Origin: an uncultured Gemmatimonadales bacterium
GTDB lineage: Bacteria; Gemmatimonadota; Gemmatimonadetes; Gemmatimonadales; GWC2-71-9
Length of the DNA: 64,000 nucleotides
Assembly: GCA_963844035.1 (NCBI GenBank)
Contig: CAWJMT010000004.1
Coordinates: 352,001 to 416,000, forward strand
Direction of reading: 5' to 3'
Shown: positions 1-64,000 of the stretch, piece after piece
Numbering within the stretch: the first letter of the stretch is position 1
How the letters are laid out: every line of letters begins with the position of its first letter
The notes under the pieces: model-generated
The model's input: the letters and a program-made list of their open reading frames with translations, nothing else
The model's database searches: none
Told to the model about the DNA's origin: nothing
Made by a program: the position numbers and the translations under genes

Positions 1-340
1 AGCGCACCGTGCACCCCCAGCGACACGATACCCATGCCGAAGACCGTGCGATCTGCCTTGCGCGCGGAGTCTCTCAACCTCAGAAACACGACACCCTCGT
101 GGCCACAGGTGGCAGACAGGACGGATCGAAGGGGTAAAAGGTTACAGTGTCGCTCGTAGCGCCGGCCCGTCCCTCCGGGGTATGTTCTGATGGGGACCAG
201 GGTGACTCCAGCCTCCTACCCAGGAGCCACCTTGGTGATGTCTCACTTCGAGGGGCCTGGGCTCTCAGTCCAGCCTTCACCTGCCCGCACCACATGCGCC
301 GGCTTCAGACACCGACCCGCCGGAAAGTCGTGCAGGTCTT

Positions 341-883
341 ATGGCCGTCAACATCACGAAGGCGCTGGTTCACGCCCTGGAACAGGTGCGAGAACTGGGT
401 ACAAAGAAGCAGATCGTCCTGAAGATCGACTGCCCGGCGGTCCTCCCCCCGGCGAAGGGCAATACCCAGCAGCTCGAACGTCTGTTGCGCACCCTCCTCC
501 TGCACGCCATTCAAGTCAGCTCGCGGGGTGGCATCGTGGAAGTGTTCGCGGTGACTACCCTGCACGGTGTGCGGGGGAAGAGCGACTCAGTCGCGGTCGT
601 GGTGGCGGACAACGGCACCGGTCTGCAACGCAAGGGATTCGACCGTCTCTTCGGCCCTTTCCGGCCATCGGGGGTGCTCGAGATGCACGGCGTACGGCGG
701 GGCGCGCAGATGCTGTCGCTCACCTGCCGGCTGGGTCAGCTCACGGGTGGTCGGGTGTGGATAAAGAGCAAAGCCGGCCGGGGAAGCATCCTCGCGGCGG
801 TGCTCCCGGTCTCCCGCGCGCGGCGTACGGCGGCCATCGCGGCTCCCATGGCTGGGAACCGTCCGGACGAGGTGGCGCCTTAA
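341..883 (+). CDS. Degenerate histidine-kinase-like ATPase (HATPase_c) domain protein
   Basis: LERLLRTLLLHAI (N-box-like), VVVADNGTGL (D/G1 box), GGRVWIKSKAGRGS; G2 box degenerate. Confidence 0.65.
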   Translation: MAVNITKALVHALEQVRELGTKKQIVLKIDCPAVLPPAKGNTQQLERLLRTLLLHAIQVSSRGGIVEVFAVTTLHGVRGKSDSVAVVVADNGTGLQRKGFDRLFGPFRPSGVLEMHGVRRGAQMLSLTCRLGQLTGGRVWIKSKAGRGSILAAVLPVSRARRTAAIAAPMAGNRPDEVAP

Positions 884-930
884 GAAATCGTACGCCGTAG
901 CGGTTTCTACTTTTTCGGAGGTGGGCCTCA

Positions 931-1326
931 ATGCGATACGTGACCCCGATCGGGCGGGTTGCCTTCTCCCTCATTTTCCTCTTGGCACCGGTTTCGCACT
1001 TCACGGCTGGGGCCGTGGCTTACGCGACCCAGGCCGGGGTGCCGATGGCGGGCCTGCTCGTCCCGTTCAGCGGGCTGCTCGCGTTGGTCGGGGGATTGAG
1101 TGTCGCGCTTGGCTACCAGGCACGGATCGGCGCGTGGTTGTTGGTCCTGTTTCTCGTCCCCGTGACGTTCATGATGCACGCCTTCTGGACCGTGTCCGAT
1201 CCAATGATGAAACAGTTCCAGATGGCCATGTTCATGAAGAACATCGGGCTGCTCGGCGGGGCACTGCTGATCACCCAGTTCGGAGCCGGCGCGATGAGCC
1301 TGGACGCCAGGCGCAGCGCGCTCTAG
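931..1326 (+). CDS. DoxX family membrane protein
   Basis: IGRVAFSLIF...HAFW...FMKNIGLLGGALL...GAGAMSLD, typical of DoxX. Confidence 0.9.
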   Translation: MRYVTPIGRVAFSLIFLLAPVSHFTAGAVAYATQAGVPMAGLLVPFSGLLALVGGLSVALGYQARIGAWLLVLFLVPVTFMMHAFWTVSDPMMKQFQMAMFMKNIGLLGGALLITQFGAGAMSLDARRSAL

Positions 1327-1832
1327 ACGGAGCGGAATACCGCGAACGCGGCGACTACAGCGATCACGACGCCCAGGGCGATCTTGGTCGCAGCGGCGGC
1401 GGCGCGTCCCAGCACCGCGCCCCACCCCGCACGAACCGCCGTGTCCGGGGCTCGTGAGAACGAGTACTCGAACACGGCGGCGCCGGCAAATGACCCGGCG
1501 AACGCACCGATCACGCTGCCGATGATCGGCACCGGAACACCTACGACGGCGCCGACGAGCCCCCCGATCAACGCGCCCCAGCCTGCGCGAGACGATCCGC
1601 CGTAGCGCCGCGCGACCCCGAAACCCAGCCACGCCTCGAGGACCTCGCCCAGGAGAGCGAGCGACACCACGATCGCGATGGACGCGACGCCGACGGTGTG
1701 AAAGCTCGTGAGCCACCCGTAGCCGATCACCCCCAACACCATCACCCAAAGGCCGGGCAGGCCGAGCGGGACCAGCACCAGCCCACCCACACAGCACAGC
1801 GCGAGCAGTACGCCCTCGAGCGCGTGACTCAC
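1323..1832 (-). CDS. DUF456 family membrane protein
   Basis: LGLPG, ARRYGGSSRAGWGALIGGLVG, PIIGSVIGAFAG motifs. Confidence 0.85.
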   Translation of the reverse strand: MSHALEGVLLALCCVGGLVLVPLGLPGLWVMVLGVIGYGWLTSFHTVGVASIAIVVSLALLGEVLEAWLGFGVARRYGGSSRAGWGALIGGLVGAVVGVPVPIIGSVIGAFAGSFAGAAVFEYSFSRAPDTAVRAGWGAVLGRAAAAATKIALGVVIAVVAAFAVFRSV

Positions 1833-1838
1833 GCCGGT

Positions 1839-2348
1839 TCAGCTCTTGCGCGTGAAATCGAACACCTGGCTGTGGTCATTGCCGTTCTCCCGCCAGGTCC
1901 ACGTCTCACTCATGTGATCACGGTCCTTCAGGGCCACGCTGAGGTGGTCCATGTGGCCGGCTGTCGGACTCGCGAGGTTGGTGGCGCGGACGAATGAGAA
2001 CGAAAACACCGTCATGGGCCCGGTGACCGGCTCAGTGCTCATCTGGGGCTGGTTGCCCGAGCTGCAGTAGTGGGTGACGGCCAGCCGATCGCCGTCCGGC
2101 GTGTAGAGGGTGATCATTTCCGCCTCCCCCGCCATCGAGAGCCGTTCGAGCAGCGCCGTTCCATTCGAGACGAGCTGGTAGGATGCCTGCACCGGCTTGC
2201 CGTGCGCCTGCCCGGTCCATTCGCCGACGAGCGCTTTGAGCTGCTCGAACCCTTGAGATGACTTCATGGTGTGTTGCTGGGCGGCGACCGGCGTCGCGAG
2301 CCACGCTGTGGCGAGCGTGAGTGTAACAGCCGTGAGTGACGTCTTCAT
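1839..2348 (-). CDS. Secreted hypothetical protein
   Basis: Signal peptide MKTSLTAV...AAQ; FEQLKALVGEW and THYCSSGNQP motifs. Confidence 0.75.
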   Translation of the reverse strand: MKTSLTAVTLTLATAWLATPVAAQQHTMKSSQGFEQLKALVGEWTGQAHGKPVQASYQLVSNGTALLERLSMAGEAEMITLYTPDGDRLAVTHYCSSGNQPQMSTEPVTGPMTVFSFSFVRATNLASPTAGHMDHLSVALKDRDHMSETWTWRENGNDHSQVFDFTRKS

Positions 2349-2586
2349 GGTTGGATCCCCCAGGTGGAGTGTTGCGGGTCGACTAGTCTGAATACCGTAC
2401 GAAGACGAGCGTGTCCAGTGTCGCGAACTGGAGCCGGACGCCGCACGCAGCGTGACGCCGGTCACGTATTTGTTTGACTTCGCCTGACCCGATCATTACC
2501 CTTGGCAGGTAGGCTGCGTCGGGGCGGGATTTGGCAGTGCGCCGGTCCCGCCTTCGTGCGCCAGGGGCTCATTTCCTCATAGGCAG

Positions 2587-3591
2587 GTGCGGACGATGGA
2601 GACAGAAGCACTGTGGGCTACGCGCTTGGCAGCGTACAGAGGGCCCAAACTGTGGCACAGCGTCTGGCAGCTCTCGACGGCGGCTGCGTTGTTTGCCGGA
2701 ACGTGGGCACTGATGTACGCGACCCTCGGCGTCGGGTACTGGCTCACCCTGCTCCTCGCGGTGCCGGCCGCGTTCTTCATGATCCGGCTATTCATCATTC
2801 AGCACGACTGCGGGCACGCGGCCTTCTTCAAGTCCACCCGCGTGGCGGACTTCGTCGGCTCGATTATCGGCGTGCTTACCCTGACGCCCTATCACTACTG
2901 GAAAAAGACGCACGCGATGCACCACGCCACCTCGGGCAATCTCGAGCACCGTGGGTTCGGCGACATCGACACGCTGACCGTGGGTGAGTATCTCGGGCGC
3001 TCGCGCTGGCAGCGGTTCGTCTACCGGCTGTATCGCCATCCGGCGATCCTGTTCGGGGCGGGTGCGGTAGCCCATTTCTTCATCCGCCATCGCCTGCCGA
3101 CCATCGTGCCGCGGGAGTGGACGCGGGAGCGGCGCAGCATCCTGTGGACCGACTTCTGGCTGGTCGCCGCCATCGTGGCGATGGGGATGATGTTCGGGTT
3201 CCGCGAATTCCTGCTGGTGCAGCTGCCCGTGACGCTGCTATCGACCGTGATGGGGGTGTGGCTGTTCTACGTGCAGCACCAGTTCGAGCCGACCTACTGG
3301 GAGCACGACGACCGCTGGGCGTACAACGAGGCGGCACTGCAGGGGAGCTCGTACTATCGCCTGCCGCGGCTGTTACAGTGGGCAACCGGTAATATCGGGC
3401 TGCACCACGTCCACCACCTCCATCCCCGTATCCCCAACTACCGGCTACAGCAGGCGCTGGACGATCATCCCGAGCTGCGCGACGTACCGACGCTCACGCT
3501 GTGGGAGAGTTTTCGTTGCGTACGGCTGACGTTGTGGGATGAGCAGCAAAGGAAGCTGGTGCCGTTCGCGGCAGTGCGGCACCTGGCGTAG
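2587..3591 (+). CDS. Membrane fatty acid desaturase
   Basis: Three His boxes HDCGH, HAMHH, HHVHH; hydrophobic segments. Confidence 0.95.
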   Translation: MRTMETEALWATRLAAYRGPKLWHSVWQLSTAAALFAGTWALMYATLGVGYWLTLLLAVPAAFFMIRLFIIQHDCGHAAFFKSTRVADFVGSIIGVLTLTPYHYWKKTHAMHHATSGNLEHRGFGDIDTLTVGEYLGRSRWQRFVYRLYRHPAILFGAGAVAHFFIRHRLPTIVPREWTRERRSILWTDFWLVAAIVAMGMMFGFREFLLVQLPVTLLSTVMGVWLFYVQHQFEPTYWEHDDRWAYNEAALQGSSYYRLPRLLQWATGNIGLHHVHHLHPRIPNYRLQQALDDHPELRDVPTLTLWESFRCVRLTLWDEQQRKLVPFAAVRHLA

Positions 3592-3616
3592 CAGCAGGTC
3601 TTCTATCCGTTGTCGT

Positions 3617-3998
3617 TCACCCCGTTTCCCACCACGCCACGGCCTCTTCGTACCCGCATTTCCGGCACCGGACGGTGACGGGAGGGACGGGCGGGAGCTT
3701 GATACGCGAGGCGCAGTGCGGGCACACCGCGTAGATGCGACCCACGTCGTCCTTGGTGCCCTCGGCAGGGTTGTAGTTCGAACTGCGCGCGGTACACGGC
3801 GGTGAAGTGGCGGGGGCGGTTGGGGCGGGTTTCGACGGCGTCCTTCGGCAGGGCCACGGCTCCCCCCGGTACATCGAGCACTACCCGGGTCGCGCCGCCC
3901 CGCAGGACGGGGTACCAGGCACCTTGGCGCACCGTGCCCCACTCCGGGTCGCGCTTTGCAGCGACCCAGATCCGTGCCCATCCGTTCGACTGCTCCAT
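3617..3998 (-). CDS. Small hypothetical protein with C-terminal Zn ribbon (one frameshift near 3780)
   Basis: N-part MEQSNGWAR...VRQGAWYPV joins in another frame to CPHC...CRKC...AWWETG. Confidence 0.6.
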
Positions 3999-4140
3999 GG
4001 TTAGACATTGGGGCCGACCGGCGTGCTCGCGCCGTGATCCAGGTGACATTTCGTCCGGCCTCATGTCCCTGGAACACCCGGCGAACCACCTATCCCGCCG
4101 TCGCTCCCGGTGCAAGATTGAGCCACCGGGAGGTAACCCT

Positions 4141-5296
4141 TTGACGCAGGATCGCAGCCCCACGCGGGGCAGGCTGCGGCACGACAGCGTGCCCATGCAG
4201 CTCTATCACGCGGCCAAGCAGCAGAGCGCCTGGGACCCGCGCCTGCTGGACGTCAGCCAGGACGTGAAGGATTTCGCCGGCCTCACCGTGGTCGAGAAGG
4301 ACACGGTGGTGCGCCTCTGCGCCATGTACCTGGCCGCGGAAGAAGGAATGACCCGGGACCTGCTGCCCCTCCTCACCACCGCTGGTACGCGAGGGCCGGC
4401 TCGAGGAGGAGCTGTTCCTCACCACCTTCCTCGCCGACGAGGCGAAGCACATCGAGTTCTTCCGGCGGGTGCTGGAGGATGTCTGCGGACAATCGGGCGA
4501 CCTGCTCCGCTACCAAACCCCGACGTTCCAAAGGTTGTTTTCGGAGAAGTTGCCCGCCGCCATGCAGCTATTGCTGACCGACTCGTCCCCCGCGGCCCAG
4601 GCGACGGCGATGGTCCATTACACGCTGGTGGGGGAGGGGGTACTGGGCGAAGCGGGGTACCACGTGTTCCGCACGACCCTCGACGGACGCGGCCTGATGC
4701 CCGGGGTCCGGGAAGGATTGCGCTGCGCCCAGGCGGACGAGGACCGCCACATGGCGTACGGCATCTTCATGCTGTCGCGCCTGATGGGCGAGGACCCCGA
4801 GGTGTGGAACGTGATTCGCCAGACCATGGACGACCTGATCCCGGACACACTCGGGATCGTGACCGAGTTCTACGATTCCTACGACCCGATCCCGTTCGGT
4901 CTGTCGCTCAAGGACACAGTCGAATACGCCATGGAGAAGTTCGCCGTCCGGTGGGAGTCGCTCGAAGAAGGGCGGGAGCGCGCCAAGGAAGCCGCCGCCC
5001 TCTCACCCGAAGACGACGCGGTGCGGCAGGTGCTCGCGTGGGTGCGCGAGCGCGCGCACCCCACTCCCGTCGAGGTGCAGCGGGACGACGTCGCGTCGAT
5101 CTACGCGTTCCGGGTCGGGGCGGCCGGCGGCTCGACGCTGCTGATCTCGCAGGAAGTGCTGGCCCATCACCCCTCGCTCGAAATCATCGCGGTGCTGGGC
5201 GAGCATCAAGTCCCCGATCGCTGGCGCGAGCGGACCGGGCGGCTGATGTGTCTGCGGGCGCGCGGCAAGATCGTCGTGCAAGCGCCCGCGATCTGA
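4141..5296 (+). CDS. R2-like ligand-binding oxidase (ferritin-like dimetal-carboxylate protein) with C-terminal extension; frameshift near 4385
   Basis: WDP, EEGMT, DEAKH, EGVLGEAGY, DEDRHMAYG; GGAGG RBS before TTG 4141. Confidence 0.85.
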
Positions 5297-5312
5297 CGGG
5301 AGCGGCGCGCTC

Positions 5313-6816
5313 CTAGTGCTTCCCGGCCGGAGCCCCGGCCCCGGTCCAACTCCCACCCAACGCCTTGTAGAGCTGCACCGACGCCGTGAGCTGCAGCAGC
5401 TCGGCCTGACTCAACGCTAACTCGGCATCGAACAGGCTGCGCTGCGCATCGAGCACCTCGAGATAGCTCGCCACCCCGGTCGCGTAGCGCGAGTCGGCAA
5501 GCTTGAGGGCGCGCCGCAGCGCGCGCGCCTGCGTCGCCTGCGCGGCCACCTGGTCGCGCGCCGAGCGCGCGCCCGCCAGCGCATCTCCCGCCTCGCGCAG
5601 CGCGATGAGGGCCGTCTGCTCGTAGTGCGCGCGCGCCTCTTCCGCGCGCGCCCGCGCCACGCGGGTCTGGTTGACCAGCCGCCCCCCGGTGAACAGGGGA
5701 ATCGAGATCCCCGCCTGCAGCTGGTAGATGTTGGCCTGGGGCTCGCCCAACTGGCTGAAGTTCGCCGCCACCGAACCCACGTTGCCGGTGATCATGAACG
5801 TCGGCAGCCGCGCGGCGACCGCCACGCCGATCCGGGCCGTCGCGGCGGCGTAGGCGCGCTCGGCCTCCAGCACGTCGGGCCGGCGCTCGAGCAGCGTCGC
5901 GGGCAGCGAGTCGGGAACGATGACGGCGCGCGCCGCCTCGGTGAGCGAGCCGCCCCGCGGAATGGTCGTCGGCGCCTGCCCGAGCAGCACGCTGAGCGCG
6001 TGCTCCTGATTCGCTCGCAGCCGCTCTACCTGGGCGAGTCGCACGGCGGGTACCGCGACCTGCGCCTCGAACTGCCGCACGTCGAGCTCGGAGATGAGGC
6101 CCGAGGCGTAGCGGCGCTGCACCAGGTCGAGCGTCGACCCGGCGGGACGCCAGCGTCTGCTCGGCAGTGGCCCACTCCTGGTCGAGCTCGAGCAGCTCGA
6201 GGTACCCGGACGCCACGTCGCTCACGAGCGACAACACGGCGGCCTGTGCGGCTGCCTCCTGGGCGCTCAGGTCGGCGCCGGCGGCCTGCATGCCCCGGCG
6301 GGTCCGGCCCCAGAAGTCGAGCTCCCAGGCGACGTCCGCCGTGACGCGCCACGCCTTGTATTCGATGGGCGGGATCGCGCCGAAGGCGATCTTGTTCGTG
6401 CTCCAGCTGCCGTTGGCCGTGAGACTCGGGAAACAGCGGGCCGCGGGCCACGCCCGCCGCCGCGCGGTACTCGCGGATCCTGGCCTGAGCCAGGGCCAGG
6501 TCGCGGTTGTACTGCACGGCCGTCGTCGACGAGGCGCACCAGCACCGTGTCGGCCAGCAGGTCGAGCCAGGCGAGGTCGGCGATCGAGTCCGCCGCAAGT
6601 GAGCGCGGCGGCGGCGCCGGATCGCGCGGCCGGAGAGTGTCGGCGGCGCGGGCCGCCGCGCAGAGAATCGAAGAAGCTGCGCGCCGAGTCGGTCCGGCTG
6701 CGCACGCCGACCCGTGTGCCCGCCGGGACGACGGGCTCCGGGTGATAGCCCGGACCTACCGCGCAGCCGGCGAGCGACGGCGCCGAGCGCGACGGCGATA
6801 GCTTCGCGAAGCTCAT
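5313..6816 (-). CDS. RND efflux outer-membrane lipoprotein (NodT/OprM family), frameshifted
   Basis: AGC lipobox, WELDFWG, LLERRPDV, SYLEVLDAQR, LYKALGGSW spread over several frames. Confidence 0.9.
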
Positions 6817-9800
6817 GCCGCCTCCTTGCCGCGCTCCGCCAGGCCGCGGATCACGCGGAAGAACAGCGGGATGAAGAAGATGCCGATGGTGGTGGCGACG
6901 AGCATCCCGGAGAACACGGTCGTGCCGATGGAGTGACGGCTCGCCGCGCCGGCGCCGCCCGCCACCACCAGCGGCGCGACGCCGAGGATGAACGCGAACG
7001 AGGTCATGAGGATCGGACGGAACCGCTGGCGCGCCGCCTGGACCGCCGCCTGACGGATCGGCAGCCCCTGGTTGCGGAGCTCGTTCGCGAACTCGACGAT
7101 CAGGATCGCGTTCTTCGCCGCGAGCCCCACGACCGTGATCAGGCCGACCTGAAAGTAGATGTCGCTCGGCAGCCCCCGCGACCAGACGCCGAAGTAGGCG
7201 CCCAGCACGCCGAACGGCACGCCGAACAGCACCGCGAACGGCAGCGACCAGCTCTCGTACTGCGCGGCGAGCACGAGGAAGACGAGCACCAGGCCGAGCG
7301 CGAACACGAGCGCCGCCGCGCCGCTCGATGCCCGCTCCTGGTAGGACTGGCCCGAGTACGCGAGGCCGACGCCTTCCGACGCGAACCGGGTGCGGACCAG
7401 GTCGTCCAGCCCGTTCATCATCTCTCCCGAGCTGTGTCCCGGCCCGCGGCACGCCGGTGACGAACGCCGACGTGAAGCCGTTGAACCGGGTGAGCAGCGT
7501 GGGCCCGCTCCTGAACTCCGTCCGGGTGAGCGCCGAGATCGGGATCATCGCGTCGTTCGTGCCGCGCACGTAGAGCGCGCCGATGTCCGCCGGCGTTTCG
7601 CGGAACGGCGCCTGCGCCTCGATCTGCACGCGATAGGTCCGCCCGTAGAGGTTGAAGTCGTTGATGTACAGGGTGGACAGGAGCGCCTGCAGCGTGCCGA
7701 ACAGGTCGGTGAGCTTCACGCCGCGCGCCTTGGCCGCGGTGCGATCCACGTCCACGAACAGCTGCGGCACGTTGACCCGGAAGTTGGCCTGCACCCCCTG
7801 CACCGCGGGCAGCTGGTTGGCCGCCTGCGAGAAATCCCTGCACCGCGCCGGCGAAGTCCTGGACGCTCTGGCCGGAGCGGTTCTGCAGGTTTGCTTCCAC
7901 GCCGGCCGTCGCGCCCAGGCCGATGATCTCGGGCAGATTGAAGGCGAAGCCGACCGCGTCTTTCATGCCGAACAGCCGGCCGTTCACCCGGCCCGTGATG
8001 GCGTCGATCGACGAGGTCTTGTCGCGCTCGTCCCACGGCTTCACGTTCACGAAGATGGTGGCGCTGTTGGGCTGGCTCGCGCGGGTGAGAATGTCGAAGC
8101 CCGGCGAGCGCGACGATGTTGCGCACCGCCGGCTCCTGGCGCAGGAACCCCTCCACGCGCTCGACCACCGCCGTGGTGCGCTGCAGCGACGCGCCGTCGG
8201 GAAGCTGCACCGCGATGGCGAAGTAGCCCTTGTCTTCGGTCGGGATGAAGGCCCGCGGCACGTGCCGCCACAGCACACCCGCCAGCACGACCACCACCGC
8301 GAAGGCCGCGAGCCACGCGCGCGGCCGCCCCAGCACGCGGTCGACCGCGCCGGCGTAGCGTCCGCTCACGCGCGCGAACCAGCGGTTGAACGACCCGAAG
8401 AAACCGGTCGTGTGCGCTTCGGCCGCTTCCTTCAGCAGCATGGCGCACAGCGCCGGCGTCAGCGTCAGCGCCACGATTCCCGACAGCACGACCGCGATGA
8501 CGATGGTGATCGCGAACTGCTTGAACATCCCGCCCGTCACGCCGCCCGTGAACGCCACGGGAACGAACACGGCGACGAGCGACAGCACGATCGCCACCAG
8601 CGCCCCCGCCACCTGCCGGATGGCGCGGTCCGCCGCGACCCGCGCCGGCACGTTCTCGGTCGCCATGATGCGCTCGACGTTTTCGATCACCACGATGGCG
8701 TCGTCCACCACGATGCCGATCGCGAGCACCAGGGCGAACAGCGTGAGCACGTTGATCGAGAAGCCGAGGATCCAGAGGCCGAGAAACGTGCCGATCACGC
8801 TCACCGGAACCGCGAGCATCGGGATCAGCGTCGCGCGCCAGCTCTGGAGGAACACGAACACCACGCAGCGCGACCAGCAGCATCGCCTCGAGCAGCGTGA
8901 TCACGACCTCCTTGATCGACGCCGTGACGAACGGCGTGGTGTCGAACGGGATCTGGTAGCGGATCCCGCGCGGGAACGCCGGTGGACAGCTCGTCGAGCC
9001 GATGCTCGACGCGCCTGGCGTACGCCCAGGGCGTTGGCGCCGGGCCGCAGGAACAGCAGCATGAACGCGGTGGGACCGCCGTTCAGGCGGCTGGCGAAGT
9101 CGTAGCTCTGCGAGCCGAGCACGGCGCGCCCGATGTCGCGGATCCGCACCAGCGATCCGTTGGGCTCGGCGCGGATGACGATGTCGTTGAACTGCTCCGG
9201 CGTCTGCGAGCCGGCCCGAGGCGTGGTGACGGGAATCGTGAGCTGCGTGCCCGCGGGCGCCGGCTCGCGGCCGATGCGCCCGGCCGGGTTGGTGGCGTTC
9301 TGCTCGCGCACGGCGGCCGCCACGTCGCCCACCGTGATCCCGAGCTGGGCCATCTTGTCGGGATCGAGCTGGAGCAGCATCGAGAACTGCAGCCCGCCGA
9401 ACGTCTGCGCGTTGCCCACGCCGGGGACGCGCTTCAGCTCGTCCTCGACGAACAGCTTCATGTAGTTGGTGAGGTACGCAGCGTCGTAGCGTCGGGTCGC
9501 TGGACGTCAGCGCCACCACCGCCAGGATGTCGGAGTTCGCCTTGAGGATCGTGATGCCGTTCTGCCGCACGGCGTCCGGCAGCTGCGGCTGCGCGAGCTG
9601 CACGGCGTTCTGCACGTCGACCGCCGCGAGGTCCTGGGAGCGGGTGACGTCGAAGTAGATCTGCAGGAACATCGTCCCGTCGCTCGCGTTGGCCGACGTG
9701 TAGTACAGCAGCCCCTGGAGTCCCGAGAGCTGCGCCTCGATCGGCGCCGCGACCGCGTCCGCGACGTCCTGCGCGGTGGCGCCCGGGTACACGGCCGACA

Positions 9801-9947
9801 CCTGCGACGGCGGGGGGAGTGATCTGCGGATAGCGCGACAGCGGCAGCAGCCGGATCGCGAACACGCCGAGCAGCGTGACCACGATCGAGATCACGCCGG
9901 CCAGTACCGGCCGGCGGATGAAGAAGTATTTGATTTCGTCGCGTCAT
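6813..9947 (-). CDS. RND multidrug efflux permease (HAE1/AcrB family), several frameshifts
   Basis: FFIRRPV, AIGIVVDDAIVVIENVER, LAAQYESW, AKNAILIVEFA, RFRPILMTS. Confidence 0.93.
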
Positions 9948-11040
9948 CGCGGCCGCCACGCTCGAATCGGCGAGCGGCACCGGCCGCACCGGGCGGCCCG
10001 GCATCACCTTCTGGGTGCCGTCCACGATCACGCGGTCGCCCGGCCGCAGGCCCCGGTCGATGATCCAGAGTCCGCCGCTCCAGGGTCCGGGGTGGACGTC
10101 GCGCGCCACCGCGGTGTCGCCCGCGCCCACCACGTACACGAACTGGCGTCCCAATCCGGACAGCACCGCGCGCAGCGGGACCGCGAGGGCGCTGTCGCGC
10201 GCGAACCCCACCAGCCGCACCCGCACGAACTGCCCCGGCATGAGGATCCGGTCGGCGTTCGCGAACACGGACCGGAACTCCTGCGTTCCGGTCTCCGCGT
10301 CGAGCGCCGGCGCCACGAAGTCCAGCTGGCCGGTGCGCGGCAGCAGCGACCCGTCGGCGAGCACCACCTGCACCGTGAGCGGGCTCCCCTGCCGGATCAG
10401 GGCGCGAGCGCCGGGATCCCCGTGCCACGCGCCGAGCTGCTCGGAGGACGGCCGAAACGTCACGTAGACGGGATCGAGCCGGTCGATGGTCGTCAGCAGA
10501 TCGGCGGGACCGGTCACACGCGCGCCCACGTCCAGCATGGTGCGCCCCACCCGCCCGTCGATCTCGGCGCGTACGTCGGTGTCGTCCAGGTCCTTTTTCG
10601 CCTGCCGCAGCGCGGCCTGCGCCGACTCGAGCTCCGATTGCGCATTGTCCACCTCCTGCTGCGCGATCGCGTGCTCCGCCACCAGCGGCTCGATCCGGTC
10701 GTAGCGTCCGCTTGGCGTTTTCGAACCGCGCGAGCGCGCTGCGATACGCCGCGTCGTAGCGCACCCGCTCGAGGCGGTACAGCACCTGCCCCGCCTGCAC
10801 GAGCGACCCTTCCGTGAAGGGCCGCTGCTCGATGATGCCCTCCACCCGGGAGCGGACCTGCACCCGCCGGTACGACACTACCTCGCCGGTGAACTCGTAC
10901 GACTGGGACACCGTCCCCGGCCGCATCTCGATGATCGACACTTCGGGCGGCGGAAATTGTGGCGGCCCTCCCTTGGGGCCGCACGCGGCAACCATGATGA
11001 GGGCCGCAACCGCCCCTGCCAACGCGTCCTGCTTCTTCAC
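9944..11040 (-). CDS. RND periplasmic adaptor (membrane fusion) lipoprotein, frameshifted
   Basis: VAAC lipobox, VRSRVEGII, AEIDGRVG, MPGQFVRV, GLRPGDRVIVDG. Confidence 0.92.
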
Positions 11041-11376
11041 TCAACCCCCTTTTGATCTGATGACGTCACCGGAAGCTCAATCGCGCGCGCCGCGCCATGT
11101 GCTCGTAAACCCGCCCGCTGTCGATCCAGTTCCGGCAGCGCGATTGGAGATACGTGGCCAGAGGAGGGCGAATAATGTCGATACAGTCCCGACGGTCAAC
11201 CGTTGCGCGCGCGCGACGCCCCTGTCTCAATACGCGGCGCGGTGCCGCGAACCGCGGCGCTGACCGGCGCCGCACGCACCCCCACAAAGCCCGCCATTCC
11301 TGGAGAACTCACACGGCATGACGCTTGCCCGGGATAACGACCCGCCGGGAGTCGCTGTACGAACCTCCGGCCCAGA

Positions 11377-11456
11377 GGCCGACAAAGGCACACCCGGAGC
11401 GATCCGGGGCCGCAAAGCCAGGAGTCTCCCCCGGGGAGACCGTCCGGTTGCCGACG
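11377..11456 (+). promoter_or_regulatory. Cyclic di-GMP-I (GEMM-I) riboswitch
   Basis: AAGGCACACC-CGGA-GCGA-UCCG-GGGCCGCAAAGCC...GUCU...AGAC...GGUUGCCGA matches the GEMM-I pattern (GNRA-capped P2, GCAAAGCC junction, P3, GGUUGCCGA). Confidence 0.85.
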
Positions 11457-11501
11457 CCGACGTCATGGCTCGGGATCCTACTCAACAGAGCGGACCGATC
11501 C

Positions 11502-11915
11502 ATGATTGGGAGGTCATCGCGAGAATTCCTTGGCATTCTCTCCGCCATCGCTTTATTGACCGGTTGCACGGCGAGCAATCTTGGTCCGGTGGTCGTTGGC
11601 ACACAGGTGGTGGCACATGAAGATTGGAAGCCGATTTGGGCGGACTTGCAGGCATGCACGGGAATCACTGGTGACTTCGCACGATTGAATGTCTATCAGT
11701 CGGCAAATGGCACACTGAGTGGTGAAGCGCTCGGTCGTTGGGTCGCTCCGCACAACATTTATCTTGCCGACTATGTATTCGAAACCAACTTCACGGCGAT
11801 CGTCCAACACGAGATGATTCACGACTTGATCGGGATGAGTGACCCCCACCATCTGAATCCACTCTGGAAGCAGTGCGATCCCAACTACGCCTTCATCGAA
11901 GAGAAGAACCGCTAG
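11502..11915 (+). CDS. Small lipoprotein with HExxH zinc-metallopeptidase motif
   Basis: LLTGC lipobox; HEMIHDLIG...DPHH; GC visibly lower than the flanks. Confidence 0.7.
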   Translation: MIGRSSREFLGILSAIALLTGCTASNLGPVVVGTQVVAHEDWKPIWADLQACTGITGDFARLNVYQSANGTLSGEALGRWVAPHNIYLADYVFETNFTAIVQHEMIHDLIGMSDPHHLNPLWKQCDPNYAFIEEKNR

Positions 11916-11938
11916 GCGGGACGTTAGCAGCCTGGAGA

Positions 11939-12926
11939 TCAGGGTTGAAGTGGGGGAGCGCCCTCCTCGTCCGTCCCCGCCCCGGCGATCCGCTCGAACC
12001 GATCCTGCACCCGCCGGGCCTGCTTGTCGCTCTCCTCGAACTGCTTGTACGCATTGCCCAGGTGGGTGCCGACCTTCTCGAATACGCTCCGGAACGCGTC
12101 GAACTGCTGCCGCAGGGCGCCCAGGTGACTCTGGATCTCCTGGGCCCGTGCCTCGACCTTGAGCCCCTTCAGGCCGTGGAGGATGACGAGCAGATAGGCG
12201 TAGAAGGTGTGCGGCGAGACCGGGACCACCTTGCGGGCCATGGCGTGAGCGAGGAGGCCCGCCCCGTCGTCGGGACCGTGGTCGCGCAGCATGCTTTCGT
12301 AGTAGACGTTCTCGGCCGGGACGTACATCAGGGCGAAGTCGTAGGTCCCCTCGTCGGGGCGAATGTACTTGTCGGCGATCTCGTCCACCCGGGCCTTGAG
12401 GGAGCGGATGAACGCCCGCCGCTCGCGCGCGGCTTCTTCCCCCGATGCCTCGAGCATCCGCTGGCAGGCTTCGAGCGGAAACTTGGCGTCCACCGGCACC
12501 AGCCGCGTCCCCACCCTCACCACGGCGTCCACCCGCTCACCCGACTTGAAGGCGTACTGCATCTGATAGAAGGCAGCGGGCAGGATCTGCCGCAGCAGCT
12601 CTTCGAGCCAGGTTTCGCCGATCATGCCCCGCAGCTTCGGGACCTGGAGCAGCTGCTGCACTTCGGTCACCGCACCGCCGACCGTCTCGAGCCGCTTGGT
12701 CACCTCACCGAGCTGCCCGAGCCGCTCGCGGACGTCCGACAGCACCTGCGTCTGGGCCGCACTTCCCTCCGCCAAGCGCGCGCGGCACCTGCTGCTGTGC
12801 CGCGATCAGCGCGTCGAAACGGGAGCGGAGCTCGATGAGTTGCTGTTGGACCGGCCGCAGCACGAGCACGAGGAGCAGCGCGATCACGAGCGCAAGCGCG
12901 GCGAGGAGCATTGCCTGTGATACCAT
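11939..12926 (-). CDS. rmuC: DNA recombination protein RmuC (frameshift near 12775)
   Basis: RGMIGE..LE, VPVDAKFP, KYIRPDEGTYDFALMYVPAE, VSPHT. Confidence 0.92.
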
Positions 12927-13241
12927 TCAGCGCACCCGCACTTTGAAGCCGCCGCCCGCGTCGTCCGGGGCCCATTCGGCGGCCAGGGGGCCGAGCGAGC
13001 CCTTCAGCAGGCCGGCGACCACCCCGCGCAGCACCGGTCCGGCCGGCGACCCTCTCCCCCTTCCGGTGATGATGTGCACGATCGCCCCGGGCTTGCGACG
13101 CTGCCACCGCTCGAGAAAGGCGCGCACGGCGGGCGGGGCTTCGATCGCACTGAACCCGTGCAGGTCGAGCTCGCCATCGGTGCGGGCGTCGAGCAGCGGA
13201 TCGCTCGAGTCGAAGGTCGGGTGGTTTCCACGCTTCCCCAC
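12927..13241 (-). CDS. Smr/MutS2 C-terminal domain protein
   Basis: LDLHG, HIITGRGRGS, GGGFKV. Confidence 0.9.
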   Translation of the reverse strand: MGKRGNHPTFDSSDPLLDARTDGELDLHGFSAIEAPPAVRAFLERWQRRKPGAIVHIITGRGRGSPAGPVLRGVVAGLLKGSLGPLAAEWAPDDAGGGFKVRVR

Positions 13242-13308
13242 GACACACTCTACAATTTTCTGGGACTGTTTGCGCGACGGAAGGAGTCCCCGGGCTAAAC
13301 CCCGGGGG

Positions 13309-13725
13309 CTATTGGCAGACGGGAGCGCCCTCGGGCGACGCAGCGGTCGCCGGTGCGGCAGGGGTCACCAGGCCGGTGTAAATGGCGCAGCTCTTCGACG
13401 TGTTGACGTTCGTGACGCTGACGGTCCAGCCCGCCTGCGTGCCCGCCCCGGTCGTCACGGTCCCCAGGGTATTCCCGACGGTCGTGCAGAACGATACCGA
13501 GCCCGCGGGTGCCGGGTTGGCGCACGAAACGGCCGTGGTGTACTTGAGCGAGTCGGCGAAGTAGGCCTCCTCGGCGGTCACGAAGTTGCGCAGGTCCGAT
13601 TTCATCGACGCGATGTACGCCTTTTCCTTCGTGTTGGCGAACTTCGGGATCGCGATCGACGCCAAGATCCCGATGATCACCACCACGATCAGCAGCTCGA
13701 TCAGCGTGAAGCCCTTACGGTTCAT
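13309..13725 (-). CDS. Type IV pilin-like protein
   Basis: MNRKG-FTLIELLIVVVIIGILASIAIPKF prepilin motif; C-terminal cysteines. Confidence 0.95.
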   Translation of the reverse strand: MNRKGFTLIELLIVVVIIGILASIAIPKFANTKEKAYIASMKSDLRNFVTAEEAYFADSLKYTTAVSCANPAPAGSVSFCTTVGNTLGTVTTGAGTQAGWTVSVTNVNTSKSCAIYTGLVTPAAPATAASPEGAPVCQ

Positions 13726-13991
13726 TCTCAGTATCCCCCATGACGGGACCAGTACGGTCCCACTGGAACGACAGGTTCGAATCGGTTGCCCCAGATTGCA
13801 GCGCAAGTCAGATGCCCGGGAGGGCACAGTCGTCATAAGTAAGCCACGCTGTAATGAGTTAAGTGCTATCGCGGCGGGCGGGAGGGACACGGCCCCGCAG
13901 GCCGAGTGTGGGACTTCTGCCTCAAGCGGAGCGGCGTGGAGGCACCTTGGGGTGGGTTGGGGGGGCGAACGCCGCCCCCCCATTCGCTGCG

Positions 13992-14834
13992 CTAGCGGCC
14001 CGTTGCGACCTCGAGGTCACTGTGACCGTGGTGGTCGCCATCGTGATGGTCGCCGTCACCATGGTCGTGATCATCGTGTCCATCGTGGTTGTTATCGCCG
14101 AACGCCCGGAACGACCGTTTGATGTTGCGGGAGATGATTGCGGCGTTGCGGGGATCCGCCGGGTCAAGGACCGCGCCGCTCGAGTTCGTGAACCAGCTCG
14201 CGACGTCAACCGTGATGGTGACGTTCGAGGTACTGGGCCCCACAGTGATCGGGACCGGGAACTTGATGTGAATCGCCGCATGCCCGCGCGATTTGAAATC
14301 GAACGGATGGCTCATCCCGGCCGTGTCGGTGAACGTCCCTGACGCCAATACGGCACCGAGCTGCACCATGACCCCTTTGTAGGTGCCAGCGGGAACGAGC
14401 GCGTCGAGGACGAGCGCCGTCGAGGTGTCGAGCGGGAGATCGACGGTCAGCGGTCCGACCTTCAGCACCGCGCATCCCTTCTCGTCATCTTCGTCGTCAT
14501 CACCTTCGTGGTCGCCGTCGTGGTCCCCTTCATGGTCTCCTTCACGTCCGTCGAAGCTCATCATCGTTGGCAGAGTGTCTTCGGGTTCCTCGAGATCGCA
14601 GCTCGAATCCACCGGGGCGAGCATCACCTTCCGTAACACGACCTGCGCGGTGGTGAACGTGAGCGAGCCACCGCTCACGCCACCGTGATGCTCCGTCGCA
14701 CCGGGCGTCGTCGTTGTCGAGATGGTGAGGGATCGGGTCGGCGAATTGCTCGGGTCGCAAGCGGTGAGGGTGACGATCAACGGGGCGAGCCACATGACGT
14801 GGCAACGCAAAGACGGCGGAACGGCTCGCATCAT
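13992..14834 (-). CDS. Lipoprotein with His/Asp-rich tracts (DUF4382-like)
   Basis: LTAC lipobox; GPLTVDLPLD, VPAGTY; GDHE/GDHD repeats. Confidence 0.65.
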   Translation of the reverse strand: MMRAVPPSLRCHVMWLAPLIVTLTACDPSNSPTRSLTISTTTTPGATEHHGGVSGGSLTFTTAQVVLRKVMLAPVDSSCDLEEPEDTLPTMMSFDGREGDHEGDHDGDHEGDDDEDDEKGCAVLKVGPLTVDLPLDTSTALVLDALVPAGTYKGVMVQLGAVLASGTFTDTAGMSHPFDFKSRGHAAIHIKFPVPITVGPSTSNVTITVDVASWFTNSSGAVLDPADPRNAAIISRNIKRSFRAFGDNNHDGHDDHDHGDGDHHDGDHHGHSDLEVATGR

Positions 14835-14976
14835 GGTGGACCTCTCAGGTTGCGTGAAACGGGATCTGCTGTCACAACATACCCCGGCAACGCAAAATGG
14901 AGTTCCGTGAAATTTTGGAGACAATGCATGAGACCAATGCGCCGGTGTCCTGCATCACACGGCACGCGGTTGGACG

Positions 14977-16434
14977 TCAGAGATACGGCTGCGCGAGCCA
15001 GGCAACGCCGTCCCGTAGTTTCACCGCGAGACTGCGCCCCTCGAGGTCGTCGAGGGTGACGCGCCTTGCGGTGGCCATCTTGGCGTCGAACACCTCGTTG
15101 AGCTGAGCGGCAAGCGCGGTCGAGTAGCACTCGACGGAATATTCGAAGTTGAGACGCAGACTGCGCGGATCCCAGTTCGCCGAGCCGATCATGGACCACA
15201 CACCATCCATCACGAAGAGCTTCGAGTGGTCGAAGGGAGGGGGCGAGAGGTACACCTCGCAGCCCCAGCGCACGACCTGCGAGAGCTGAGCGGTCGCGGC
15301 CCACTGGACTAGGCGCAGGTTGCCGCGCTCGGGCAGAATGATCTCGACCCGTACGCCGCGCAGCGCGGCCACGCGCAGCGCATCGATCAAGGGTGGATCG
15401 GGCAAGAAGTATGGCGTGGCGATCCGGATGGAGCTGGTCGCCTGGGCGAGCGCGCCCAGGATAGTCATGAGCAGGGTCTCGAAATTCTCGTCCGGGCCAT
15501 CGGCCACGCCACGGGCGAGTATCGCGCCGGCGGCCTCGAGCGGCGGAAACCAGACCGGGCCCGCGAGCGGTTCGCGGGTCGTGAACTCCCAATCGAACGC
15601 GACAGCTCGCATCAGCTGCTTTACCACCGGCCCGCGGACGCGAAAGTGCACGTCTTGGGTCGGCTCGGCCGGCTCGAGCGCGAGCATGCAACCATCGCGG
15701 ATGTTCAGACCGCCGCAGAACGCGATCGTCCCATCCACCACCATCAGCTTGCGGTGGTTGCGCAGGTTGACATACGGGTGGGGCAAGGGGACGCGTGGCG
15801 TCAGGAACCGGGCAACCGTGATGCCATGCGCGCGCAACGTTCTCATGATCGGCGGACGGCTGTAGCGCGCACCCACGCCGTCGATCAGCACGCGTACCAT
15901 CACGCCACGCTGCACCGCACGCGCGAGCGCGTCGATGAAGCGGTCCGCGACCTGACCGCGGTCGAAGATGTAGGTGGTCAAGCCAATGCTGCGCGTCGCG
16001 CCGTCGATGGCGGCGAGCATCGCCGGGTAGGCCGTATCGCCGTTCAGCAACAGGTCCACCGCATTTCCCGTCGTGAGTTCCACTCCGGTCACTGCGCCCA
16101 CCATTGTACCCAGTGGTCGAAGCGCCGGCGGGATGCCGGATGGCAGCGTCGTCTCGCAGCGCGGCGGCGCCTTGGGACCCGGCGGGTCGGTCCAACGGAG
16201 CGATCTCCCCAGGCGCATCCGTCCCGCCTGGCGGCGGATGCGATTGATCCCGAACATCGCGTACAGCCCCGCGCCCAGGAACGGCGTGAGCCACACCAAC
16301 CCCACCCACCCGATGGCGCCCCGCACGTCCTGCTTGGTCAGGACGATATGCGCGGAGACGGCCAGTGCGACGACCATGTGCGCGGCGGCCGTGAGTGTAG
16401 ACAGAGTCCAAGGGCCCAGGTGAAAGATCGACAC
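14977..16434 (-). CDS. cls: Cardiolipin synthase (phospholipase D family)
   Basis: N-terminal TM pair plus two HKD motifs (HRKLMVVDG, HSKLFVMDG...GSANWD). Confidence 0.93.
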   Translation of the reverse strand: MSIFHLGPWTLSTLTAAAHMVVALAVSAHIVLTKQDVRGAIGWVGLVWLTPFLGAGLYAMFGINRIRRQAGRMRLGRSLRWTDPPGPKAPPRCETTLPSGIPPALRPLGTMVGAVTGVELTTGNAVDLLLNGDTAYPAMLAAIDGATRSIGLTTYIFDRGQVADRFIDALARAVQRGVMVRVLIDGVGARYSRPPIMRTLRAHGITVARFLTPRVPLPHPYVNLRNHRKLMVVDGTIAFCGGLNIRDGCMLALEPAEPTQDVHFRVRGPVVKQLMRAVAFDWEFTTREPLAGPVWFPPLEAAGAILARGVADGPDENFETLLMTILGALAQATSSIRIATPYFLPDPPLIDALRVAALRGVRVEIILPERGNLRLVQWAATAQLSQVVRWGCEVYLSPPPFDHSKLFVMDGVWSMIGSANWDPRSLRLNFEYSVECYSTALAAQLNEVFDAKMATARRVTLDDLEGRSLAVKLRDGVAWLAQPYL

Positions 16435-16652
16435 CCTGAAATGGTGCGTCCGCTAGGCGAAGACTGCAACCATCTAGGAAACAGTCGCACAGACGCATTG
16501 GGAGGTTTGCCCACAGGTACAATGGACTCAAGGATGCAGCGCACTCACTCTGTGTACGGTGAGATGAAACCCGTGGGACACCAATCAGCGTCGCGGGTAT
16601 GCTCGGAGAGTGCTGGTGCGGTCTTCTCTGTAAACCGAAGGAGGGACGAGTC

Positions 16653-16946
16653 ATGTCGCAGCGAACAGATCGCCTTATGAAGGTGGCAATGCAAGCAGCG
16701 AAGCAAGCCAAACAGTGGGCGATCGTCGCAGGACGGGAGGCTGAGAAGCTGATGAAAGAGGCCAAGAAGCGGGCAGAATCGCTGGAACGCCGGCGTCAAC
16801 TCAAGAAGCGACTGGTGCATACCGCGCGGGTGATGCGAGCGGCCGGCAAAGCGGCCGTTGTCGCAGGGGTCGCAGCGGGGATCGCGGCCGCCGGGGCCGA
16901 GCTTAGCGCCGGCCGCAAGCAGGCGAAAAAGCTCAAGAAGGGCTAG
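16653..16946 (+). CDS. Small basic Lys/Ala-rich hypothetical protein
   Basis: AAGGAGG RBS; MSQRTDRLMK...; hydrophobic stretch near the C-terminus. Confidence 0.6.
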   Translation: MSQRTDRLMKVAMQAAKQAKQWAIVAGREAEKLMKEAKKRAESLERRRQLKKRLVHTARVMRAAGKAAVVAGVAAGIAAAGAELSAGRKQAKKLKKG

Positions 16947-16977
16947 GGCCCACGCCCGGGGTAGTGGGCTCGCCCGC

Positions 16978-18073
16978 TCAGGGCGCGAACACCCCGATGT
17001 CGATCGACGACGGCCCTACCCCGGGCGCGATGCTATCCACCAGCGCAAACGCTGGTGAATAGACGAACACGTACGGGGGCAGCGACTGCGACGGGCTGCC
17101 GAAGAACACCTGATAGATCGATCCGTCGCTTGCCTGCGTGGCGTCGAACGCACCGCGGCACGGCATGCCGGGTTCGGTGGTCACCCGCGCGCACACCGGG
17201 TTGAGCACGTCGCGCACGAAGGTGTGGGTCGCCGTGTTCCACACCAGCGTCCCGGTGAAAAAGCCCGACACATACGCCAGGCCGGTGGCGCCGATCTTGA
17301 TGCTCCCGGGCCCAGGGCCGAACCCGGAGTAGGTCCCCAGCACCTGCAAGCGTGGACGGGTTGATCGCGGTCACGCTTCCGTCGGCCACGTAGTCCCTGG
17401 TGTTCACCACGTAGACCAGGCCATCCGGGCCGACCGCCGCGGCCGAGGAGTTGGTGCCGCCGCTCTCGAGCGTGCCGATGCGGCGTCATCGTCGCGGGAT
17501 CGATCACGGTGACGACACCCGGGCCCGATCGGCGTGTAGAACGCGTCCAGATTGACCGAGACCACGAACGCCTTGCCCGCCGTCACCACGATCGCCGTGG
17601 GACCGGGCGCACCGACATGCACCGTGTCGGTGATCGCCGTGCTCGCCTGGTGAAACGTCACCTTGCCGACATAGTTGTTGACCACGTTCGCCACCAGGAA
17701 TGTGGTGTCGTTCACGAAGGCGACGCCGGTCGCGTTGCCCGACGGAAAGGTGAAGAACCGCTCGATCCGGGCTCCTTCGAGATCCACCAGCGCGACGCTC
17801 GCGGCGTCGCCCAGCGGCACCACGGCGTGCGTGCCGCGATAGGCGAGACCGACCGGCGTGACGGCGCTGCTCGCGCCGAACGGGATTTCGCGCCTGGTGG
17901 ACGGGCTGCCGAGCTGGAACAGGGTGAGCGCTTTGCCGGTCGAGTTCACCACCAGTCCGATCTGCGGATTGCTCGCCGTCCCCTGGAGGAAGTCCCGCGT
18001 GACCGGCGCGGCCGGATCCGTCGCTGCACGCGCCGACGCCCAGCACTGCCAACAGGAGAATGAATTGCTTCAT
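16978..18073 (-). CDS. YncE-like beta-propeller lipoprotein in the B12 uptake operon, frameshifted
   Basis: GVGAC lipobox; beta-rich repeats in three successive frames. Confidence 0.7.
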
Positions 18074-18083
18074 TGCCAAGCCT

Positions 18084-20274
18084 CTATGGTGTAGGTGAAG
18101 TCGCGGGTGCGGCGGCCGCGCGGCCCCGCACGTTGACGGTGAACCGCCAGACCCGTCCGGGAGACGGGTAGTCGATCAGCATGGCGCCGGCAGTGTCGAA
18201 TACGTCGTCGACGGCGAGCGCGAGCTCCATTCCGGCGTGCGACGAGTCGAACGCGACGCGCGATCTGCAGGTCAGTCACGCCGAATGCCGGCAGGGTGTT
18301 CAGGTCGCTGCCCGCGATCGAGCGGCGCGTGCCGATGTAGCGATAGCGCAGGGTGCCGCGGAACCCGAGCGTCGAGGCCGCGAGCGATCCATTCGCGGTG
18401 TAGCGCGGGCGGTAGGCGACCTGGCCCGAGAGCACCGGCCCGCGGTACTCGACGGCGACGTCGCTCACGTTGCCCGCGAGCGCCATGTCCGCGACCGGGA
18501 GATTCACGGCGGCGCCGAGCTCGGCGCCGCGGCGCCGCACGTCGTAGTTGCCGGGGCTCCACACGTAGCGAAAGTTCGGGAACCACAGGATCATCCCGTC
18601 GATGTCGGCCCGAAACAGCGACACCGTACCGTTCGCGGTCGTGCGGCCGATCCGCAGCGGCTTGGACGCAAGCTGTAGCTGCCAATCGTTGCGGACCCGC
18701 TCCGGCTCGAGATCGGGGTTGGGCTGAGCGAGCACGCCGGGCTGGAAGAACTGATCCGCCAGGGACGGTGGGGCGAACGCATTCGCCCAGGAGACTTGAA
18801 CGGTGGCGCCGGGAACGGCGACGCTCGCGCCCACCGTCGGCGACCAGTAGACGCCGCCGCCCTGGTCCATTCCATCCACGCGCGCCGCCGCCCAGAACGC
18901 GGGGTGCGCGGGGCCGCTTGACCCCAGCTTGGGCTCCGTGCTCGCCCGTAGCCAGCGCGCTCAGCACCTGCTGGGACGTCGGCGCATCGGCGGTGAGCGC
19001 CGAAGCGCGCACGTCGAGCCAGCGCCCTTCCCCCCCGAGGGAGAGGTGCACCGGGCCGCGGTTGCGACCCAGCTCCGTGGTCGCCTGGAGTTGGCGCACG
19101 CGCACCGAGTCGTCGTAGGGCGGAGACGATGGCGGCGCGGGATCGGTGTAGCGCGCCTCGCGCTCGCTCGCATCGACGTCGGCGCGCCACTCGAGCGTGC
19201 CGATCACCCGGCGAGTAGAAAGGGCTGCCCCGAGTCGATGCTCCGCCTGGCGCGCGTCTGGAGTCGGCTGAGCGATCGGTCCGGGGAGTCCCCGCGCGAC
19301 GTCGAGGTAGTCGGCGCGGACCTCCACGATCGAGCGCCGGCCGGCCAGCCGGAACGTGCCGAGCAGCGAGTTGTTGCGCCCGTCGCCATTCTCCCGCTCG
19401 GCGGTGCCACCACCCCGGACCGGGGGGACGTCGTACTCAAAGTCGCCGGCGAACTGATTGAGGCCCCCGGAGAGCGAGCCTGCCAGCGTGCGCTCGCCCC
19501 GCTCGCGGACCAGCGAGGCGGCGCCCCGCGCAGTACGCTCCCCCCATTCACCGGCGCCGAGTGCGAGCCAGCCTTCGGTGACTGTCGGACGGCGTCGCTC
19601 GATCGCGATCACACCCGCGAGCGCGCGCGACCCGTATCGCGCCGCGGCGCCGCCTCGCACGATGGTCACACGCTCGATCTGCTCGAGCGGCAGCGAGGCG
19701 AGATCCACCTCGCCGGTGGTCGGATCGTTCAGCGGCACCCCGTCGAGCAGCACGAGGACTTCCTGCGCCGAGCTGCCGCGGATCGAGACCGACGCCGGTG
19801 ACCCCGGGCCGCCGTGCTGGGTGATCGTGACACTCGGTTGTCCGGCGAGCAGCGCGGGCATGTCGGGGGCGTGGGCCGCGTCGATTTGCGCCCGATCGAT
19901 TACTGAGGTGCCGGGGCCGTCCGGGCGCGCGGCGGTCACGGCGATCGGCGCCAGCGTCACCGGATTCGCCTCGAGCAGCACCACCAGCTGCTCCACGCGC
20001 CCGTCGGCGAGGGTGACGCGCCGGCGCGCGGGGCGATATCCGATCGCGGCGACCTCGATCTCCCACTCACCCGCCGGCAAGCCCCTGACCCGGAACCGGC
20101 CCGACGCATCGGTCTGGACGACCAGTCCGGTCAGCAACACCGACACTCGTGCGCTCGGTAGTGCCTGCTGCGTCTGTGCGTCTGTAACCTGTCCCACTAG
20201 TTCTGCAGGAAACTGCGCGACGAGCGGCGCGGCGGCGCATCCGAGCACGCCGCGACGACCAACGCGGCTCGCAT
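18084..20274 (-). CDS. TonB-dependent receptor (BtuB-like) with N-terminal carboxypeptidase-regulatory-like domain, frameshifted
   Basis: SIRGS..EVLVLLDGVPLND, IERVTIVRGG..ARYG...GVIAI plug; NPDLEPE. Confidence 0.88.
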
Positions 20275-20284
20275 CAGGGAACGT

Positions 20285-21100
20285 TCAGGTCGCATCGGCG
20301 TCACGCATGCGGGGAACGATCAACGGCGCGCCCGCGTCGGGGCCCGGCCCCGGATGCCGCACGACCTCGACCGGCCAGTTGTACACGCGCGACAGCGTCG
20401 CTTCGGTCAACACGTCGCGCGGCGCGCCCGCCACCGCCAACCGCCCGCGATCGAACAGCAGCACCCGATCGGCGAGGCGGGCGGCGAGGGTGAGGTTGTG
20501 GGTGACGATCACGACCGACCGGCCCGCGCCCGCCAACCGCCGGCAGAGCACGAACAACTCGACCTCGTGACGCACGTCGAGCCCGGCCGACGGCTCGTCG
20601 AGCACCAGCGCTTCCCCCTGCTGCGCCAGCGCGCGCGCGATGCGGATGCGCTGGCGCTCGCCGCCGCTCAGCGAGTCGAACCGCCGCGCCGCGAACTCCG
20701 TCGCCTCCACGTCGGCGAGCGCCTCCGCGATGAGGCGGCGATCCTCCGCTCCTTCGGCGCGCCAGGGGCCGAGGTGGGGATAGCGCCCCATCGCGACGAC
20801 CTCGCGCGCGCGCAGCGGAAACGCCGTCTCTTCGCCCTGGGGCACGAATCCCACTCGGCGCGCCATGGCCTCGCGCGGCCAGGCACCGGCCGGCCGGCCG
20901 CTGTAGAGCACTTCGCCCCGCGTCGGCTGGGCGAGCCCCAGGAGCAGCCGCGCGAAGGTCGACTTCCCTGCGCCATTGGGGCCGATGAGCGCCGTCAACG
21001 CTCCAGGGGCGATCGTGCACTCGACGTCCACGACCGCTTCCTCGGCGCCGCCGGGGTAGCGGAACGCGGCGCGGCGCGCCTCCCACACCGGCTCAGACAT
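20285..21100 (-). CDS. Cobalamin/iron-chelate ABC transporter ATP-binding protein (BtuD/FecE-like)
   Basis: GPNGAGKST, LSGGERQR, LDEP, VTH. Confidence 0.93.
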   Translation of the reverse strand: MSEPVWEARRAAFRYPGGAEEAVVDVECTIAPGALTALIGPNGAGKSTFARLLLGLAQPTRGEVLYSGRPAGAWPREAMARRVGFVPQGEETAFPLRAREVVAMGRYPHLGPWRAEGAEDRRLIAEALADVEATEFAARRFDSLSGGERQRIRIARALAQQGEALVLDEPSAGLDVRHEVELFVLCRRLAGAGRSVVIVTHNLTLAARLADRVLLFDRGRLAVAGAPRDVLTEATLSRVYNWPVEVVRHPGPGPDAGAPLIVPRMRDADAT

Positions 21101-22095
21101 CGCGCCGCCTGAGTAAGACGATGAAAAACGGCACGCCGACGAACGCCGTGATCACCCCGATCGGCAGCTCGCCCGGGCGCCGCGACGGTGCGCGCGGTGG
21201 CGTCGGCGAGCACCAGGAACGCGGCGCCGAGCAAGGCGGTACAGGGGATCAGCAAGCGGTGATCGCTGCCCCACAGCAGCCGGACCGCGTGCGGCACGAC
21301 CAGTCCCACGAACCCAATCACACCGCTCACCGCAACCGCCAGGGCCGCGAGCAGCGCCGCCAGCGCAAAGCAGAGGTACTTCACCCGCTCGACCTGTACG
21401 CCCAGCGCCGCCGCGGTCGCTTCGCCGACGGCGAGCAGGTTCAGCGAGCGGGCGAACCCGAACAGCAGCGTCGCCGCGACTGCCAGCGGGATGCCGAGCA
21501 GGGCTGCGTACTGCCACGTGGCGCCGGCCAGACTCCCCATCATCCAGAACACCGCCGACCGGAACGACTCCACGTCGGCGAAGGTGAGAAACAGCAGGAT
21601 CGCCGCGTTGCCGAACGCGCCCACGATCACACCGGCGAGCAGCAGCGTCTGCGGGTCGAGCACCCGTCCCGGCGCGGTCGCCACGCGGAACACCAGCAGC
21701 ACGGCCGAGATGGCGCCGACGAACGCCGCGGTCGGGATCACCCAGGCACCCAGCTGGTCGAGGTGCAGCACCACCGCGGCGACCGACCCCGTCGCGGCGC
21801 CGCTCGACACGCCCAGGATGAACGGGTCCGCGAGCGGGTTCCGCAGCAGCGCCTGGAACGTCATGCCGGAGAGCGCCAACGCCGCGCCGCACAGCGCCGC
21901 GAGCACGACGCGCGGCGCCCGCAGGCCGCGCACGATGGCGAGGGTGCGCTCGTCCCCTTCGCCGAGCAGCGCCCGCACGATGTCGCCCGTCGAGAGGCCC
22001 ACCGCCCCGATCCGGATCGCGATCAGCACGGCGGCGATCAGGAGGAGTGCGAGCAGCGCGATGCGCGGCAGAACGGCCGGCTCCCGTGCGGTCAC
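21093..22095 (-). CDS. Cobalamin/iron-chelate ABC permease (FecCD/BtuC family)
   Basis: RAPRV, FQALLRNPLADPFILGVSSGA, GVIGFVGLVVPH. Confidence 0.93.
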
Positions 22096-23004
22096 GCTCC
22101 GCACCCCGCGCGGTGGATCGCGACCCGCAGCTGCTCCGCGGCCCGGGCGATGCTCGGGCCCGGGACGATTCACCAGATCGGCGTCCACCTGCACCACGCA
22201 GCCGCGTTTGACCGCCCGGAGGTCCCTCCATCCGGCCTCGCTGCGCAGCCGGTCCAGAGTGCGGGCCGGCATTTCTCCGACTGGCAGCACCACCAGATCG
22301 GGATCCCGCCGCACGACTTCTTCGAGCGACACGGTGGGCCATCTCACGACGGCATCCGCGAACACATTGTCGCCCCCGGCGACGTCGAGGATCTGCGCGA
22401 TGAACGTGTTCTGACCCGTGGTCATGGGCGGGTCGTTGAAGACCACGTAGAAGACGCGCCGCCGTCCCTGCGCGGCCGCCAGCGCGCGCGTCACGGCGAG
22501 CGAATCGTGCAGCCGCCGCAACAGCGTGTCGGCCCGCGCCGTGAGGTCGAGCGCTTCGCCTAGCAAAGCGATGGCGCGGAAGGTGTCGGTCGTGTCTTCG
22601 AGCGACAGGTTCATGGTGGGAATGCCTGCCGCTTCCAGTCGACGGCGGATTTCGGCGCGTTTGTCGGACCACCAGCTGAGCACCAGCTCAGGGGCCAGGC
22701 CGACGATCGTCTCGAAGTTCGGGTCGAGCCCACCGCCGACCACGGGAAGCGAAGCGACGGAGCTGTCGTGATCGTACCGGGTGCGGCCGACGAGCCGGTC
22801 GCGGGCGCCGAGGGCGATGATCGCTTCGGTACCGCTCGGGACCAGCGAGATGATGCGGCGCGGGACGTGCGGGAGGGTGACGGAGCGACCGGCGTCGTCC
22901 ACGACGGTGATGGGCCGGTCTGGCGCCGCTCCGGCGCGCGAGGACGCGGGCCGGTCGCATGCGACAAGCAACAGCAGCACCCCAAAAACACGAACACCCA
23001 CCAT
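22092..23004 (-). CDS. Cobalamin-binding periplasmic lipoprotein (BtuF-like)
   Basis: LVAC lipobox; RRIISLVPSGTE, VSLEEVVRRDPD, LVNRPGP. Confidence 0.9.
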
Positions 23005-23107
23005 TCCCAGTGCTCCGGGGACGGGGGGTGCTGCCGGCGGACGCCACCCACGATAAGGAGACGCCGCTCACCCCCGCGTCGCTCCCTCGAGTGACGAATG
23101 CGGGCGC

Positions 23108-23290
23108 AGGCGAGCCGGTCTCCTGGCTCGAGGCAGCGCCATCGGCCTTCCCAGGGGGGCTATGCACATCCCCAGTGGCCAGACTTCGGTGGCGTCTTCC
23201 GCGGTGCTCCGCGGGCCTCTTACAGTGGCGGGGCCGCGCCGGTCTCACACCGGCTTCCGTATGGTCCGCCTGCGTCTGTTTTGGACTTCG
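23108..23290 (-). promoter_or_regulatory. Cobalamin riboswitch
   Basis: Minus strand reads GGAAGCCGGUG...CCGGCGCGGCCCCGCCACUGUAA...GCCACUGGG...GGGAAGGC...GAGCCAGGAGACCGGC (B12 box), upstream of the btu-like operon. Confidence 0.95.
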
Positions 23291-23345
23291 GGAGCGAAGC
23301 TATCCAGCCGCCGCTGCAGACGCAAGCTCGCTATCTTAGCGCTCC

Positions 23346-26020
23346 ATGAGCGATTTCAACGCCCGCCTCCAGCAGGCGCTGGGCGACGCATACCGCGTCG
23401 AGCGTGAGTTGGGCGGTGGCGGGATGAGCCGCGTGTTCGTCGCCACCGAGTCGGCGCTCGATCGCCACGTGGTCATCAAGGTCTTGCCCCCCGAGCTCGC
23501 CGCCGGACTCAACGTCGACCGGTTCCGCCGCGAGATCCAGCTCGCCGCCAAGCTGCAACATCCCCACATCGTCCCGCTGCTTGCCGCCGGCTCGGCCGAT
23601 GGGCTGCTCTACTACACGATGCCGCTGATCGAAGGGGAATCGCTGCGGATCAAGCTGGCGCGCGAGGGGGAGCTGCCGGTCGCCGAAGCGATGCGGATTC
23701 TCAGGGAAGTGGCGGATGCGCTCGCCTACGCACACGCCCACGGGTTGATCCATCGCGACATCAAGCCGGACAACGTGCTGCTCAGCGGCAAGCATGCGGT
23801 CGTCACCGACTTCGGCGTTTCGAAAGCACTGTCGAACGCCACCGGCGGCAGCGACATGACCTCCATCGGTGTCGCGCTCGGCACACCCGCGTACATGGCG
23901 CCCGAGCAGGCCGCCGCCGACCCGACGATGGACCATCGGGCCGACATTTACGCGCTCGGCGTGCTCGCGTACGAGCTGTTGGCCGGCCGCCCGCCGTTCA
24001 GCGGCAACACCGCCCAGCAGGTGATGGCCGCGCATGCCACGCAGACCCCGCAGCCGTTGACCCAGGCCCGGGCGGCGGTCCCACCGGCGCTCGAGGCGCT
24101 GGTGTTGCGCTGCCTCGAGAAGCGCCCTGCCGACCGGCCGCGTACAGCCGCCGATGTGCTGGGCGCGCTCGAGGGAATGGCCACGCCCTCGGGGGGCATG
24201 GCACCGTTCGCACCCGCGTCGAGCGCGCGACGCCGGTTGGTGTTGGGAGGGGTGGGCGCGGCCATCATTGTCGCCGGCGCGCTGGCGTTCGCAACGCTCC
24301 GCGGCCCACGAGCAGCGGCCGCGGGGACACGCTCGATTGCCGTGCTGCCGTTCGAGACGCTGGGCGGCTCCGACTCGGGCCTGACGCTCGCCGACGGGTT
24401 GCAGGACGACATCCTCACGCAGCTCACCAAGATCGGCGCGTTGCAGGTCACGTCCCGCCGGTCGGTCCAGGACTACCGCCACACCACCAAGAACGTGCGC
24501 GAGATCGGGCGCGAGCTGGGCGTGCGCGCGCTGCTCACGGGCCAGGTGCAGCGCGCCGGGAACCGCATGCGCGTCAACGTGCAGCTGATCGAGGCGGGGA
24601 GCGACCGCCAGCTCTGGGCCGAGGCGTACGATCGTGAGCTGACGGCGCAGCACGTGTTCGCGATCCAGGACTCGATCGCGAAGAACGTGGCGGAGGCGCT
24701 GCGGATCGAGCTGTCGCCCGCCGAGGCACAGGCGATCGCCGAGACGCCGACGCAGAATCTCGAGGCGCTCGACTACTTCCACCGGGGCCGCGAGCTGTTC
24801 AACCGTCGCGGGTTCGTGCTCGCCGACACCGAGGCGCCGCGGGCGTTCGAGCGTGCCGTGGCGCTCGATCCCCAGTTCGCGCAGGCGTGGGCCGGCCTCA
24901 GCGAAGCGCGCAGCTGGTTGATCCGGCAGTATCTCACGTACGACACGACGCCGGCGCGCCGCGCGCTGGAGCGCGCCGAAGCCCTCGCACCCGACGCGCC
25001 CGAGACGGAGTTGGCGCGAGGCTTCTATCAGTACTACGCCAAAGGCGAGTACGCGGCGGCGCTCGAGCATTTCCGCGCCGTCGAGCGCACCCGGCCGAGT
25101 GACGGCGGTGCCGTGCAGGCGATCGGCTACATCATGCGCCGGCAGGGCGATACGCGCGGCGCGCTCGAGCACGGCGAGCGTATCACCCAGCTCGACCCCC
25201 GCGATCCCAGTGCGCTGTGGGATCTGGGCGGCACCTACCTCTGGCTGCGTCGCTTCGCCCCAGCCAATCGGGCGCTCGAGCGCGCGCTCATTCTCTATCC
25301 CGACTACGAGTCGGCGACTCGTCTTTCTGTTCGCGAGCCAGTTCAGCTCGGGCGACACGGCGCGCGCGGCGACGCTGGCCGAGAATGCGGAGGACCACGT
25401 CAGTCCTTGGACGGCGTCGTGGATCCAAAGCGAGATGGCGCTGCTGCGCCGCGACTACCCGAGCGCGATTCGGCTGATGGCGGGAGTCACATCCCGTCAA
25501 CGCACCGCAGCGGCGCAACCGGCTGCTGCTGCTCGCGCTCGCCAACCACGCGGCGGGGGACGCCCGCGCGACGGCGGTGTACGCCGACTCGGTGCGGCAG
25601 AGGTGCCGAGGCCGACCTGCGGCGCATGGCCGGGTGGCGCGACGTGTTCGGCGGCCTCGCGGACCTCCACGGTTACCTGGGGATCGCCCACGCGCTCCTC
25701 GGGCACAAGGACGCGGCGGTGAAGGAGGGCCAGATCGCCGTGGCGCTGAACCCGGTCACACGCGATGCGATCGAGGGCCCGCGCAGCACTGCGCAGCTGG
25801 CGGCGATTTACACCCTGATCGGCGATCGCGACGCCGCGCTCGACCGCCTGCGCTTCCTCACCACGGTGCTTTCGACCCATTGGCGCCCGGGCCATCGATC
25901 ACGACGGCGGCCGTGCTGCGACTCGATCCGCTCTGGGACCCGCTGCGGAACGATCCCCGGTTCGATGCGCTGATCCGTGACGAGGCGAAGCTGGAGCGGG
26001 AGGCGAGCCTCATCCCGTAA
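23346..26020 (+). CDS. Hanks-type Ser/Thr kinase with TM helix, TolB-like (SIAVLPF) and TPR domains, frameshifted
   Basis: GGGGMS, HRDIKPDN, DFG, GTPAYMAPE; SIAVLPFE; LRLDPLWDPLRNDPRF tail. Confidence 0.92.
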
Positions 26021-26028
26021 CCCCACCC

Positions 26029-26601
26029 CTACTGCACCATCCCAAACCGCTTGTTCTTGGCCGTCATCTTGAGGAAGTAGCGTAGTCGCTGCTCGAATTT
26101 CTCGGGGCGGTGACGGGCGGCCGCGATCCAGCCGATACGAATCCGTTTGTACGACGCGGGAAGGCGACGGAAGTTCTTCCAGGCCGCTTGATCTTGCTTG
26201 ATGCGCGCCAGGATATCGGCGGGCATCACCCACTTGGGATTGGGCTTCGTGTCCTTCGCGCGATCGAACGCGTGCTCGATTCCCGCGAGACCAGCTTTGG
26301 TCATCCGCCTTGCCGCAATGAGGCGCCGCACGCGTTCGAGGTTCATGGCGGAGAGCCGGCTGGTGCGCCGGCGGGGCGAATAGCGTTGCGCGTAGCAGTC
26401 CGCGTCGATCGCTTTGAGGGTGCTGTCGATCCAGCCGTAGCACAGTGCTTCTTCCACGGCGTGGTTGTACGGGATGCGCGGCTTGCCGCTGTGCTTCTTA
26501 TAGTAGACCAGCCAGATCTCGGGAGCGGTGGCGTGGTGCTTGGCGAGCCAGGCGCGCCACTCGCGGCGGTTCTTGGCGTAGAAGGTCTTTCCGACATTCA
26601 T
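26029..26601 (-). CDS. YdeI/OmpD-associated family protein
   Basis: WRAWLAKHH, EEALCYGWIDS, YSPRR. Confidence 0.92.
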   Translation of the reverse strand: MNVGKTFYAKNRREWRAWLAKHHATAPEIWLVYYKKHSGKPRIPYNHAVEEALCYGWIDSTLKAIDADCYAQRYSPRRRTSRLSAMNLERVRRLIAARRMTKAGLAGIEHAFDRAKDTKPNPKWVMPADILARIKQDQAAWKNFRRLPASYKRIRIGWIAAARHRPEKFEQRLRYFLKMTAKNKRFGMVQ

Positions 26602-26776
26602 GGGCGAACCTTCATGCGCAATTCACACACTCCTTCATAATGGCCTGCTATCCTATGCGTGGGCAGGACAACAGGGACCCTGCCCATGGGGGCGGACCCG
26701 CGAACCAGCGCACGCGAGTCGCCCCCTAATCTTTTTCTGGCTCCCCGCCTCAGCCCCTGACCCGCGCACTCAGGGC

Positions 26777-27277
26777 CTAGCTGCCCAAGCCCAGCAACGC
26801 CCCCTCGTGTTCGAGCAGCCAGCGTTTGCGATCGATCCCGCCGCCGAATCCCGTCAGCTCGCCATGCGCTCCCACGACACGGTGACACGGGACGATGATC
26901 GGGATCGGGTTCTGTCCATTGGCGGCGCCGACAGCGCGGGTGGCGCGGACGTCACCCAGGCGGCGCGCAATCTCGCTGTAGCTCACCGTGGTCCCGTAGG
27001 GAATCGCCCGAAGTGCATTCCACACCTGGTGCTGAAACTCAGAGCCGGCGGGCGCGAGTGGGAGATCGAACGTCGTGCGGGCGCGCGCGAAGTATTCCTC
27101 GAGCTCTTGCCGAGCCTGGGCGAGCACTGCGTTCCCAGGGGTGAGGTCCTCGGTGCCTAGCGTGTGATCTCCAGGAGCAGCCATGCGCCCGGTCGGGAAA
27201 TGCACCGCCAACAGCGCCACATCCGACGCCACGAGCGTGAGCTCGCCGACGGGAGTGGGAAGCCTCAGAATGGCCAT
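26777..27277 (-). CDS. ogt: Methylated-DNA--protein-cysteine methyltransferase
   Basis: IPYGTTVSY, RAVGAANGQNP, PCHRV active site. Confidence 0.95.
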   Translation of the reverse strand: MAILRLPTPVGELTLVASDVALLAVHFPTGRMAAPGDHTLGTEDLTPGNAVLAQARQELEEYFARARTTFDLPLAPAGSEFQHQVWNALRAIPYGTTVSYSEIARRLGDVRATRAVGAANGQNPIPIIVPCHRVVGAHGELTGFGGGIDRKRWLLEHEGALLGLGS

Positions 27278-27409
27278 GGACGGAATCTGCCCCCACTTCG
27301 AGCTTACGCTCGGGGCCACACAGCGCGGGGTGCCCCACTAGCCGTCTACCCGCCTAACCGCCTGCTTATTATTGGGCACCGATTCCTCTTCTCTCACCCG
27401 GGACCGCCT

Positions 27410-30343
<2,934 letters not shown>

Positions 30344-30347
<4 letters not shown>

Positions 30348-31760
30348 CGACGACTCCCGCGACCCCCGCGTCCTCCCGCCCCGCCAAACCGCTCGACCGC
30401 TCGATCGTGGACGGTCCGCTCGGCCACGCGGTCTGGATGATCGCCTGGCCGACCATGCTGCAGAACGTCATCGGCGGGCTCCAGGGGATGGTCGATCACG
30501 CGATGGTGGGACACTTCGTCGGGTACGCGGGCAACGCCGCGATCGGCGTGGCGACGCAAATCTTCATCGTCGTCATCGTGTTCGTCGCGTCGGTGTTCAC
30601 GGGGATGGGCGTGCTGGTCGCGCGCTACGCGGGCGCCGGCGACGCCGAGAAGGTCAACCGCACCGTATACCAGGCGTTCCTCGCCGCCGTGGGGCTGTCC
30701 TTCTTCATCCTGGCGCCGCTGGGCTACGTGTTCGCGCCCTGGCTGCTCGAGTTGGTGCGCGCGGCGCCCGAAGTGCGCCGTGAAGCGCTGCCGTTTCTCC
30801 GCATCATGCTCGGGTGCAGCGCCGGCATGCTGCTGTTCTTCATGGTCAGCGGGGCGTTGCGCGCCGCGGGGGACGCGCAAGACGCCGCTGCGCCTCGGCC
30901 TGGCGCTGACGGTGCTCAACGTCGTCTTCAACGTGATCCTGATCCGCGGGCTCGGACCGATTCCCCGGTTCGGCACCGCGGGAGCGGCGATCGGTAGCTC
31001 GATCGCGAGCTTCATCGCGAGCGGCTGGGCGTTGTACCTGATCTGCTCAGGGCGACTCGTGGTCCACTGGCACCGCGGGATGAACTGGCGACCCGATTGG
31101 ACAGTGATCCGCCAGCTGTTCCGGTTCGGACTTCCGGCCGGCGCGCAGGGGATCGCGATGAACATCGGCGGCGTGTTCATGCTGCGGTTCATCGGCTCGC
31201 TCGAGCACAGCGGCGAGGCGCAAGCCGCGTTTGCCGTGGCATACACCGAGCTGTTTTCCCTGATCACGTGGACGTCGGTCGGATTGATGGGCGCCGCCGC
31301 GACGGTCGCCGGGCAGAACCTCGGGGCCGGACGTCCCGAGCGGTCGCTGCGCGGCGTGCACGTCGCGGCCTGGATCGGCCTTGGCGTCGCTGCCGTGGTT
31401 GGTGTCCTGTTCGTCACGATCCCCGGCACGTTGCTCGCATTGTTCGGCATGAATGACGGGCTGGTCGTCAGCATCGGCACACAGCTGCTGGCGTTTCTCA
31501 GCGTGTCGGGGTTCTTCATTACGCTCGCGCTCACCTACACCGGTGGGCTGCAAGGAACCGGGGACACCCGCTCGCCGCTCTATATCTCCCTCGTCTCACA
31601 GGTCGGCGTGCCGCTCGGCCTGTGTTTCATCCTCCAGGCGATCCGGCCGCTCCAGCCGGCCGACATCTGGCTGGCGATTGTGCTGGGTCATGCGACGCGG
31701 TGCGGGCTGAGCCTGTGGCGATTCAGACAGGGGAAGTGGCGGGAGATCCGGGTGGAGTGA
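30344..31760 (+). CDS. MATE family efflux transporter (frameshift near 30880)
   Basis: IAWPTML, LRAAGD.KTPL, GQNLGAG, LQGTGDTRSP. Confidence 0.92.
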
Positions 31761-31874
31761 GACGGCGGTCGGGCGGGCGGGCGGTCAAGAAACAACGGCG
31801 GCGGACGTCAATCTGCATAAGACCGCCTGACCGCCGCCGTTGCCTTTTGACCGCCTGACCGCCGAAGTTTTCTC

Positions 31875-33008
31875 ATGCCCGAACCCGCCTACCCTGCCGC
31901 CCGCGCCGTCGCGCAAGCCGTCGAGGCCCACTTTCGCCGTCACTCTGCGCAGGCGCTCGAGCAAGGGCGGTCCGGTATCGCCCACGTCCCCGATGGGTCG
32001 GCGGTGGAGCGGATGGTGGATGCCGCCTTCTGGGCGAGCCTGCGCCGCGAGGAAGGGCGCGAGCCGAGGATCTCGCTCGCGTATCTCCCTCCCGAGCAAG
32101 CGGGGATGTCGCTCCGTCTCGACCATCCCCTGAGCCTCGACCCGGCAACGCTCACGCGGCTGTCCCCGGCGGTCGAGCGGCCCGGCATTCACCTCGGCGT
32201 GTGGCACGATGGCGGCGAGCTGTACTTGTGGGGCGCGACGCGCACGCTCCCGCCACTCTGTTTTGTCATCGAGGTGATCGAGCCGGGATTGCTGGTGATC
32301 AAGCACGGCCGCGCTGCCGCCGGGAAGCTCACCAACGTCGCGGTGCTCGAGGGCGACCAGGTCAAGATCGTGGACCCCCAGAGCACGTTCTCATCCGACT
32401 GTCCCAACTTCGTCAACTCATTGCTCGGGCTCGACACGCCGTCGAACGCCGGGGTGAGCGTGCTGCTGCAGCTCGCGCTCTCGATGCGCGCGCACCATCA
32501 CGGGGGCCTGCTGCTGGTCGTCCCGCACCAGACCGAGGGGTGGCGCGACTCGATTCTCTGGCCGGTCCCCTACCTCGTGTCGCCGCCGTTCCCCAAAGTC
32601 GGCGAGCTGATGCGCAGCAACCCTGCCGAGCGGAGTGGTGACTGGCAGGGGGTGTTCCGGTCCGCGATCGACGCCGTGGCCGGCCTCACCGCGGTGGACG
32701 GTGCGACGGTGGTGAGCGATCAATGGGACGTGCTCGCGTTCGGCGCCAAAATCGGCCGGCGCGAGGCGAGCTTCGCAGTCGAGCAGGTATCGATCGTGGA
32801 GCCGATCGTAGGGCAGCAAGCGGTGGTGATGCACCCGGCGCTGTTGGGCGGCACGCGCCACTTGTCGGCGGCGCAGTTCGTCCACGAACAGCGCGACGCG
32901 CTGGCCATGGTGGCGTCACAGGATGGGCGGTTCACGGTGTTCGCGTGGTCCGAGAGCGACGGGATGGTGCAGGGCTACCGGGTGGAAGCTCTCCTAAGGT
33001 TGACGTGA
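31875..33008 (+). CDS. DACNV-type N-terminal domain plus DisA_N-like (diadenylate cyclase-like) protein
   Basis: AFWASLRREEG N-terminus; VDGA and GTRHLSAA, ASQDG. Confidence 0.8.
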   Translation: MPEPAYPAARAVAQAVEAHFRRHSAQALEQGRSGIAHVPDGSAVERMVDAAFWASLRREEGREPRISLAYLPPEQAGMSLRLDHPLSLDPATLTRLSPAVERPGIHLGVWHDGGELYLWGATRTLPPLCFVIEVIEPGLLVIKHGRAAAGKLTNVAVLEGDQVKIVDPQSTFSSDCPNFVNSLLGLDTPSNAGVSVLLQLALSMRAHHHGGLLLVVPHQTEGWRDSILWPVPYLVSPPFPKVGELMRSNPAERSGDWQGVFRSAIDAVAGLTAVDGATVVSDQWDVLAFGAKIGRREASFAVEQVSIVEPIVGQQAVVMHPALLGGTRHLSAAQFVHEQRDALAMVASQDGRFTVFAWSESDGMVQGYRVEALLRLT

Positions 33009-33092
33009 GAGTGACTCCTGCTCCGGCAGCCCAGAGGGCGCCCGCCGTCGCAGGAGCCACTCTCACGTGCCGAGTAGCAATCCGTGCGCCGG

Positions 33093-34980
33093 CTAGGGTG
33101 GGTTAACCCCGGGCCCACGGCCCGGGGGCTGCGCAGCAGAGCGAACGCCCGGCCGGTGCACCTCACACGTGTACGCCCCCTCGACCTCCACTAAGACCTC
33201 GAGGTGAGTGAGACAATGCCGCTGCCCGTCCGCGGCACACTCCCCTGAGTGCCCGGCGCAGACGACCTTGCCGCACGACGCGCACGCCCCGACCTCGTCC
33301 AACGCCAATAGCGTGTCCGGCTCGTAGGCGCAGCCCGCCACGTGCCGCGCGCACACCATGCGCCGCGACGTGTCGGTGCGGCGCAAATGCTGCGAGCAGT
33401 GCACCTGCCCATCCACCGCGCACACCGCCTGATGCTTCGTGCAGACCGACTTGTCGCAGCTGGCGCACTGCGTCACCTCGTCGATCCCGACCGGCTCGTT
33501 GCTCCCGCCCTCGCAGTACTTGAGGCACGCCGTACACAGGCGGCGACTGCCCTTCGGCGCGTCCGCGCTCGACTGCTCAGCATGGCGGTTGCACACCAGG
33601 CGGCCGCAGCTGCCGCACGGCGCGAGGCAGGTGACACACGCCGTGTGGTCACCCTCGGCGCACACCCCCTCGTGCTTCGTGCAGTAGTCGAATCGGCACG
33701 ACGGGCAGTTCCGCACGTGCTCCGCGCAGGCGGGCAGACTGTCCACTCGACATTCGGGCGTTCCATGCTGCGCACAGAAATCTTCTTTGCACACCGAGCA
33801 GCGGTACGAGCACGCTCCACACGAGCAGTGGTCGTGCTTGCAAACGACGAGTGCGTCGGGAACGACGCCGCACTGCGGGCACGTGAGAATCCAGTCGCCC
33901 GCGCCGCTCGATGAGCGCTGGGCGCTGAATGTGGCCCGGTGCCCCGTCGCCGATTCCAGCCGCCATTCGGCGCGCTGGATCAGGGCGGTGGCCTCGATCA
34001 GCTGCAGGGGGTGCACGATCGCGCGCACCTGGCTGCGGCGCACTTCCTCGGTGCGGCGCCGCTCGGCATGCGCCGTGACGGTGGCGATCGCGGCGTCGTC
34101 CGATTGCTCCCCCAGGACCGACGCGAAGTAGCGCTCGAGGCGGGCCAACTCGACGGCGAGTTGTTGCTCCGCCGTGGCGCGACGCGCCGCCACCCGCTCG
34201 GCTGACTTCTCCCGCAGGTTGGCGAGCAGCAACCGGAGCAGATCCTCGGGCTCTCGGGCCGGGACGGCTGCGGCCTTCACCTGAGACGCGTCCGCCGGAT
34301 CGATCAGGCCGGCCTCCAGGTCGCGGAACAGGCCAGCCAGATCGGCCGCGACGGGCGCGCCAGCCGACAGGTCGTACACGTCGCTTTCCACCACCGCTTC
34401 CTCGACGCCCGCCCCCGCCCGCAGCACCACGCGCGCAATCAACCGTCCCACTGGATGCACCGCCGAGCGCACGGTACCGGGCTTGGCGGTGCCGTCGCGT
34501 ACCGGAATGCTCAACTCGATGCGTTTGGCGTCGCTCGCGGCGCCCGGTGCGGCGCGATCAGACCGAGCGACAAGCGCGTGGCGCGCGCGCGGATCGCGTC
34601 CAGCAGCTGCGAGAGAAACGGGCTGCCGAGGATCGCGATCTCGGCGTCCCGGTCGCGCTCCAGCGCGTCGAGCGAGAACGCCACGCGCAGCGACTCGCGA
34701 TCCCGGAAAAAGCGCCGTTCGGACGGCGGCAGGTTCAGCTCATGGTGGTCGGCACCAAGGGTGGCCTGCTTCACGCGCGCCAAGCGGCAGTAGCGCTCGA
34801 GCAGCGGCCGGATCCGTGGGTCGGCGAGCGGATCGGCCTCGCCGGGGACAGCGGGCGCGGCCGACGCTGGACGCTTGACGCGTGGCTTACGAGCCTTGGT
34901 CTTGGTCGGTGCTTTCCGCTTAGGCGCCGGTTTCCGCTTGGCTTGCGGCTGTTGGGCTTGGCCTTCGGACGGCGCGTCAT
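33093..34980 (-). CDS. YqhG-like SNF2 partner with long C-terminal Cys/His repeat array, frameshifted
   Basis: Directly downstream of the SNF2 gene; LGSPFLSQLL; coiled coil ELARLERYF; repeated C-x2-C/D-x4-C-x2-H. Confidence 0.7.
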
Positions 34981-35068
34981 GCGAGATTGTCGCGGCTAAA
35001 GCCGCGGCTCGGCCCTGCCGCTGAAGCGGCGACGGAAGCCCGTTCACGGGCAGACGCCGAGCCGCGAT

Positions 35069-37168
35069 TCACGCGGCGTCCACCGTGATGTCCACCAGCG
35101 TCATGGGCAGGTGATCCACCTGCGCCACCAGCGTGATCACGCGTCCGGCGCTGGTCATGCCGCTGAGCCGCACCAGCTCGCCGTGCTGCGGATGGCGGCC
35201 GGCCGGAGTGACCGGGGTGGGGCCCGCGACCGGCTCGATCGACTCGAGCGCCTCGAGGATCTCGGGCACATGCACGCGGAGCTGTTGACGCTTCCGCTCC
35301 CAGCCCGGCGCCTTGACCACCTGGCTCGTGCCGAGTCCCAATCGCAACCGGCCCGGCACCGACAACGTCTCGAAGCGCCGTTCCAGCCGCATCGCGTTGT
35401 CGTCCGGCGCAATCAGCGAGTTGAGCTGCTCCTGCTCCTTGCCCACCGCGCTGCTGTGCTCAATGTCGGCCCCGATCGCTTCCACGCGGCGCGCGAAGTC
35501 TTGCTCGTTCTCAGCCGCGAGCCACTGTTCCGCGAGCCGGCCTTCGAAGTGCTGCGCGCCCCCGAAGTCCCCAAGGATCAGGTCCAGCTCGCCTACCACC
35601 AGCTCGAACAGCTTGATCTTGCGGTCGAGCAGCTGGAGGATGTACGCCTCGATCGTGCCCGACGCGGCGAGGTTGATGATGTGCACCTCACGCTTCTGCC
35701 CGATGCGGTGCAGCCGTCCGATGCGCTGCTCCACCACCATCGGGTTCCAGGGCAGGTCGTAGTTCACGAGCACGTTGCAGAACTGCAGGTTGCGGCCTTC
35801 GCTCCCCGCGCGCGTGGCGATCAGGACGCTGCGCTCGTCCTCGTGGAACGCGCGGATCCGCTTGTCGCGCTCGGGAGTCGAGTGCGCGCCCCAATACACG
35901 ATGGCTTGTCTGCCGAGCTTGGTGACGCGCTCGGCGATCAGGTCGACGGTCGGGCGGTGATCGCTGAAGACCAGGACCCGGCCGGGCGTTTCCTTGAGGA
36001 GCTTGGTCAACACCTCGAGCTTGGCGTGCTTCGTGATCTTCCGCGCCCGTTCTGCCAACTGGCGCGCCATGGTGCGGTACTGCGGGCTGACGTGCTCGCC
36101 TTTCGCGAGCTGCTCGAGCGACTCGCCCAGCGCGCGCGCCGAGGAGCAGAGCCGCTGCCGCAGGTGCAGCACCGCGAGCTGTACCGTTCCCTTGCGAGTC
36201 TTCGTCCCCTCCTCTTCCCCACTCGTCTCGACGAAGCCTTCGCGGTACAACCGCCGCAGAAAGTCCGTCGTGCGCTCGTACAGGTCCGCTTCGCCGGGGG
36301 TGAGCTTCACCTCGGGGTGGCGCGGCCGGCGCGGCGGCAGGTCCAGGTCGTCCACCACGCTCGAGCGCCGCGTGCGGATCATTACTTCGTGCGTCAGCAC
36401 CCGCAGCGCTTCGGGGTCGCGCGGCTGACGGTGGTCCCCTGACGTGAGGTGCTCGCGCTTGAACCCGTCCCAGGTGCCGAGCTGACCCGGCCGCAGCAGC
36501 GTGACCAGGTTGTACAGCTCGCGCAGGTCGTTCTGGAGTGGCGTGGCGGTGAGCAGCAGGATGAAGTCGCGCTCGATCTTCTCGATGAACTGGTAGGTCG
36601 CGCTGGTGTGGCTCTTCACCTTGTGCGCCTCGTCCACAATCACGAGGTCCCAGCGGTGCCGCAGGATCTCCTCGGCGTGGCGGCGGGTGCGCGCGCGGTC
36701 GTGCGACACGATCGCCTTGGTGACGCCCCGCCAGTCGTCGGGGTCGACCGGCGCCTCGAAGCGCTCGAAGAACTTCTCCTCCAGCTCCCCCTGCCATTGG
36801 CCCACCAGCGAAGCGGGCGTCAGGATCAGCGCGCGGCGCGCGAGCCCGCGGACCGCGAGCTCCTTATAGATGATGCTCGCTTCGATCGTCTTGCCGAGGC
36901 CCACTTCGTCGGCCAGGATGGCGCGGCCGCCCAGGTCGCGCAGCACCCGTTGGGCCACGTCGATCTGGTGGGGCAGCTCCTTGATCGCGTTGGCGTCGAG
37001 CGTGATCAGCCGGTCGAAGCCCGGGACCAGGGCGATGCGTTCCGCTTCGCGCCGTAGCTCGTACCAAGCGCGGCCAGCGGGCGGTTGTTTCAGCTGCTCG
37101 GCGAACACCTGGAGGGACTGCTCGTCGACGGCCCAGGAGTCGTCAGTTAGTTGGTTGGGTACGGTCAA
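35069..37168 (-). CDS. SNF2-family helicase (YqhH/RapA-like)
   Basis: ILADEVGLGKTIE, DEAH, LTATP, GSEGRNLQ, YDLPWNP..VEQRIGRLHRIGQ. Confidence 0.95.
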   Translation of the reverse strand: MTVPNQLTDDSWAVDEQSLQVFAEQLKQPPAGRAWYELRREAERIALVPGFDRLITLDANAIKELPHQIDVAQRVLRDLGGRAILADEVGLGKTIEASIIYKELAVRGLARRALILTPASLVGQWQGELEEKFFERFEAPVDPDDWRGVTKAIVSHDRARTRRHAEEILRHRWDLVIVDEAHKVKSHTSATYQFIEKIERDFILLLTATPLQNDLRELYNLVTLLRPGQLGTWDGFKREHLTSGDHRQPRDPEALRVLTHEVMIRTRRSSVVDDLDLPPRRPRHPEVKLTPGEADLYERTTDFLRRLYREGFVETSGEEEGTKTRKGTVQLAVLHLRQRLCSSARALGESLEQLAKGEHVSPQYRTMARQLAERARKITKHAKLEVLTKLLKETPGRVLVFSDHRPTVDLIAERVTKLGRQAIVYWGAHSTPERDKRIRAFHEDERSVLIATRAGSEGRNLQFCNVLVNYDLPWNPMVVEQRIGRLHRIGQKREVHIINLAASGTIEAYILQLLDRKIKLFELVVGELDLILGDFGGAQHFEGRLAEQWLAAENEQDFARRVEAIGADIEHSSAVGKEQEQLNSLIAPDDNAMRLERRFETLSVPGRLRLGLGTSQVVKAPGWERKRQQLRVHVPEILEALESIEPVAGPTPVTPAGRHPQHGELVRLSGMTSAGRVITLVAQVDHLPMTLVDITVDAA

Positions 37169-37216
37169 GCGTTGGCCCTAGAAGTCGGGGGCACAATATA
37201 GGGGATGATGCGGCTA

Positions 37217-37245
37217 TTGACTCGACGATTGCCGAATGCAACATT
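37217..37245 (+). promoter_or_regulatory. Putative sigma70-like promoter of the orphan antisense sRNA
   Basis: TTGACT-17nt-AACATT, same geometry as the three sister copies. Confidence 0.55.
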
Positions 37246-37251
37246 GGACGC

Positions 37252-37326
37252 ACGTGACGGGTCTCCGCGTGCGAGCCGTTCGCTACGCAGACCGAAAGCC
37301 GGGGGGGTAACCCTCCGGCTTTCGTT
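37252..37326 (+). ncRNA. Putative anti-tRNA antisense sRNA, orphan copy (predicted target anticodon GUC)
   Basis: ACGUGACGGGUCUCCGCGU + ...UUCGCUACGC hairpin + GAAAGCCGG...CCGGCUUUC terminator; homologous to 38537, 57464 and 58269. Confidence 0.6.
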
Positions 37327-37390
37327 ATTGTGGCGACGCCGTGCGCGTGACCCGACCGCCTGACCGCCGTATTATCCGACCACCGCTCTA

Positions 37391-38128
37391 CTATCGCGAC
37401 TCGACCGCCCGCCGCAGTGCCTCGATCTCGTGCCGCAACTTCGTCAGCGCGTCTTCCTGCCGGCGATTGGTGGGCCCCAGGAGCCACGTCGTGACGAACC
37501 CCGACAGGGTTCCGAACAGGCCTATCCCTGCGATCATGAGCAGCCCAGCGAGCATGCGCCCTTCGGGTGTTACCGGAAAGCGATCGCCGTAAGCGACGGT
37601 CGTGATGGTGGCCAGAGCCCACCAGAGCGCATCACCGGGCCCATTGATGTTGCCAACCGGCGGCCGTTCGATGTGCATGATCCCGATCGCTGCCGAGACG
37701 GTCACCAGCACTGACACGAGGCACACTGCGAGAGCCGCGCTCTCGGCCCGGCGATCGAGGATCATTGACGCGATCACCTTCGTAGCGCGAACGCTGCGCA
37801 TCACGCGCAGGATCCGAAACACTCGCGCGATGCGGCCTAACCGCAGGAAGCCAACCCAGCCGAAGACGTTGATCGTCGGAACGCTCGACACGAGGTCGAT
37901 CCAGCCCCAGGTCACGACGTAGCCCCAGCGGTTCTCCGCCTTGACGAGGTTGAACACGAAGTCGAACAGGAAGACAGCGCAGATGGCTGTGTCCACCCAG
38001 CCCAGCACCTGGCGGGTGTCTGGGTCCAACTGAACCACGACCTCGACCGCGAGAGCCGCGAGCGAGTACAGGCTCAGCCCGAGGATCACAAACTCGTAGG
38101 CGTTCAGGTCGGCGTGGCGCTTGTTCAT
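37391..38128 (-). CDS. Ion transporter / voltage-gated K+ channel-like protein
   Basis: S4-like LRLGRIARVFRILRVMR; pore DALWWALATITTVAYGDRFP. Confidence 0.9.
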   Translation of the reverse strand: MNKRHADLNAYEFVILGLSLYSLAALAVEVVVQLDPDTRQVLGWVDTAICAVFLFDFVFNLVKAENRWGYVVTWGWIDLVSSVPTINVFGWVGFLRLGRIARVFRILRVMRSVRATKVIASMILDRRAESAALAVCLVSVLVTVSAAIGIMHIERPPVGNINGPGDALWWALATITTVAYGDRFPVTPEGRMLAGLLMIAGIGLFGTLSGFVTTWLLGPTNRRQEDALTKLRHEIEALRRAVESR

Positions 38129-38160
38129 GGGGTGCCCTTAGGGTGAGCGGTGCGAATCAA

Positions 38161-38255
38161 ACTAGGCGCATAGACGCATAGACGCATAGGCACGCATAGA
38201 CGCGTAGGGACCGCCCGACCACCGCTTCGTCCAGCCCGGGGGTGAACCCACCCGG
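38161..38255. repeat. GACGCATA-type short tandem repeat plus REP-like CCCGGGGGTGAACCCACC element
   Basis: ACTAGGCGCATAGACGCATAGACGCATAGG...; related copy at 38631-38716. Confidence 0.65.
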
Positions 38256-38403
38256 ATTTTGTTGCGTGGGAAGGATCCGCTTCGCGCGCATTTCATCACC
38301 TGGATGACGCCGGGTGCGCACACAATGATCCCGCGGCTCGGTAGCACTTGTTGGGTGTCACGTCATGGCGCTTAGGCCATACCAAGGTCCGCAACCGCTC
38401 GGT

Positions 38404-38487
38404 GCCGGCGTGGCGGAATTGGTAGACGCGGATGCCCCACAAGCATCTGGGCGAAAGCCCGTGCGGGTTCGAATCCCGCCGCCGGCA
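38404..38487 (+). tRNA. Type II tRNA with tRNA-Leu body and CAC (Val) anticodon; C at position 33; CCA not encoded
   Basis: Acceptor GCCGGCG/CGCCGGC, D arm GCGGAAUUGGUAGACGC, anticodon arm GAUGC-CCCACAA-GCAUC, V arm GGGC-GAAA-GCCC, T arm GCGGG-UUCGAAU-CCCGC, A73. Confidence 0.85.
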
Positions 38488-38501
38488 CGGCCGTGCATCC
38501 C

Positions 38502-38530
38502 TTGTTCGAAGGAATGGGCGGCAGTATTTT
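38502..38530 (+). promoter_or_regulatory. Putative sigma70-like promoter of antisense sRNA 1
   Basis: TTGTTC-17nt-TATTTT, then 6 nt to the first complementary base (38537). Confidence 0.6.
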
Positions 38531-38536
38531 TGAGGC

Positions 38537-38610
38537 GCTTGTGGGGCATCCGCGTAGCCGATTTCGCTACGCCAAGAAAGCCGGGGGTGTAACCTCCGGC
38601 TTTCGCTTTT
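38537..38610 (+). ncRNA. Putative antisense sRNA against tRNA 38404-38487
   Basis: 38537-38555 is the exact reverse complement of 38426-38444; 38561-38573 pairs with 38407-38419 (2 G-U); ends in a GC hairpin plus U tract. Confidence 0.7.
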
Positions 38611-38630
38611 CCGGTTCAGCGTCGTGCCCT

Positions 38631-38716
38631 TACCCCGGGGTGCCGCCCCGGGGTGAACCCACCATCCTACTAGGCGCACAGGCGCAAAGACGCATAGGCG
38701 CATAGGACCGCCGACG
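38631..38716. repeat. REP-like palindrome plus GCGCATAG-type tandem repeat
   Basis: CCCCGGGG...CCCCGGGGTGAACCCACC followed by ACTAGGCGCACAGGCGCAAAGACGCATAGG. Confidence 0.6.
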
Positions 38717-38780
38717 CGCGGGCGGCGCGGCCGCCAGCGGTCCCCCTCCCCCCTCCCGCGTCCCTGCCGTACTCTTTTCC

Positions 38781-39266
38781 ATGCCCGCCTCCCTCCCCGC
38801 CCCCGGTGACCGCGTCCGCTCGCTCTGGCGCCGGCTTTCTCCGCTCCCCGGCGGCAAGACGCTGTTCAGTCTTTTGTTCGGCCGGATGGCGCCCTACACC
38901 GGGAAACTGGGCGCGCGGGTCGAGACCCTCGAGCCCGGGTTCTGCCGCGTGACCCTGCGCGACCGCCGCAGCGTGCGAAACCACCTCAATTCGATCCACG
39001 CGATGGCGCTCGCGAATCTTGCGGAGGCAGCGAGCGGGCTCGCCGTGGTCGCCGCGCTCCCGCCGGGCGTCCAGGGGATCGTCACCGGGTTCGCGATCAC
39101 CTATCAGAAGAAGGCGCGCGGCCAGCTGACGGCGGAATGTCGCGTGGACGTGGGAGCGGTGACGGCCGAGCGCGAGCAGCTGGCACAAGTTGCGATCAGC
39201 GACCCCGCTGGGGACGTGGTGGCACGAGCGACGGCCACCTGGCGCCTCCGGCCCCCGCGCGCATGA
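38781..39266 (+). CDS. Hotdog-fold thioesterase-like protein (DUF4442-like)
   Basis: APYTG, VRNHLNSIHAMALANLAE, YQKKARG. Confidence 0.88.
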   Translation: MPASLPAPGDRVRSLWRRLSPLPGGKTLFSLLFGRMAPYTGKLGARVETLEPGFCRVTLRDRRSVRNHLNSIHAMALANLAEAASGLAVVAALPPGVQGIVTGFAITYQKKARGQLTAECRVDVGAVTAEREQLAQVAISDPAGDVVARATATWRLRPPRA

Positions 39267-40297
39267 CCGCCCGACCGCCGCAGTTGTCTCTTGACCGCCC
39301 GACCGCCGCCTTGGGCGCCGCCCTCACGGACCAGCTCCGCATCCAAGTCCCCCTCATTTGCGGTGCCATGTACCCCTGCTCCAACCCCGAGCTCGTCGCG
39401 GCGGTCTCGGCCGCGGGCGGGATCGGGGTGGTGCAGCCGCTCTCGATGATCTACGTCTACCGCCACGACTTCCGTGCCGGACTGAAGCTCATCCGCCGCC
39501 TCACCGACAAACCGATCGGCATGAACGTACTGATCGAGCGCAGCTCGAAGCTGTACCTCGAGCGGATGTCGCGCTGGGTGGACATAGCATTGGAGGAGGG
39601 CGTCCGCTTCTTCGTGACCTCGCTCGGCAACCCGCGCTGGGTGGTAGAGCGCGTGGGACCGGTGGGGGGCGTGGTGTACCACGACGTGACCGAGCGGAAG
39701 TGGGCCGAGAAAGGCCTGGCGGGCGGGGTGCACGGCCTGATCGCCGTGAACGACCGCGCGGGCGGACATGCCGGCGGACTGAGCGCCGCGGCGCTGCTCG
39801 ATGAGTTGCGCGACCTGAACGTCCCCGTCGTCTGCGCGGGCGGCATCGGCGACGAGGCCGACTTCGTCGCCGCCCTGAAGCTCGGCTACGCCGGGGTCCA
39901 AATGGGGACCCGCTTTATCGCCACCACCGAATGCGGCGCGCACGACGACTACAAGCAGGCCATCGTCGCCGCGTCGGAGAGCGATATCGTGCACACCGAG
40001 CGCGTCACCGGCGTCCCACTCGCGGTGATCCGCACGCCCTACGTGGAGCGCGTCGGCACCCGCGCCGGCCCGATCGCCCGCTGGATGCTCCGCGGCCGCA
40101 ACACCAAGCACCTCATGCGCACCATCTACGCGCTGCGCTCGGTGTGGCAGCTCAAGCGCGCGTCCCTCGCCGGCGGCGCGCGCGAAGCAAGCTCGAAGGA
40201 CTATTGGCAGGCAGGGAAGAGCGTCGCAGGAATTGAGAGCATCGAGCCCGCCGGTGATATCGTGCGCAGGTTTGCGGAGGCGGCGCTTACCACGTAA
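39263..40297 (+). CDS. Nitronate monooxygenase family flavin oxidoreductase
   Basis: CGAMYPCSNPELVAAVS..GGIG, AGGH, AGGI, GVQMGTRFIAT, WQAGKSV. Confidence 0.92.
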   Translation: MTARPPQLSLDRPTAALGAALTDQLRIQVPLICGAMYPCSNPELVAAVSAAGGIGVVQPLSMIYVYRHDFRAGLKLIRRLTDKPIGMNVLIERSSKLYLERMSRWVDIALEEGVRFFVTSLGNPRWVVERVGPVGGVVYHDVTERKWAEKGLAGGVHGLIAVNDRAGGHAGGLSAAALLDELRDLNVPVVCAGGIGDEADFVAALKLGYAGVQMGTRFIATTECGAHDDYKQAIVAASESDIVHTERVTGVPLAVIRTPYVERVGTRAGPIARWMLRGRNTKHLMRTIYALRSVWQLKRASLAGGAREASSKDYWQAGKSVAGIESIEPAGDIVRRFAEAALTT

Positions 40298-40351
40298 CCA
40301 TCTGCCCGCCTGCCCGCCCTCCCGCCTTCCCGCCCTCTTACATTTCCGCCC

Positions 40352-41366
40352 ATGCAACCATCCACATCCGTCGTCACCATTGAACGCTTCATCCTCGACC
40401 AGGAACGTCGCTCCCCCAGCGCGCACAGCGGCCTGGCGGATCTGCTCTACGATCTCGCCCTCGCCGCCAAGATCATCTCCCGCCAGGTGCGACGCGCCGG
40501 GCTCACCGACATCTTGGGCGCCGCCGGGACGAGCAATTCCTCGGGCGAGCAGCAGCACATGCTCGACCTGTTCGCGCGCGATGCGATCCACAGCGCCGTC
40601 CAGTACTCCGGCTGCCTCTGCATGATGGCCTCGGAAGAAGACGAGGACCCGATCCACCTGCCGCCCGACGCCGAGGTCGGGGACTACGTCCTGTTGCACG
40701 ACCCGCTCGACGGGTCGTCCAACATCGACGTGAACGTCTCCACCGGAACGATCTTCTCGGTCCATCGGCGCGTGACCGCACCTGCCGAGCAGCCGTCGCT
40801 CGCCGACTGTCTCCAGGTGGGCCGTCGTCAGGTGGCGGCGGGATACATCCTGTACGGGTCGAGCACGATGATGGTCTACACGACCGGTCAGGGCGTGCAT
40901 GGGTTCACGCTCGACCCGACCATCGGCGAGTTCCTGCTCTCGCTTCCCAACATGAAGACGCCAACGGTGGGCAAGTACTACAGCATCAACGAGAGTTACC
41001 GCGATCGCTGGACCCCGGGGGTGCAGCACGCGGTGACCGCGTTTCGGAACGGCGAAGGCAAAGTGAAGCCGAAGGGGGCACGCTACATCGGTTCGCTGGT
41101 GGCGGACCTGCACCGCAACCTCATCACCGGCGGCGTGTTTCTCTATCCGGCGGACAGCAGCTCGCCACAAGGCAAGCTGCGGCTCATGTACGAGGCGGCG
41201 CCGCTCGCGATGGTCGTAGAGCAAGCGGGCGGAGCGGCGACCGATGGACGGGGCCCGATCCTCGATCTTGTCCCCAAGCGCCTGCATCAACGCACGCCGC
41301 TCGTGATCGGCAGCAAGGCGAGATGTGGCGTTCGTAACGGAAATCATGTCCGCGGAGCCAAGATGA
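40352..41366 (+). CDS. fbp: Class 1 fructose-1,6-bisphosphatase (probable frameshift near 41320)
   Basis: [36 protein letters not shown]. Confidence 0.95.
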
Positions 41367-41512
41367 CCAGGAACAGCGGTGGAAATCCCGACCCGATGGC
41401 GCAGCACAGCGTGGCGATGCCGCTGGTGGAGTAGCGCGCCTTCACGCGGACTTCACCGTGTCTTGGGCCGCCCGGGGCAAGGTTGGGGTAGTCACTTCAG
41501 CCGGAGACCGAG

Positions 41513-42181
41513 ATGCCCCTTACCACGAAGCGAACCCGCAGCGCACGCACGGGTGCTGCGCGGGCCCGCACCCCCGCCCTGCCGATGCCGGCCGCATTGT
41601 ACGACGCGACGGAGACCGCCGACATCGTCACCATTCCAGCCCGAACGGTCCTCGCGATCGCGAACCACGGCGCACCCGAGTCGAAGCTGTTCGAGCAAAG
41701 CGTGGGCGCGGTGTACGGGTTGGCGTATACGCTCAAGTTCGCCCGCAAGAAGGCAGGCGGGCGGGACTTCAAGATCGGCCCGCTGGAAGGGCGTTGGTGG
41801 GCCGCCGATCTCACCCGCCGCTTGGTGGACGTTCCGCGCGACGAGTGGCATTGGGAGCTGCGGCTTGCGCTCCCCGATGACGCCACGCCGGCGGAGCTCG
41901 CGGCCGTGATCGAAGCGGCCACGACCAAGAAGGGCGGCAAGCTCGAAGGGAGCGCCGCCGCGCGCCAGGCGAAGCTCGAACACCTCCCGGCAGCTCGATA
42001 CGGCCGCGTGCTGCACGTGGGACCGTACAAGGAGGAGGGGCGGAGCTTCGGCAGGATAATCGAGGTGTTGCAGGCCGCAGGGCTGACTCCGCGCAACCGC
42101 CATCTCGAGGTGTACCTCAACGACCCCAGGCGCACCAAACCTGAGCGCGTGAAGACGGTGGTGCTGCTCGAGATCGACTAG
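41513..42181 (+). CDS. GyrI-like small-molecule-binding domain protein
   Basis: AYTLKF, PLEGRWW, HVGPY..E, HLEVYLNDPRRT. Confidence 0.88.
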   Translation: MPLTTKRTRSARTGAARARTPALPMPAALYDATETADIVTIPARTVLAIANHGAPESKLFEQSVGAVYGLAYTLKFARKKAGGRDFKIGPLEGRWWAADLTRRLVDVPRDEWHWELRLALPDDATPAELAAVIEAATTKKGGKLEGSAAARQAKLEHLPAARYGRVLHVGPYKEEGRSFGRIIEVLQAAGLTPRNRHLEVYLNDPRRTKPERVKTVVLLEID

Positions 42182-42247
42182 CCGCGCGCGGATTGACCCC
42201 GGGGCGATGCCCCGGGGTCAGGGCCGAGGGTCGGGGGTGCCCCGGGG

Positions 42248-43373
42248 TCAGGGCACCTTCACCAGGCAACACCCGACCGGACACACATCCTGCCACGCCC
42301 CCATCGTGCCCAGCGCCTCGCGCTTACGCCGCTCGGTCATCCGCTCGACGATCAGGTCGCGGATCATCCGCACGAACGCCGGCGCCGTGCCCACCGTCGC
42401 GGCCCGCACCATGTACAAGCCCAACTCGGCCGCCGTGTCCTTCGCCTCGTGGTCCAGGTCGAACAGCACTTCCATGTGATCGGAGATGAAGCCCGATCGG
42501 CGCGAGCACCACGTCCTTTGCGCCGGCCGCCGCTATTTCCTTGAGGTAGTCCAAGACGTCGGGGCCGAGCCACGGCATGTGGGGCGCGCCGCTGCGGCTC
42601 TGGTACACCAGGTCCCACGCTTTCCGGCCCGCGCCTTCCGCGACGAGCCGGCATGCCTCGGCGAGCTGCACCTCGTACGCGCTCCCCTTGGCCATCGTGG
42701 CCGGAATCGAGTGGGCCGTGAATGCCACGCGGGCCGCGGGCCGCCGCGCCGCGGGAATCTGCTCGAGCGCCGCTTTCAGGTTCGCGATGCTGGGCTCGAT
42801 GAAGCCGGGGTGGTTGAAGAACACCCGGATCTTGTCGATCTCGGGCGCGCCCGGGACCGCGTCGAGCGCGCGGATGATGTCCTCGCGGTACTGCCGGCAC
42901 CCCGAGTAGGTGCTGAACCCCGACGTGACGAACGCGATCGCCCGCTTGACGCCTGCGTCGCGCATCTCGCGCACCGTGTCGGTGATGAACGGCTGCCAGT
43001 TGCGGTTGCCGAAATAGACCGGCAGGTGCGGACCGTTGGCCTTGAGCTCGGCTTCCAACGCGCGAATCAACGCGCGATTCTGGGCGTTGATCGGGCTCAC
43101 CCCGCCGAACTGGTCGTAATGGTGCGCCACCTCCAGCAGCCGCTCGCGGGGAATGTTGCGGCCCTGGGTGACGCGCTCGAGAAACGGCATCACGTCGGCC
43201 GGCCCCTCGGGGCCGCCGAACGACATCACGAGCACCGCGTCGTATTCCCTCGCGATGTCGTCAAACCGTGATGCATCGGGGGTCAGGGCCCCACGTACCG
43301 TCATGTCCGCCTCGGCTCCGCGCTTGGGAGCAGGGAATCTAGTCGGGGACGGAAGTCGTTCCGTAACCTCCAC
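42248..43373 (-). CDS. hemH: Ferrochelatase (frameshift near 42490)
   Basis: SFGGPEG, GGVSPIN, GNRNW, FTAHSIP, YQSRSG...WLGPD, SDHMEVLFDLD. Confidence 0.93.
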
Positions 43374-43546
43374 CGCGCCGCCGTGCGCGAGTGAACTCGC
43401 GGCTCGGCATCTGCCCGTAAACGGGCCGGGCCGTACCCGCTTTAGCGGGAGATGCCGAGCCGCGGCTTTAGCCGCGCGCCGGCGCGAGGAAACGCAGGCC
43501 TCACGCCGTTCGCGGCACCGCCCGGGAAACCCACGCTACTGCACCA

Positions 43547-43580
43547 TTGACATATGCCGATATGGGAATATCTTTCACCC
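43547..43580 (+). promoter_or_regulatory. sigma70 promoter of a probably leaderless arsR transcript with overlapping imperfect palindrome
   Basis: TTGACA-16nt-TATCTT-6nt-ATG(43581); ATATGCC...GGAATAT dyad in the spacer. Confidence 0.65.
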
Positions 43581-43934
43581 ATGGCACGAGCCGCCACGAC
43601 GTCCGACGCCTTCAACGCGATCGCCGAGCCGCAACGCCGGCGGATCCTGATGCTCCTCAAGGGGCGCGAGCGACCGGTGAACGATCTGGCGCGCGCGCTG
43701 CGCGTCACTCAGCCTAGGGTCTCCAAGCACCTCCGCGTGCTGCGCGAAGTCGGCCTGGTGCGGGTGCGGGAGGCGGGACAGCAGCGTCTCTACGCGCTCG
43801 ACGCGCGCGGGCTGAAGCCGATCCACACGTGGGCCGGGGGCTTCGAGCGGTTCTGGAACGAAAGCTTCGATCGTCTCAATGAGTACGTGAAACAACTCGG
43901 GAGGCAGGACAAGACTCATGGCCAGAGCAACTGA
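43581..43934 (+). CDS. ArsR/SmtB family transcription factor
   Basis: FNAIAEPQRRRIL, VSKHLRVLREVGLV. Confidence 0.93.
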   Translation: MARAATTSDAFNAIAEPQRRRILMLLKGRERPVNDLARALRVTQPRVSKHLRVLREVGLVRVREAGQQRLYALDARGLKPIHTWAGGFERFWNESFDRLNEYVKQLGRQDKTHGQSN

Positions 43935-44400
43935 CTCGGCGACGGACCGGGAGGTCGTCGTCGCGCGCACCATTGAGGGCCCCAGGCCCTTGGTGTTCGA
44001 GGCGTTCAGCGACGTGAAGCACCTCGCGCACTGGTTCGGCCCCAACGGCTTCACCACCACAACCCATCGGTTCGAATTTCGACTGGGTGGCGTGTGGGAC
44101 TACATAATGCACGGCCCTGACGGTACCGACTATCCCAACTACGTCGTGTACCGCGAGATCGTGCCCCCCGAGCGGATCGTCTTCGACCACGGCTCGCGCG
44201 CCGACGACCCGAAGTCATTCGTCTCAACCGTCACCTTCGTCGAACGCGGCCCCGCTACCGAGGTCACGATGCGCGCCGTATTCAAGACCAAGGCGATGCG
44301 CGACGAGGTGGTCGACCGATTTGGCGCCATCGAAGGCGGCAAGCAGACGCTGGGGCGCCTCGCCGGCTACATCGCAACTTTGAAAGCAGGAGGGAAATGA
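43918..44400 (+). CDS. SRPBCC (AHSA1-like) domain protein
   Basis: WFGPNGF, GGVWDYIMHGPDG, PPERIVF. Confidence 0.92.
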   Translation: MARATDSATDREVVVARTIEGPRPLVFEAFSDVKHLAHWFGPNGFTTTTHRFEFRLGGVWDYIMHGPDGTDYPNYVVYREIVPPERIVFDHGSRADDPKSFVSTVTFVERGPATEVTMRAVFKTKAMRDEVVDRFGAIEGGKQTLGRLAGYIATLKAGGK

Positions 44401-44963
44401 ACATGCGGCGCCTCATCATGTGGAACTTGCAGACGCTCGACGGCTACTTCGACGGCGCGAAACCCTGGGACCTCGCCTTCCACGAGACCGCGTGGGGCCC
44501 CGAGTTGGAGCAGCTCTCAATGGAACAGGGCAAGGCGATCGGGACGCTGCTGTACGGCCGCGCCACCTACCTGGGGATGGCCGATTACTGGTCGAAGGCC
44601 GAGGGCCCGATCGCCGAGTGGATGAACGCCGTGCCGAAGATCGTGTTCTCGAAGACGCTGTCTGAGGCCACGTGGAATAACACGCGGCTGGTGCGCAGCG
44701 ATGCGGTTGAAGAGGTCAAGCGACTCAAACGCGAGCCCGGCAAGGATCTGTTCGTGTTCGGCAGCGCTGGGCTGTCGGACGCGCTCGTGCGCGCGGGCTT
44801 GTTCGACGAGTACCGCATCTGCCTGGCGCCGATCGTGCTCGGAACCGGCGTCCCGCTCTTCAAGCCGGCGAGTGAGAGCCATCGCCTCAAGCTGCTCGAG
44901 GCGCGAGCGCTCGCGACGGGGGGCGTCATCCTGCGGTACGCGCCGTTCGAGGCGGCGGCCTAG
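44397..44963 (+). CDS. Dihydrofolate reductase-like (RibD C-terminal) family protein
   Basis: TLDGYF, GRATY, PKIVFSKTL, GSAGL, DEYRI..APIVLG.G.PLF. Confidence 0.92.
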   Translation: MNMRRLIMWNLQTLDGYFDGAKPWDLAFHETAWGPELEQLSMEQGKAIGTLLYGRATYLGMADYWSKAEGPIAEWMNAVPKIVFSKTLSEATWNNTRLVRSDAVEEVKRLKREPGKDLFVFGSAGLSDALVRAGLFDEYRICLAPIVLGTGVPLFKPASESHRLKLLEARALATGGVILRYAPFEAAA

Positions 44964-45028
44964 GGCAACGAAAAGCCCTGCAACGGATTCGTTGCAGGGC
45001 TGAATCGTCGGGGAGATGCGAGGCACGG

Positions 45029-45525
45029 TTAAGCCGCCACGGGCCGCACCACGAGAAGCTCGCTCTCGACGCGTTTGACACCAGCCACCCGACTTGCGGC
45101 CCGCTCCGCCTCGAGCTTCTCGGGCAAAGTCCTCACCGTACCAGACAGCCGCACAGTGCGAAGACGGACATCGACTTTGACGTCAGTCGCATCGAGCAGC
45201 GGGTCTCGAGCGAACTGATCGAACACATCAGCTTGCAGCTCTCGCTCAGCGACGGCGATCCCGTCGTCTTCAGCCCGCCACATCTCGATGGCGAGTCCCC
45301 GCCTCTCCGGGAGAACCGCCGGCGATCGAACGCCGCGGGGAGTCCGGCGCGCTTCTGCTTCCCGGTCTTCGCCACCAACCGGGCCGCGAACCTGCGGGCG
45401 AGGGATCGCGCACGCCCTATCACCCGGCGAACCGCCGTCCCGGACTTCCGACTTCCGCTGTTGCGCGAGCGGCCACCTGACGGCTGGCTCGCGACAAACG
45501 GCCGTGAACCTGTAGTGGTTTCCAT
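45029..45525 (-). CDS. BON domain protein (probable frameshift near 45285)
   Basis: AGGAGG RBS; C-terminal VRLSGTV...AERAASRVAGVKRVESEL. Confidence 0.7.
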
Positions 45526-45591
45526 ACTTACCTCCTGCCTGAAGGCACGTTTTGACAATGTTTGTGCCTCCACAACGCCGGCACCCTGGAA

Positions 45592-46014
45592 TCAGTTCCG
45601 CGCCTTACGGCGCTTAGCATCGAGACTCCACGGCCCCGCCCCCGCGGCGGAGAAGTAGAGCCACACGAAGCAGAACAGCGCCGCCCCCGTCCCCTGGTTC
45701 ACCACGAGCCAGGGGCTCGCGGGGTAGTGAAACTGGAAGTACGCCACGGCCATCTCGCCCGCGAGAAGAAATGCGACCGGGCGCGTGAACAGACCCACCA
45801 GCAGCAGGAGTCCCCCGACAACTTCGAGTACGCCGCCGATCCAGGCTTGAGTCATCACCGTGGCGATGGCGTTGTTCGGCGGCATCCCGATGGGCAGCCC
45901 AAAGAGCTTCATCGCTCCGAACTGAATGAACATGATGGCCCCCATGATCCGGAGGAGGCTCAGGAGCTGCGGGGCAAACGATCGCCACCGCGCGGCAACA
46001 TTGGACTCGGTCAT
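45592..46014 (-). CDS. DoxX family membrane protein
   Basis: LLRIMG, KLFG.P, GLFTRPVAFLLAGEMAVAYF, GAGPWSLD. Confidence 0.9.
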   Translation of the reverse strand: MTESNVAARWRSFAPQLLSLLRIMGAIMFIQFGAMKLFGLPIGMPPNNAIATVMTQAWIGGVLEVVGGLLLLVGLFTRPVAFLLAGEMAVAYFQFHYPASPWLVVNQGTGAALFCFVWLYFSAAGAGPWSLDAKRRKARN

Positions 46015-46064
46015 GTTCGTCGCATCCCTCGTGTGGGGAGCAGGAAAATTAGCCGGGATGCGCG

Positions 46065-47452
46065 CTACAGCAGCGTCCCCCGCAGGAGCAGCAGCGCCAC
46101 TCCGAAGTAGATGCACAGGCCCGTGACATCCACGAGGGTCGCGACGAACGGGGCCGACGCAGTCGCGGGATCGAACCCCAGCCGGCGCAGGATGAACGGC
46201 AACATGCTGCCGGTGAGCGTCCCGAACCCGACGACCCCGACCAGCGCTCCGGCACACCGTGGACGCGACCAACAGGTAGTGCGGGCCGTAGTCGGTGAAG
46301 TGCAAGTGCTGCCACAGGACGATGCGGAGAAATCCGATCCCGCCGAGGAACCCACCGAGGGCCAGGCCGGCCGCGATCTCGCGGCCCATGACCCGCCACC
46401 AGTCCCGCAGCCTGAGCTCGTGCAGCGCCAGCGCCCGGATGATCAACGACGTCGCCTGCGACCCCGAGTTGCCGCCGCTGCTGATGATCAGCGGCACGAA
46501 CAGCGCCAGCACCACCGCGCGCGCGATTTCGGCTTCGAAGAAGCCCATCGCGGTCGCTGTCAGCATCTCGCCCAGAAACAACGCCGCCAGCCAGCCGCCG
46601 CGCTTTTGCAGCATGGTTCTGAAGTTCACGTCCACGTACGACGCGCCGAGTGCCTCCGATCCGCCGAGCCGCTGGATGTCATCCGTGGCCCGCTGCTCAG
46701 CGATGTCGAGCACGTCGTCCACGGTGATGATGCCCAGCATGATACCCGTTGTTATCGGTGACGGGGAGCACGGTGCGGTCATACTTCGCGAAGGCCTTCA
46801 AAACGGTGTCACGATCGTCCGTGGCGCGCACCGACACGAACTCGGGATCTTCGATCGCCAGCACGTTCGTGTCGGCGTGCGCCAGCACCAGGTTGGCGAG
46901 CCGGACGTCCTCGATCAACTTGCCGCCGGGGTCGATGATGTACACCCAGTTGAGCGTTTCCTTGCCGCGCCCCGTTTCGCGGATTTTGTCGAGCGCGGTC
47001 GCGGCAGTCATGTCCGGATAGATCCACGCGTACTCGGGCGTCATGTAGCGGCCGGCGGTGTTTTCCGGGTACCCGAGCAGCGCGCGGGTATCCTGGAGCT
47101 GCTGCGGATCGAGCTGCAGCAGCAGCGTTCGCGTCACTTCGGCGGGCAGCTCCTCGAGCAGATGCGTGCGGTCGTCGGGAGGCATCTCGTCGAGCAGCTT
47201 CCGTACCTGCTCGTTCGACAGGGACTCGAGCAGGGTGCGCTGCTCCGCGGGAGGCAGATACGAGAACACTCGCGCTGCCTTTTCCTTGGGAAGCAGCCGG
47301 AAGATGATGCCCTCGGTTTCGGTCGGGTGGTCGATGATCACGTCCGCGACATCGGACGGGTGCAACCCTACCAATGCGTACCGCAGGTCATCCCACTGCC
47401 GCGCCGCGACCAGCTCCGCGATCACGTCTCGCTCTTCAGTCAACCGACTCAC
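46065..47452 (-). CDS. mgtE: Magnesium transporter MgtE, frameshifted
   Basis: [49 protein letters not shown]. Confidence 0.93.
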
Positions 47453-47692
47453 GGTGGTCTGTCCCTCCGTTGGGTGGTCCGCCCTCGCCCGTGGACGCAC
47501 ACGTTGGGGCACGCGTCCGTTTCTGCCAAGCCCCGAGTCCGGCTAGCGCAGCTCGAGCAGAATCAAGCGGCGAGATGAGAAGGCCTTCACCTCCACCTCA
47601 TGGCCCCTTGGCAAGCCACCTCCCTACTTGAATGACAGCCTCCGGGTGAACGCACACCCGGAGCGCGCCATCGCCACGTCGAGGAGGCTCCC

Positions 47693-48730
47693 ATGGGCAG
47701 GACCATCGCTGTCGCATTGCTCTCGCTCGCCACGCTTACCGCCCGCGCCCCGGCGCAGGATTCGCTCCTGACCCGGGCGCGGCAGCTGTTCCAGCCGATC
47801 CCGGCCGCGCCGCCCGCGCTGCCCGGCAACGCCGCGACCGCGGCGAAGGTCGATCTGGGACGGATGCTGTACTTCGATCCGCGGCTCTCGGCCAGCCACG
47901 CCATCAGCTGCGCCTCCTGCCATAGCATCGGCCTTGGCGGAGCTGATGCGACGGAAACCTCCGTGGGCCATCGTTGGCAGCGGGGCGGCCGCAACGCACC
48001 CACGGTCTTCAATGCGGTCTTCAACACCGCGCAGTTCTGGGACGGGCGGGCCAAGGACCTCGAACAACAGGCGGGCGGGCCGGTGCTCAATCCGGTCGAG
48101 ATGGGATCGCCCGCGAGCCATGTGGCGGAGCAGTTGAAGGGTATCCCGGGCTACTTCGGCCCGTTCACCCTGGCGTTCCCGGGCCAGTTGGATCCGATCA
48201 CCCTGGCGAACGTGCAGAAGGCGATTGCGGTGTTCGAGGCGACGTTGATCACACCCAACGCCCCGTTCGATCGCTATCTCGCCGGCCAAGCCGGCGCGCT
48301 GTCGCCGAGCGAGAAGGACGGCCTGCGCCTGTTCATGGACAAGGGGTGCGCCAGCTGCCACGACGGAAGGAATCTGGGAGGAGGACGATACGCCCCCTTT
48401 GGCGTGGTGGAGAAACCGGGTGCCGCCTTGCTGCCGCCGGACGACAAGGGCCGGTTCATGGTCACCAAGACGCCAGGCGACGACTACGTGTTCAAGGTTC
48501 CAACGCTGCGGAACATCGCCCTCACGGCTCCCTACTTCCACACCGGCAAGGCCTGGGATCTTCGCCAGTCGGTGGCGGTGATGGGAACGAGCCAGCTCGG
48601 CGCTCAACTCAGCGACGACGAAGTGGAGAGAATCACCGAGTTTCTGCGGAGGTTGACCGGCGACCAGCCGAAGGTGGTCTACCCCGTGCTTCCCCCCAGC
48701 GTTGGGACGACGCCGCGGCCGGAGCCCTAG
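47693..48730 (+). CDS. Di-heme cytochrome c peroxidase
   Basis: Two CASCH motifs, RNAPTV, QFWDGRA, FKVPTLRNIALTAPYFH. Confidence 0.95.
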   Translation: MGRTIAVALLSLATLTARAPAQDSLLTRARQLFQPIPAAPPALPGNAATAAKVDLGRMLYFDPRLSASHAISCASCHSIGLGGADATETSVGHRWQRGGRNAPTVFNAVFNTAQFWDGRAKDLEQQAGGPVLNPVEMGSPASHVAEQLKGIPGYFGPFTLAFPGQLDPITLANVQKAIAVFEATLITPNAPFDRYLAGQAGALSPSEKDGLRLFMDKGCASCHDGRNLGGGRYAPFGVVEKPGAALLPPDDKGRFMVTKTPGDDYVFKVPTLRNIALTAPYFHTGKAWDLRQSVAVMGTSQLGAQLSDDEVERITEFLRRLTGDQPKVVYPVLPPSVGTTPRPEP

Positions 48731-48773
48731 TCGAGAGAGGCAAGGGACCGGGCGGCCGTTAGCTTTCCACCCC

Positions 48774-50237
48774 GTGACGGCCGCCCGATCCCTGCTCTGC
48801 ACCGCGCTCGCGCTCACCGCATGTCATGCCGCGGGGGGAGAGCGCGTGTTCCGCTGGGGCGGCGACGCCGAGGGCGGCGCGCCGTTCGTCGAGGCCGACC
48901 CGGCCGATCCCTCCCAGGTGCGCGGCTTCGACGTCGAGGTGGCGGCGACCATCGCCCGGGGGCTCGGCCGCGAACCCCAGTTCGTTCAGGTGCAGTGGTC
49001 CTCGATCGACCAGTCGGTCGAGCGCGGCGACTTCGAGATCGGGATGTCGGGCGTGGAAGACTCGCCCGCCCGCCGCGCACAGCACGCCGTCACCATCCCC
49101 TACTTCGAGTTTCGCGAAGTGCTCGCGGTCCGCGAGGGCGATCGCGACCGCTTCCGCCGGCTCGCCGATCTGCGCGGCCGCCGCGTCGCCACCCTCGGCG
49201 CCACGATGGCGTACGACATCCTGCTCGCGGCGCGCGACTCGTCGGGCATCATCCCCGTCTCATACGACGACGACGTCCATCCCTACGGGGACCTGGTCGC
49301 GGGACGCGTGGATGCCGTGCTGCTCGATCACATCATCGCCCAGCGCGCTCTCTCCCGCGCTCCCGGCGGTTTCGTGATCCAGCCCGAGCCCGTAGCCGTC
49401 GGCCGCTACGTCGGCGTGCTCGCGCGCGCCAACGCTTCGTTGCGCGACTCGGTGAACACCGCGCTGACAGAAGCAATGCGCGACGGCACCCTGGAGCGCA
49501 TCTTCCGCCGCTGGCAGGTGTGGGACGACACCCAGGGTGCCCTGTTCGCGCAGGTGCTGCGCTCGCCCGGAGCGGAGCGTACGGCGACGGCCACCGCGCC
49601 GGTTCAGGCGTTGGCCTACCTCCCCGCCCTGCTCCGCGCCGCTGGCGTGACTGCACTCGTGTCGGTGCTCGCGATGGCGCTCGCGGTGGTCGTCGGACTC
49701 CTGGTCGCGGCGGGGCGCGTGTATGGCAGCGCGCCCGTGCGCTGGCTCACCGCCTGCTACGTCGAAGTGGTGCGCGGGACCCCGGTGCTGCTGCAGCTGT
49801 TCGTCATCTACTACGGGCTGGTGGGGGTCGTCCGGTTGCCGGCGCTGCTCGCGGCCGTGCTCGGCCTGGGGCTCAACTATGCGGCGTACGAGGCCGAGAT
49901 CTACCGCGGCGCGCTCGAGGCGGTGGCGCGGTCGCAGCTCGAGGCCGCGCGCACCCTCGGCTTCAGCGAAGGACAGATCCTCCGTCTCATCCGCGGCCCG
50001 CAGGCGTTGCGCTACGCGCTCGCGCCGATGACCAACGACTTCGTGGCGCTGCTCAAGGACTCGTCGCTCGTGTCGGTGATCACCGTCGTCGAGCTGACCA
50101 AGCAGACCGCGATCTACGCCACCAACGTCGGCAGCTGGATCGTCCCCGGGGCGCTGTGCGCCGCCGTGTACCTCGCGATGTCGCTGCCGCTCACGCACCT
50201 GGCGCGCCGGCTGGAGCGGCGCTGGAAGGTGGCATGA
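48774..50237 (+). CDS. Amino acid ABC transporter, fused substrate-binding protein and permease
   Basis: LTAC lipobox, GFDVEVA; RGTPVLLQL, EAARTLG, LLKDSSLVSVI. Confidence 0.92.
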   Translation: MTAARSLLCTALALTACHAAGGERVFRWGGDAEGGAPFVEADPADPSQVRGFDVEVAATIARGLGREPQFVQVQWSSIDQSVERGDFEIGMSGVEDSPARRAQHAVTIPYFEFREVLAVREGDRDRFRRLADLRGRRVATLGATMAYDILLAARDSSGIIPVSYDDDVHPYGDLVAGRVDAVLLDHIIAQRALSRAPGGFVIQPEPVAVGRYVGVLARANASLRDSVNTALTEAMRDGTLERIFRRWQVWDDTQGALFAQVLRSPGAERTATATAPVQALAYLPALLRAAGVTALVSVLAMALAVVVGLLVAAGRVYGSAPVRWLTACYVEVVRGTPVLLQLFVIYYGLVGVVRLPALLAAVLGLGLNYAAYEAEIYRGALEAVARSQLEAARTLGFSEGQILRLIRGPQALRYALAPMTNDFVALLKDSSLVSVITVVELTKQTAIYATNVGSWIVPGALCAAVYLAMSLPLTHLARRLERRWKVA

Positions 50238-51016
50238 GCGCGCTGCTGTCGATCGAGGAGCTACGCTTGTGCTTCGCCGAGCGCGTGGTGCTCGAAGACC
50301 TGTCGCTCGAGGTGGCGCGTGGCGAAGTGGTCGCGCTGATGGGGCTGTCCGGTGCCGGGAAAACGTCAGTGCTGCGAGCGGTGGCGGCGTTGCAGCCGTT
50401 CGAGACCGGCCGCATCGAGGTGGACGGCGTCGCGCTCGCGCCGGGGCGCGTCCCGCCTGAATCGCGGCTCTCCGAGCTACGCCGCCGCGTTGGGCTGGTA
50501 TTCCAGAGCCACGCACTGTTCGAGCACCTGAGCGCGCTCGAGAACGTCACCCTCGCGCTGTGCCACGTGTGGGGCCGCCCTACGCCCGAGGCGGAGCGGC
50601 TCGCGCTCGACCTGCTGCACGCCCTGGGCGTGGGCGCGCGCGCGCAGGCGTTGCCCGCGCGCCTGTCGGGCGGCGAGGCGCAGCGCGTGGCGATCGCCCG
50701 CGCGCTTGCACCCGATCCTCCGCTCTTGCTCATGGACGAGCCGACTGCGGCGCTCGACCCGGCGCGCCGTGGCGCACTCGGTCAAACGCTGCGGCGTCTG
50801 GCGGCCGATGGACGTGGTTTGTTGGTATCGACGCATGACGTCGCATTTGCGCGGGCGTACGCCGATCGCGTCGTCATCCTCGCTCAGGGAGCGGTAGTGG
50901 AATCCGGTGAGGCGGACGAGGTGCTCGATCGACCGACCCACGATGCGACGCGGGAGCTGCTGGAGGTGAAGCGGCGGACGGGCGGTCTGGCGGTCTGGCG
51001 GACCTTTCTGACTTGA
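50234..51016 (+). CDS. Amino acid ABC transporter ATP-binding protein
   Basis: GLSGAGKT, LSGGEAQRVAIARAL, DEPT. Confidence 0.92.
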   Translation: MSALLSIEELRLCFAERVVLEDLSLEVARGEVVALMGLSGAGKTSVLRAVAALQPFETGRIEVDGVALAPGRVPPESRLSELRRRVGLVFQSHALFEHLSALENVTLALCHVWGRPTPEAERLALDLLHALGVGARAQALPARLSGGEAQRVAIARALAPDPPLLLMDEPTAALDPARRGALGQTLRRLAADGRGLLVSTHDVAFARAYADRVVILAQGAVVESGEADEVLDRPTHDATRELLEVKRRTGGLAVWRTFLT

Positions 51017-51039
51017 CCGCCCGACCGCCGTTGCTTCTT

Positions 51040-51364
51040 GACCGCGACTCCAGTGCCCGTCGACCCAATACCAGCGGCCGCGCTTGTGATTCCAGTGGCC
51101 GGGCACCCACCGGCGGTAACCGCGCTCGAGCGGCACCCAACGGCCCCGCACCCAGCGGTAGTTGTTGTGCTCCCACTTCCAGTAGCCGGCGACCCACACG
51201 TAGTTCGGCCCGGGCGCCGGGACGATCATCTCGACGCGGTCGGGTGGCGGGCGACGCTCGGTGTACACCAGGTCCACCGACAGGCCGCTGCCGGCGCAGG
51301 CCAGCGCGGCGCAGAGTACCAGGCTCGCTCCGAGTGCTCGGAGATGCGTCGTGAGGTTTTTCAT
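51040..51364 (-). CDS. YXWGXW/WxxGxW repeat lipoprotein (stop uncertain)
   Basis: ALAC; WVAGYW, WVRGRW, WVPGHW, WVDGHW. Confidence 0.85.
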
Positions 51365-51519
51365 AGACTCGACTCCTTTCACCCTCCGAGGAGGGTATCG
51401 TGCTGCGGAAGGTCCAGACTAAAAGTTTCGCGGCGCGGCAGTTGTGAGATAGCGCACAAACTCGATGCGCTGACGATTGCGTTTGCGCGTCACAGTGGCT
51501 TTCCGGCTAAACTGTTCCC

Positions 51520-54432
51520 GTGGCCTTCGACCCACTCCCAGAGCAACGTGCCGCCATCGAGGCGCCACTCGGCCCCGTCCTCGTCATCGCGGGACCGGGC
51601 GCCGGCAAGACGTACTGCCTGGTCGCACGGATCAATCATCTGATCGCAGCGGGCACCGTTTCGCCCGAGCGCATTTGCGCCGTCACGTTCACCAACCGCG
51701 CCGCCGAGGAGATCGCGGCGCGCCTGAAGCACACCCTGGGGGACCGCGCCGAGGCGATCACCCGCGGCACGATCCACGCCCTGTGCCTCGGCCTGCTGCG
51801 CGAGCACGCCGAGCTGGCGGGGTTGCGTAAGGGGTTCGGGGTGGCCGACGACCCCTATCAAAAGGTGATCCTGAAGCGGCTGGGCGTGCCCCTGAGTCAT
51901 CGCGGGGGGCTGTTGAACCGGTTCAGTCGCCACCGCGCCCAGGACTACGAGCTGACGGCCGACGACATGCGGCTGTATCGCGAGTACGCCGCGTGGCTCG
52001 CGGGTCGCAACATGGTGGACTTCGACGACCTGGTCACCAAGGCGCGCGAGCTGCTGCGCACGCATTCGGGACTAGCCGAGCGCGTCGCCGCACGCTGGGA
52101 CTATCTCCTGGTGGACGAGTTCCAGGACGTCAATCCCGTGCAGTACGACCTGCTCAAGCGCCTGGCCACGCCGCACGACAACTTTTTCGCCGTCGGCGAC
52201 GACGAGCAGTCGATCTTCACGTGGACCGGGGCCGACCCGTACGTCCTCAAGCGCTTCAGCACCGAGTACGGGATCGAGCGGCCGATCGTACTCGACAAGA
52301 ACTGCCGCTGCTCGCGGCAGATCTTCGAGACTGCGCGGCGCGTGCTGGCGCAAAATCCCCAATTGTTCGACAAGCAGCTCACTGCCGAGCGGGAGTCGCG
52401 GTATGAAGTCACCGCGGTCGCCTTTCAGGACGAGCAGGACGAGGCGGCGTGGATCCTGGAAGACATCCAGAGCGACCGCGCGGCATCGGGATTGAGTTGG
52501 GGCGCCTATGCCCTGCTGTACCGCAAGCACAAGGTCGGTGACTACCTGGAAGGGCGTTTGTTAAAGGAGGGGATTCCCTGCCGCCTGGCGCGCGGCCGCT
52601 CGCTGGTCGAGGACGACGTCATCAAGTACGTCGTGGCGGCGTTACGCATCGTGCGCGACCCGGGGGACCCCGTCGCGCTCGAAGTGTTCGCGCGCTGCGT
52701 GCTCTCGGAGAACTTTCTCCAGGAAGTTCAGGGGGCGATCGGCGCCGCGGACGACTTCTTGGCGGCGGTGCGCGCGTTGGCGGGGCGCCGCCCCGCGACC
52801 GACCCCGATACGCGCAAGCTGTGGCGCTTGGTCTTCCAGGTCGAGAACTTCCACGCCTTGAGCCGCTCCCACGTCGCCCTGGCGCCGCTCGTGGACGAGA
52901 TCCTGTCGCAGAGTGTCGGGCCCTACAAGAACGTCCTGGAAGAGCGCCACGACGAGCTCAGCGATCCCGCCGATAGCCCCGAAGTCAGAGCCCTCGCCGA
53001 GCGACTTGCGCCGGCGCTCGCGGGAGAGCGCAGCGTCGCGATCTCACACCGCAGGGTGGGCTCGAGATCGCGTTGCGAGGCATGCTCGCGGCCGCCGGGT
53101 TCCGGCACGTTCGCTCGGACCTGAACGGCGATCTCGTCATTGGAGCGGGGGATGGAGGCGCGCGCGGGCTGGCGCTCACCCTGTTCAAGGCGCTCCAGCT
53201 GTTGCACGCCAAGGATCTGGACACCCCGCTCGAGCGCTACGTCACCTTTGACCTCGAGACCACGGACAACGACGTGGCCAGCTGCGGCGTGGTCGAGATC
53301 GGCGCTGCGCGCGTGGTGCGCGGTGAGATCGTGGCCCGGTTTCATACGCTGGTGCAGCCACACCGGCCGATCTCGCCCAAGGCGAGCGCGATCCACGGCT
53401 ACACCGATCGGGACCTGGCCGACGCACGCTCGTTCGCCGAGGTGTTCCCCGAATTCCGCGCGTTCGTGGGCGACGATCTCGTCATCGCGCACAACGGCCA
53501 GAAGTTCGACGTCCCGGTGCTGCGCCGTTTGGCCGCCGGTGCGGCCGGCGTGGACACCCTGGCCTTCTATGATACGCTCCCGCTAGCGCGGTCGCTTTCT
53601 AAGGACAGCGTCACGCAGGAGAACCTGGCGCATCGCTTCGGGATCGACGGCGGCAGGGCGCATCACGCGTTGGACGATGCCGTCACCCTGGCCGGGATCT
53701 ATCGCGAGCTCGAGCGCCAGCGCGGCGTGCGTGCACGTAAGGCCGTGCTCGTACACATCCTCGATTATCTTGGGCTCGCCCTCGCGCTCGAGGGTCCTGA
53801 CGACCCGAGCAGAAGCGAGCGGGGAGCGAGCGCTGCTGTTCGACATCGCGCGGGTCCGCACGCTGGGCCGCTATGGCGACGCGTTGCGGTTCTACGAAGT
53901 CGAGCGCGACCGCGCCGGCGCATCCTCCGGGCCAACACTAGACGAAGTGATCGAGCGGTTGGGTGGAGCCGCCATGATGACTCGCCTGCGCGCCGACCCG
54001 GCAGAGCGCTATCCGGCGGCGCTCGCTCGCCTGCGCGCCCTCATGGAGAGCAGCACCGAACGGACGTTAGCCGAGAGCATCGATCGCCTGCTCGAACGCA
54101 TCGCGCTCTCGACGTCTGATGGGGTCGAGGTCGCGCCCGACCGGGTCAATTTGCTCACACTGCATTCGACCAAGGGATTGGAGTTCTCGCGCGTCTACGT
54201 CGTTGGGGTGGAGGACTATCAGATCCCGGGATTCCACGAGACCAGGGAGCAGCGGGAGACTGATATCCAGGAGGCGCGCCGTCTCTTGTACGTCGGCATG
54301 ACTCGGGCGCGGGAGCGCCTGGTGTTGACCCGCGTCGAGCGGCGGTTCGGCATGGACTCAGGAGGCAGCGCGTTTCTCGAGGAGATGGGGCTCGAGGTTT
54401 CCACAGCCGACGCTTCATACAAGGAGAGTTGA
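51520..54432 (+). CDS. UvrD/PcrA-like SF1 helicase with inserted DEDDh (DnaQ-like) exonuclease domain, two frameshifts
   Basis: AGPGAGKT, DEFQD, VGDDEQSI; FDLETT, AHN..FD, HHALDDA; TLHSTKGLEF, LLYVGMTRAR. Confidence 0.9.
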
Positions 54433-55488
54433 TGAAGCGGCGGGATTTCATTCGGTCGGCGAGCATCGTCTCGGCGGGCTTGGCGCTCGGGAAGAAGGGG
54501 CAGCTCCTCGCCCGGCCCAAGAAGGCGAGCGGGTGGCGCACCTTCGAGGTCACGACGAACATCGAGGTTCTTAGCCCCAAGGGAACGACCCGCGTGTGGG
54601 TTCCGACCGGCCTCGTCGGCGACACCCCCTATCAGCGCACGCTCGCCAACCACTTCGATGCAGGGAATGGCTCGGCGCGCCTGGTTCAGCGTACTGCGGA
54701 TGCGCTAGGCCTGGTCGCCGCGGAGTTCCCCGAGGGCACGAAGCCCGCCCTGACCGTCACGAGCCGCATCGCGACCCGCGATCACGCGGTCGATCTCAAC
54801 GGCGCCGCGCGGCACCCAAGGCGAGAGTCGCGCGGACCTGGAGCACTTCCTGCGCCCCACCAAGCTCATACCCACCGACGGCATCGTGAGGATGACGGCG
54901 GGCGATATCACCAGGGGTGCGCGCACCGATCTCGACAAGGCGCGCGTGATCTACGAGTGGATCATCGACAACACCGCTCGCAATCCCAAGACGCGCGGCT
55001 GCGGACTGGGCGACATCCGGTTCATGCTCGAGACCGGGGACCTGACCGGCAAGTGCGCCGACCTGAATGCGTTGTTCGTGGGACTCGCGCGCGCGTCCGG
55101 CCTGCCGGCGCGCGATGTGTACGGCATCCGCGTCGCCAAGTCGGAGCTGGGCTACGCGAGCCTCGGACCCGCGACCGGGAAGATCACCAAGTCCCAGCAC
55201 TGCCGCGCCGAGGTGCACCTCGAGCAGTACGGCTGGGTCCCCGTCGATCCCGCCGATGTCCGCAAGGTGGTGCTCGAGGAGCCGCCCGGACACCGGCCGC
55301 TCGACGACGAGCTCGTGAAGCAGGCTCGCGCGCGGCTGTTCGGGTCGTGGGAGATGAACTGGATCGCCTACAACTTCGCGCACGACGTGGAACTGCCGGG
55401 CTCCTCGGGCAAGCCGGTCGGGTTCCTGATGTATCCGCAGGCCGAACGGCGGGCGGCGACGCTGATCCGTACGCATTAGATCACCTGA
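54432..55488 (+). CDS. Tat-exported transglutaminase-like domain protein, frameshifted
   Basis: MKRRDF twin-Arg signal; GKCADLN, QHCRAE, WVPVDP triad. Confidence 0.88.
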
Positions 55489-55515
55489 AGTCGATGCCTT
55501 CACCTGAGGACTCAT

Positions 55516-56043
55516 ATGCGTTCAATCAGACAGTTCGCCCTGGCGCTGCTCCCGTTGCCTATGCTACTCACCGTCGCCCCGCGCACGGTGAGCGACCTCC
55601 ACGAGGACGTCGTCGAGACGATCGCCGAGTTCAAGAAGAAGGATCCGGGGATGGAGAAGTTCTTTGCCGGCTCAGCCGGGTACGCGGTGTTCCCCACGGT
55701 GGGGAAGGGTGCGATCGGCATCGGCGGAGCGCACGGCACTGGCGAGCTGCTGGTGGGCGGCAAGGCGATCGGCAAGGTGACGCTCTCGCAGGTGACCGTC
55801 GGCTTCCAGCTCGGCGGACAGTCGTACTCGGAGGTCATCTTCTTCGAAAAGGAATCCCCGCTCCACGGCTTCAAGAAGGGCGACTTCGCCTTCGCGGCCG
55901 AGGCTTCGGCGGTTGCTCTGACCTCGGGCGTGTCGGCGAATGCCGCCTACCGCAACGGTGTCGCGGTGTTCACGATGGCGAAGGGCGGCCTGATGTACGA
56001 GGCGAGCATCGGCGGCCAGAAGTTTGACTACAAGCCGTACTAG
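55516..56043 (+). CDS. YSC84/SYLF lipid-binding domain protein
   Basis: AVFPTVGKG..GIGG..G.G, GFQLGGQ, GGLMYEASIGGQKF. Confidence 0.9.
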   Translation: MRSIRQFALALLPLPMLLTVAPRTVSDLHEDVVETIAEFKKKDPGMEKFFAGSAGYAVFPTVGKGAIGIGGAHGTGELLVGGKAIGKVTLSQVTVGFQLGGQSYSEVIFFEKESPLHGFKKGDFAFAAEASAVALTSGVSANAAYRNGVAVFTMAKGGLMYEASIGGQKFDYKPY

Positions 56044-56052
56044 CCAGTCGCC

Positions 56053-56302
56053 CTATTTCAGAACCTTCAGCCCCTTGAGTATCAGGATGAGCAGAACGGC
56101 CCCTGCCACCGCGATGAGCCAGCCCGCGATCGCACCCGACGTTCTCAGTCCGAGGAGCCCAGCCACCCAGAAGCCGAGAAACGACCCGATGATGCCGACG
56201 ACCACGTTGGCGACGATGCCCCATCTGGGCATTCGTCTTCATCACGATACTCGCCAACCACCCCACTACCCCGCCGATGATCAACGTTATGATGATACCC
56301 AT
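56053..56302 (-). CDS. GlsB/YeaQ/YmgE family small membrane protein (1-nt frameshift)
   Basis: MGIIITLIIGGVVGWLASIVMK..., NVVVGIIGS, AVAGAVLL. Confidence 0.85.
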
Positions 56303-56449
56303 GTTGTTCCTCCCTTTCGCGTACCTGCGGTCCGGGCGTGCGGGAACATCTGGGGTCAAACCTTCCCGCGAGCCGAGTGGGAGGTATTGGCCTTTAGGGA
56401 GGGAGGGCCTCATGATATCGAGCAATCACACTCATTCTCAAAGGGTCAT

Positions 56450-56977
56450 ATGAAGAGACTTGCCATCAGTGCCGTCGCGCTGCTCGTCGTGCTCTCGAGC
56501 GGAGCCCAGGGCCAGGACACGACCGGAGCTAAGGCTCACGGGACTCGACCGCAGCGAAGGCCCATCAGGACTCGAGCCGAGCCCCGACCGGGGCCGCGGC
56601 TACGGCCCCAGCGGGGAATCCGCTCAGCGCCACGTACTCGGTCCAGCTTGGCGATGTCGCCGCCGGCGTCTCTCTCCGAGATGCTCAAGCTGCGGACGGA
56701 CTTCGACCCCGCCATCATCAACTACGATCCGACAACTGGAACCGTAGACGTCGGGGTGTTCGGAGCACCGGCGGCCGGCAGCAAGACCGACCACGCGCGC
56801 ACGACCCTGGGCAAGTACTGGGATTTCATTCAAGCCGCGCATATCGCTTATGTCCAACGGCGTTACGGCGTGAAGCTGACGGTCAAGAACTACAAGCTCA
56901 TGTACTACGACCGCAGCGTTAAGGAGGGGCCGAAGCTGATTCTGCAGTTCGTGAATGGGCAATATTTGATACCGTAG
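56450..56977 (+). CDS. Secreted hypothetical protein
   Basis: Signal peptide MKRLAISAV...AQG; coding-like C-terminal part. Confidence 0.65.
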   Translation: MKRLAISAVALLVVLSSGAQGQDTTGAKAHGTRPQRRPIRTRAEPRPGPRLRPQRGIRSAPRTRSSLAMSPPASLSEMLKLRTDFDPAIINYDPTTGTVDVGVFGAPAAGSKTDHARTTLGKYWDFIQAAHIAYVQRRYGVKLTVKNYKLMYYDRSVKEGPKLILQFVNGQYLIP

Positions 56978-56981
56978 CGGT

Positions 56982-57132
56982 TTTTCCCCGGGCTGACAGC
57001 CCGGGCTCGGCGCAAGAGTGCGCCCTGTAAGGGCGCACCCCGGGCCGAGCGCGCCCTCTTAGGGCGCGGGTTCACGAAACCCAGGATCCCACCGAAGTCA
57101 TCCGTGAACCCCGGGCTTGTGCCCGGGGTCAG
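56982..57132. repeat. ~150 bp palindromic REP-like repeat, copy A
   Basis: Nested palindromes CCCGGGCT..AGCCCGGG, GTGCGCCCT..AGGGCGCAC, CCCCGGGC..GCCCGGGG; near-identical direct copy at 57959-58109. Confidence 0.85.
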
Positions 57133-57327
57133 TAGAGGCTCCTCCGTCTTTTACCAGCCGGGCGCGACATGTCGCGCCCCTACACCCGGCGTGGTTTCGT
57201 CCCCCCTCGCGTGTTTCGGGCACCTCAACCCTTCGGTATGGCTTGCATGGTCTCGACGTGGGCGGCAGCACGTATGGGATCACGCGTCTCGGCCTTCGGG
57301 ATTGCCTGGGTTCGCAGCCGGAAAGGT

Positions 57328-57411
57328 GCTGGTGTGGCGAAACAGGTAAACGCGGAGACCTCACACGTCTCTGGGCGAAAGCCCTTGTGGGTTCGAATCC
57401 CACCACCAGCA
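57328..57411 (+). tRNA. Type II tRNA with tRNA-Leu body and CAC (Val) anticodon; CCA not fully encoded
   Basis: Acceptor GCUGGUG/CACCAGC, D arm GCGAAACAGGUAAACGC, anticodon arm GAGAC-CUCACAC-GUCUC, V arm GGGC-GAAA-GCCC, T arm GUGGG-UUCGAAU-CCCAC, A73. Confidence 0.88.
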
Positions 57412-57428
57412 CCCTCCCCGCACCACTC

Positions 57429-57457
57429 TTGACTCGGCGATGAGCCGAGATGAAGTT
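57429..57457 (+). promoter_or_regulatory. Putative sigma70-like promoter of antisense sRNA 2
   Basis: TTGACT-17nt-GAAGTT, then 6 nt to the first complementary base (57464). Confidence 0.55.
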
Positions 57458-57463
57458 GTCACT

Positions 57464-57541
57464 ACGTGTGAGGTCTCCGCGTAGTGCGCCGTTCGCTACG
57501 CTGCTGAAGGCCGGAGGGGCAACCCTCCGGCTTTCGCATTT
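57464..57541 (+). ncRNA. Putative antisense sRNA against tRNA 57328-57411
   Basis: 57464-57482 is the exact reverse complement of 57350-57368; 57492-57501 pairs with 57332-57341 (2 G-U); GCCGGAGGG/CCCUCCGGC terminator. Confidence 0.7.
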
Positions 57542-57611
57542 CCGGGACGGAGGGAGTGCCTTCGTGATACCGCGGGGCATGGCCCCGCGGTAAACCCACC
57601 CGGACCAGGCT

Positions 57612-57947
57612 CGTCCGCGCGCACTTTGCGACCGTCAGCGAGCATCTTCCAATTGTCCGCGCGCACGTTGTGATCGTCAGCGGGCATCTTCCGACTGTCC
57701 GTGCACACTTTGCGACCGTCAGCGAGCATCTTGCAACTGTCCGCGCACGTCTTTCCGCTGTCAGCGCACACTTTGCGACTGTCCGCAGGCACTGGGGGAC
57801 TGTCCGCGCGTTCTTGGGCGTGATCCGGGGACACTTTGCAAACGACAGAGCGCACTGGGCGATTGTCCGAGCGCTTTGGGGGACGGTCCGGGGACATCGG
57901 GGGATCGTCAGCGCGTCTCTTGCAACAATCCGAGCATTCCTCGGGCC
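57612..57947. repeat. Degenerate 21-bp tandem repeat, 16 units
   Basis: Units such as CGTCCGCGCGCACTTTGCGAC and CGTCAGCGAGCATCTTCCAAT in strict 21-nt register; heptad peptides on both strands. Confidence 0.85.
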
Positions 57948-57958
57948 GAACCGCGTCC

Positions 57959-58109
57959 TTTTCCCGGGCTCATAGCCCGGGCTCGGCGCGAATGTGCGCC
58001 CTGTAAGGGCGCACCCCAGGCCGAGCGCGCCCTCTCAGGGCGCGGGTTCACGAAACCCAAGATCCCGCAGAAGTCATCCCGTGAACCCCGGGCTTGCGCC
58101 CGGGGTCAG
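57959..58109. repeat. ~150 bp palindromic REP-like repeat, copy B
   Basis: Direct repeat of 56982-57132. Confidence 0.85.
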
Positions 58110-58186
58110 CACAGACGGCGACGACGTGACAACCCGACCGCCCGACCGCCGCCTTTGTGGTTTGACCGCCTGACCGCCGCATCACA

Positions 58187-58216
58187 TTGTGGGTTCGAGT
58201 CCCACCACCAGCACCC
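58187..58216 (+). pseudogene. 3' fragment (T arm plus acceptor strand) of the CAC tRNA
   Basis: TTGTGGGTTCGAGTCCCACCACCAGCACCC, one mismatch to 57385-57414. Confidence 0.8.
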
Positions 58217-58268
58217 CCACTCTTAGGTGTCCATTGACTCGGCCGCGGCAATTCACGATGTTTTCACT

Positions 58269-58338
58269 GTGTGAGATCTCTGCGTAGCCAGTTTCGCTAC
58301 GCCAAGAAAGCCGGGGAGCGTAACGCTCTCCGGCTTTT
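58269..58338 (+). ncRNA. Putative antisense sRNA copy 3 (promoter TTGACT-17-GATGTT at 58234-58262)
   Basis: GUGUGAGAUCUCUGCGUAGC...GCUACGCCAAGAAAGCCGG...CCGGCUUUU. Confidence 0.65.
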
Positions 58339-58347
58339 GAGGCGTGT

Positions 58348-59827
58348 CTATGCCCGCCAACTCCGCGCAGCTCTCTCCACCAGCTTGCACCATCGCCCAG
58401 GTGTCGCGCTCGCAGTAGTCGAGCAGGTCCTGCCGCACGCGATCGCGCTCGTGCTGCGGGATCTTGTCCGCGACAAACAGGAGCCGCGCGATCTCGACGC
58501 TCGCGACGCCGGCCGTCCACGATCACGAGATCGTTGTAGGTCAGCTCGGGGACGAGGGGCGTGAGGATGTCCTTCAAGCTGAAGCTGCCCCTGAAATCGG
58601 GGTGGTAGACGCAGTTCTTCACGACCGGGATGCAGGTCGATCAGCTTCGCCTCGAGCGCCGTGAGCTCGGCGGCGAGGTCGGGCACCGCCCGTTGCAGCT
58701 CCCGGATGCGGGTCCTCTCGAATGGCGTGTACGTCGCCACCCGCTCGGCGTTGGCGGTCGCTCGCACCATCGCTTCAGCGAGCGGCGGGCGCGCGTCCTT
58801 CGGTCCTTCGGCGAGGAACGCCGCGTGAGTGTAGGTGCCGTCGGGCTGACGTTCGTGGTAGCTGAACTGAGCGGCGGCCTGCTGCCAGGGGGCCATGCCG
58901 GGCCAGACGGGGATCGCACGAGCGATGGTTTCGAAGTCGAGGAAGCCCAGGCGCCCCGCAAATGGCTCCAGCTCACTTCGCGAGCGTCGGCTCGACGATG
59001 ACGCGGTTCTCGGCCATCGCCTTGAGCTGGCGTTTCTGCGTGAAGTTGAGCTTCTCCTTCGCCGGCAACTGGCCGATCGAGGTGATGCCGCGCTCGAGAT
59101 AGGCCGACGGTCTTTTTCGGTCCCGACGCCGGCGAGGTTCCCGATATGGTCCGGCCCGTCGGGCCAGCAGCGCTTCAAGAACGGGCAGTCCCGCGGCTCG
59201 AAGCAGTGCGCGCCGATCGATACGTCGGGGAGCGGCCCGACGAGCATCGCCCGCTGCGCCGCGATCTCGTCCGGAACCGTGGGGAGCAGCGCGACTACCG
59301 CCCCGGTCACGTCGGTGCGGGCGAAGAGGTCGCCCGTGTCGGGATGCCGGAACTCCTTGTTGAGGTGCATCACCTCCGCGCTCGTGACGTTCACGCCGCA
59401 GGCCGCGGCGACGCGGGCCTGGATGGCGACGTCCGGGATGTGCTCGTCCTTCTGTGAGGTGGATGATTTCACCTCGGTCAGCCGGTAGCCGTCGTCCTGC
59501 TTCTCGAGCACGTCGATGGCGACGAACATGCCGTCGGCGATGAACGTCGCTTCGAAGACCGCGGGGGCGCCCGCATCAAGCGCCTTCTTCGTCGCCGCGA
59601 CGCGCTCGGCGCCCGCGTTGTGCGGCAGGTCGATCAGCACGCCACCCGGATATCGCGCGCGGGCCGCTTCGCCCACCTGGCGGCCCTGGTCGAAGAGGTC
59701 CTGTAGCACCTTGTCGGGCTGGAGCTCGAGCGGCGTCGGGCTCGTGCACTTCCCACCACAATTTCTTGTGGCATTGGAGGCCGGAGGTGAAGCGGGATTT
59801 GGAGAGGCGGGGGAGGGGCTGGGTCAT
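58348..59827 (-). CDS. DUF2779 domain protein (PD-(D/E)xK nuclease-like N-part plus RNase H-like C-part), frameshifted
   Basis: LSKSRF..GLQC.K.LW, DVL...EVKSST, C..PRDCPF..RCW, LDFET, QFSYH, GSFSLK, YCERDT. Confidence 0.85.
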
Positions 59828-59879
59828 GGCTCAAAGGTTAGCACCTGGGTGCGACAGGCGACAGGAGCGCGAGGAGGAC

Positions 59880-60179
59880 ATGTTGCGGCAGGACTCGTCG
59901 CTGCGGGCCTTGTTCTACCGCACCTGGGGGCTGGCGATCGTCACGGGGCATATCCCGCCCCACCCCCCCCCGGTGTCGGTCACGATCGATTGGGTGCCGA
60001 GGGTGCTGGTGGAACACCGCGATGGATCGAACCAGGACTCTCCTGATCCAGAGCCGAGCCAGCGGGTTTGTTTGGAGGACACCATGTCCGTAAGTGGTTG
60101 CCCGCCAAGCATCGGCGCCCGCGGGCTCGGGGGGCAATGTCCGGATTGGTCCGGAGAAACGCTTACGAAACAGTTGTAG
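59880..60179 (+). CDS. Hypothetical protein (weak)
   Basis: GAGGAGG RBS before ATG; no recognisable motif. Confidence 0.3.
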   Translation: MLRQDSSLRALFYRTWGLAIVTGHIPPHPPPVSVTIDWVPRVLVEHRDGSNQDSPDPEPSQRVCLEDTMSVSGCPPSIGARGLGGQCPDWSGETLTKQL

Positions 60180-60438
60180 AGAGTTCTGGTCGAAAACGAC
60201 TCTGCCTGAACCGAGGGCTCTCCTATCGCCTGATCAGGAGAGTGATCGCGTTTGCGGTCTTACAAAGGTTTCTGGCGAGCCTGCTGAACCCACTGTTTGA
60301 CCTGGGTCAGGAGGGTGCTGACTCCCTTGGGCAATGCAAGCGTCCGTTCAGGTATGCGCTCGCAGCATTGCGCCTGAGGTTGAAGGTCGTCCGTCGGGGC
60401 TCTAGTTGGCCGCTGCAGCCGCTCGTTATGTTTCCACG

Positions 60439-61266
60439 ATGACTCGACTCCGTCCCTCGGATCGAATTCGGCTAGTCAGCGATATCGGCAGAGCTGTTCA
60501 GGCAGCCATGAAGGTGGCGGATATCCCGGGCTATCTCAGGGCGTTTGGTGTCCAAGCCGACATTACGGGACCAGTAAGTAGCAAATGGGTACTCATCCGT
60601 GAGCTGCTCGGCGGACGAATCGGAAGAGACTATCCTCGCTATAGCGCGTGACCTGCATGTATCAGTGCCCGGAGAGGTCGCCCAGGGCGCTCTCGATTTG
60701 GCCCGTTTATTGTAGGACCGAGGCATGCAGGTCTGCCAGGAAGACTTTGCGCGCGCCCTTGAGACTGTGGAGGCCGATCCGGCCCAGGCGATCGGTCACG
60801 CCTGCGCGTCCTTGGAAAGCATCTGCAAGGCCATTCTGGATGCACTCTCGATTCCGTTTCCGAAGGACCAAACCCTGAAGCCGCTGGTTAGGGCGGTCGC
60901 TGATGAACTACAGCTTTCCCCGAAAGACACGCGGATGTCGACCTAAAGCAACTACTAGGGGGTCTTGCAAATGCCGCCGCGGGTATCGCTGTTATTCGGA
61001 CCAAGTACAGTACTTTTCACGGCAAGAGCCCAACCCAGCGGCGCCTTGTAGGGCGTCACGCGCGGCTGGCAGTTAATTCAGCCGCGGCCGTCAGACTATT
61101 CTTCGTGGAGACTTATCTGGCACGGTCCAAAGGCACGTCGAAGGATGATTTGGCAGAGATAGAGGAGCACATTGCTGACGTCGAAGAGATGCAGAACGCG
61201 CCATTCACCGAGGAAGGCAGACCTCGCATCCGAAGAATGTTTCGCCCACCACCCCGTCGAGACTAG
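60439..61266 (+). CDS. Abortive infection family protein (Abi_C C-terminal domain), frameshifted
   Basis: AIGHACASLESICKAIL, IRTKYSTFHG, RHARLAVNSA. Confidence 0.75.
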
Positions 61267-61317
61267 GATCTCATTTGCGCCGGCCTGAGAAGCGCTCAAG
61301 CTGGCGGCGCGGTGTGT

Positions 61318-62106
61318 TCAAGGTAGAAATCCATTTGTATTACATTTTATTTTATTTTGGATTATCTTTTTTACTGCTTTGATGCTGTCATATGTGTCTA
61401 TTAATAAAAAACCTCCAGGAAATATTTTTATAAATTCTTTAAATGCTAATTCTTCTTCATTAAAGCTCATAATAAATGAATGCGCCATGGTTCCACTGCT
61501 CGGAATCCCAAACTTGTATGATGCTAATGTATTGGAGGTTCCAGCACAGCCAGCTATGAAACTTGATCTGCTCGCTAAAAATGCTGCAAGTGGTCCGTGA
61601 GCTCTTCTAAAACCAAATTCTATTATTGGAATTCCCGCAGCTGCATTAACTATTCGTGATGCCTTAGAAGCAATGAGGGTTTGAAAATTTATTATTGATA
61701 AAATAAAAGTTTCGACTAGTTGTGCCTCCACTATTGGTGCCTCTATTCGTAGTAACGGTTCATTGGCAAAAATTATAGATCCCTCAGGTACTGCCCACAT
61801 ATTACCTGTAAACTTTAAATTTAAAAGAAAATCAAAAAATTTATCATCTGTTCTTTTGAAAATATCGTTACTTTTTAAAAAGATAATATGTTCAGGTTCA
61901 AATTTTAAATTTAAGAGAAATTCTATAACCTGTTTTAATCCTGCTGCAACTAAATATTTTCTATTCTTTGGAAGTGTTCTTACAAACATTTCAAATGTAG
62001 CTAGTTTATCACTTTGACATGCAGAAAAATATGCAGCTGCCATAGTTAGTTCATAAAAGTCAGTACTCAAAGAAGCATCATTGTAAAATTGGTCTAATTC
62101 AAACAA
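61318..62106 (-). CDS. pncB: Nicotinate phosphoribosyltransferase, 3'-truncated at the GC break
   Basis: TDFYELTM, EFGFRRAHG, GTSN, GTMAHS, LLIDTYD; ends where the RxDSG motif should follow. Confidence 0.9.
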   Translation of the reverse strand: MFELDQFYNDASLSTDFYELTMAAAYFSACQSDKLATFEMFVRTLPKNRKYLVAAGLKQVIEFLLNLKFEPEHIIFLKSNDIFKRTDDKFFDFLLNLKFTGNMWAVPEGSIIFANEPLLRIEAPIVEAQLVETFILSIINFQTLIASKASRIVNAAAGIPIIEFGFRRAHGPLAAFLASRSSFIAGCAGTSNTLASYKFGIPSSGTMAHSFIMSFNEEELAFKEFIKIFPGGFLLIDTYDSIKAVKKIIQNKIKCNTNGFLP

Positions 62107-62655
62107 ATTTATTTATACTATTATATGAATAGATTAAACATTAAAATATTTTGATAACAAGAAATTCAATTAGTAAGCTTCTCAATTGCTAAAAGAATGA
62201 AAAATCTTTATAATAGGATTTGAGGATATGATAATTAATAATTAATTATATCAATTAAAATAATACAATAAAATATTAATGTCACTAATCTAAATATAAT
62301 AAATTCTTGTTCAGTACAACTATTTTACATCATAAATGTTAGTTTGTATATCGGAGGAGATATTCTGTTATGTTGAATTTAATTTACTAGTTTTGCAATA
62401 AAAAATTGTCATTTTATTTTCAAAGATGTATATAATTAGCAATATATTGTACTTACATTGTTGTTTGACACATCTTCAAGTTAAAAAAATTTTGTAAAAT
62501 TCACAAATATTCTATTTTTAAATTATTAGTAGTTTCATTAGAATTGATCTGTAATTTGGGAAATGTTTATTACATGATAACTTCTAAATGATATATGATT
62601 TGATCTTAAGGTAAATCCAATCCCTTAAAGAGATTTAGGAATATAAGGTTCATCA

Positions 62656-63631
62656 CTAATCACTAATTGTATCTTTCATGATATACTCAATTAGTTCATT
62701 AAGATTGGCGCTAGCTATGCAACATACCTTATCTGCTCCTCCATAATACAACAAAATTTTTTTATCAATTACAACTGCACCAGTTGGAAAAACCACATTA
62801 TTAACATCGCCAATTTTCTCGTACTTTTCTACTGGTGCTAAAAGAGGCTGTTTTGTTCTTGCAATAACTTGCTTAGGATCTTTAAGGTCTAAAAGTGCCG
62901 CCCCAACACTGTAAATTCTATCTATGCTTACACCATGATAAAATAAGAGCCATCCCTTACTTGTTTTAATTGGTGAGGGGCCTGTCCCAATTTTGAGGTT
63001 CTCCCAAGGTTGTTCTGGCTTTAAAAGTATTATAGAATTATTTAAGGCATAGACTGAATTAGTTATACTTAAGCATATATCACGTCCTATTGTTTTAAGA
63101 TTAAGATCAGGTACTAATATCAGGCCTATGTAAAATGAGATAATACGTATTATTATTAGAAGATAAATTGTAATCTAAATTAAATTTTCCGGGAAAGAAT
63201 GTTATCCCTTTGTTATAATTAAAATTTTTAGTGATTATACCTAATTTATTAAATTCTTTATAGTCTTTTGTTACCGCTAAAGCAGAGAAAACTTTAGGAT
63301 AACTTTTTACATAATCAGAGAGAACTACATATGTAATAAAAATTTTGTCACCAATCTGTGTTGCACGTGGATCTTCCATTCCATATATTTCATATTCTTC
63401 TGTTGGAAAAATTGCAGGATTGTTACGTCTACTAAAATTAAAACCATCAGTGCTACTGGCATAACCTATTCGTGAAATATAAAGATCATATTCTCCAATT
63501 GCTCTATATAGCATATGAACATTCCTCCCATCATAAGATGCAGTACAATTAAAGACTGCCTTAGATTCCCACGAATTATTTTTATTGGGAGTAAGAATAG
63601 GATTCTTTGAATATCTCTTGAATATAGTCAA
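62656..63631 (-). CDS. GH130-like predicted glycosidase/phosphorylase (frameshift near 63110)
   Basis: NPIL, AVFN, LYRA, EDPR, HRP; second frame WLLFYHGV, GDVNNVVFPTG, YYGGAD. Confidence 0.88.
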
Positions 63632-64000
63632 ATTCAGCCTAATTGTTATTAGAAGTAGTATTTAATTACTGTTAAAAAACTGCATTGATATAATATTCAA
63701 AAATGTATATATTTACTACGACATTTTTTCAATGGGGACGGTAAAATAATACTTCTATCTTGTATCATTATATACAAATACAATAAATTGTATTCATGTA
63801 TGTAGATAGCATATTGAAGGCCATTTAAATAACCTAATACTAACCATCAGAATATTCATTACTTTGTAATTTTTTGAATAATAAATTTGTTTTAAAAATA
63901 AATACATATCGTTGTTATTGGAATCAAAAAAAGGATTAAAAAAGGGAGTAATAATTTGTTAATAGCCAAAAAATTATTCTACATTTATTTGTCTACCTTG

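Follow-up and report, generated by a model that had tools for sequence, protein, structure and literature searches.

We believe that the unit at positions 37217-37329 of the window (the whole stretch of 64,000 nucleotides of DNA that was analysed) is probably an intact-looking, sRNA-only copy of a module that couples a mis-sense leucine tRNA to an antisense RNA. It would be what is left of such a module after loss of the tRNA, that is, its antidote-only part, and it possibly has a protective role. The complete module consists of a tRNA gene and, about 40 nt further downstream on the same strand, an sRNA gene that has a putative promoter and a terminator of its own. The tRNA combines a leucine-type body with an anticodon for one of the GNN codons (Val, Ala, Gly, Asp or Glu), and the sRNA is an antisense copy of the 5' half of this tRNA, with a seed over nt 23-40, including the seven loop bases of the anticodon arm, and a hairpin (hairpin 1) over the D arm. 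The sRNA would pair with its own tRNA or with the precursor of that tRNA; the pairing would unfold or destroy the tRNA and so keep a leucine-charged mis-sense tRNA from translation, and the pair would act as an RNA toxin and an RNA antidote. The lone unit would specify a GUC (Asp) partner, absent from the assembly and present in relatives, and may persist because it is cheap, or as a protection against an incoming GUC module.

All parts of the lone unit lie on the forward (+) strand. A promoter-like block (37217-37245) consists of TTGACT at 37217-37222, a 17-nt spacer and AACATT at 37240-37245, with 6 nt to the seed. The 19-nt seed at the 5' end (37252-37270) is antisense to tRNA nt 23-41, with a loop CCGUCAC (anticodon GUC) and an anticodon stem of the tRNA-2 type. 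Hairpin 1 (37267-37288) overlaps the 3' end of the seed; in the family this part corresponds to the D arm of the tRNA in antisense. An intrinsic terminator (37293-37329), found by a consensus scan, closes the unit with a 14-pair GC-rich stem at 37293-37324 and a T-rich tail. The preliminary description had given this same layout, from the -35-like hexamer, 17 nt, -10-like hexamer and 6 nt through seed and hairpin to terminator, and rereading of the sequence confirms it. The putative promoter agrees with the sigma-70 consensus at 8 of 12 positions where a simple scan demands 9, so that the scan does not call it, and the -10 hexamer is weak. Its geometry is identical to that of the block in the paired units (-35-like, 17 nt, -10-like, 6-7 nt to the seed), and its status as a promoter rests on positional homology with this family-conserved block. 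In hairpin 1 of the lone unit, one nt is deleted and one pair is non-standard. Against R1, the covariance model built from 38 sRNA sequences, the unit scores 63.3 bits (E = 3.4e-14), a value that is not independent because the unit is among the 38 training rows; the other three copies of the window score 66.9-73.4 bits. The terminator was called separately from this model. Aligned to the two units of the window that follow a tRNA, the unit shows 76% mean column identity.

It is equally clear that the unit stands by itself. ARAGORN and Rfam find no tRNA at 36000-38403, as had been claimed from the letters, and neither a tRNA nor a tRNA fragment occurs upstream, where a cognate tRNA would be placed at about 40 nt; the unit is therefore an sRNA-only member of the family. 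On the opposite strand an SNF2-helicase gene starts 49 nt before the promoter, and an ion-channel gene follows downstream. In the same-genus genome G006 the SNF2 gene is 84% identical and the block is common up to about 37203, beyond which the sequence is unrelated; thus homology ends just before the unit, which borders on a variable region. In one bog metagenome run, X4, a related strain has 37214-37325 with 6 differences over its 112 nt, a divergence similar to that of the flanking genes. A look for RNA runs that contain 36000-39500 found none. None of the contigs of four DNA runs, which are short, joins the unit to a tRNA. In the block at 33093-37168 (minus strand), shared with G006 up to the edge of the unit, the SNF2/helicase gene is followed by two ORFs (178 and 473 aa) that match nothing in Pfam.

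The window contains two tRNAs only (ARAGORN, Rfam), each of about 85 nt with a long variable arm and each called as Val (CAC). The first, tRNA-1 (38404-38488, +; ARAGORN, Rfam 56.1 bits), is leucine-type with C33, and is followed by the promoter block and cognate sRNA at 38502-38612 (+), the seed of which (38537-38555) is 100% complementary to 38426-38444. The second, tRNA-2 (57327-57414, +; ARAGORN, Rfam 59 bits), is also leucine-type, and its promoter block and sRNA are at 57429-57541 (+), with a seed at 57464-57482 that is 100% complementary to 57350-57368. The fourth sRNA copy (58232-58338, +; 66.9 bits) has a seed that implies CAC and no intact tRNA; it is preceded by a tRNA 3' fragment (T arm and 3' strand of the acceptor) at 58187-58216 (+), which corresponds to the last 30 nt of a tRNA and is 97% identical to 57385-57414.

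A profile of three window units finds seven sRNA copies in the source genome at E <= 1e-9 (assembly of 3.47 Mb in 39 contigs, 83.7% complete). Four of the seven are 35-40 nt downstream of a long-arm tRNA, namely the two pairs of the window and those at C27 106399 (CAC) and C27 109280 (UGC, Ala); the remaining three, without an intact tRNA, are the unit under study, the copy at 58232-58338 and one on C27 with a seed implying CGC. In each paired unit the first 19 nt are the reverse complement of nt 23-41 of its own tRNA, with 100% agreement for both window pairs. Four further long ARAGORN calls (C3 289541, C4 258731, C4 295294 and C31 135238) have no family sequence and no sRNA, and are false positives by eye. 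Concerning assembly G000, the same tRNA runs (Trp, Glu, Glu, Lys; Leu-UAG) occur on two contigs each (C5/C21; C4/C5), which suggests redundancy or a strain mixture in the assembly.

The match between sRNA and tRNA extends well beyond these few loci. In an alignment of 83 modules from relatives and metagenomes, pairing at the 19 intermolecular positions reaches 90.8%; shuffling of the partners gives 69.9% (with the observed value attained in 0 of 500 shuffles), and sliding the two strands by 1-3 columns gives 30-41%. The paired percentage is inflated because most of the modules were chosen by a complementarity of at least 15/19. Changes on both sides are found in 320 cells, where 106 are expected. 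The sRNA follows the anticodon of its tRNA in 82 of 83 rows at nt 34 and in 83 of 83 at nt 35, and the anticodon stem of the tRNA itself is 98.1% paired in the same alignment. Among 89 distinct modules, selected in the same way and therefore subject to the same inflation, there are 48 different anticodon stems, and seed pairing is near 100% at all seven loop bases. BLAST of 61 related genomes with the tRNA-2 module gave 20 further long-arm tRNAs with non-leucine anticodons, and all 20, found through the tRNA part, have a downstream sRNA complementary to their own tRNA, though the anticodon stems differ; this result is independent of the 15/19 threshold.

Predicted energies point in the same direction. 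For each sRNA of the source genome that has a tRNA, this tRNA gives the strongest predicted duplex, and co-folding gives the tRNA-sRNA heteroduplex a predicted advantage of 25-35 kcal/mol over the two RNAs folded separately. The preliminary description had noticed the complementarity to the anticodon arm, which is indeed present, but it described too little of it, since the antisense region spans most of the 5' half of the tRNA. The region of hairpin 1 is complementary to tRNA nt 5-20, with a mean predicted energy of -25.5 kcal/mol against -15.7 kcal/mol for shuffled sRNA, and differences in the D stem among lineages are mirrored in the sRNA. As hairpin 1 is antisense to the D arm and part of the acceptor strand, the sRNA amounts to an inverted copy of tRNA nt 5-41, approximately, plus a promoter and a terminator. 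In our opinion base pairing of the sRNA with the tRNA is well supported by such sequence comparisons, and from it we infer control of the mis-sense tRNA by the sRNA. Upstream of the tRNAs, at 57255-57326, 38335-38403 and most family loci, there is also a conserved leader of about 60 nt that resembles a diverged copy of the 5' part of the sRNA: a motif like the seed lies 55-60 nt ahead of the tRNA, and a short hairpin comes next. The motif does not track the anticodon, and as a candidate second antisense element the leader was rejected (12.76 of 19 positions complementary to the own arm, 12.54 to arms of other loci).

One may ask whether the two arms could be no more than an inverted repeat at the level of DNA, maintained by gene conversion or recombination, with no RNA-RNA interaction at all. 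The arms are about 95 nt apart on one molecule, as such an explanation would have it, and an excess of G-U over A-C mismatches, which would mark selection at the RNA level, is slight: 63:43 with Watson-Crick-only selection of modules (p = 0.06, the rows not being independent) and 65:43 with the biased selection. However, the downstream arm lies inside a unit that has a conserved promoter block and a terminator with compensatory changes in 12 of its 13 stem pairs, and such units survive intact without the other arm. The sRNA has a conserved structure of its own, with 90.2% of the cells paired in the 38-row alignment and both-sided changes in 16 of 20 pairs, matched by 0 of 500 shuffles. Moreover, the genes around the modules (SNF2 helicase, ion channel, DUF4442, DUF2779, sigma-54 activator, BrkB and others) have in the four contexts examined neither a conserved protein neighbour nor a mobile-element gene, recombinases and transposases included. 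We therefore regard the DNA-level explanation as very improbable and continue with RNA partners.

The anticodons of the family are variable, as the preliminary description had supposed. In the source genome and the 61 relatives, with searches in which no anticodon was fixed, 27 intact tRNAs divide into CGC (9), GGC (7), CAC (6), GUC (2), UGC (1), GCC (1) and CUC (1), while C36 and A37 are present in all of them and in all 27 the tRNA is directly upstream of its sRNA. The sRNA model has matches at E <= 0.01 in 35 of the 61 related genomes. Of the 33 strong matches examined outside the source genome, 21 have an intact tRNA upstream (CGC 8, GGC 7, CAC 3, GUC 2, GCC 1; one of the GGC modules is that of genome G020, marked unpublished), 6 have no tRNA and 3 are beside a broken tRNA, the rest being one at a contig end and two doubtful. 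Of the three broken tRNAs, one has a T-arm insertion and a loop that mismatches the seed, one is without its 5' part and one consists of a 3' part only. T-arm insertions occur in two family tRNAs, of about 70 nt in L182 (G050:C164:1-673) and about 22 nt in L284; the anticodon loop of L182 has ceased to fit the sRNA next to it, which is intact. Where a broken tRNA stands beside an intact sRNA, it shows that loss of the tRNA recurs and that the route to a relic does happen.

In sum over the evaluable copies, an intact tRNA is missing from 3 of 7 sRNAs in the source genome and from 9 of 30 in the relatives (3 of these 9 beside a broken tRNA). Copies with the sRNA only are thus common, and they occur in well-assembled relatives also, for example in G046 (98% completeness), whereas a tRNA-only copy of the family was seen neither in the source genome nor in the 61 relatives. 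This asymmetry is what a poison and its antidote would predict, and it is the one observation from which we infer toxicity of the family tRNAs; it says nothing on whether lone copies are retained for protection, a role that they could nevertheless have.

Wider scans place the family in context. In a named collection, 18 of the 21 paired loci that bear a title are from Gemmatimonadota-labelled MAGs. With scan patterns that both forced C36 and A37, long-arm leucine-type tRNAs reading GNN codons had no complementary downstream unit in 44 of 92 cases in the genome scan (loci L031-L148) and in 57 among the 120 matches listed in the metagenome scan (loci L202-L321). The records of such sRNA-less long-arm tRNAs are mostly titled as Patescibacteria groups, Chloroflexi, Alphaproteobacteria and Planctomycetota. 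At least one of the 44 (L090, a Gemmatimonadota-labelled module) in fact has a shifted seed, whose partners are the anticodon loop and the 3' strand of the stem, the usual partners being the 5' strand and the loop.

What does the lone unit specify? The reverse complement of its seed equals the tRNA-2 arm (57350-57368) except at nt 33-35, and the implied loop CCGUCAC, with the anticodon GUC that had been read from it, retains C36 and A37. The unseen GUC member that had been predicted on this ground does exist, in the genomes G038, G059 and G082 and at the metagenome locus L236, but not in the source assembly. G038 and G059, from the same order, each have a module of a GUC tRNA with its own sRNA. 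The arm pattern proposed for a search finds an exact match in L236, and in 400 genomes of the order it has six matches with one mismatch, only one of which is a true tRNA, in a module of G082 (same family); the other five are coding-like sequence without a tRNA. In metagenomes, a scan for a GUC loop behind a leucine-type D arm gave at least 120 stretches, at least 63 of them with a complementary downstream seed, and the loop of one of its loci, L289, is CCGUCAC. The sRNA seeds of four GUC modules (L228, L232, L317 and L311) are 1 nt from the seed of our unit; the differing base is opposite nt 33, where the G of our unit could pair with C or U. Finally, the strongest duplex predicted for the unit is with a GUC tRNA, that of L236 (-41.3 kcal/mol), compared with -31.1 kcal/mol for tRNA-2. 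The ordinary tRNA-Asp of the genome, considered as a target, was rejected (-26.7 kcal/mol, no arm match). With the GUC prediction borne out, the seed can serve as a trace of a tRNA missing from the genome.

It may be objected that the partner was not lost, and that a long-arm GUC tRNA is encoded in the unassembled part of the genome, on a plasmid or on a mobile element, with the lone unit acting in trans. The unit looks intact, the assembly is incomplete and divided into 39 contigs, and tRNAs and repeats are often missing from assemblies. However, ARAGORN finds no long-arm GUC tRNA in the 83.7% complete assembly, and a search of its 3.47 Mb for the arm with up to 4 mismatches returns the unit itself and the tRNA-2 pair (3 mismatches), all other matches coinciding with no tRNA call. 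The arrangement with the tRNA directly upstream, seen in 27 of 27 intact cases, also speaks against a partner at a distance, and so do the sRNA-only copies in genomes as well assembled as G046. In our opinion a partner elsewhere is quite unlikely.

A second objection would be that the unit is dead, a remnant that serves no function now, the seed changes being ordinary divergence and the likeness to GUC seeds a coincidence. By body and promoter the nearest relative of the unit is the tRNA-2 unit (identity 0.82 and 0.75), and since this is in the same genome, the lone unit should derive from a local lineage that changed its anticodon. Indeed, because the two units have diverged by 18-25% in body and promoter, three changes in a seed of 19 nt are no more than expected, and the deletion in hairpin 1 and the weak promoter could also be signs of decay. 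What does not fit decay is where the changes are. All three are at loop nt 33-35, which vary in the family, and none is at the 12 stem-pairing positions; only about 10 of the 969 ways of placing three changes in 19 positions fall inside the five variable loop positions, so the clustering is non-random. The retention of the invariant C36 and A37, the distance of 1 nt to true GUC modules, the intact terminator and promoter geometry, and a copy in strain X4 no more diverged than its flanking genes likewise count against a dead remnant, which we consider unlikely.

We return to the preferred reading, a relic that kept its antidote, and to the nature of the lost partner. Outside the anticodon arm, the four family tRNAs of the source genome are nearest to its own tRNA-Leu genes (0.74-0.82 identity). 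Family tRNAs have A73, a leucine-type D arm and a long variable arm, features that reportedly define tRNA-Leu identity in work on E. coli and Aquifex, and none of the four has G3:U70. Their anticodons (CAC, CGC, GGC, UGC, GUC, GCC, CUC) are not leucine anticodons. LeuRS does not read the anticodon, and leucine charging of the family tRNAs would therefore be expected from their sequences. A dedicated paralogue of LeuRS was not found: a single locus of the assembly is above the LeuRS cut-off, and no synthetase domain was found among the neighbours of the four modules. The codons that would be read, GCG, GCC, GUG, GGC, GAG and GAC, rank 1, 2, 5, 4, 8 and 9 in usage by a rough count over 671 long ORFs. 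U33 is near-universal in tRNAs, and 25 of 89 family tRNAs have C33, which may weaken their decoding. Bases other than U33 are also noted in a review of further natural mistranslating tRNAs (PMC11415595).

Could the module then be a device for regulated mistranslation or for tRNA supply, and not a toxin with an antidote? In that case the lone sRNA would regulate, for example, tRNA-2 by imperfect pairing, or an mRNA. The duplex of the unit with tRNA-2 is predicted to be about as stable as the cognate pair of the UGC module (-31.3 kcal/mol), and natural mistranslating tRNAs without U33 are considered to be tolerated in Streptomyces (PMC11415595). On the other hand, seeds vary widely among loci and are matched to the neighbouring tRNA only, which speaks against an mRNA target common to them, and the patchy, multi-copy spread in variable regions together with the asymmetry of loss fits a selfish module better. 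Such a regulatory device is, in our judgement, decidedly unlikely.

A bolder extension of the antidote reading can be offered as a tentative possibility. The modules could form a class of RNA-only toxin-antidote elements, serving addiction or abortive infection, in which a leucine-charged mis-sense tRNA is set against its antisense RNA, switching of the anticodon evades existing antidotes and lone sRNAs are retained as immunity genes. The poison would then target the GNN codons most used by the cell, and the genome would hold a repertoire of antidotes (CAC, UGC, CGC and GUC) against modules that circulate in the population.

How does the module relate to known systems? In type I toxin-antitoxin systems such as hok/sok, an antisense RNA with its own promoter neutralises a neighbouring target by pairing, and antitoxin-only remnants occur. 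The module resembles these in its adjacent small antisense RNA with a promoter of its own and in its antidote-only remnants, but the target of hok/sok is the mRNA of a small toxin, while here it is a tRNA (56-59 bits, RF00005) and there is no peptide gene. Both toxin and antitoxin are RNA in type VIII systems (CreT/CreA, SdsR/RyeA), where CreT ties up a rare tRNA and CreA works by way of Cascade. Two RNA partners and an attack on translation would be common to both, the toxicity of the module being presumed; the difference is that the presumed toxin of the module is itself a tRNA and that the antidote would pair directly with it. T-box leaders, which like some other RNAs read a tRNA anticodon, pair over 3-4 nt with a folded tRNA and sense its charging. 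As in the module, an RNA there matches the anticodon of one tRNA and a change of anticodon demands a matching change in the RNA; however, at least 18 nt are complementary in the modules, stem included, which requires unfolding of the tRNA.

Mis-sense tRNAs, too, have precedents. The nev-tRNAs of nematodes are said to be charged with leucine. According to PMC3333845 they belong to class II, with a long arm, and their anticodons stand for neither Leu nor Ser; the long arm and the non-Leu/Ser anticodon are shared with the module tRNAs. They differ in being eukaryotic, and they are not known to have an antisense partner. The tRNAProX/ProRSx system of Streptomyces and Kitasatospora (PMC11415595) comprises natural tRNAs with the body of one amino acid and the anticodon of another, and the modules are similar in this mismatch, in an unusual base 33 and in a patchy distribution among soil bacteria. 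According to the same source, tRNAProX is proline-type and has a dedicated synthetase gene alongside, whereas the modules are leucine-type, with one LeuRS in the assembly, no synthetase gene nearby and an antisense RNA as the partner. The module shares one half with mistranslating tRNAs and the other with antisense or RNA-RNA toxin-antitoxins, and fits neither.

The family of sRNA/tRNA modules is apparently undescribed. Rfam 15 has no family for the sRNA, and a full-text search of the literature, with subscription journals largely outside it, brought up no paper in which a tRNA gene is paired with a gene for an antisense sRNA. If our reading is true, a tRNA would serve as a weapon or a switch that is disarmed by a dedicated antisense RNA, a combination new to work on toxin-antitoxins and on mistranslation alike. 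It would also imply a new mode of tRNA control, unfolding by an RNA that reads the anticodon, and would provide natural orthogonal pairs of tRNA and anti-tRNA with programmable specificity. Deliberate mistranslation in an environmental phylum, that of the Gemmatimonadota-labelled MAGs, would become directly testable.

Some further observations concern the surroundings of the modules. The 16-nt GC-rich word GACCGCCYGACCRCCG has 15 sites at 31763-58179, where 1.0 is expected, for example at 37354-37369, 38209-38224, 58136-58151 and 58164-58179; its sites are often in pairs 28 nt apart, and it adjoins 3 of the 4 sRNA units of the window. The tRNA-2 module is bracketed by a direct repeat of 155 nt (56983-57137 and 57959-58114, 91-92% identity), a 21-nt tandem repeat array occupies 57613-57935 within the bracketed region, and the second copy of the 155-nt repeat is followed by the tRNA fragment and then by the second lone sRNA. 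On either side of the tRNA-1 module, 500 nt apart, are runs of an 8-nt repeat (38164-38225 and 38672-38733), and copies of a short palindromic element are at 38229-38252 and 38640-38663. A Y RNA-like assignment (YrlA, RF02553) of 38425-38559 was rejected, with a score of 21.4 bits against a gathering threshold of 69 and no TROVE protein found in the assembly. Elsewhere in the window there are a cobalamin riboswitch at 23118-23258 (minus strand, 59.7 bits) and a c-di-GMP-I-GGC riboswitch at 11378-11456 (plus strand), the latter at 59.6 bits barely over its threshold of 59.

Follow-up and report, generated by a model that had tools for sequence, protein, structure and literature searches.

The window analysed here, a stretch of 64,000 nucleotides from the genome of an uncultured Gemmatimonadales bacterium, contains a tRNA gene with a leucine-type body and the anticodon CAC, followed on the same strand by an exact complement of its own anticodon arm. 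This raises the question of what such a pair of genes (module 1) encodes and why a tRNA should be accompanied by its antisense image. The features of module 1 are as follows:

38321..38326, + strand: putative -10 hexamer CACAAT of the promoter for leader and tRNA, TAnnnT-like and at a fixed distance before the leader start
38333..38403, + strand: conserved leader of ~70 nt upstream of the tRNA, recognised by its conservation across modules
38404..38487, + strand: type II tRNA with a Leu-type body, anticodon CAC, A73, A37 and C33 (ARAGORN, Rfam tRNA model, sequence)
38426..38444, + strand: target segment in the tRNA, covering the D-stem 3' strand, position 26, the anticodon-stem 5' strand, the loop and the first bases of the 3' strand (inverted repeat I1)
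38502..38530, + strand: promoter-like site of the small RNA (TTGTTC, 17 nt, TATTTT), read off the sequence, its arrangement being kept family-wide
38537..38612, + strand: antisense small RNA of ~75 nt with the guide (38537-38555), hairpin 1, a terminal hairpin and a U-rich tail (fold; covariance model R1)

The tRNA was called by ARAGORN at 38404-38488 with the anticodon CAC and matched by the Rfam tRNA model RF00005 at 38404-38487 with 56.1 bits, above the gathering score of 29; both programs detect the tRNA described as a complete type II cloverleaf in the first-pass annotation. Its closest tRNA in the same genome is tRNA-Leu(CAG), with 76% identity. The long variable arm, A73, U8:A14, G18G19, the T-loop partners and C2-G71 of a tRNA-Leu body are all present, and the anticodon is CAC and not one of the Leu anticodons (NAG or YAA), so the proposed combination of a Leu-type body with a non-Leu anticodon was confirmed. 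Assignment to tRNA-Val was rejected: the tRNA-Val(CAC) of the genome is a type I molecule of 74 nt, unlike in sequence, and the variable arm of the module tRNA has a stem. Since ValRS likewise relies on A73 and on the anticodon CAC, the CAC modules of the window might nevertheless carry valine. Position 33 is occupied by C in place of U, as in 32 of 118 unique family members, which may weaken decoding.

The repeat search returned the arms 38426-38444 and 38537-38555, each of 19 nt, 100% complementary and 92 nt apart. The guide therefore matches tRNA positions 22-40 as a perfect reverse complement, as had been claimed for the D-stem 3' strand, anticodon stem and loop. The promoter-like hexamers TTGTTC (38502-38507) and TATTTT (38525-38530) are separated by 17 nt and end 6 nt before 38537. 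They agree with the sigma-70 consensus at 7 of 12 positions, and a simple promoter and terminator scan of module 1 reported no promoter and left the small RNA terminator below its thresholds. Because of this low match and blank scan, the case for the promoter proposed from this single copy is carried by family conservation, the arrangement TTGnnn-16/18-nAnnnT-4/9 being found before the guide in 151 of 155 unique modules. In the fold of 38537-38612, hairpin 1 (38552-38558/38566-38572) is followed by a terminal hairpin rich in GC (38576-38604) and by a U-rich tail; both hairpins expected downstream of the guide were recovered, but the terminator was unflagged by the scan. In the family, 94.3% of cells in the two hairpins are paired and 14 of 18 pairs have changed on both sides, and model R1, which matches 38535-38612 at 70.5 bits, finds further copies. 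When 38404-38612 was folded as a whole (-137.5 kcal/mol, z = -11.3), tRNA nucleotides 4-20 paired with the hairpin-1 region and nucleotides 23-41 with the guide, in line with the earlier view that the 3' arm of the hairpin can pair with the tRNA 5' end. No recognisable terminator separates the two genes in the fold of module 1 or in the simple scan. No Rfam family for the module and no paper describing a tRNA gene with a cognate antisense RNA gene was found, in line with the first-pass remark that no description of this architecture was known. Comparative evidence supports the view that the downstream element is a structured small RNA in its own right, transcribed from a conserved promoter of its own.

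Pattern scans revealed 65 further Leu-type tRNA loci in Gemmatimonadales MAGs and 121 in metagenomes. Their anticodons are mostly those of Ala, Val, Glu, Asp, Gly or Thr (CGC, CAC, GGC, CUC, GUC, GGU, and others), and module 1 belongs to a large lineage-wide family with many anticodons in soil Gemmatimonadales. The codons that would be targeted are mostly GCG, GCC, GUG, GAG, GAC, and ACC, and those read by family anticodons rank 1, 2, 3, 6, 8 and 9 in the codon usage of the genome studied. A downstream antisense segment (at least 13 of 17 matches) was present at 58 of 65 MAG loci and 109 of 116 metagenome loci, so the predicted recurrence of the complement at homologous loci of other genomes was observed; no clear antisense was detected within 330 nt of the remaining tRNAs (7/65 and 7/116, respectively). 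Upstream control windows reached 13 matches in only 2 of 65 cases in genomes and 6 of 114 in metagenomes. Ordinary tRNAs (26) gave 6-12 matches of 17 versus 14-17 in 13 modules, and six Leu-body tRNAs from IMG/VR viral contigs, all with Leu anticodons, gave 9-11 of 17 with no antisense. The downstream antisense was missing from all 32 control tRNAs with ordinary anticodons. A chance origin of the match between tRNA and guide is excluded by these controls.

Across the family, pairing amounts to 98.4% in the anticodon stem and 98.9% in the T stem, and the 28 distinct acceptor stems are 96% Watson-Crick. A73 occurs in 116, U8 in 117 and A37 in all of 118 unique members; the CC after A73 is also conserved, and C2-G71 is found in nearly all members. 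The D-loop and T-loop motifs were built into the search patterns and are not independent evidence. The conserved cloverleaf, A73 and A37 argue for a real tRNA under selection. The acceptor stem has 7 bp and the T stem 5 bp. Recognition of tRNA-Ala depends on the G3:U70 pair, and this pair is absent from all members with the Ala anticodons CGC, GGC, and UGC (0/58 unique members), which were accordingly not accepted as tRNA-Ala; members with Asp, Gly, and Glu anticodons retain A73. In E. coli, leucine identity is set by A73 and tertiary pairs and not by the anticodon, according to the available text of PMC9976931. The isotype annotated from the anticodon (tRNA-Val, tRNA-Ala, etc.) is probably wrong for the amino acid carried. 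One LeuRS locus above the cut-off and no dedicated synthetase paralogue were detected in the genome, which is 84% complete.

The guide tracks both the anticodon and the private anticodon stem of its module (65 distinct stem forms). In A5, 93.9% of 1229 cells pair, compared with 71.4% after shuffling, where none of 500 shuffles came as high, and 28-47% after sliding, and 270 cells have changed on both sides. The middle anticodon position is paired in 73 of 73 rows, with four pair types. The first-pass term "cognate antisense" is hence borne out by co-variation. Among 148 unique modules, G·U pairs outnumber A·C mismatches at positions 27-38 (74 versus 10); at positions 23, 26, and 39, A·C outnumbers G·U. 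The best kept part of the guide is the loop complement, which is 97-100% Watson-Crick at positions 33-37. The RNAduplex energy is -35.5 kcal/mol with the own tRNA versus -20.6 kcal/mol with other tRNAs. Judged from these substitution patterns, selection on the RNA maintains the match between guide and anticodon arm. Since arm and guide also form an inverted repeat in the DNA, template-switch correction could help to keep the match.

The region upstream of the tRNA gave a less distinct picture. The position of the putative -10 hexamer was taken from an alignment of 78 modules, and the family mean match of the tRNA promoter to the consensus is 6.5/12 versus 5.7 in a control window, barely above background; the corresponding mean for the small RNA promoter is 8.0/12. 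A single long-range helix of 4 bp in the leader (A4 columns 17-20 and 79-82) has some support; its pairing reaches 90%, and CG is seen in 19 rows, UA in 10. The consensus fold by RNAalifold contained no strong structure (5 pairs, zero compensatory changes). Pairing of the leader in cis with the anticodon arm was considered and left as weak (own -24.9 versus foreign -21.5 kcal/mol, median rank 0.20), and the loop complement within the leader fails to track the anticodon in the alignment of 78 modules. Logan contigs of RNA libraries from relatives cover the leader and tRNA, which could be DNA carry-over. No such contig lies over 38490-38700, an uninformative result as guides differ among relatives and contigs drop rare forms. 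The X20 contig was rejected as a bounded transcript and marks no transcript start, because it begins ~26-28 nt upstream of the predicted one.

The genome contains four modules (three CAC and one UGC) and three orphan small RNAs, and the guides of the four modules follow four different anticodon stems and two anticodons. In the window, the following copies were found besides module 1:

37250..37331, + strand: orphan small RNA, preceded by its own promoter but by no tRNA (sequence; R1 50.7 bits)
57328..57411, + strand: module 2 tRNA, Leu-type, anticodon CAC, with a different anticodon stem (Rfam tRNA 59 bits; cloverleaf fold)
57429..57543, + strand: module 2 promoter (TTGACT, 17 nt, GAAGTT) and small RNA (57462-57543) (sequence; R1 58.1 bits)
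58187..58215, + strand: tRNA 3' remnant comprising the T arm and the acceptor 3' strand, shortly before an orphan small RNA (recognised by resemblance to the 3' end of the tRNA at 57328-57411)
58265..58346, + strand: orphan small RNA whose guide mirrors a CAC anticodon loop (sequence; R1 73.6 bits)

The module 2 guide follows the stem of its own tRNA with 16 of 17 matches. Modules 1 and 2 align with gaps of 1, 2, 3, and 6 columns, which argues against a conserved reading frame. Orphans account for 3 of 7 small RNAs in this genome and 4 of 14 in relatives; the one at 58265-58346 is the best R1 match of the genome, and both it and the orphan at L242 have a tRNA 3' remnant just upstream.

The 13 loci examined with 1.5-kb flanks have no neighbouring protein in common, save for synteny between two pairs of close relatives, and neither do the 14 loci of relatives with flanks of up to 6 kb; no recombinase gene lies beside the modules at these 13 and 14 loci. 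As the neighbours in the latter 14 loci are mostly ordinary genes, the defence-island setting of this window is not general. An RNA-only module, with no conserved protein partner and no second LeuRS, is supported, and the all-RNA make-up proposed earlier stands at this level. Occurrence is patchy down to the level of the genus (2 of 7 genomes), with several clustered copies per genome. Anticodons switch fast among near-identical modules, with differences in 178 of 300 close pairs. Module 1 is bracketed by direct repeats, and the flanking motif GGTGAACCCACC has 8 copies in the genome, 5 of them near modules. It was rejected as a module boundary, because elsewhere it lies downstream of only 7 and upstream of only 5 of 128 modules.

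The explanation favoured here, with a probability of about 0.5, is an RNA-only toxin-antitoxin-like module in which a misreading Leu tRNA would be held by its cognate antisense RNA. The first gene would give a working tRNA with the tRNA-Leu identity set that reads a non-Leu codon (GUG for module 1). It would be leucylated, because LeuRS does not read the anticodon, and leucine would be inserted at some of the most used codons of GC-rich genomes. The second gene, from its own stronger promoter, would produce an RNA of ~75 nt, the antisense image of tRNA nucleotides ~2-41. The free 5' end of the guide could begin pairing at the anticodon loop and from there invade the anticodon and D stems, after which hairpin 1 would open and pair with the 5' part of the tRNA. 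The tRNA would thereby be unfolded, and the duplex of up to ~38 bp would be a likely RNase III substrate. With no terminator recognised between the genes, read-through transcripts would contain the antisense in cis and be locked from the outset. A point against this reading is that the tRNA might rarely mature, given the stability of the read-through fold. A stable tRNA opposed by a continuously made RNA could make the pair act as a toxin-antitoxin, addiction or abortive-infection module. The wider proposal, in which leucine-charged missense tRNAs directed against the top-used own codons are privately caged and serve as an all-RNA toxin-antitoxin or abortive-infection system, with an arms-race-like fast switching of anticodon and guide, is tentative and falls somewhat short of even odds.

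Several other explanations were weighed. The Leu-inserting missense tRNA could be used conditionally in regulated, beneficial mistranslation, with the small RNA as an ordinary repressor and no selfish or defence role. This shares the structural evidence (tRNA conservation and guide pairing) with the toxin-antitoxin-like module and would fit the mostly ordinary neighbour genes of relatives; natural mistranslating bacterial tRNAs are also described in the available text of PMC10404621 and PMC11415595. It is considered unlikely, however, since patchiness (2/7 genus genomes), clustered multiple copies, orphan small RNAs, broken tRNAs and fast anticodon switching (178/300 close pairs) suit an accessory or selfish element better than a housekeeping regulator. 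Rather unlikely, too, is a structured non-coding RNA similar to Y RNAs, in which the read-through helix capped by the tRNA-like domain would be a decoy, a scaffold or a source of RNase III-cut small RNAs. The very stable co-transcript fold (-137.5 kcal/mol, z = -11.3), the lack of a recognised terminator between the tRNA and the small RNA and a sub-threshold match to YrlA (RF02553) on exactly the arm/guide helix and T arm (21.4 bits, E = 0.029) point in this direction. That score is, however, far under the gathering score of 69, so Y RNA membership was rejected; a TROVE (Rsr/Ro60) gene was absent from the own genome (84% complete) and present in 1 of 61 relatives, that one without the small RNA. 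Moreover, the guide is preceded by a separate conserved promoter, and the anticodon-stem 3' strand, acceptor stem, A73, A37, and CC are conserved or co-varying outside the long helix.

The roles could also be reversed, the small RNA being the effector and the odd tRNA its sponge, with the guide directed at other RNAs, for example the anticodon loops of the host's ordinary tRNAs or of tRNAs from phages or incoming modules. The particularly well kept loop complement and the persistence of orphan small RNAs without a tRNA would be expected in this case, but the guide follows the private anticodon stem in its 65 forms, the ordinary tRNA-Val(CAC) of the genome shares little outside the loop, and the gap between own and foreign duplex energies is 15 kcal/mol, which makes such an effector highly unlikely. 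A purely DNA-level feature, namely an inverted repeat located at the scar or the tRNA-like attachment site of a mobile element, with a downstream arm that has no RNA function, might explain the direct repeats around module 1, the clustering of copies and the tRNA 3' remnants adjoining orphan copies. The excess of G·U over A·C at positions 27-38 and the conservation of a promoter, two co-varying hairpins and a terminal hairpin downstream speak against it, as do the rarity of the flanking motif (7 and 5 of 128 modules) and the missing recombinase genes at the 13 and 14 loci, and it is the most improbable of the explanations considered.

If the toxin-antitoxin-like reading is true, this would be the first tRNA gene with a dedicated co-evolving antisense RNA gene and the first family of naturally occurring bacterial missense tRNAs of the Leu type. 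The tolerable extent of encoded deliberate miscoding, and its safekeeping, would become open to direct test. As each pair is by nature insulated from the others (-35.5 kcal/mol with the own versus -20.6 kcal/mol with other tRNAs), they could be ready-made orthogonal tRNA switches for genetic-code engineering.

Among known systems, tRNAProX of Streptomyces and relatives (PMC10404621) and the allo-tRNAs (PMC5389517) have, as described in the available text, the same disagreement between body identity and anticodon. Allo-tRNAs often lie near toxin-antitoxin genes (PMC5389517, available text), and a non-U33 also occurs in natural mistranslating tRNAs (PMC11415595, available text). These tRNAs have Pro or Ser bodies with 8/4 or 9/3 acceptor/T stems, whereas the body here is that of tRNA-Leu with 7/5, and membership in the allo-tRNAs was rejected because of the 7-bp acceptor and 5-bp T stems. 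Encoded mistranslation of the tRNAProX type was also rejected, as no dedicated synthetase paralogue accompanies the single LeuRS locus (genome 84% complete). The word "antisense" does not occur in the available text of PMC10404621 and PMC5389517, so neither describes a cognate antisense RNA there. YrlA resembles the module in having a tRNA-like domain closed by a long helix of flanking sequence, for which the Infernal alignment uses the arm/guide helix; unlike YrlA, the module keeps a full anticodon stem-loop and its downstream strand has its own promoter.

In type I systems such as hok/sok, a harmful product is silenced by an adjacent, separately transcribed antisense RNA. Assignment to type I was rejected, because the antisense targets the tRNA itself and not a small-toxin mRNA, and the gaps oppose a conserved reading frame. 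Also among the closest systems is type VIII (CreTA; SdsR/RyeA), where a harmful product is silenced by an adjacent base-pairing RNA and where, if our reading is right, both partners would be RNA as well; two adjacent RNA genes with no shared neighbour protein were found here, the toxin role of either being putative. CreT toxins act through tRNA supply, as stated in the available text of PMC8501985. Unlike in the type I and type VIII systems named here, the antisense target is a tRNA and not an mRNA or a tRNA-sequestering mini-ORF, and neither Cas proteins nor CRISPR-like repeats play a part. The harm proposed for the present module would be miscoding in place of membrane damage or tRNA starvation. 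It would be a toxin-antitoxin-like module whose harmful agent is a decoding error and not a protein.

According to ARAGORN, the window holds two tRNA genes, each called tRNA-Val(cac) and each longer than usual (38404-38488 and 57327-57414); the Rfam tRNA model scored 56.1 bits for the first (module 1) and 59 bits for the second (module 2). The variable arm of the module 1 tRNA bears a stem, and the tRNA body is 76% identical to tRNA-Leu(CAG) of the same genome, whose ordinary tRNA-Val(CAC) is of type I and 74 nt long. The small RNA gene downstream begins with a 19-nt guide (38537-38555) that is 100% complementary to 38426-38444, i.e., positions 22-40 of the tRNA (the arm). The RNA is predicted to form two hairpins, the first of 7 bp and the terminal one GC-rich and followed by a U-rich tail. 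The promoter-like site was read from the sequence:

TTGTTC, 17 nt, TATTTT, 6 nt, then guide: promoter-like site of the module 1 small RNA

The hexamers agree with the consensus at 7 of 12 positions, and a simple promoter/terminator scan of this small RNA flagged neither element. What the first-pass annotation had read from the sequence of module 1 was correct throughout: the tRNA (ARAGORN and Rfam), the promoter-like spacing, the exact 19-nt complement, and the predicted hairpins. The modules thus described consist of two adjacent RNA genes, with tRNAs that combine Leu-type identity elements with non-Leu anticodons.

A diverged direct repeat was observed on either side of module 1, consisting of successive copies of an 8-nt unit (GCATAGAC-like; window 38164-38225 and 38672-38733) with 63-74% identity to the reference copy. 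The genome contains eight copies of a small hairpin motif with GGTGAACCCACC at its end, five of them adjoining modules; copies are located as follows:

window 38229-38252, hairpin motif
window 38640-38663, hairpin motif
window 57589, hairpin motif
C27:109063 (C27 is another contig of the genome), hairpin motif
C27:110192, hairpin motif

This motif resembles the terminal hairpin of the small RNA (repeat family D2), was flagged as terminator-like by the scan, and may be what is left of small RNA 3' ends that have decayed. Head-to-tail repeats of about 45 nt were seen by eye at about 57600-57790, between module 2 and a tRNA remnant with an orphan small RNA. Rfam also identified a cobalamin riboswitch (23118-23258, minus strand, 59.7 bits) and a c-di-GMP-I-GGC riboswitch (11378-11456, plus strand, 59.6 bits, barely exceeding the gathering score of 59).

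Four modules are present in the source genome, a 3.47-Mb MAG that is 84% complete. Searching it with R1, a covariance model built for the small RNA, revealed seven strong copies, four paired with tRNAs and three orphans lacking a tRNA:

window 38404, module, anticodon CAC
window 57328, module, anticodon CAC
C27:106399, module, anticodon CAC
C27:109280, module, anticodon UGC
window 37250-37331, orphan small RNA, R1 match
window 58265-58346, orphan small RNA, R1 match, with a tRNA 3'-part remnant lying 5' of it
C27:108923-109005, orphan small RNA, R1 match

The anticodon stems of the four modules all differ (GATGC, GAGAC, GCAAC, and GTAAC), and each guide tracks its own stem and anticodon with 14-16/17 matches. 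Directly after module C27a, a short ORF from C27:106704 onward begins with residues that look, by eye, like a VapB-type antitoxin. Four further long ARAGORN calls in this genome, C4:258731 (Asn, 85 nt), C4:295294 (Asp(atc), 90 nt), C3:289541 (Arg(gcg), 84 nt), and C31:135238 (Glu, 83 nt), have sequences unlike tRNAs and are probably false.

BLAST of 60 relatives added nine modules, giving 13 in total. The reverse complement of the arm lies 40-57 nt past the tRNA in 13/13 (14-17/17 matches; 6-12/17 for 26 ordinary tRNAs from the same loci). A lack of the downstream complement in other genomes, which the first-pass annotation had named as counting against its proposal, was seen at none of the nine loci from relatives. 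One of the 13, L019 (genome G020, unpublished), forms one row of alignment A2 and one sequence in the pooled module and tRNA counts, is absent from A3/R1 and A5, and carries no claim alone; G020 is among the relatives counted in the BLAST, R1, and TROVE surveys.

A first pattern (Leu-type D arm and variable arm, C36 and A37 required) was run on species-representative genomes and returned 65 stretches, 61 of them titled Gemmatimonadales, Gemmatimonadota, or similar. Their anticodons were CGC (24), CAC (17), GGC (11), GTC (5), and GAC, TTC, GCC, and CTC (2 each); a downstream match of at least 13/17 was present in 58/65, and in 2/65 upstream control windows. A second pattern, which excluded A35 but placed no requirement on positions 36 and 37, gave at least 121 matches in metagenomes. 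Among the matches listed, the anticodons were CGC (46), CTC (29), GGC (11), GTC (11), GGT (10), TTC (6), CGG and GCC (2 each), and CGA, TGG, TGC, and CCC (1 each), and A37 was found in 121/121; where enough downstream sequence was available, 109/116 of those listed reached at least 13/17 (upstream controls, 6/114). The anticodon spectrum is incomplete because both patterns fix the tRNA body and leave NAA, NAG, and NAU anticodons outside. In IMG/VR viral contigs, the body pattern with a free anticodon gave only six matches, all with Leu anticodons and only 9-11/17 downstream.

Across 148 unique modules, the guide-tRNA duplex extends from position 22/23 to position 40. Within it, Watson-Crick pairs make up 95-100% at positions 33-37, the exceptions all being G·U; at positions 27-38, G·U outnumbers A·C (74 vs 10), contrary to positions 23, 26, and 39, where A·C is the more frequent. 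A MAFFT alignment of 73 modules (A5; every second of 146 unique modules pre-filtered at ≥13/17, L019 omitted) had 93.9% of 1229 cells of the tRNA-to-guide helix paired, vs 71.4% after shuffling (a value this high in 0/500 shuffles) and 28-47% after sliding. The 93.9% is partly circular, complementarity having been a condition for the inclusion of a row; figures free of such selection come from the genome stretches (58/65) and the metagenome matches listed (109/116). Both sides had changed in 270 cells vs about 80 in shuffled alignments, and the middle anticodon base was paired in 73/73 rows (GC 37, UA 24, AU 9, CG 3). Selection acts on this pairing at the level of RNA, and the pairing is specific and centred on the anticodon loop.

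In A5, pairing reaches 98.4% in the anticodon stem, where each of the five pairs co-varies, and 98.9% in the T stem. The 118 unique tRNAs have 28 distinct acceptor stems (96% Watson-Crick) and 65 distinct anticodon stems; conserved bases include A73 (116), U8 (117), and A37 (118), and position 33 is U in 86 and C in 32, including module 1. The cloverleaf is that of a real tRNA under selection, and since the 5' strand of the anticodon stem co-varies with two partners, two alternative states, cloverleaf and duplex, follow. CC stands directly 3' of A73 in 107/118; the missing encoded CCA is uninformative because the ordinary tRNAs of the source genome also encode none. The ancestor-like tRNA-Leu(CAG) has G37, vs A37 in module tRNAs. 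A37 goes with the decoding of G-initial codons, with which the G37 to A37 change agrees. G3:U70 was found in 0/58 Ala-anticodon members, and Asp-, Gly-, and Glu-anticodon members retain A73. In E. coli, Leu identity is set by A73 and tertiary pairs, not by the anticodon or variable arm (PMC9976931).

The two small RNA hairpins have 94.3% of cells paired, with compensatory changes in 14/18 pairs. Pairing continues past the guide, between nt about 20-45 of the small RNA and nt 1-21 of the tRNA (mean -25.8 vs -14.4 kcal/mol shuffled, 155 modules), and the small RNA is therefore the antisense counterpart of tRNA nt about 2-41, in which hairpin 1 mirrors the D arm; it probably originated as an inverted copy of the tRNA 5' half. 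The arrangement TTGnnn-16/18-nAnnnT-4/9 precedes the guide in 151/155 modules, and the match to the sigma-70 consensus was 8.0/12 for this promoter, 6.5/12 for the leader promoter, and 5.7/12 for a control window. In many small RNA promoters (e.g., L023, L046, and L118), an inverted repeat CTCGGC ... GCCGAG lies between the -35 and -10 boxes and could be an operator or a structure within read-through tRNA transcripts. The leader (about 70 nt; window 38333-38403; alignment A4) is conserved across modules in two subtypes, and one segment resembles the guide in sequence without tracking the anticodon.

The stretch from tRNA to small RNA is predicted to form one long helix (-137.5 kcal/mol, z = -11.3), by which read-through transcripts might be locked in cis. 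The Rfam YrlA model aligns to the same shape, but its 21.4 bits fall short of the gathering score of 69; a TROVE/Rsr gene was not found in the source genome (84% complete) and is present in 1/61 relatives, in a genome without the small RNA. Membership of the Y RNAs was rejected on these grounds.

R1 matched 24/61 relatives at E ≤ 0.001, with only 2/7 genomes of the own genus, and 20/151 genomes sampled across the phylum at E ≤ 1e-6, source genome counted. With the source genome excluded, matches were found in 17/71 genomes of the own family and 2/2 of a sister family; at E ≤ 1e-6, a third family had 0/31 and nine further families 0/46. Genomes carry up to eight small RNA copies, often two or three within a few kb. 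Of 14 small RNA loci from relatives, ten have the odd tRNA upstream and four are orphans, one retaining a tRNA 3' remnant alone. When arm and guide are disregarded, 156 unique modules form 300 pairs with at least 85% identity, and the anticodon differs in 178 of these pairs; in the close pairs inspected, the guide changes along with it. The family reads codons ranking high in long ORFs of the source genome (GCG 1, GCC 2, GGC 3, GUG 6, GAG 8, and GAC 9), where the LeuRS search found one LeuRS. Logan contigs from two metatranscriptomes cover 38307-38495 (X20; 193 nt, 20 differences, a CGC-anticodon relative) and 38326-38436 (X18), DNA carry-over being possible in both.

Both window modules adjoin a defence-like gene set:

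48821-54119, plus strand, defence-like genes
35069-37168, minus strand, defence-like genes

These neighbours include an SNF2 helicase like BrxH/DrmD/DpdE, an ABC ATPase like mad3/AriA, a UvrD helicase like GajB, and a DEDDh exonuclease. Neighbours in relatives are mostly ordinary genes, the exceptions being Uma2 (twice), an MNT/HepT pair (once), and DUF6088 (once), and no neighbouring protein was found to recur across the loci examined. In two genomes belonging to one genus, a DUF5674 protein adjoins the GGC module (L240:4910-6184 and L243:5527-6165), probably at the same syntenic locus.

A toxin-antitoxin-like or defence element would explain, better than a housekeeping regulator could, that antisense genes occur as orphans next to broken tRNAs, that the distribution is patchy, that copies cluster, and that anticodon and guide switch together fast. 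The tRNA would be leucylated and would then miscode at abundant codons, which may harm the cell, and the small RNA would neutralise it via unfolding or cleavage.

An Rfam search found no existing family for the small RNA, a match that the first-pass annotation had also named as counting against its proposal, and full-text literature searches found no description of an odd tRNA with a cognate antisense RNA gene. The words "antisense" and "Gemmatimonad" are both absent from the main texts of the tRNAProX paper (PMC10404621) and of a 2024 review of mistranslating tRNAs (PMC11415595). For allo-tRNAs, nearby protein toxin-antitoxin genes are mentioned in a main text that does not speak of antisense (PMC5389517).

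Follow-up and report, generated by a model that had tools for sequence, protein, structure and literature searches.

Leucine-type tRNA genes with non-leucine anticodons and their co-varying, predicted antisense RNA genes in Gemmatimonadota

Why should a tRNA gene be followed, on the same strand, by an exact complement of its own anticodon arm? The question is raised by a 64,000-nt stretch of DNA from an uncultured Gemmatimonadales bacterium (the window), in which a preliminary description had noticed two such arrangements, each a tRNA gene with a small RNA (sRNA) gene downstream. We call each arrangement a module and concentrate on the second copy, module 2. The features of the window used below are as follows.

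57186..57252, + strand: conserved upstream region, putative regulated promoter for transcription of the tRNA (51 aligned sequences)
57253..57327, + strand: conserved 5' leader of the tRNA precursor (four paralogs and 52 modules; covariance model R1)
57328..57411, + strand: module 2 tRNA, class II, 7/5 cloverleaf, long variable arm, A73 (ARAGORN, Rfam, covariation)
57350..57368, + strand: target stretch inside the module 2 tRNA (exact reverse complement of 57464-57482)
57429..57457, + strand: sRNA promoter-like element, TTGACT-17 nt-GAAGTT (direct reading and family motif)
57464..57545, + strand: predicted antisense sRNA of ~80 nt, with predicted ends (predicted fold, covariance model R2, covariation)
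58187..58358, + strand: decayed second copy beside module 2, with a tRNA 3' remnant, a TTGACT promoter and an intact sRNA (R2, 62.5 bits)
38332..38625, + strand: paralogous module 1, with leader, tRNA at 38404-38487 (loop CCCACAA), promoter and sRNA complement from 38538 (R2 match at 38534-38624)
37249..37343, + strand: lone antisense sRNA gene with a TTGACT-17-AACATT promoter, hairpin and terminator (R2, 51.7 bits)

The layout was read correctly in the preliminary description. The 19 nt that open the module 2 sRNA match their target exactly, and the same order recurs in module 1, 18.9 kb upstream, whose anticodon arm GATGC-CCCACAA-GCATC has its own complement. The corresponding arm of module 2 is GAGAC-CTCACAC-GTCTC (57355-57371), and the target stretch covers the 3' strand of the D stem, position 26, the 5' side of the anticodon stem and the loop, and ends two bases into the 3' side. 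No terminator is visible between the tRNA and the sRNA, either by reading the sequence or in a strict scan of 57150-57650. Each module is composed of four parts, a 72-nt conserved leader, a class II tRNA, a promoter of the form TTGACN-17-TAnnnT and an ~80-nt RNA in which a free 5' tail precedes a hairpin and a terminator. The source genome carries four full modules and three lone antisense genes. For comparison, we assembled a non-redundant set of 52 modules from genomes of Gemmatimonadota, and a further 69 came from metagenomes.

The module 2 tRNA scores 59 bits against Rfam RF00005 at 57328-57411 (gathering score 29), has the features of a class II member of that family and is called by ARAGORN at 57327-57414 with anticodon CAC (57362-57364). 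The earlier name tRNA(CAC) is therefore right for the anticodon but overlooked the leucine-type class II body, which changes the view of the probable role of the module. Leaving the anticodon arm aside, the tRNA is 70-78% identical to the five canonical tRNA-Leu of the source genome, compared with 62-69% for Ser and Tyr tRNAs and 58-60% for Val and Ala tRNAs. Across the 52 modules, 98.6% of cloverleaf cells are paired and 15 of 24 pairs show compensatory changes, including all five pairs of the anticodon stem; the 7-bp acceptor and 5-bp T stems are both compensated. These changes argue for selection on the tRNA fold. The bacterial tRNA-Leu identity set (A73, U8:A14, G18G19, D/T-loop contacts and C2-G71) is present as well: A73, U8, G18, G19, U54, C56 and A58 do not vary, conservation of A14 is 90% or higher and C2-G71 occurs in 50/52. 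In E. coli, leucine identity is set by A73 and D/T-loop tertiary contacts rather than by the anticodon or variable arm, and C2-G71 is a determinant against SerRS, according to a review (PMC9976931). A leucine anticodon (NAG or YAA) was found neither in module 2 nor in any of the 52 modules, which had been selected for non-Leu anticodons; all 29 leader-bearing matches to model R1 (28/28 without one unpublished genome) likewise have non-Leu anticodons. As read from the sequence, the module tRNA thus keeps every leucine identity feature that can be checked while bearing a non-Leu anticodon. By analogy with the E. coli rules, it would be charged with leucine by LeuRS, for which a single gene and no second copy was found in the source genome (84% complete). 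ValRS might likewise accept a CAC anticodon with A73.

Pairing between the two RNAs was examined on a structure-blind MAFFT alignment of the 52 modules. For the 19 pairs named in the preliminary description, 90.6% of 908 cells contain a standard pair, against 29-45% in slid controls, changes occur on both sides in 14/19 pairs and the covariation score is reached by 0/500 shuffles. Their number understates the extent of the match, since G-U pairs and a few mismatches carry pairing over tRNA positions ~4-41, so that the sRNA is complementary along the entire 5' half of its tRNA (~38 bp in all). When sRNAs were aligned to the reverse complement of tRNA positions ~3-45, 1591 positions were Watson-Crick, 133 G-U, 30 A-C and 126 other, and the preference for G-U over A-C mismatches points to selection on RNA pairing. 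Compensatory changes occur in the pairing helix, the tRNA cloverleaf and both sRNA hairpins alike. The comparison of cognate with crossed pairs that had been proposed favours the cognate ones: the duplex between the anticodon arm and the 5' end of the sRNA has a mean energy of -29.1 kcal/mol for cognate and -13.3 for crossed pairs, and its own sRNA is the best of 52 for 45/52 tRNAs. For module 1 the cognate duplex reaches -37.0 kcal/mol, against -11 to -15 when crossed, and in the metagenome set 63/69 duplexes with the tRNA's own flank are stronger than the 5th percentile of the crossed energies. The suggested insulation between paralogs holds in part: cognate pairs are stronger, but for m2 and m3, which have the loop CUCACAC in common, crossed energies of -25.6 and -23.7 approach the cognate -32.1 and -31.7 kcal/mol.

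As a control for chance, we ran a scan keyed on the tRNA-Leu body and recorded the longest downstream complement of each tRNA. For 52 canonical Leu-anticodon tRNAs this was just 4-7 nt at scattered offsets; for 28 non-Leu-anticodon tRNAs it was 6-18 nt (at least 9 in 26/28) at offsets of 43-63. The match is far beyond chance. Cognate energies, best-partner ranks, compensation, the G-U preference and the conserved promoter and terminator together strongly support the claim of selection on cognate pairing, across the whole family. A recent inverted duplication as the sole cause, the possibility left open in the preliminary description, is opposed by the same G-U preference, by the promoter motif described below and by the conserved terminator hairpin.

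Is the antisense RNA a gene of its own? In module 2, its predicted fold has an unpaired 15-nt 5' tail (57464-57478), a first hairpin (57479-57501) and a terminator hairpin (57502-57538) followed by a U-rich tail; the T-run after this hairpin is short. Model R2, built for the sRNA, matches 57461-57555. Among 43 sRNAs, paired cells make up 94.3% of hairpin 1 and 95.3% of the terminator, 11/16 pairs are compensated and 0/500 shuffles reach the score. A promoter motif TTGNNN-16..18-YANNNT lies 5-11 nt (mode 6) before the complement in 47/52 modules, where 0.9 would be expected from shuffles and 0 were found on the opposite strand. Module 2 is one of the five without the -10 pattern. Its TTGACT (57429-57434), 17-nt spacer, GAAGTT (57452-57457) and 6 nt to the complement are spaced as first read, but GAAGTT lacks the usual A at position 2 and a strict consensus scan of 57150-57650 detected no sigma-70 promoter and no terminator. 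From the promoter motif, the compensated hairpins, the free tail and a metagenome locus with permuted gene order (L230, see below), we predict that the sRNA is its own gene. Since model R2 misses diverged sRNAs, for example those of G147 and G083:C2, both of which have complements, counts based on it are undercounts.

The region upstream of the tRNA has a different character. In module 2 it carries CGCGTGTTTCGGGCAC at 57208-57223 and a -10-like TTGCAT at 57243-57248. Alignment of 51 such regions gave the consensus GCAA..N..GCGTG..TTcGGTtAc, then ~22 nt and TAtnnT, ending a few nt before the leader, and this motif differs from the sRNA promoter. The leader and tRNA together (model R1) have full-length matches in many genomes. 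RNAalifold returned only weak, uncompensated pairs and no supported fold for the leader, in which we detected no tRNA and no Rfam family at E up to 10; indels of 1-2 nt among homologs make it a poor fit to a coding region. Its final three bases, GGT, are able to pair with A73-C74-C75.

Copies of the module differ in completeness. The decayed copy beside module 2 retains the T arm and acceptor 3' strand of its tRNA (58187-58213) and an sRNA (58264-58358) with an anti-CUCACAC tail, for which a duplex of -20.3 kcal/mol with the module 2 tRNA arm is predicted; one ~140-nt repeat precedes both copies. The lone sRNA at 37249..37343 has a tail complementary to an arm GAGAC-CCGTCAC (anticodon GUC) and no adjoining tRNA. 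Besides the three lone sRNA genes of the source genome, one was found in genome G088. Among module tRNAs from genomes, 0/52 are without a partner; of the 69 from metagenomes, five fall just short of the duplex test passed by the other 63 and one (L211) has no partner. The occurrence of lone antisense genes but not of lone intact genome tRNAs is a hint in the direction expected if the bare tRNA were harmful. At metagenome locus L230 the order is permuted, with the sRNA gene upstream of the tRNA and the match kept. Modules are multi-copy, with a patchy distribution, and the contigs that carry them are often short. A search of 40 relatives with the exact sRNA pattern gave chance matches alone, in coding DNA of G015 and G038, so covariance models were needed. 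A viral contig collection contained 0 matches to either module pattern, and the RNA family is absent from Rfam 15. Pairing, RNA-level selection and the conserved leader make this a new structured-RNA family, even if the tRNA never decodes.

No conserved protein was found beside it in 32 loci. In an all-against-all comparison of the ORFs from these loci, recurring frames were merely those overlapping the module itself; Ser/Thr kinases occur in six loci without fixed orientation and a DUF2779 protein in two. Nor do the neighbours consistently point to a defence or mobile-element setting. Downstream genes vary between copies, the one after module 2 being encoded on the opposite strand. Synteny across five same-genus genomes is too broken for insertion borders to be placed by comparison with empty sites.

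The anticodons are restricted. Those of the 52 modules are CGC (17), CAC (15), GGC (6), GAC (4), GGU (3), AGC (3), GUC (2), UGC (1) and GCC (1), while CUC and UUC are present in metagenome modules, giving Ala, Val, Asp, Glu, Gly or Thr specificities family-wide. The codons read include frequent ones, ranking in the source genome as GCG 1, GCC 2, GGC 3, GUG 6, GAC 9 and GUC 12. On a tree of the 52 modules we counted 26 anticodon changes, a rough figure because the tree is poorly resolved (4/49 inner branches strongly supported). A37 is found in 52/52 tRNAs, and this invariance, together with anticodons confined to GNN readers plus GGU, resembles a decoding constraint. Position 33, however, is C and not U in 13/52 modules and 18/69 metagenome modules. 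U33 is near-universal in decoding tRNAs, and C33 in part of the modules could reflect relaxed selection for decoding.

What might such a pair of genes do? We give even chances to an RNA-only, two-gene module in which the tRNA, left free, would place leucine at abundant GNN codons and the antisense RNA would prevent this by masking or destroying it. Gene 1 would be transcribed into a precursor made of the conserved leader and the class II tRNA, with a leucine body and, in module 2, the valine anticodon CAC. LeuRS in studied bacteria ignores the anticodon; if processed and charged by the sole housekeeping LeuRS, the CAC tRNA would therefore bring leucine to GUG. Gene 2, from a sigma-70-like promoter ~50 nt downstream, would give an ~80-nt RNA with a single-stranded 5' tail able to pair with the exposed loop, and with the 5' side of the stem, in the anticodon arm. 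This tail may dock onto the loop and open the stem by strand invasion, and pairing could spread via the D arm into the acceptor stem, to ~38 bp in total. The tRNA would then be masked from the ribosome, unfolded and probably passed to a double-strand RNase. As there is no terminator between the genes, each tRNA transcript would bring one antisense copy in its trailer; with additional antisense RNA from the internal promoter, the tRNA would be off by default. It might be released when the antisense supply drops or tRNA transcription is induced, and the module would behave like a toxin-antitoxin pair made of two RNAs, or like a switch that gates mistranslation. A constant stoichiometric excess of antisense would be hard to square with any action of the tRNA. 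The conserved leader, moreover, is left unexplained by a masked tRNA.

A more specific version, which we put forward tentatively and consider possible but doubtful, is a protein-free toxin-antitoxin or abortive-infection system. The leucine-charged tRNA would be the toxin, corrupting the whole proteome via the commonest GNN codons, and a short-lived cognate antisense its antitoxin; release would follow from transcription shut-off or from the tRNA's own regulated promoter, and switching of anticodon and stem, followed by the antisense, would give insulated paralogs. This rests on analogy, and the mildness of a Val-to-Leu change makes toxicity uncertain.

The antisense could alternatively act in cis, as a 3' trailer that folds back on the 5' half of the tRNA and, with the internal promoter in a secondary role, blocks or times its processing by RNase P, RNase Z or RNase III. 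The lack of a terminator between tRNA and sRNA fits such a pro-tRNA, and the fold-back raised in the preliminary description is indeed the fold with the lowest computed energy for the 290-nt precursor (-146.6 kcal/mol, z = -5.5) and the RNAalifold consensus of the four paralogs. The leader GGU would also pair with A73-C74-C75, which could hinder RNase P. The order at L230, though, means that trans pairing must suffice. The promoter motif exactly before the complement in most modules, its retention together with the terminator by lone sRNA genes, the departure of the compensated hairpin from a pure antisense copy and the cloverleaf, which would probably form first during co-transcriptional folding, all speak against a cis role too. 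We think this reading has an appreciable if minor chance; it is compatible with trans masking. Rather unlikely, in our view, is a tRNA-like RNA that does not decode, being instead an uncharged A-site trigger of RelA and the stringent response, a substrate of a tRNA-dependent enzyme, or a sponge or partner controlling the sRNA as an effector. C33 in about a quarter of modules, a leader that may remain attached and the absence of a dedicated synthetase (one LeuRS in the 84%-complete genome) favour it, and allo-tRNAs of Acidobacteria were also proposed, in the part of the source consulted, to be regulatory and not translational (PMC5389517). Retention of the leucine identity and L-shape elements, the invariant A37 and the limited anticodons weigh in the other direction, as does an sRNA tail that varies with each tRNA and so would have no constant mRNA target.

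Could the match be a feature of the DNA, without any RNA function? An inverted repeat might be kept by template-switch (quasipalindrome) correction or gene conversion, or mark the ends of a small mobile element; the sRNA was originally an inverted partial copy of the tRNA 5' half, the modules are multi-copy and patchy, often on short contigs, and repeats flank both window copies. The excess of G-U over A-C is relevant solely to RNA of the module strand, however, and neither the conserved promoter and terminator, the diverged but compensated hairpin, a leader conserved outside the repeat, nor the match retained in the permuted geometry of L230 is accounted for; with neither pattern in the viral contigs, we hold this most improbable. 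A T-box-like arrangement, in which the 'sRNA' is the 5' leader of a downstream gene whose termination is decided by binding of a dedicated tRNA, is scarcely plausible. It would explain a codon-like triplet pairing with the anticodon and then a terminator hairpin, but Rfam gave no match, to a T-box or to anything else, at E up to 10 and no alternative antiterminator was seen. The genes downstream, moreover, are unrelated between copies, that of module 2 lying on the other strand, and the ~38 paired nt go beyond a specifier codon and an NCCA end.

Parts of the module recall known systems. In T-boxes an RNA reads the tRNA anticodon via base pairing, and the module sRNA likewise pairs with the anticodon, but without T-box motif, acceptor-end contact or regulated downstream gene. 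3'ETS-leuZ is a functional small RNA from a tRNA-Leu precursor trailer that sponges other sRNAs, whereas the partner of the module sRNA is its own tRNA. Among toxin-antitoxin systems, type I (of the hok/sok type) and type VIII RNA-RNA pairs (SdsR/RyeA, CreTA) are closest: here too the gene for a small antisense RNA adjoins the paired gene and has a promoter and a terminator to itself, both predicted from motif and hairpin conservation, paralogs show cognate specificity, and lone antitoxin-like genes persist, whereas no intact target was seen alone in the genome set. The CreTA RNA toxin acts through a tRNA. Unlike these systems, the module is protein-free and its target is a stretch inside a tRNA, not a regulatory sRNA or, as in type I, the mRNA of a small toxic protein; both genes lie on the same strand, the antisense being an inverted partial copy and not an opposite-strand transcript.

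For the tRNA itself, the nearest relatives in concept are nematode nev-tRNAs, with class II Leu-type bodies and non-Leu anticodons (PMC3333845), Streptomyces tRNA-ProX, acting with ProRSx, in which body identity and anticodon disagree (PMC11415595), and allo-tRNAs, as portrayed in the parts of these sources consulted; for natural mistranslating tRNAs, G33 or A33 has been noted (PMC9976931). In this group, as in our modules, the body is recognised by a synthetase known or thought to ignore the anticodon, which belongs to another amino acid, position 33 is unusual in some members and hosts include soil bacteria, with patchy distribution. The same partial accounts describe these tRNAs without a co-evolving antisense gene or a conserved leader. 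ProRSx has no counterpart here, since no conserved protein neighbour was found in the 32 loci and a single LeuRS in the genome, and module tRNAs have the canonical 7/5 geometry and not the 8/4 or 9/3 of allo-tRNAs. The phylum Gemmatimonadota and the limit to GNN readers plus GGU also set the modules apart. In a search of literature outside subscription journals we came across neither a tRNA gene described together with a cognate antisense sRNA nor an account of Leu-type tRNAs with these anticodons in Gemmatimonadota.

Taken together, these results point to a previously undescribed control of a potentially miscoding tRNA, by dozens of co-evolving pairs in Gemmatimonadota. If this is true, it would be the first tRNA gene carrying its own co-evolving antisense gene, and it would belong to an extensive natural family of tRNAs with leucine-type bodies that target codons for Ala, Val, Asp, Glu, Gly and Thr across a whole phylum. 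Deliberate, switchable mistranslation, with a tRNA as toxin, would become directly testable, as would the invasion of a folded tRNA by another RNA via the anticodon loop, and the dozens of natural cognate pairs would be ready-made orthogonal RNA switches for tRNA activity.

ARAGORN called two tRNAs in the window, each Val(CAC), and both lie in a module where a leader and a long tRNA are followed by the promoter and gene of a predicted ~80-nt antisense sRNA. They are listed here as module 1 and module 2 (the feature under study) with the other RNA features considered; R2 is a covariance model of the sRNA.

RNA features of the window and of contig C27 of the source genome
11378-11456 (+), c-di-GMP-I-GGC riboswitch, 59.6 bits, barely over the gathering score of 59
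23118-23258 (-), cobalamin riboswitch, 59.7 bits
37249-37343, lone sRNA, R2
38404-38487, tRNA of module 1, Rfam tRNA model 56 bits (ARAGORN: 38404-38488, Val(CAC))
57328-57411, tRNA of module 2, Rfam tRNA model 59 bits (ARAGORN: 57327-57414, Val(CAC))
58187-58213, tRNA 3' remnant
58264-58358, lone sRNA behind this remnant, R2
C27:108922, lone sRNA, R2

Direct reading of the sequence confirmed the anatomy given for module 2 in the preliminary description, namely the anticodon arm GAGAC-CTCACAC-GTCTC, the exact reverse complementarity of 57464-57482 to 57350-57368, and, 6 nt before this complement, GAAGTT at a 17-nt spacing from TTGACT (57429-57434). In module 1 the elements indeed follow each other in the same order and at the same distances; its arm is different, and its complement matches this arm. 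A strict consensus scanner found neither promoter nor terminator at 57150-57650; these signals are therefore weak for module 2 taken singly, and it is the family that carries the argument.

The source assembly (39 contigs, 3.47 Mb, 67% G+C, 84% completeness) carries an ordinary 74-nt tRNA-Val(CAC) on contig C23 and two more long tRNAs, one CAC and one UGC, on contig C27. Common to all four long tRNAs are a conserved leader of ~72 nt, the tRNA, a spacer of ~50 nt and, downstream, a complement to the own arm, a GCGTAG...CTACGC-type hairpin and a terminator. Some contigs of this assembly are redundant, since C5 shares a tRNA array Trp-Glu-Glu-Lys with C21 and tRNA-Leu(GAG) with C24. With R1, a covariance model of leader and tRNA, 32 of 151 genomes in a same-family sample had a best match at E <= 1e-20, several being multi-copy (three genomes of this sample are unpublished, and no result depends on them). 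At this threshold 21 of 151 genomes were positive in a phylum-wide sample, by family 13/71 (f1), 3/31 (f2), 2/2 (f3), 1/1 (f9) and 1/13 (f10). A pattern scan with one genome per species gave at least 119 matches, 80 loci of which were analysed. Leu-anticodon tRNAs from many phyla made up 52 of the 80, and their longest complement was just 4-7 nt; the 28 non-Leu-anticodon loci had complements of 6-18 nt at offsets of 43-63. Record titles assign 26 of these 28 to Gemmatimonadota, -ales, -aceae or -etes, the remaining two being MAGs labelled Zixiibacteriota and Gaiellaceae. At least 69 further distinct module-type tRNAs came from a metagenome scan, and a viral contig collection gave zero matches with either pattern. 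The working set comprises 52 non-redundant modules, with L037 (unpublished genome) and L108 (false call) left out.

Over these 52 modules 98.6% of cloverleaf cells are paired and 15 of the 24 pairs are changed on both sides, including all five anticodon-stem pairs; none of 500 shuffles reached this score and slid controls gave 33-54%. U8, G18, G19, U54, C56, A58 and A73 are invariant, as is A37. Outside the anticodon arm, the four module tRNAs of the source genome share 70-84% identity with the five canonical tRNA-Leu of this genome, 62-71% with Ser/Tyr and 58-64% with Val/Ala; judged by sequence, the body is of the leucine-type class II. Only one LeuRS gene was found in the 84%-complete source genome. 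In passages of PMC9976931, E. coli LeuRS is described as depending on A73 and the D/T-loop architecture and not on the anticodon or variable arm. The anticodons are CGC (17/52), CAC (15/52), GGC (6/52), GAC (4/52), GGU and AGC (3/52 each), GUC (2/52), UGC and GCC (1/52 each), with CUC and UUC in addition among the metagenome matches listed. All but GGU read GNN codons, and the codons read include those of usage ranks 1, 2, 3, 6, 9 and 12 in the source genome. At least 26 anticodon changes are needed among the 52 rows on a weakly resolved tree. In close pairs such as m3 (CAC) and m4 (UGC), the C27 modules, the loops differ and the sRNA tails follow.

This co-variation was also observed at the level of the whole family. 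Local alignment of each sRNA with the reverse complement of its own tRNA spans positions ~3-45, positions 33-40 being matched in 47-52 of the 52 modules. In a structure-blind alignment, the 19 tRNA:sRNA pairs initially proposed held in 90.6% of cells and 14 were compensated. In an inverted repeat at the DNA level, transitions are expected to give as many G-U-type as A-C-type mismatches, whichever arm they hit. Instead, among 1591 Watson-Crick, 133 G-U, 30 A-C and 126 other pairs, G-U exceeds A-C 4.4-fold, which points to selection on RNA of the module strand. Duplex energies between the anticodon arm and the first 26 nt of the sRNA averaged -29.1 (sd 4.7) kcal/mol for cognate and -13.3 (sd 5.0) kcal/mol for crossed pairs, as expected from the cognate specificity claimed earlier. 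For 45 of 52 tRNAs the own sRNA ranked first; the other seven are mostly near-ties or cases of a misplaced analysis segment. Similarly, for 63 of the 69 listed metagenome tRNAs the duplex with the own flank was stronger than the 5th percentile of crossed pairs; five were slightly short, and L211, an odd locus, had no match. In the source genome the suggested insulation between paralogs is only partial, as modules 2 and 3 have a loop in common and crossed energies of about -24 to -26 kcal/mol.

The sRNA has its own signals. A TTGNNN-16..18-YANNNT motif lies upstream of the complement, with 5-11 nt (mode 6) between the two, in 47 of 52 modules, compared to 0.9 in shuffled spacers and none on the opposite strand. 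The predicted sRNA has an unpaired 5' tail of ~14 nt, then a hairpin, and a G+C-rich terminator whose A-tract pairs with the U-tract. In the 43 of 51 sRNA stretches taken into the covariation count, hairpin 1 and the terminator pair in 94.3% and 95.3% of cells, respectively, and 11 of 16 pairs are compensated, a score reached by none of 500 shuffles. Hairpin 1 corresponds in antisense to the tRNA D arm and has diverged from a perfect antisense copy, lengthening its own stem.

A cis fold-back of a read-through precursor had been put forward as an alternative or additional mechanism. As stated then, the two genes have no terminator between them, and the antisense would thus be part of the trailer of every tRNA transcript; in RNAalifold on the four paralogs as well as in the minimum-energy fold computed for the 290-nt read-through RNA, the tRNA 5' half pairs with the downstream stretch. 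On the other side stands the metagenome locus L230, where two modules have the permuted order sRNA gene, then leader and tRNA, each sRNA gene having its own promoter and terminator ~240 nt upstream of the cognate tRNA. Duplexes with the upstream sRNAs reach -31.4 and -29.9 kcal/mol, versus -14.4 and -19.2 downstream. This order and the upstream match imply that pairing must work in trans. The L230 modules are part of a tandem duplication in which the 3' end of a protein gene is repeated as well.

R2 detected seven sRNA genes in the source genome, four in full modules and three alone. The tail of the lone sRNA at 37249-37343 is complementary to a GUC (Asp) anticodon arm, for which no matching tRNA was found in the 84%-complete assembly. 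The stretch 58187-58358 is a decayed duplicate of module 2, with the tRNA T arm and acceptor 3' strand left and promoter and sRNA intact. A G+C-rich repeat of ~140 nt with nested palindromes precedes both copies (56995-57135 and 57970-58110), indicating tandem duplication of a unit with a period of ~975 nt; parts of this repeat, a possible REP- or MITE-like element, recur at several places in a same-genus genome (84-91% identity). One further lone sRNA was found in another genome (G088), where contig C3 carries a clearly degenerate tRNA with a non-matching sRNA. R1 hits lacking an R2 hit have complements that are diverged yet matching, and no intact module tRNA was seen without a partner.

A conserved motif 5' of the leader, GCAA..GCGTG..TTCGGTTAC, ~22 nt, TAtnnT, is unlike the sRNA promoter, which suggests separate control of the tRNA. 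At 57186-57252, with equivalents in 51 modules, it comprises two similar half-sites ~21 nt apart (GCAAnnnTT.. and GCGTGnnTTCGG), then GGTTAC and a -10-like box ~22 nt further, and could represent either a promoter recognised by an alternative sigma factor or an activator site. No supported fold and no Rfam match was found for the leader, whose final bases GGU are able to pair with A73-C74-C75. Neighbour genes are unrelated between copies (ion channel and DUF4442 for module 1, unknown ORFs and DUF2779 for module 2, BrkB/YihY for module 3). Near module 2, at 51520-56977 and 58348-59709, a UvrD-like helicase is apparently split over two frames (51520-53124 and 53677-54432) and accompanied by an RNase T-type exonuclease ORF, two ORFs without Pfam match and the DUF2779 protein on the other strand; these may form a defence-like cluster. 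Between module 2 and its decayed copy, 57613-57810 holds tandem repeats of 21/42-nt period, with about 9 and 4 copies, respectively, and 64-83% match. Short degenerate repeats of the CATAGACG/CATAGGCG type flank module 1 (38160-38215 and 38660-38712), with a GGGGTGAACCCACC motif common to both flanks, as possible boundaries of an insertion.

Rfam 15 has no family for leader or sRNA, and no description of the module was found in full-text searches of the open-access literature. Nev-tRNAs and allo-tRNAs resemble the module tRNA in their mismatched identity, but the passages describing them mention no antisense partner, nor do those of a mistranslation review on such tRNAs.

Judged by covariation, three mutually exclusive helix sets are under selection: the tRNA anticodon stem, the sRNA hairpin and the intermolecular duplex. 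Selection on all three fits the capture of a functional L-shaped tRNA by a structured antisense RNA via the exposed anticodon loop. The tRNA may have a non-decoding role, as position 33 is C instead of U in a quarter of module tRNAs (13/52, and 18/69 of those listed from metagenomes) and the conserved leader has no explanation if the tRNA is a decoder. The leucine-type body, the restriction to anticodons not known to need elaborate position-37 modification, and the persistence of lone antisense genes with unguarded tRNAs absent are most simply explained by a masked tRNA with the potential to miscode. Its charging and toxicity, its use in decoding, what happens to the duplex and what sets the module off are inferred.

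Follow-up and report, generated by a model that had tools for sequence, protein, structure and literature searches.

A leucine-like tRNA gene with a valine anticodon and an adjoining antisense unit: a candidate two-RNA module in Gemmatimonadota

Natural tRNAs in which the body and the anticodon disagree are rare, and they form the main evidence that mistranslation may be deliberate. The window analysed here, a 64-kb stretch of DNA from a soil Gemmatimonadales bacterium, carries a gene of this kind at 57328–57411 on the forward strand, in which the valine anticodon CAC sits on a class II, leucine-like scaffold. ARAGORN predicts only two tRNA genes in the whole window, at 38404–38488 and 57327–57414, and labels both of them 'tRNA-Val (cac)'. 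The Rfam tRNA family (RF00005, gathering score 29) matches the same two loci, on the forward strand, at 38404–38487 (56.1 bits; module 1) and at 57328–57411 (59.0 bits; module 2), and scanning 57150–57950 against Rfam at a permissive threshold returned nothing but tRNA, all other scores falling far below their own gathering scores.

Both copies fold with an acceptor stem of 7 bp, a D stem of 3 bp (GCG/CGC), a T stem of 5 bp closed by the loop UUCGAAU, and a 12-nt variable arm of 4 bp with a GAAA cap (GGGC-GAAA-GCCC). They have A14, A15, G18G19, U48 and A73 in common, along with the anticodon CAC and A37. The anticodon loop reads CU-CAC-AC in module 2, with U33, and CC-CAC-AA in module 1, with C33. 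When compared with the native tRNAs of the same genome, the best matches of the two copies are exclusively tRNA-Leu (0.70–0.76 identity), with tRNA-Leu(CAG) closest to module 1 at 0.76 and several tRNA-Leu closest to module 2 at 0.67–0.70, in line with the first-pass annotation, which had described a leucine scaffold with a long variable arm bearing CAC.

That annotation had suggested checking the host for ordinary valine tRNAs. The genome does encode a normal tRNA-Val set (UAC, CAC and GAC) together with a full tRNA-Leu set, and its native tRNA-Val(CAC) belongs to class I and is 74 nt long. The genome has one LeuRS gene (G000:C36:89755-92142), and no second LeuRS was found. Reassignment of GUG, which had also been raised, is contradicted by EF-Tu, whose 39 GTG codons, set against EF-Tu from other families of the phylum, stand opposite Val in 299 of 390 cells and opposite Leu in 13.

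Each of the two tRNA-like genes is associated with a 19-nt, 100% complementary inverted repeat (38426–38444/38537–38555 in module 1 and 57350–57368/57464–57482 in module 2), confirming the antisense partners reported previously. The upstream arm covers the 3′ strand of the D stem, the 5′ strand of the anticodon stem and the anticodon loop, and the perfect antisense lies 92–95 nt downstream of this target segment, so that adjacent genes are found in which a predicted small RNA (sRNA) pairs specifically with the product of its neighbour, over 19 nt perfectly and extendable to 33 bp. Since the two repeat pairs differ in sequence and yet each is internally perfect, chance does not account for the pairing. 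The antisense gene is situated about 50 nt downstream of the tRNA gene on the same strand, and the predicted sRNA is about 80 nt long. The cofold ΔΔG of the heterodimer relative to the separately folded RNAs is −38.1 kcal/mol for module 1 and −24.9 kcal/mol for module 2.

The module 1 antisense unit (38502–38612, forward strand; 79.1 bits with R1, the covariance model used to locate antisense units) contains the promoter-like TTGTTC-17-TATTTT (38502–38530), the seed formed by the downstream arm of the repeat, a hairpin (GCGUAGC/GCUACGC) and a terminator stem (38576–38604) with a U-rich tail. The same arrangement is found in module 2 (57429–57543, forward strand; 65.6 bits), with TTGACT-17-GAAGTT (57429–57457), the seed, a hairpin and a terminator stem (57506–57535) that again has a U-rich tail. 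Two more antisense units in the window, and two intact copies on another contig of the genome, had been overlooked in the first-pass annotation. One is an orphan at 37217–37330 on the forward strand, with no tRNA upstream (R1 match 37245–37349, 55.2 bits), in which a promoter-like TTGACT (37217–37222), a 17-nt spacer and AACATT (37240–37245) precede a seed that starts at about 37252 and would pair with the loop CC-GUC-AC, followed by a hairpin and a terminator stem-loop. The other belongs to a degenerate third module (58187–58340, forward strand), whose 5′-truncated tRNA is reduced to the T arm and the 3′ acceptor strand (58187–58213); its antisense unit is intact (R1 match 58260–58364, 83.5 bits), with TTGACT-17-GATGTT (58234–58262), a seed that begins near 58268 and is predicted to pair with the loop CU-CAC-AC, a hairpin and a terminator. 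In total, the genome holds four intact tRNA-like copies, one of them with the anticodon UGC, and seven antisense units.

To place these loci in a wider family we used pattern scans; an earlier, generic DNA pattern proved too loose, returning 119 stretches mostly from unrelated phyla, and was superseded. The scans yielded 141 distinct antisense units, nearly all of them in Gemmatimonadota. Intact leucine-like tRNAs precede 71 of the 141, with the anticodons CUC, CGC, CAC, GUC, UUC or UGC, all six of which read GNN codons and come with C36 and A37; none of the 71 has a leucine anticodon (NAG or NAA). In this genome, GCG ranks first in codon usage, GTG sixth, GAG eighth and GAC ninth. The identity conflict between valine and leucine postulated at the outset holds as far as the leucine-type scaffold with CAC is concerned but does not hold as a one-off, because the same scaffold with alanine, glutamate and aspartate anticodons elsewhere shows that the scaffold is constant and the anticodon variable.

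Conversely, 58 of 73 matches to the tRNA pattern have, 40–87 nt downstream, an antisense of at least 10 nt over the whole anticodon loop, compared with 0 of 73 for the reverse-complement control and 0 of 5 for non-family tRNAs, and most of the remaining family matches have an interrupted antisense. Family tRNAs lacking an antisense are therefore rare, and antisense units lacking a tRNA are common: 67 of the 141 have no intact tRNA, 22 of these 67 keeping just the 3′ part of one and 46 keeping the promoter-like TTGAC. This excess could also stem from 5′-truncating decay of a repeat. The antisense had been cited earlier merely as an argument against sequencing error; it is the defining feature of the element. 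At an E-value of 1e-8 or better, 13 of the 71 other genomes searched from the same family contained matches; the two genomes searched from the same genus contained none, and a viral contig collection gave no match to the antisense pattern. The module is so far specific to Gemmatimonadota, in which it is patchily distributed.

Across 68 aligned modules, both the cloverleaf and the duplex between the tRNA and its antisense show compensatory change. In the cloverleaf, 98.5% of cells are paired and both partners vary in 10 of the 24 base pairs (117 cells), with support from covariation for the 7-bp acceptor stem as well as the 5-bp T stem; the 33-bp duplex is 96.1% paired, and 13 of its 33 pairs change on both sides (186 cells). 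For neither structure did any of 500 shuffles reach the observed covariation score, although shuffle statistics overstate independence because the aligned sequences are related, and slid controls for the cloverleaf pair at 35–57%. The tRNA fold is under selection. In all 68 modules the antisense matches positions 34 and 35 of the anticodon, which upholds the earlier view that CAC is not a read error. Within the duplex core (positions 27–38), the cells that depart from Watson-Crick pairing comprise 26 G.U and 2 A.C, an excess expected for RNA pairing of plus-strand transcripts. Over the whole duplex, when two fixed G.U columns are set aside, A.C cells (61) are at least as frequent as G.U cells (48), meaning that the RNA-specific signature is limited to the core and the D-arm part does not have it.

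The antisense unit looks like an independent sRNA gene, with a promoter-like TTGACN-17-GATGTT, a seed at the 5′ end, a hairpin and a terminator. In 60 of 68 modules the distance between TTGAC and the sRNA core is fixed (47–49 nt in 57 of the 60), and GATGTT or a close variant follows TTGAC after 17 nt; with this fixed spacing, the predicted start falls on the first complementary base. A consensus promoter scan of the window regions returned no site, the promoter-like hexamers lying below the scanner threshold, so the promoter claim stands on conservation in the family. A terminator scan gave no site at the module terminators, its two sites in the window regions lying elsewhere.

Which synthetase would charge these tRNAs can be approached through known identity elements. 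For E. coli LeuRS, the available part of the source lists A73, A15-U48, G18G19, A20a, U8:A14 and the T-loop tertiary partners as determinants, the anticodon not being among those listed (PMC9976931). At the level of sequence, these determinants are present in both window copies and in 66–68 of 68 family members (A73 in 67; A14 in 68; A15 in 66; G18G19 in 68; A20a in 67; U48, U54/C56/A58 and C2-G71 in 68 each), and it is at that level only that the tertiary hinge elements U8:A14, U54:A58, G18:U55 and G19-C56 are kept. ValRS determinants are given there as A35, C36 and A73 (PMC9976931), and all three occur in both window copies, so valine charging would be conceivable for the CAC members. The class I body of tRNA-Val (short variable loop, G20, G45) is not that of the window copies, and position 20 is U or C, never G, in 68 of 68 modules. 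More generally, ValRS, GluRS and AspRS are described as reading the anticodon (PMC9976931), and some members could therefore be cognately charged, at least partly. AlaRS recognises the G3:U70 pair according to the same text (PMC9976931); positions 3:70 are U-A in 66 modules and C-G in 2, so that the alanine-anticodon members (UGC and CGC) are without the AlaRS determinant. AspRS is stated to read G73 (PMC9976931), a position occupied by A73 in the family. Taken as identity elements, these features would make cognate charging implausible for part of the family.

Two features of the family bear on decoding. U33 is near-universal in tRNAs; the C33 that had been pointed out in one window copy recurs in 19 of 68 modules, the 38404 copy included, and would weaken decoding, which fits a non-translational role. 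Additionally, CCC rather than CCA follows A73, a feature conserved in 59 of 68.

We also inspected the surroundings of the modules. A conserved 5′ leader, 75–140 nt long across the family, precedes the tRNA-like gene; in module 1 it spans 38330–38403 and is homologous to the leaders of other copies (alignments A1 and A2), and in module 2 it spans 57253–57327 and contains a seed-like stretch (alignment A2), both on the forward strand. No supported consensus fold was found for the leader. The seed-like stretch spans the anticodon in 15 of the 68 modules, 11 of which carry CGC, and over the family as a whole it fails to follow changes of the anticodon. A longer acceptor stem formed by leader and trailer, seen in module 2, was discarded, as it is unconserved past U-1:A73 and G-2:C74 (alignment A2). 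By Pfam, the window, contig C27 and six loci of relatives have no conserved protein neighbour except DUF2779, which is found beside an antisense unit both in the window and in one of the relatives, and PADLOC returned only generic UvrD-type and SNF2-type helicase matches. No transposase or integrase lies beside the modules, and an integron cassette was ruled out, the integron integrase being on contig C10 and not on C4 or C27. Clusters of the ACCGCC repeat occur near four of the seven units (0.41 expected by chance), and the flanking repeat is REP-like, consists of three hairpins and occurs 10 times in the genome. In an empty-site comparison, one relative has an orthologue of the DUF4442 neighbour, and synteny is not shared there. 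A Y RNA-like mimic (YrlA with Rsr) was also considered and rejected: the genome, which is 84% complete, has no match to Ro/TROVE (PF05731), and the Y-RNA match over the T arm is weak at 23.9 bits.

The reading that we favour, and to which we give slightly less than an even chance, is that of a mis-sense tRNA chargeable by LeuRS and restrained by a cognate antisense sRNA, following the logic of toxin-antitoxin systems. One gene would encode a leucine-type class II tRNA with its anticodon altered so that it reads an abundant GNN codon, in this case GUG; the other would encode an sRNA with its own promoter-like element and terminator, complementary through its 5′ end to the loop, stem and D arm of its partner. 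When free, the tRNA would be charged by LeuRS, which is anticodon-blind in studied bacteria, and would insert leucine at valine codons here, or at alanine, glutamate or aspartate codons in the case of other members. Pairing with the sRNA would begin at the exposed anticodon loop and zip up to a duplex of about 33 bp, destroying the L-shape and blocking both charging and decoding, and a read-through transcript would inhibit itself likewise. The pair would in this way act as an RNA-only toxin-antitoxin or guarded-stress module. We infer from sequence features that the RNAs are transcribed and processed, that the tRNA is charged with leucine, decodes and harms the cell, and that the sRNA neutralises it. 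Harm would be suggested, indirectly, by how common the target codons are, by the surplus of antisense units without a tRNA and by the killing of E. coli by induced mis-sense allo-tRNAs (PMC5389517). Bolder, and in our estimation rather doubtful, is the suggestion that the module represents a new type of toxin-antitoxin or stress system built entirely of RNA, in which the toxin would be a purpose-built mis-sense tRNA that joins a leucine body to an anticodon for one of the most frequent GNN codons of the cell, the antitoxin an sRNA that unfolds the anticodon and D arms of this tRNA, and the anticodon would switch between lineages together with a co-evolving antidote.

Among the alternatives, it is unlikely, though not far-fetched, that the two RNAs form a non-decoding regulatory pair, the tRNA being a mimic (an uncharged-tRNA signal, a decoy for an enzyme or nuclease, or a scaffold) and the sRNA an anti-mimic or switch. 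The recurrent C33, the CCC terminus and the strong conservation of the long leader would suit a mimic, and irregular tRNAs that are charged yet unused in translation are on record in the available part of one study (PMC5389517); however, C36 and A37 are invariant and the anticodons are restricted to GNN-readers matching the most used codons, a pattern needed by a decoder and not by a mimic, all LeuRS determinants and the standard 7/5 acceptor/T arm are kept, and a Ro/TROVE partner was not found in the 84% complete genome. We consider it improbable that the sRNA instead displays a codon with its 5′ end to titrate the native tRNA of that anticodon, the leucine-like tRNA serving as a decoy or buffer. 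The complementarity to the partner, at 19–33 bp, tracks private stem sequence that the native tRNA does not share, and paralogous modules that share both a genome and an anticodon differ in their stems, a sign that pairing is specific to the partner. Such titration would nonetheless explain why the antisense, often with its TTGAC, persists where the tRNA is gone, and the module 2 seed, read by eye, could pair with the anticodon arm of native tRNA-Val(CAC) over about 10 contiguous positions, 3 of them as wobble pairs.

Patchy distribution, several and clustered copies per genome, the many 5′-truncated remnants, the enrichment of ACCGCC clusters and the A.C cells outside the duplex core would all be at home in a repeat, selfish or decaying, that descends from tRNA-Leu (a small mobile element carrying an inverted partial duplication, for instance); such a repeat would have no cellular function and would owe its covariation to DNA-level conversion between the arms. 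We hold this to be a poor prospect, given that compensatory changes extend to the anticodon, variable and T stems outside the inverted repeat, core mismatches are strongly biased to G.U, the spacing of the conserved promoter-like and terminator elements is fixed, the modules have neither a transposase nor an integrase beside them, and no match to the antisense pattern was found in the viral contigs. Least probable is that the gene encodes an ordinary, working tRNA whose Val and Leu identities conflict, whether as an extra tRNA-Val, a dual-charged tRNA or a sign of GUG reassignment: the ValRS determinants A35, C36 and A73 (PMC9976931, available part) would allow it, but a standard 74-nt tRNA-Val(CAC) and its UAC and GAC isoacceptors exist, GTG aligns with Val in EF-Tu, the same scaffold carries anticodons for three other amino acids and lacks G20, a search of two same-genus genomes did not find the module, and the antisense partner would be left unexplained.

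If the bolder suggestion is right, some bacteria would possess a switch for mistranslation across the proteome that works without a dedicated protein. The module may both deliver and restrain deliberate mistranslation, and with more than 100 copies across an understudied soil phylum, the family would provide a natural case in which an sRNA could control how much of a tRNA is available, a candidate for an addiction or stress module made of RNA alone and, in the mis-sense tRNA with its specific off-switch, a compact and directly testable pair of parts. It also carries a warning for annotation, since standard tools label its members tRNA-Val, tRNA-Ala, tRNA-Glu or tRNA-Asp, and members so labelled probably carry none of these four amino acids.

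The two-RNA module appears to be undescribed so far: a literature search, conducted mostly by titles and abstract openings, returned no tRNA gene paired with an antisense sRNA gene, nor was a toxin-antitoxin system with a mistranslating tRNA as toxin found described. Among known systems, the allo-tRNAs and other natural mis-sense or nonsense suppressor tRNAs of soil Acidobacteria (Mukai et al. 2017; PMC5389517) come closest; they likewise combine the body of one amino acid, serine, with an anticodon for the codons of others. According to the available part of that paper (PMC5389517), they are found in soil metagenomes, frequently as pseudogenes, and lie near toxin-antitoxin genes, mis-sense versions arrest and kill E. 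coli when induced, and the authors discuss a role as regulatory RNA. They have, as far as that part goes, 8/4 or 9/3 acceptor/T arms (a 12-bp branch) and serine identity, in contrast to the 7/5 arms and leucine-type body of the present family, and the word 'antisense' does not occur in the available text (PMC5389517), whereas a co-evolving antisense sRNA gene belongs to the family described here. With genuine tRNA-Leu the family shares the long variable arm, A73, A15-U48, G18G19, A20a, U8:A14 and the T-loop partners; it differs in its NNC anticodons with A37, never a leucine anticodon, in the C33 of 19 of 68 members, and in its conserved long leader and partner sRNA.

In type I toxin-antitoxin systems a protein toxin is countered by an antisense RNA, and in type VIII, of which CreTA and SdsR/RyeA are examples, both toxin and antitoxin are RNA. 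The present module resembles both types in that a small antisense RNA gene adjoins the gene with whose product RNA it pairs, and also in its partner-specific paralogues per genome, patchy distribution and frequent antitoxin-only remnants; it differs in that the part of the toxin would fall to a tRNA that causes mistranslation, toxicity and antitoxin lability being presumed. A further parallel is offered by RNA I and RNA II of ColE1, an antisense pair initiated at loops and transcribed from opposite strands of the same DNA. As there, an exposed 7-nt loop would meet a complementary single strand, and the pairing would spread and refold the target RNA; unlike RNA I, the antisense here is a separate, diverged gene on the same strand, which must co-evolve with its target.

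Two tRNA genes were called by ARAGORN in the 64-kb window, each as tRNA-Val (cac), at 38404–38488 and 57327–57414, and the Rfam tRNA model (gathering score 29) matched both on the forward strand, at 38404–38487 with 56.1 bits (module 1) and at 57328–57411 with 59.0 bits (module 2); by module we mean a leucine-like tRNA gene with its downstream antisense unit, a candidate sRNA gene. In both tRNAs the acceptor stem has 7 bp and the D stem 3 bp (GCG/CGC), the latter with A13.A22 or G13.A22. A14, A15, G18G19, U48 and A73 are all present, the variable arm is a 4-bp stem under a GAAA cap, and the T stem has 5 bp and closes the loop UUCGAAU. The anticodon loops differ: the 57328 copy reads CU-CAC-AC, whereas the 38404 copy reads CC-CAC-AA and hence has C33. 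This direct reading of the sequence bore out every anatomical claim of the first-pass annotation, which had described a valine anticodon on a leucine scaffold with a long variable arm. Among 68 distinct intact modules that we aligned, positions 74–76, just after A73, are CCC in 59/68, neither CCA nor random, and the base preceding position 1 is U in 58/68; the genome's ordinary tRNAs show no conserved trailer of the CCC kind.

Behind each window tRNA, 92–95 nt after the sense arm, inverted-repeat reading revealed a perfect 19-nt reverse complement, which takes in the 3' strand of the D stem, position 26, the anticodon-stem 5' strand, the whole anticodon loop and 1–2 bases more. The anticodon stems differ between the two tRNAs, and each antisense fits its own tRNA. 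Compared with the RNAs folded separately, cofolding of tRNA and antisense favoured the heterodimer by −38.1 kcal/mol in module 1 and −24.9 kcal/mol in module 2, and the same long helix forms in the minimum-energy fold of a read-through transcript. The layout of the antisense unit resembles that of a separate gene. The sRNA core is preceded by TTGAC, no more than 75 nt upstream, in 60/68 modules, at 47–49 nt in 57 of these 60, and 17 bases past TTGACN the family alignment has GATGTT (44), GATTTT (6) or a close variant. A transcript begun 6–8 nt past this hexamer would open at the first complementary base; downstream lie the hairpin GCGUAGC/GCUACGC and a stem-loop that is GC-rich and ends in a U-rich tail. 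A simple consensus scanner did not pass the hexamers, so our assignment of a putative promoter draws on their conservation. The spacer hairpin, present in many of the 68 members and missing from a whole subfamily, is less conserved than the hexamers.

Across the 68 aligned modules, both the cloverleaf and the tRNA:antisense duplex, which spans tRNA positions 7–41, covary. Cells are paired in 98.5% of cases in the cloverleaf and 96.1% in the duplex, with 10/24 and 13/33 pairs, and 117 and 186 cells, respectively, altered on both sides. The covariation score was attained in 0/500 shuffles for either structure, and slid controls pair at 35–57% (cloverleaf) and 28–47% (duplex), controls that overstate significance given the relatedness of the sequences, from which the structure itself was also taken. 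The antisense matches anticodon position 34 in 68/68 modules (one via G.U) and position 35 in 68/68 (U-A 31, G-C 20, A-U 17), and C33 is opposed by G in 19/19 cases. Counting non-Watson-Crick cells as a strand test, we found 26 G.U versus 2 A.C in the duplex core (positions 27–38), as expected of pairing plus-strand RNAs. Over the whole duplex, minus two fixed G.U columns, the counts were 48 G.U versus 61 A.C, and the D-arm part is therefore without an RNA-strand signature; that part of the antisense also serves as the hairpin of the sRNA itself.

We ran a DNA pattern, made for the conserved portion of the antisense unit, on three sequence collections. It matched 21 stretches from species-representative genomes, all but one on contigs labelled Gemmatimonad-something, at least 124 stretches from metagenome contigs and none from viral contigs. 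Including those of the window and of contig C27 of the source genome, this gives at least 154 units, at least 141 of them distinct. Among the matches listed, 71/141 distinct units have an intact long-arm tRNA upstream, with the anticodons CUC (22), CGC (19), CAC (18), GUC (8), UUC (3) and UGC (1); 67/141 have none despite at least 260 nt of upstream sequence, and in 3/141 the flank is too short to judge. The 67 tRNA-less units among these matches include 22 that retain only 3' parts of the tRNA, 21 that retain only the promoter-like element and 18 with neither. The converse scan, with a pattern for the tRNA 5' part, gave 73 matches, 58 of which have a Watson-Crick/G.U antisense of at least 10 nt over the entire anticodon loop, 40–87 nt downstream, against 0/73 in a reverse-complement control on the same stretch. 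Five of the 73 are ordinary tRNAs (Erwinia, Mesorhizobium, Deinococcus, an alphaproteobacterial MAG and an acidobacterial MAG), with antisense in 0/5, and duplex folding shows that the antisense is interrupted for most of the remaining family tRNAs. New anticodons from the tRNA 5' scan were GGC, GAC, AGC and one GGU; among the matches listed, every family anticodon save the single GGU has C36 followed by A37, and thus reads a GNN codon. In two related loci, L135 (about 80–250) and L273, some 45 nt or more are inserted within the T loop or T arm of the family tRNA; owing to its insertion the L135 tRNA received no ARAGORN call, and its downstream antisense still fits the anticodon perfectly.

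A covariance model of the antisense unit found seven units in the source genome. Three are on C27, a single one of which has no tRNA, and four are in the window, including one without a tRNA at 37245–37349 and one at 58260–58364 behind a tRNA remnant reduced to the T arm and the acceptor's 3' strand. When 150 further genomes of the phylum were searched, at E of 1e-8 or better, matches occurred in at least 13/71 genomes of the same family and in none of the 79 outside it; the two genomes of the same genus had no match at this threshold. As the model was built from one subfamily, this distribution is a lower bound. The units bunch two or three within a few kilobases, and in six loci of relatives the usual cluster combines one unit behind an intact tRNA with others that have no intact tRNA. 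Their neighbours, unrelated housekeeping or helicase genes, include no shared protein partner, and the genome's integron integrase lies on a contig other than those of the modules. A DUF2779 protein directly adjoins an antisense unit both in the window (58348–59709, reverse strand) and in a same-family relative (L342, 1141–3036, forward strand), which is probably shared synteny. Also in the window, a UvrD-type helicase (51520–54432, forward strand) is represented by N-terminal (51520–53124) and C-terminal (53677–54432) frames, with a DEDDh/RNase T exonuclease frame (53073–54119) overlapping between them; two ORFs that follow (54429–56977) had no Pfam or PADLOC match.

Several repeats accompany the modules. 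A 149-nt nested-hairpin element flanks module 2 (56985–57133 and about 57963–58110, copies 92% alike); its first 85 nt recur in eight further copies in the genome, on contigs C5, C21 and C31, and it is therefore a general REP-like repeat outside the module. Between module 2 and the degenerate module, a tandem array (57613–57810) can be counted as roughly 9.4 repeats of 21 nt or roughly 4 of 42 nt (GTCCGCGCGCACTTTGCGACT-like). Module 1 is flanked at 38160–38225 and 38666–38720 by GCATAGAC-like heptamer runs, then GGACCGCC, and in the relatives L126 and L131, antisense units have similar AGACGCA runs upstream. On the strand of the modules, ACCGCC motifs form clusters of three or four, which occur within 1.5 kb of 4/7 antisense units (contig C4, 389355–389409, 410137–410178 and 391266–391307; C27, 109548–109590), against 0.41 expected from 68 clusters genome-wide; in other genomes, similar TACCGCC runs come after modules. 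In related loci (for example L148, L172, L174, L182) conservation reaches about 140 nt upstream of the tRNA, and this outer region, some 140–75 nt before the gene, has a CGCG...CGCG inverted repeat and also a stretch readable as a 7-codon mini-frame (GTG/ATG, ATN, four codons of which the third is GCG or GCA, one codon, TGA); both window copies have diverged there. Elsewhere in the window, Rfam matched a cobalamin riboswitch (23118–23258, reverse strand, 59.7 bits) and a c-di-GMP-I-GGC riboswitch (11378–11456, forward strand, 59.6 bits, barely above its gathering score of 59).

The window spans positions 352001–416000 of contig C4. The source genome assembly (3.47 Mb, 39 contigs, 67% GC, rated 84% complete) gave 67 ARAGORN tRNA calls, among them the normal tRNA-Val set whose presence the first-pass annotation had left to be checked (UAC, a 74-nt CAC and GAC), and a complete leucine set (UAG twice, CAA, GAG twice, UAA and CAG); it has one LeuRS gene. 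Two further long-arm family tRNAs, at C27:106399 (CAC) and C27:109280 (UGC, alanine), share the leader and scaffold of the window copies and have their own matching antisense downstream. Over-long calls at C4:258731, C4:295294, C3:289541 and C31:135238 lie in coding-like sequence without any family feature. Contigs C5 and C21 share a tRNA cluster (Trp, Glu, Glu, Lys) and REP copies, suggesting assembly redundancy or a strain mixture. When the genome's EF-Tu is aligned to ten further EF-Tu genes, drawn from three other families in the phylum, its 39 GTG codons stand opposite Val in 299/390 cells and Leu in 13, the partner genes often having GTA, GTT or GTC at these sites, which speaks against a genome-wide reassignment of GUG, and GCG, GAG and GAC align mostly with Ala, Glu and Asp. 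Among 440,930 codons in long open frames, GCG ranks 1, GTG 6, GAG 8 and GAC 9, and the family's dominant anticodons correspond to the codons that this genome uses most for the respective amino acids.

The four family tRNAs of this genome are nearest to its own tRNA-Leu genes (0.70–0.76 identity). In E. coli, as excerpted from PMC9976931, leucine determinants are A73, A15-U48, G18G19, A20a, U8:A14 and D/T-loop tertiary pairs, and include neither the anticodon nor the variable arm; those for Ala are G3:U70, for Asp G73 with G34, U35, C36 and C38, for Glu U34, U35, C36 and A37, and for Val A35, C36 and A73, with G20 and G45 minor. Because each leucine element is retained in 66–68 of the 68 members, A73 is present in 67/68, and G3:U70 and G20 are absent, leucine charging is the simplest prediction for the family as a whole. 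Members with Val, Glu or Asp anticodons may also be charged in part with the cognate amino acid.

We tentatively favour, with slightly more doubt than belief, a mis-sense tRNA restrained by its own antisense sRNA in the logic of a toxin-antitoxin pair, in which we infer expression, processing, charging, decoding, toxicity and neutralisation. The tRNA fold is under selection on a leucine body with switched GNN anticodons, the antisense is partner-specific, co-evolves with its tRNA and is laid out like an independent sRNA, there is no protein partner, antisense-only remnants are common and tRNAs without antisense rare, and the distribution is patchy and clustered. Harm by such a tRNA is plausible, because mis-sense allo-tRNAs, when induced, arrest and kill E. 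coli, according to excerpts of PMC5389517. A non-decoding regulatory pair stays alive as an alternative because of C33 in 19/68 members and the conserved leader of 75–140 nt, which mis-sense decoding leaves unexplained. Other rivals are a codon-display sponge, a decaying selfish repeat and the plain dual-identity tRNA of the first-pass annotation, which leaves the antisense unexplained.

Neither the antisense unit nor the leader has a family in Rfam 15, and a full-text literature search, which surfaced mostly titles and abstracts, returned no tRNA gene paired with an antisense sRNA gene. The nearest described systems are allo-tRNAs, which differ from the present family in architecture and, in those sources, come without an antisense partner, and RNA-antitoxin systems, which, unlike the proposed module, are without a tRNA toxin.
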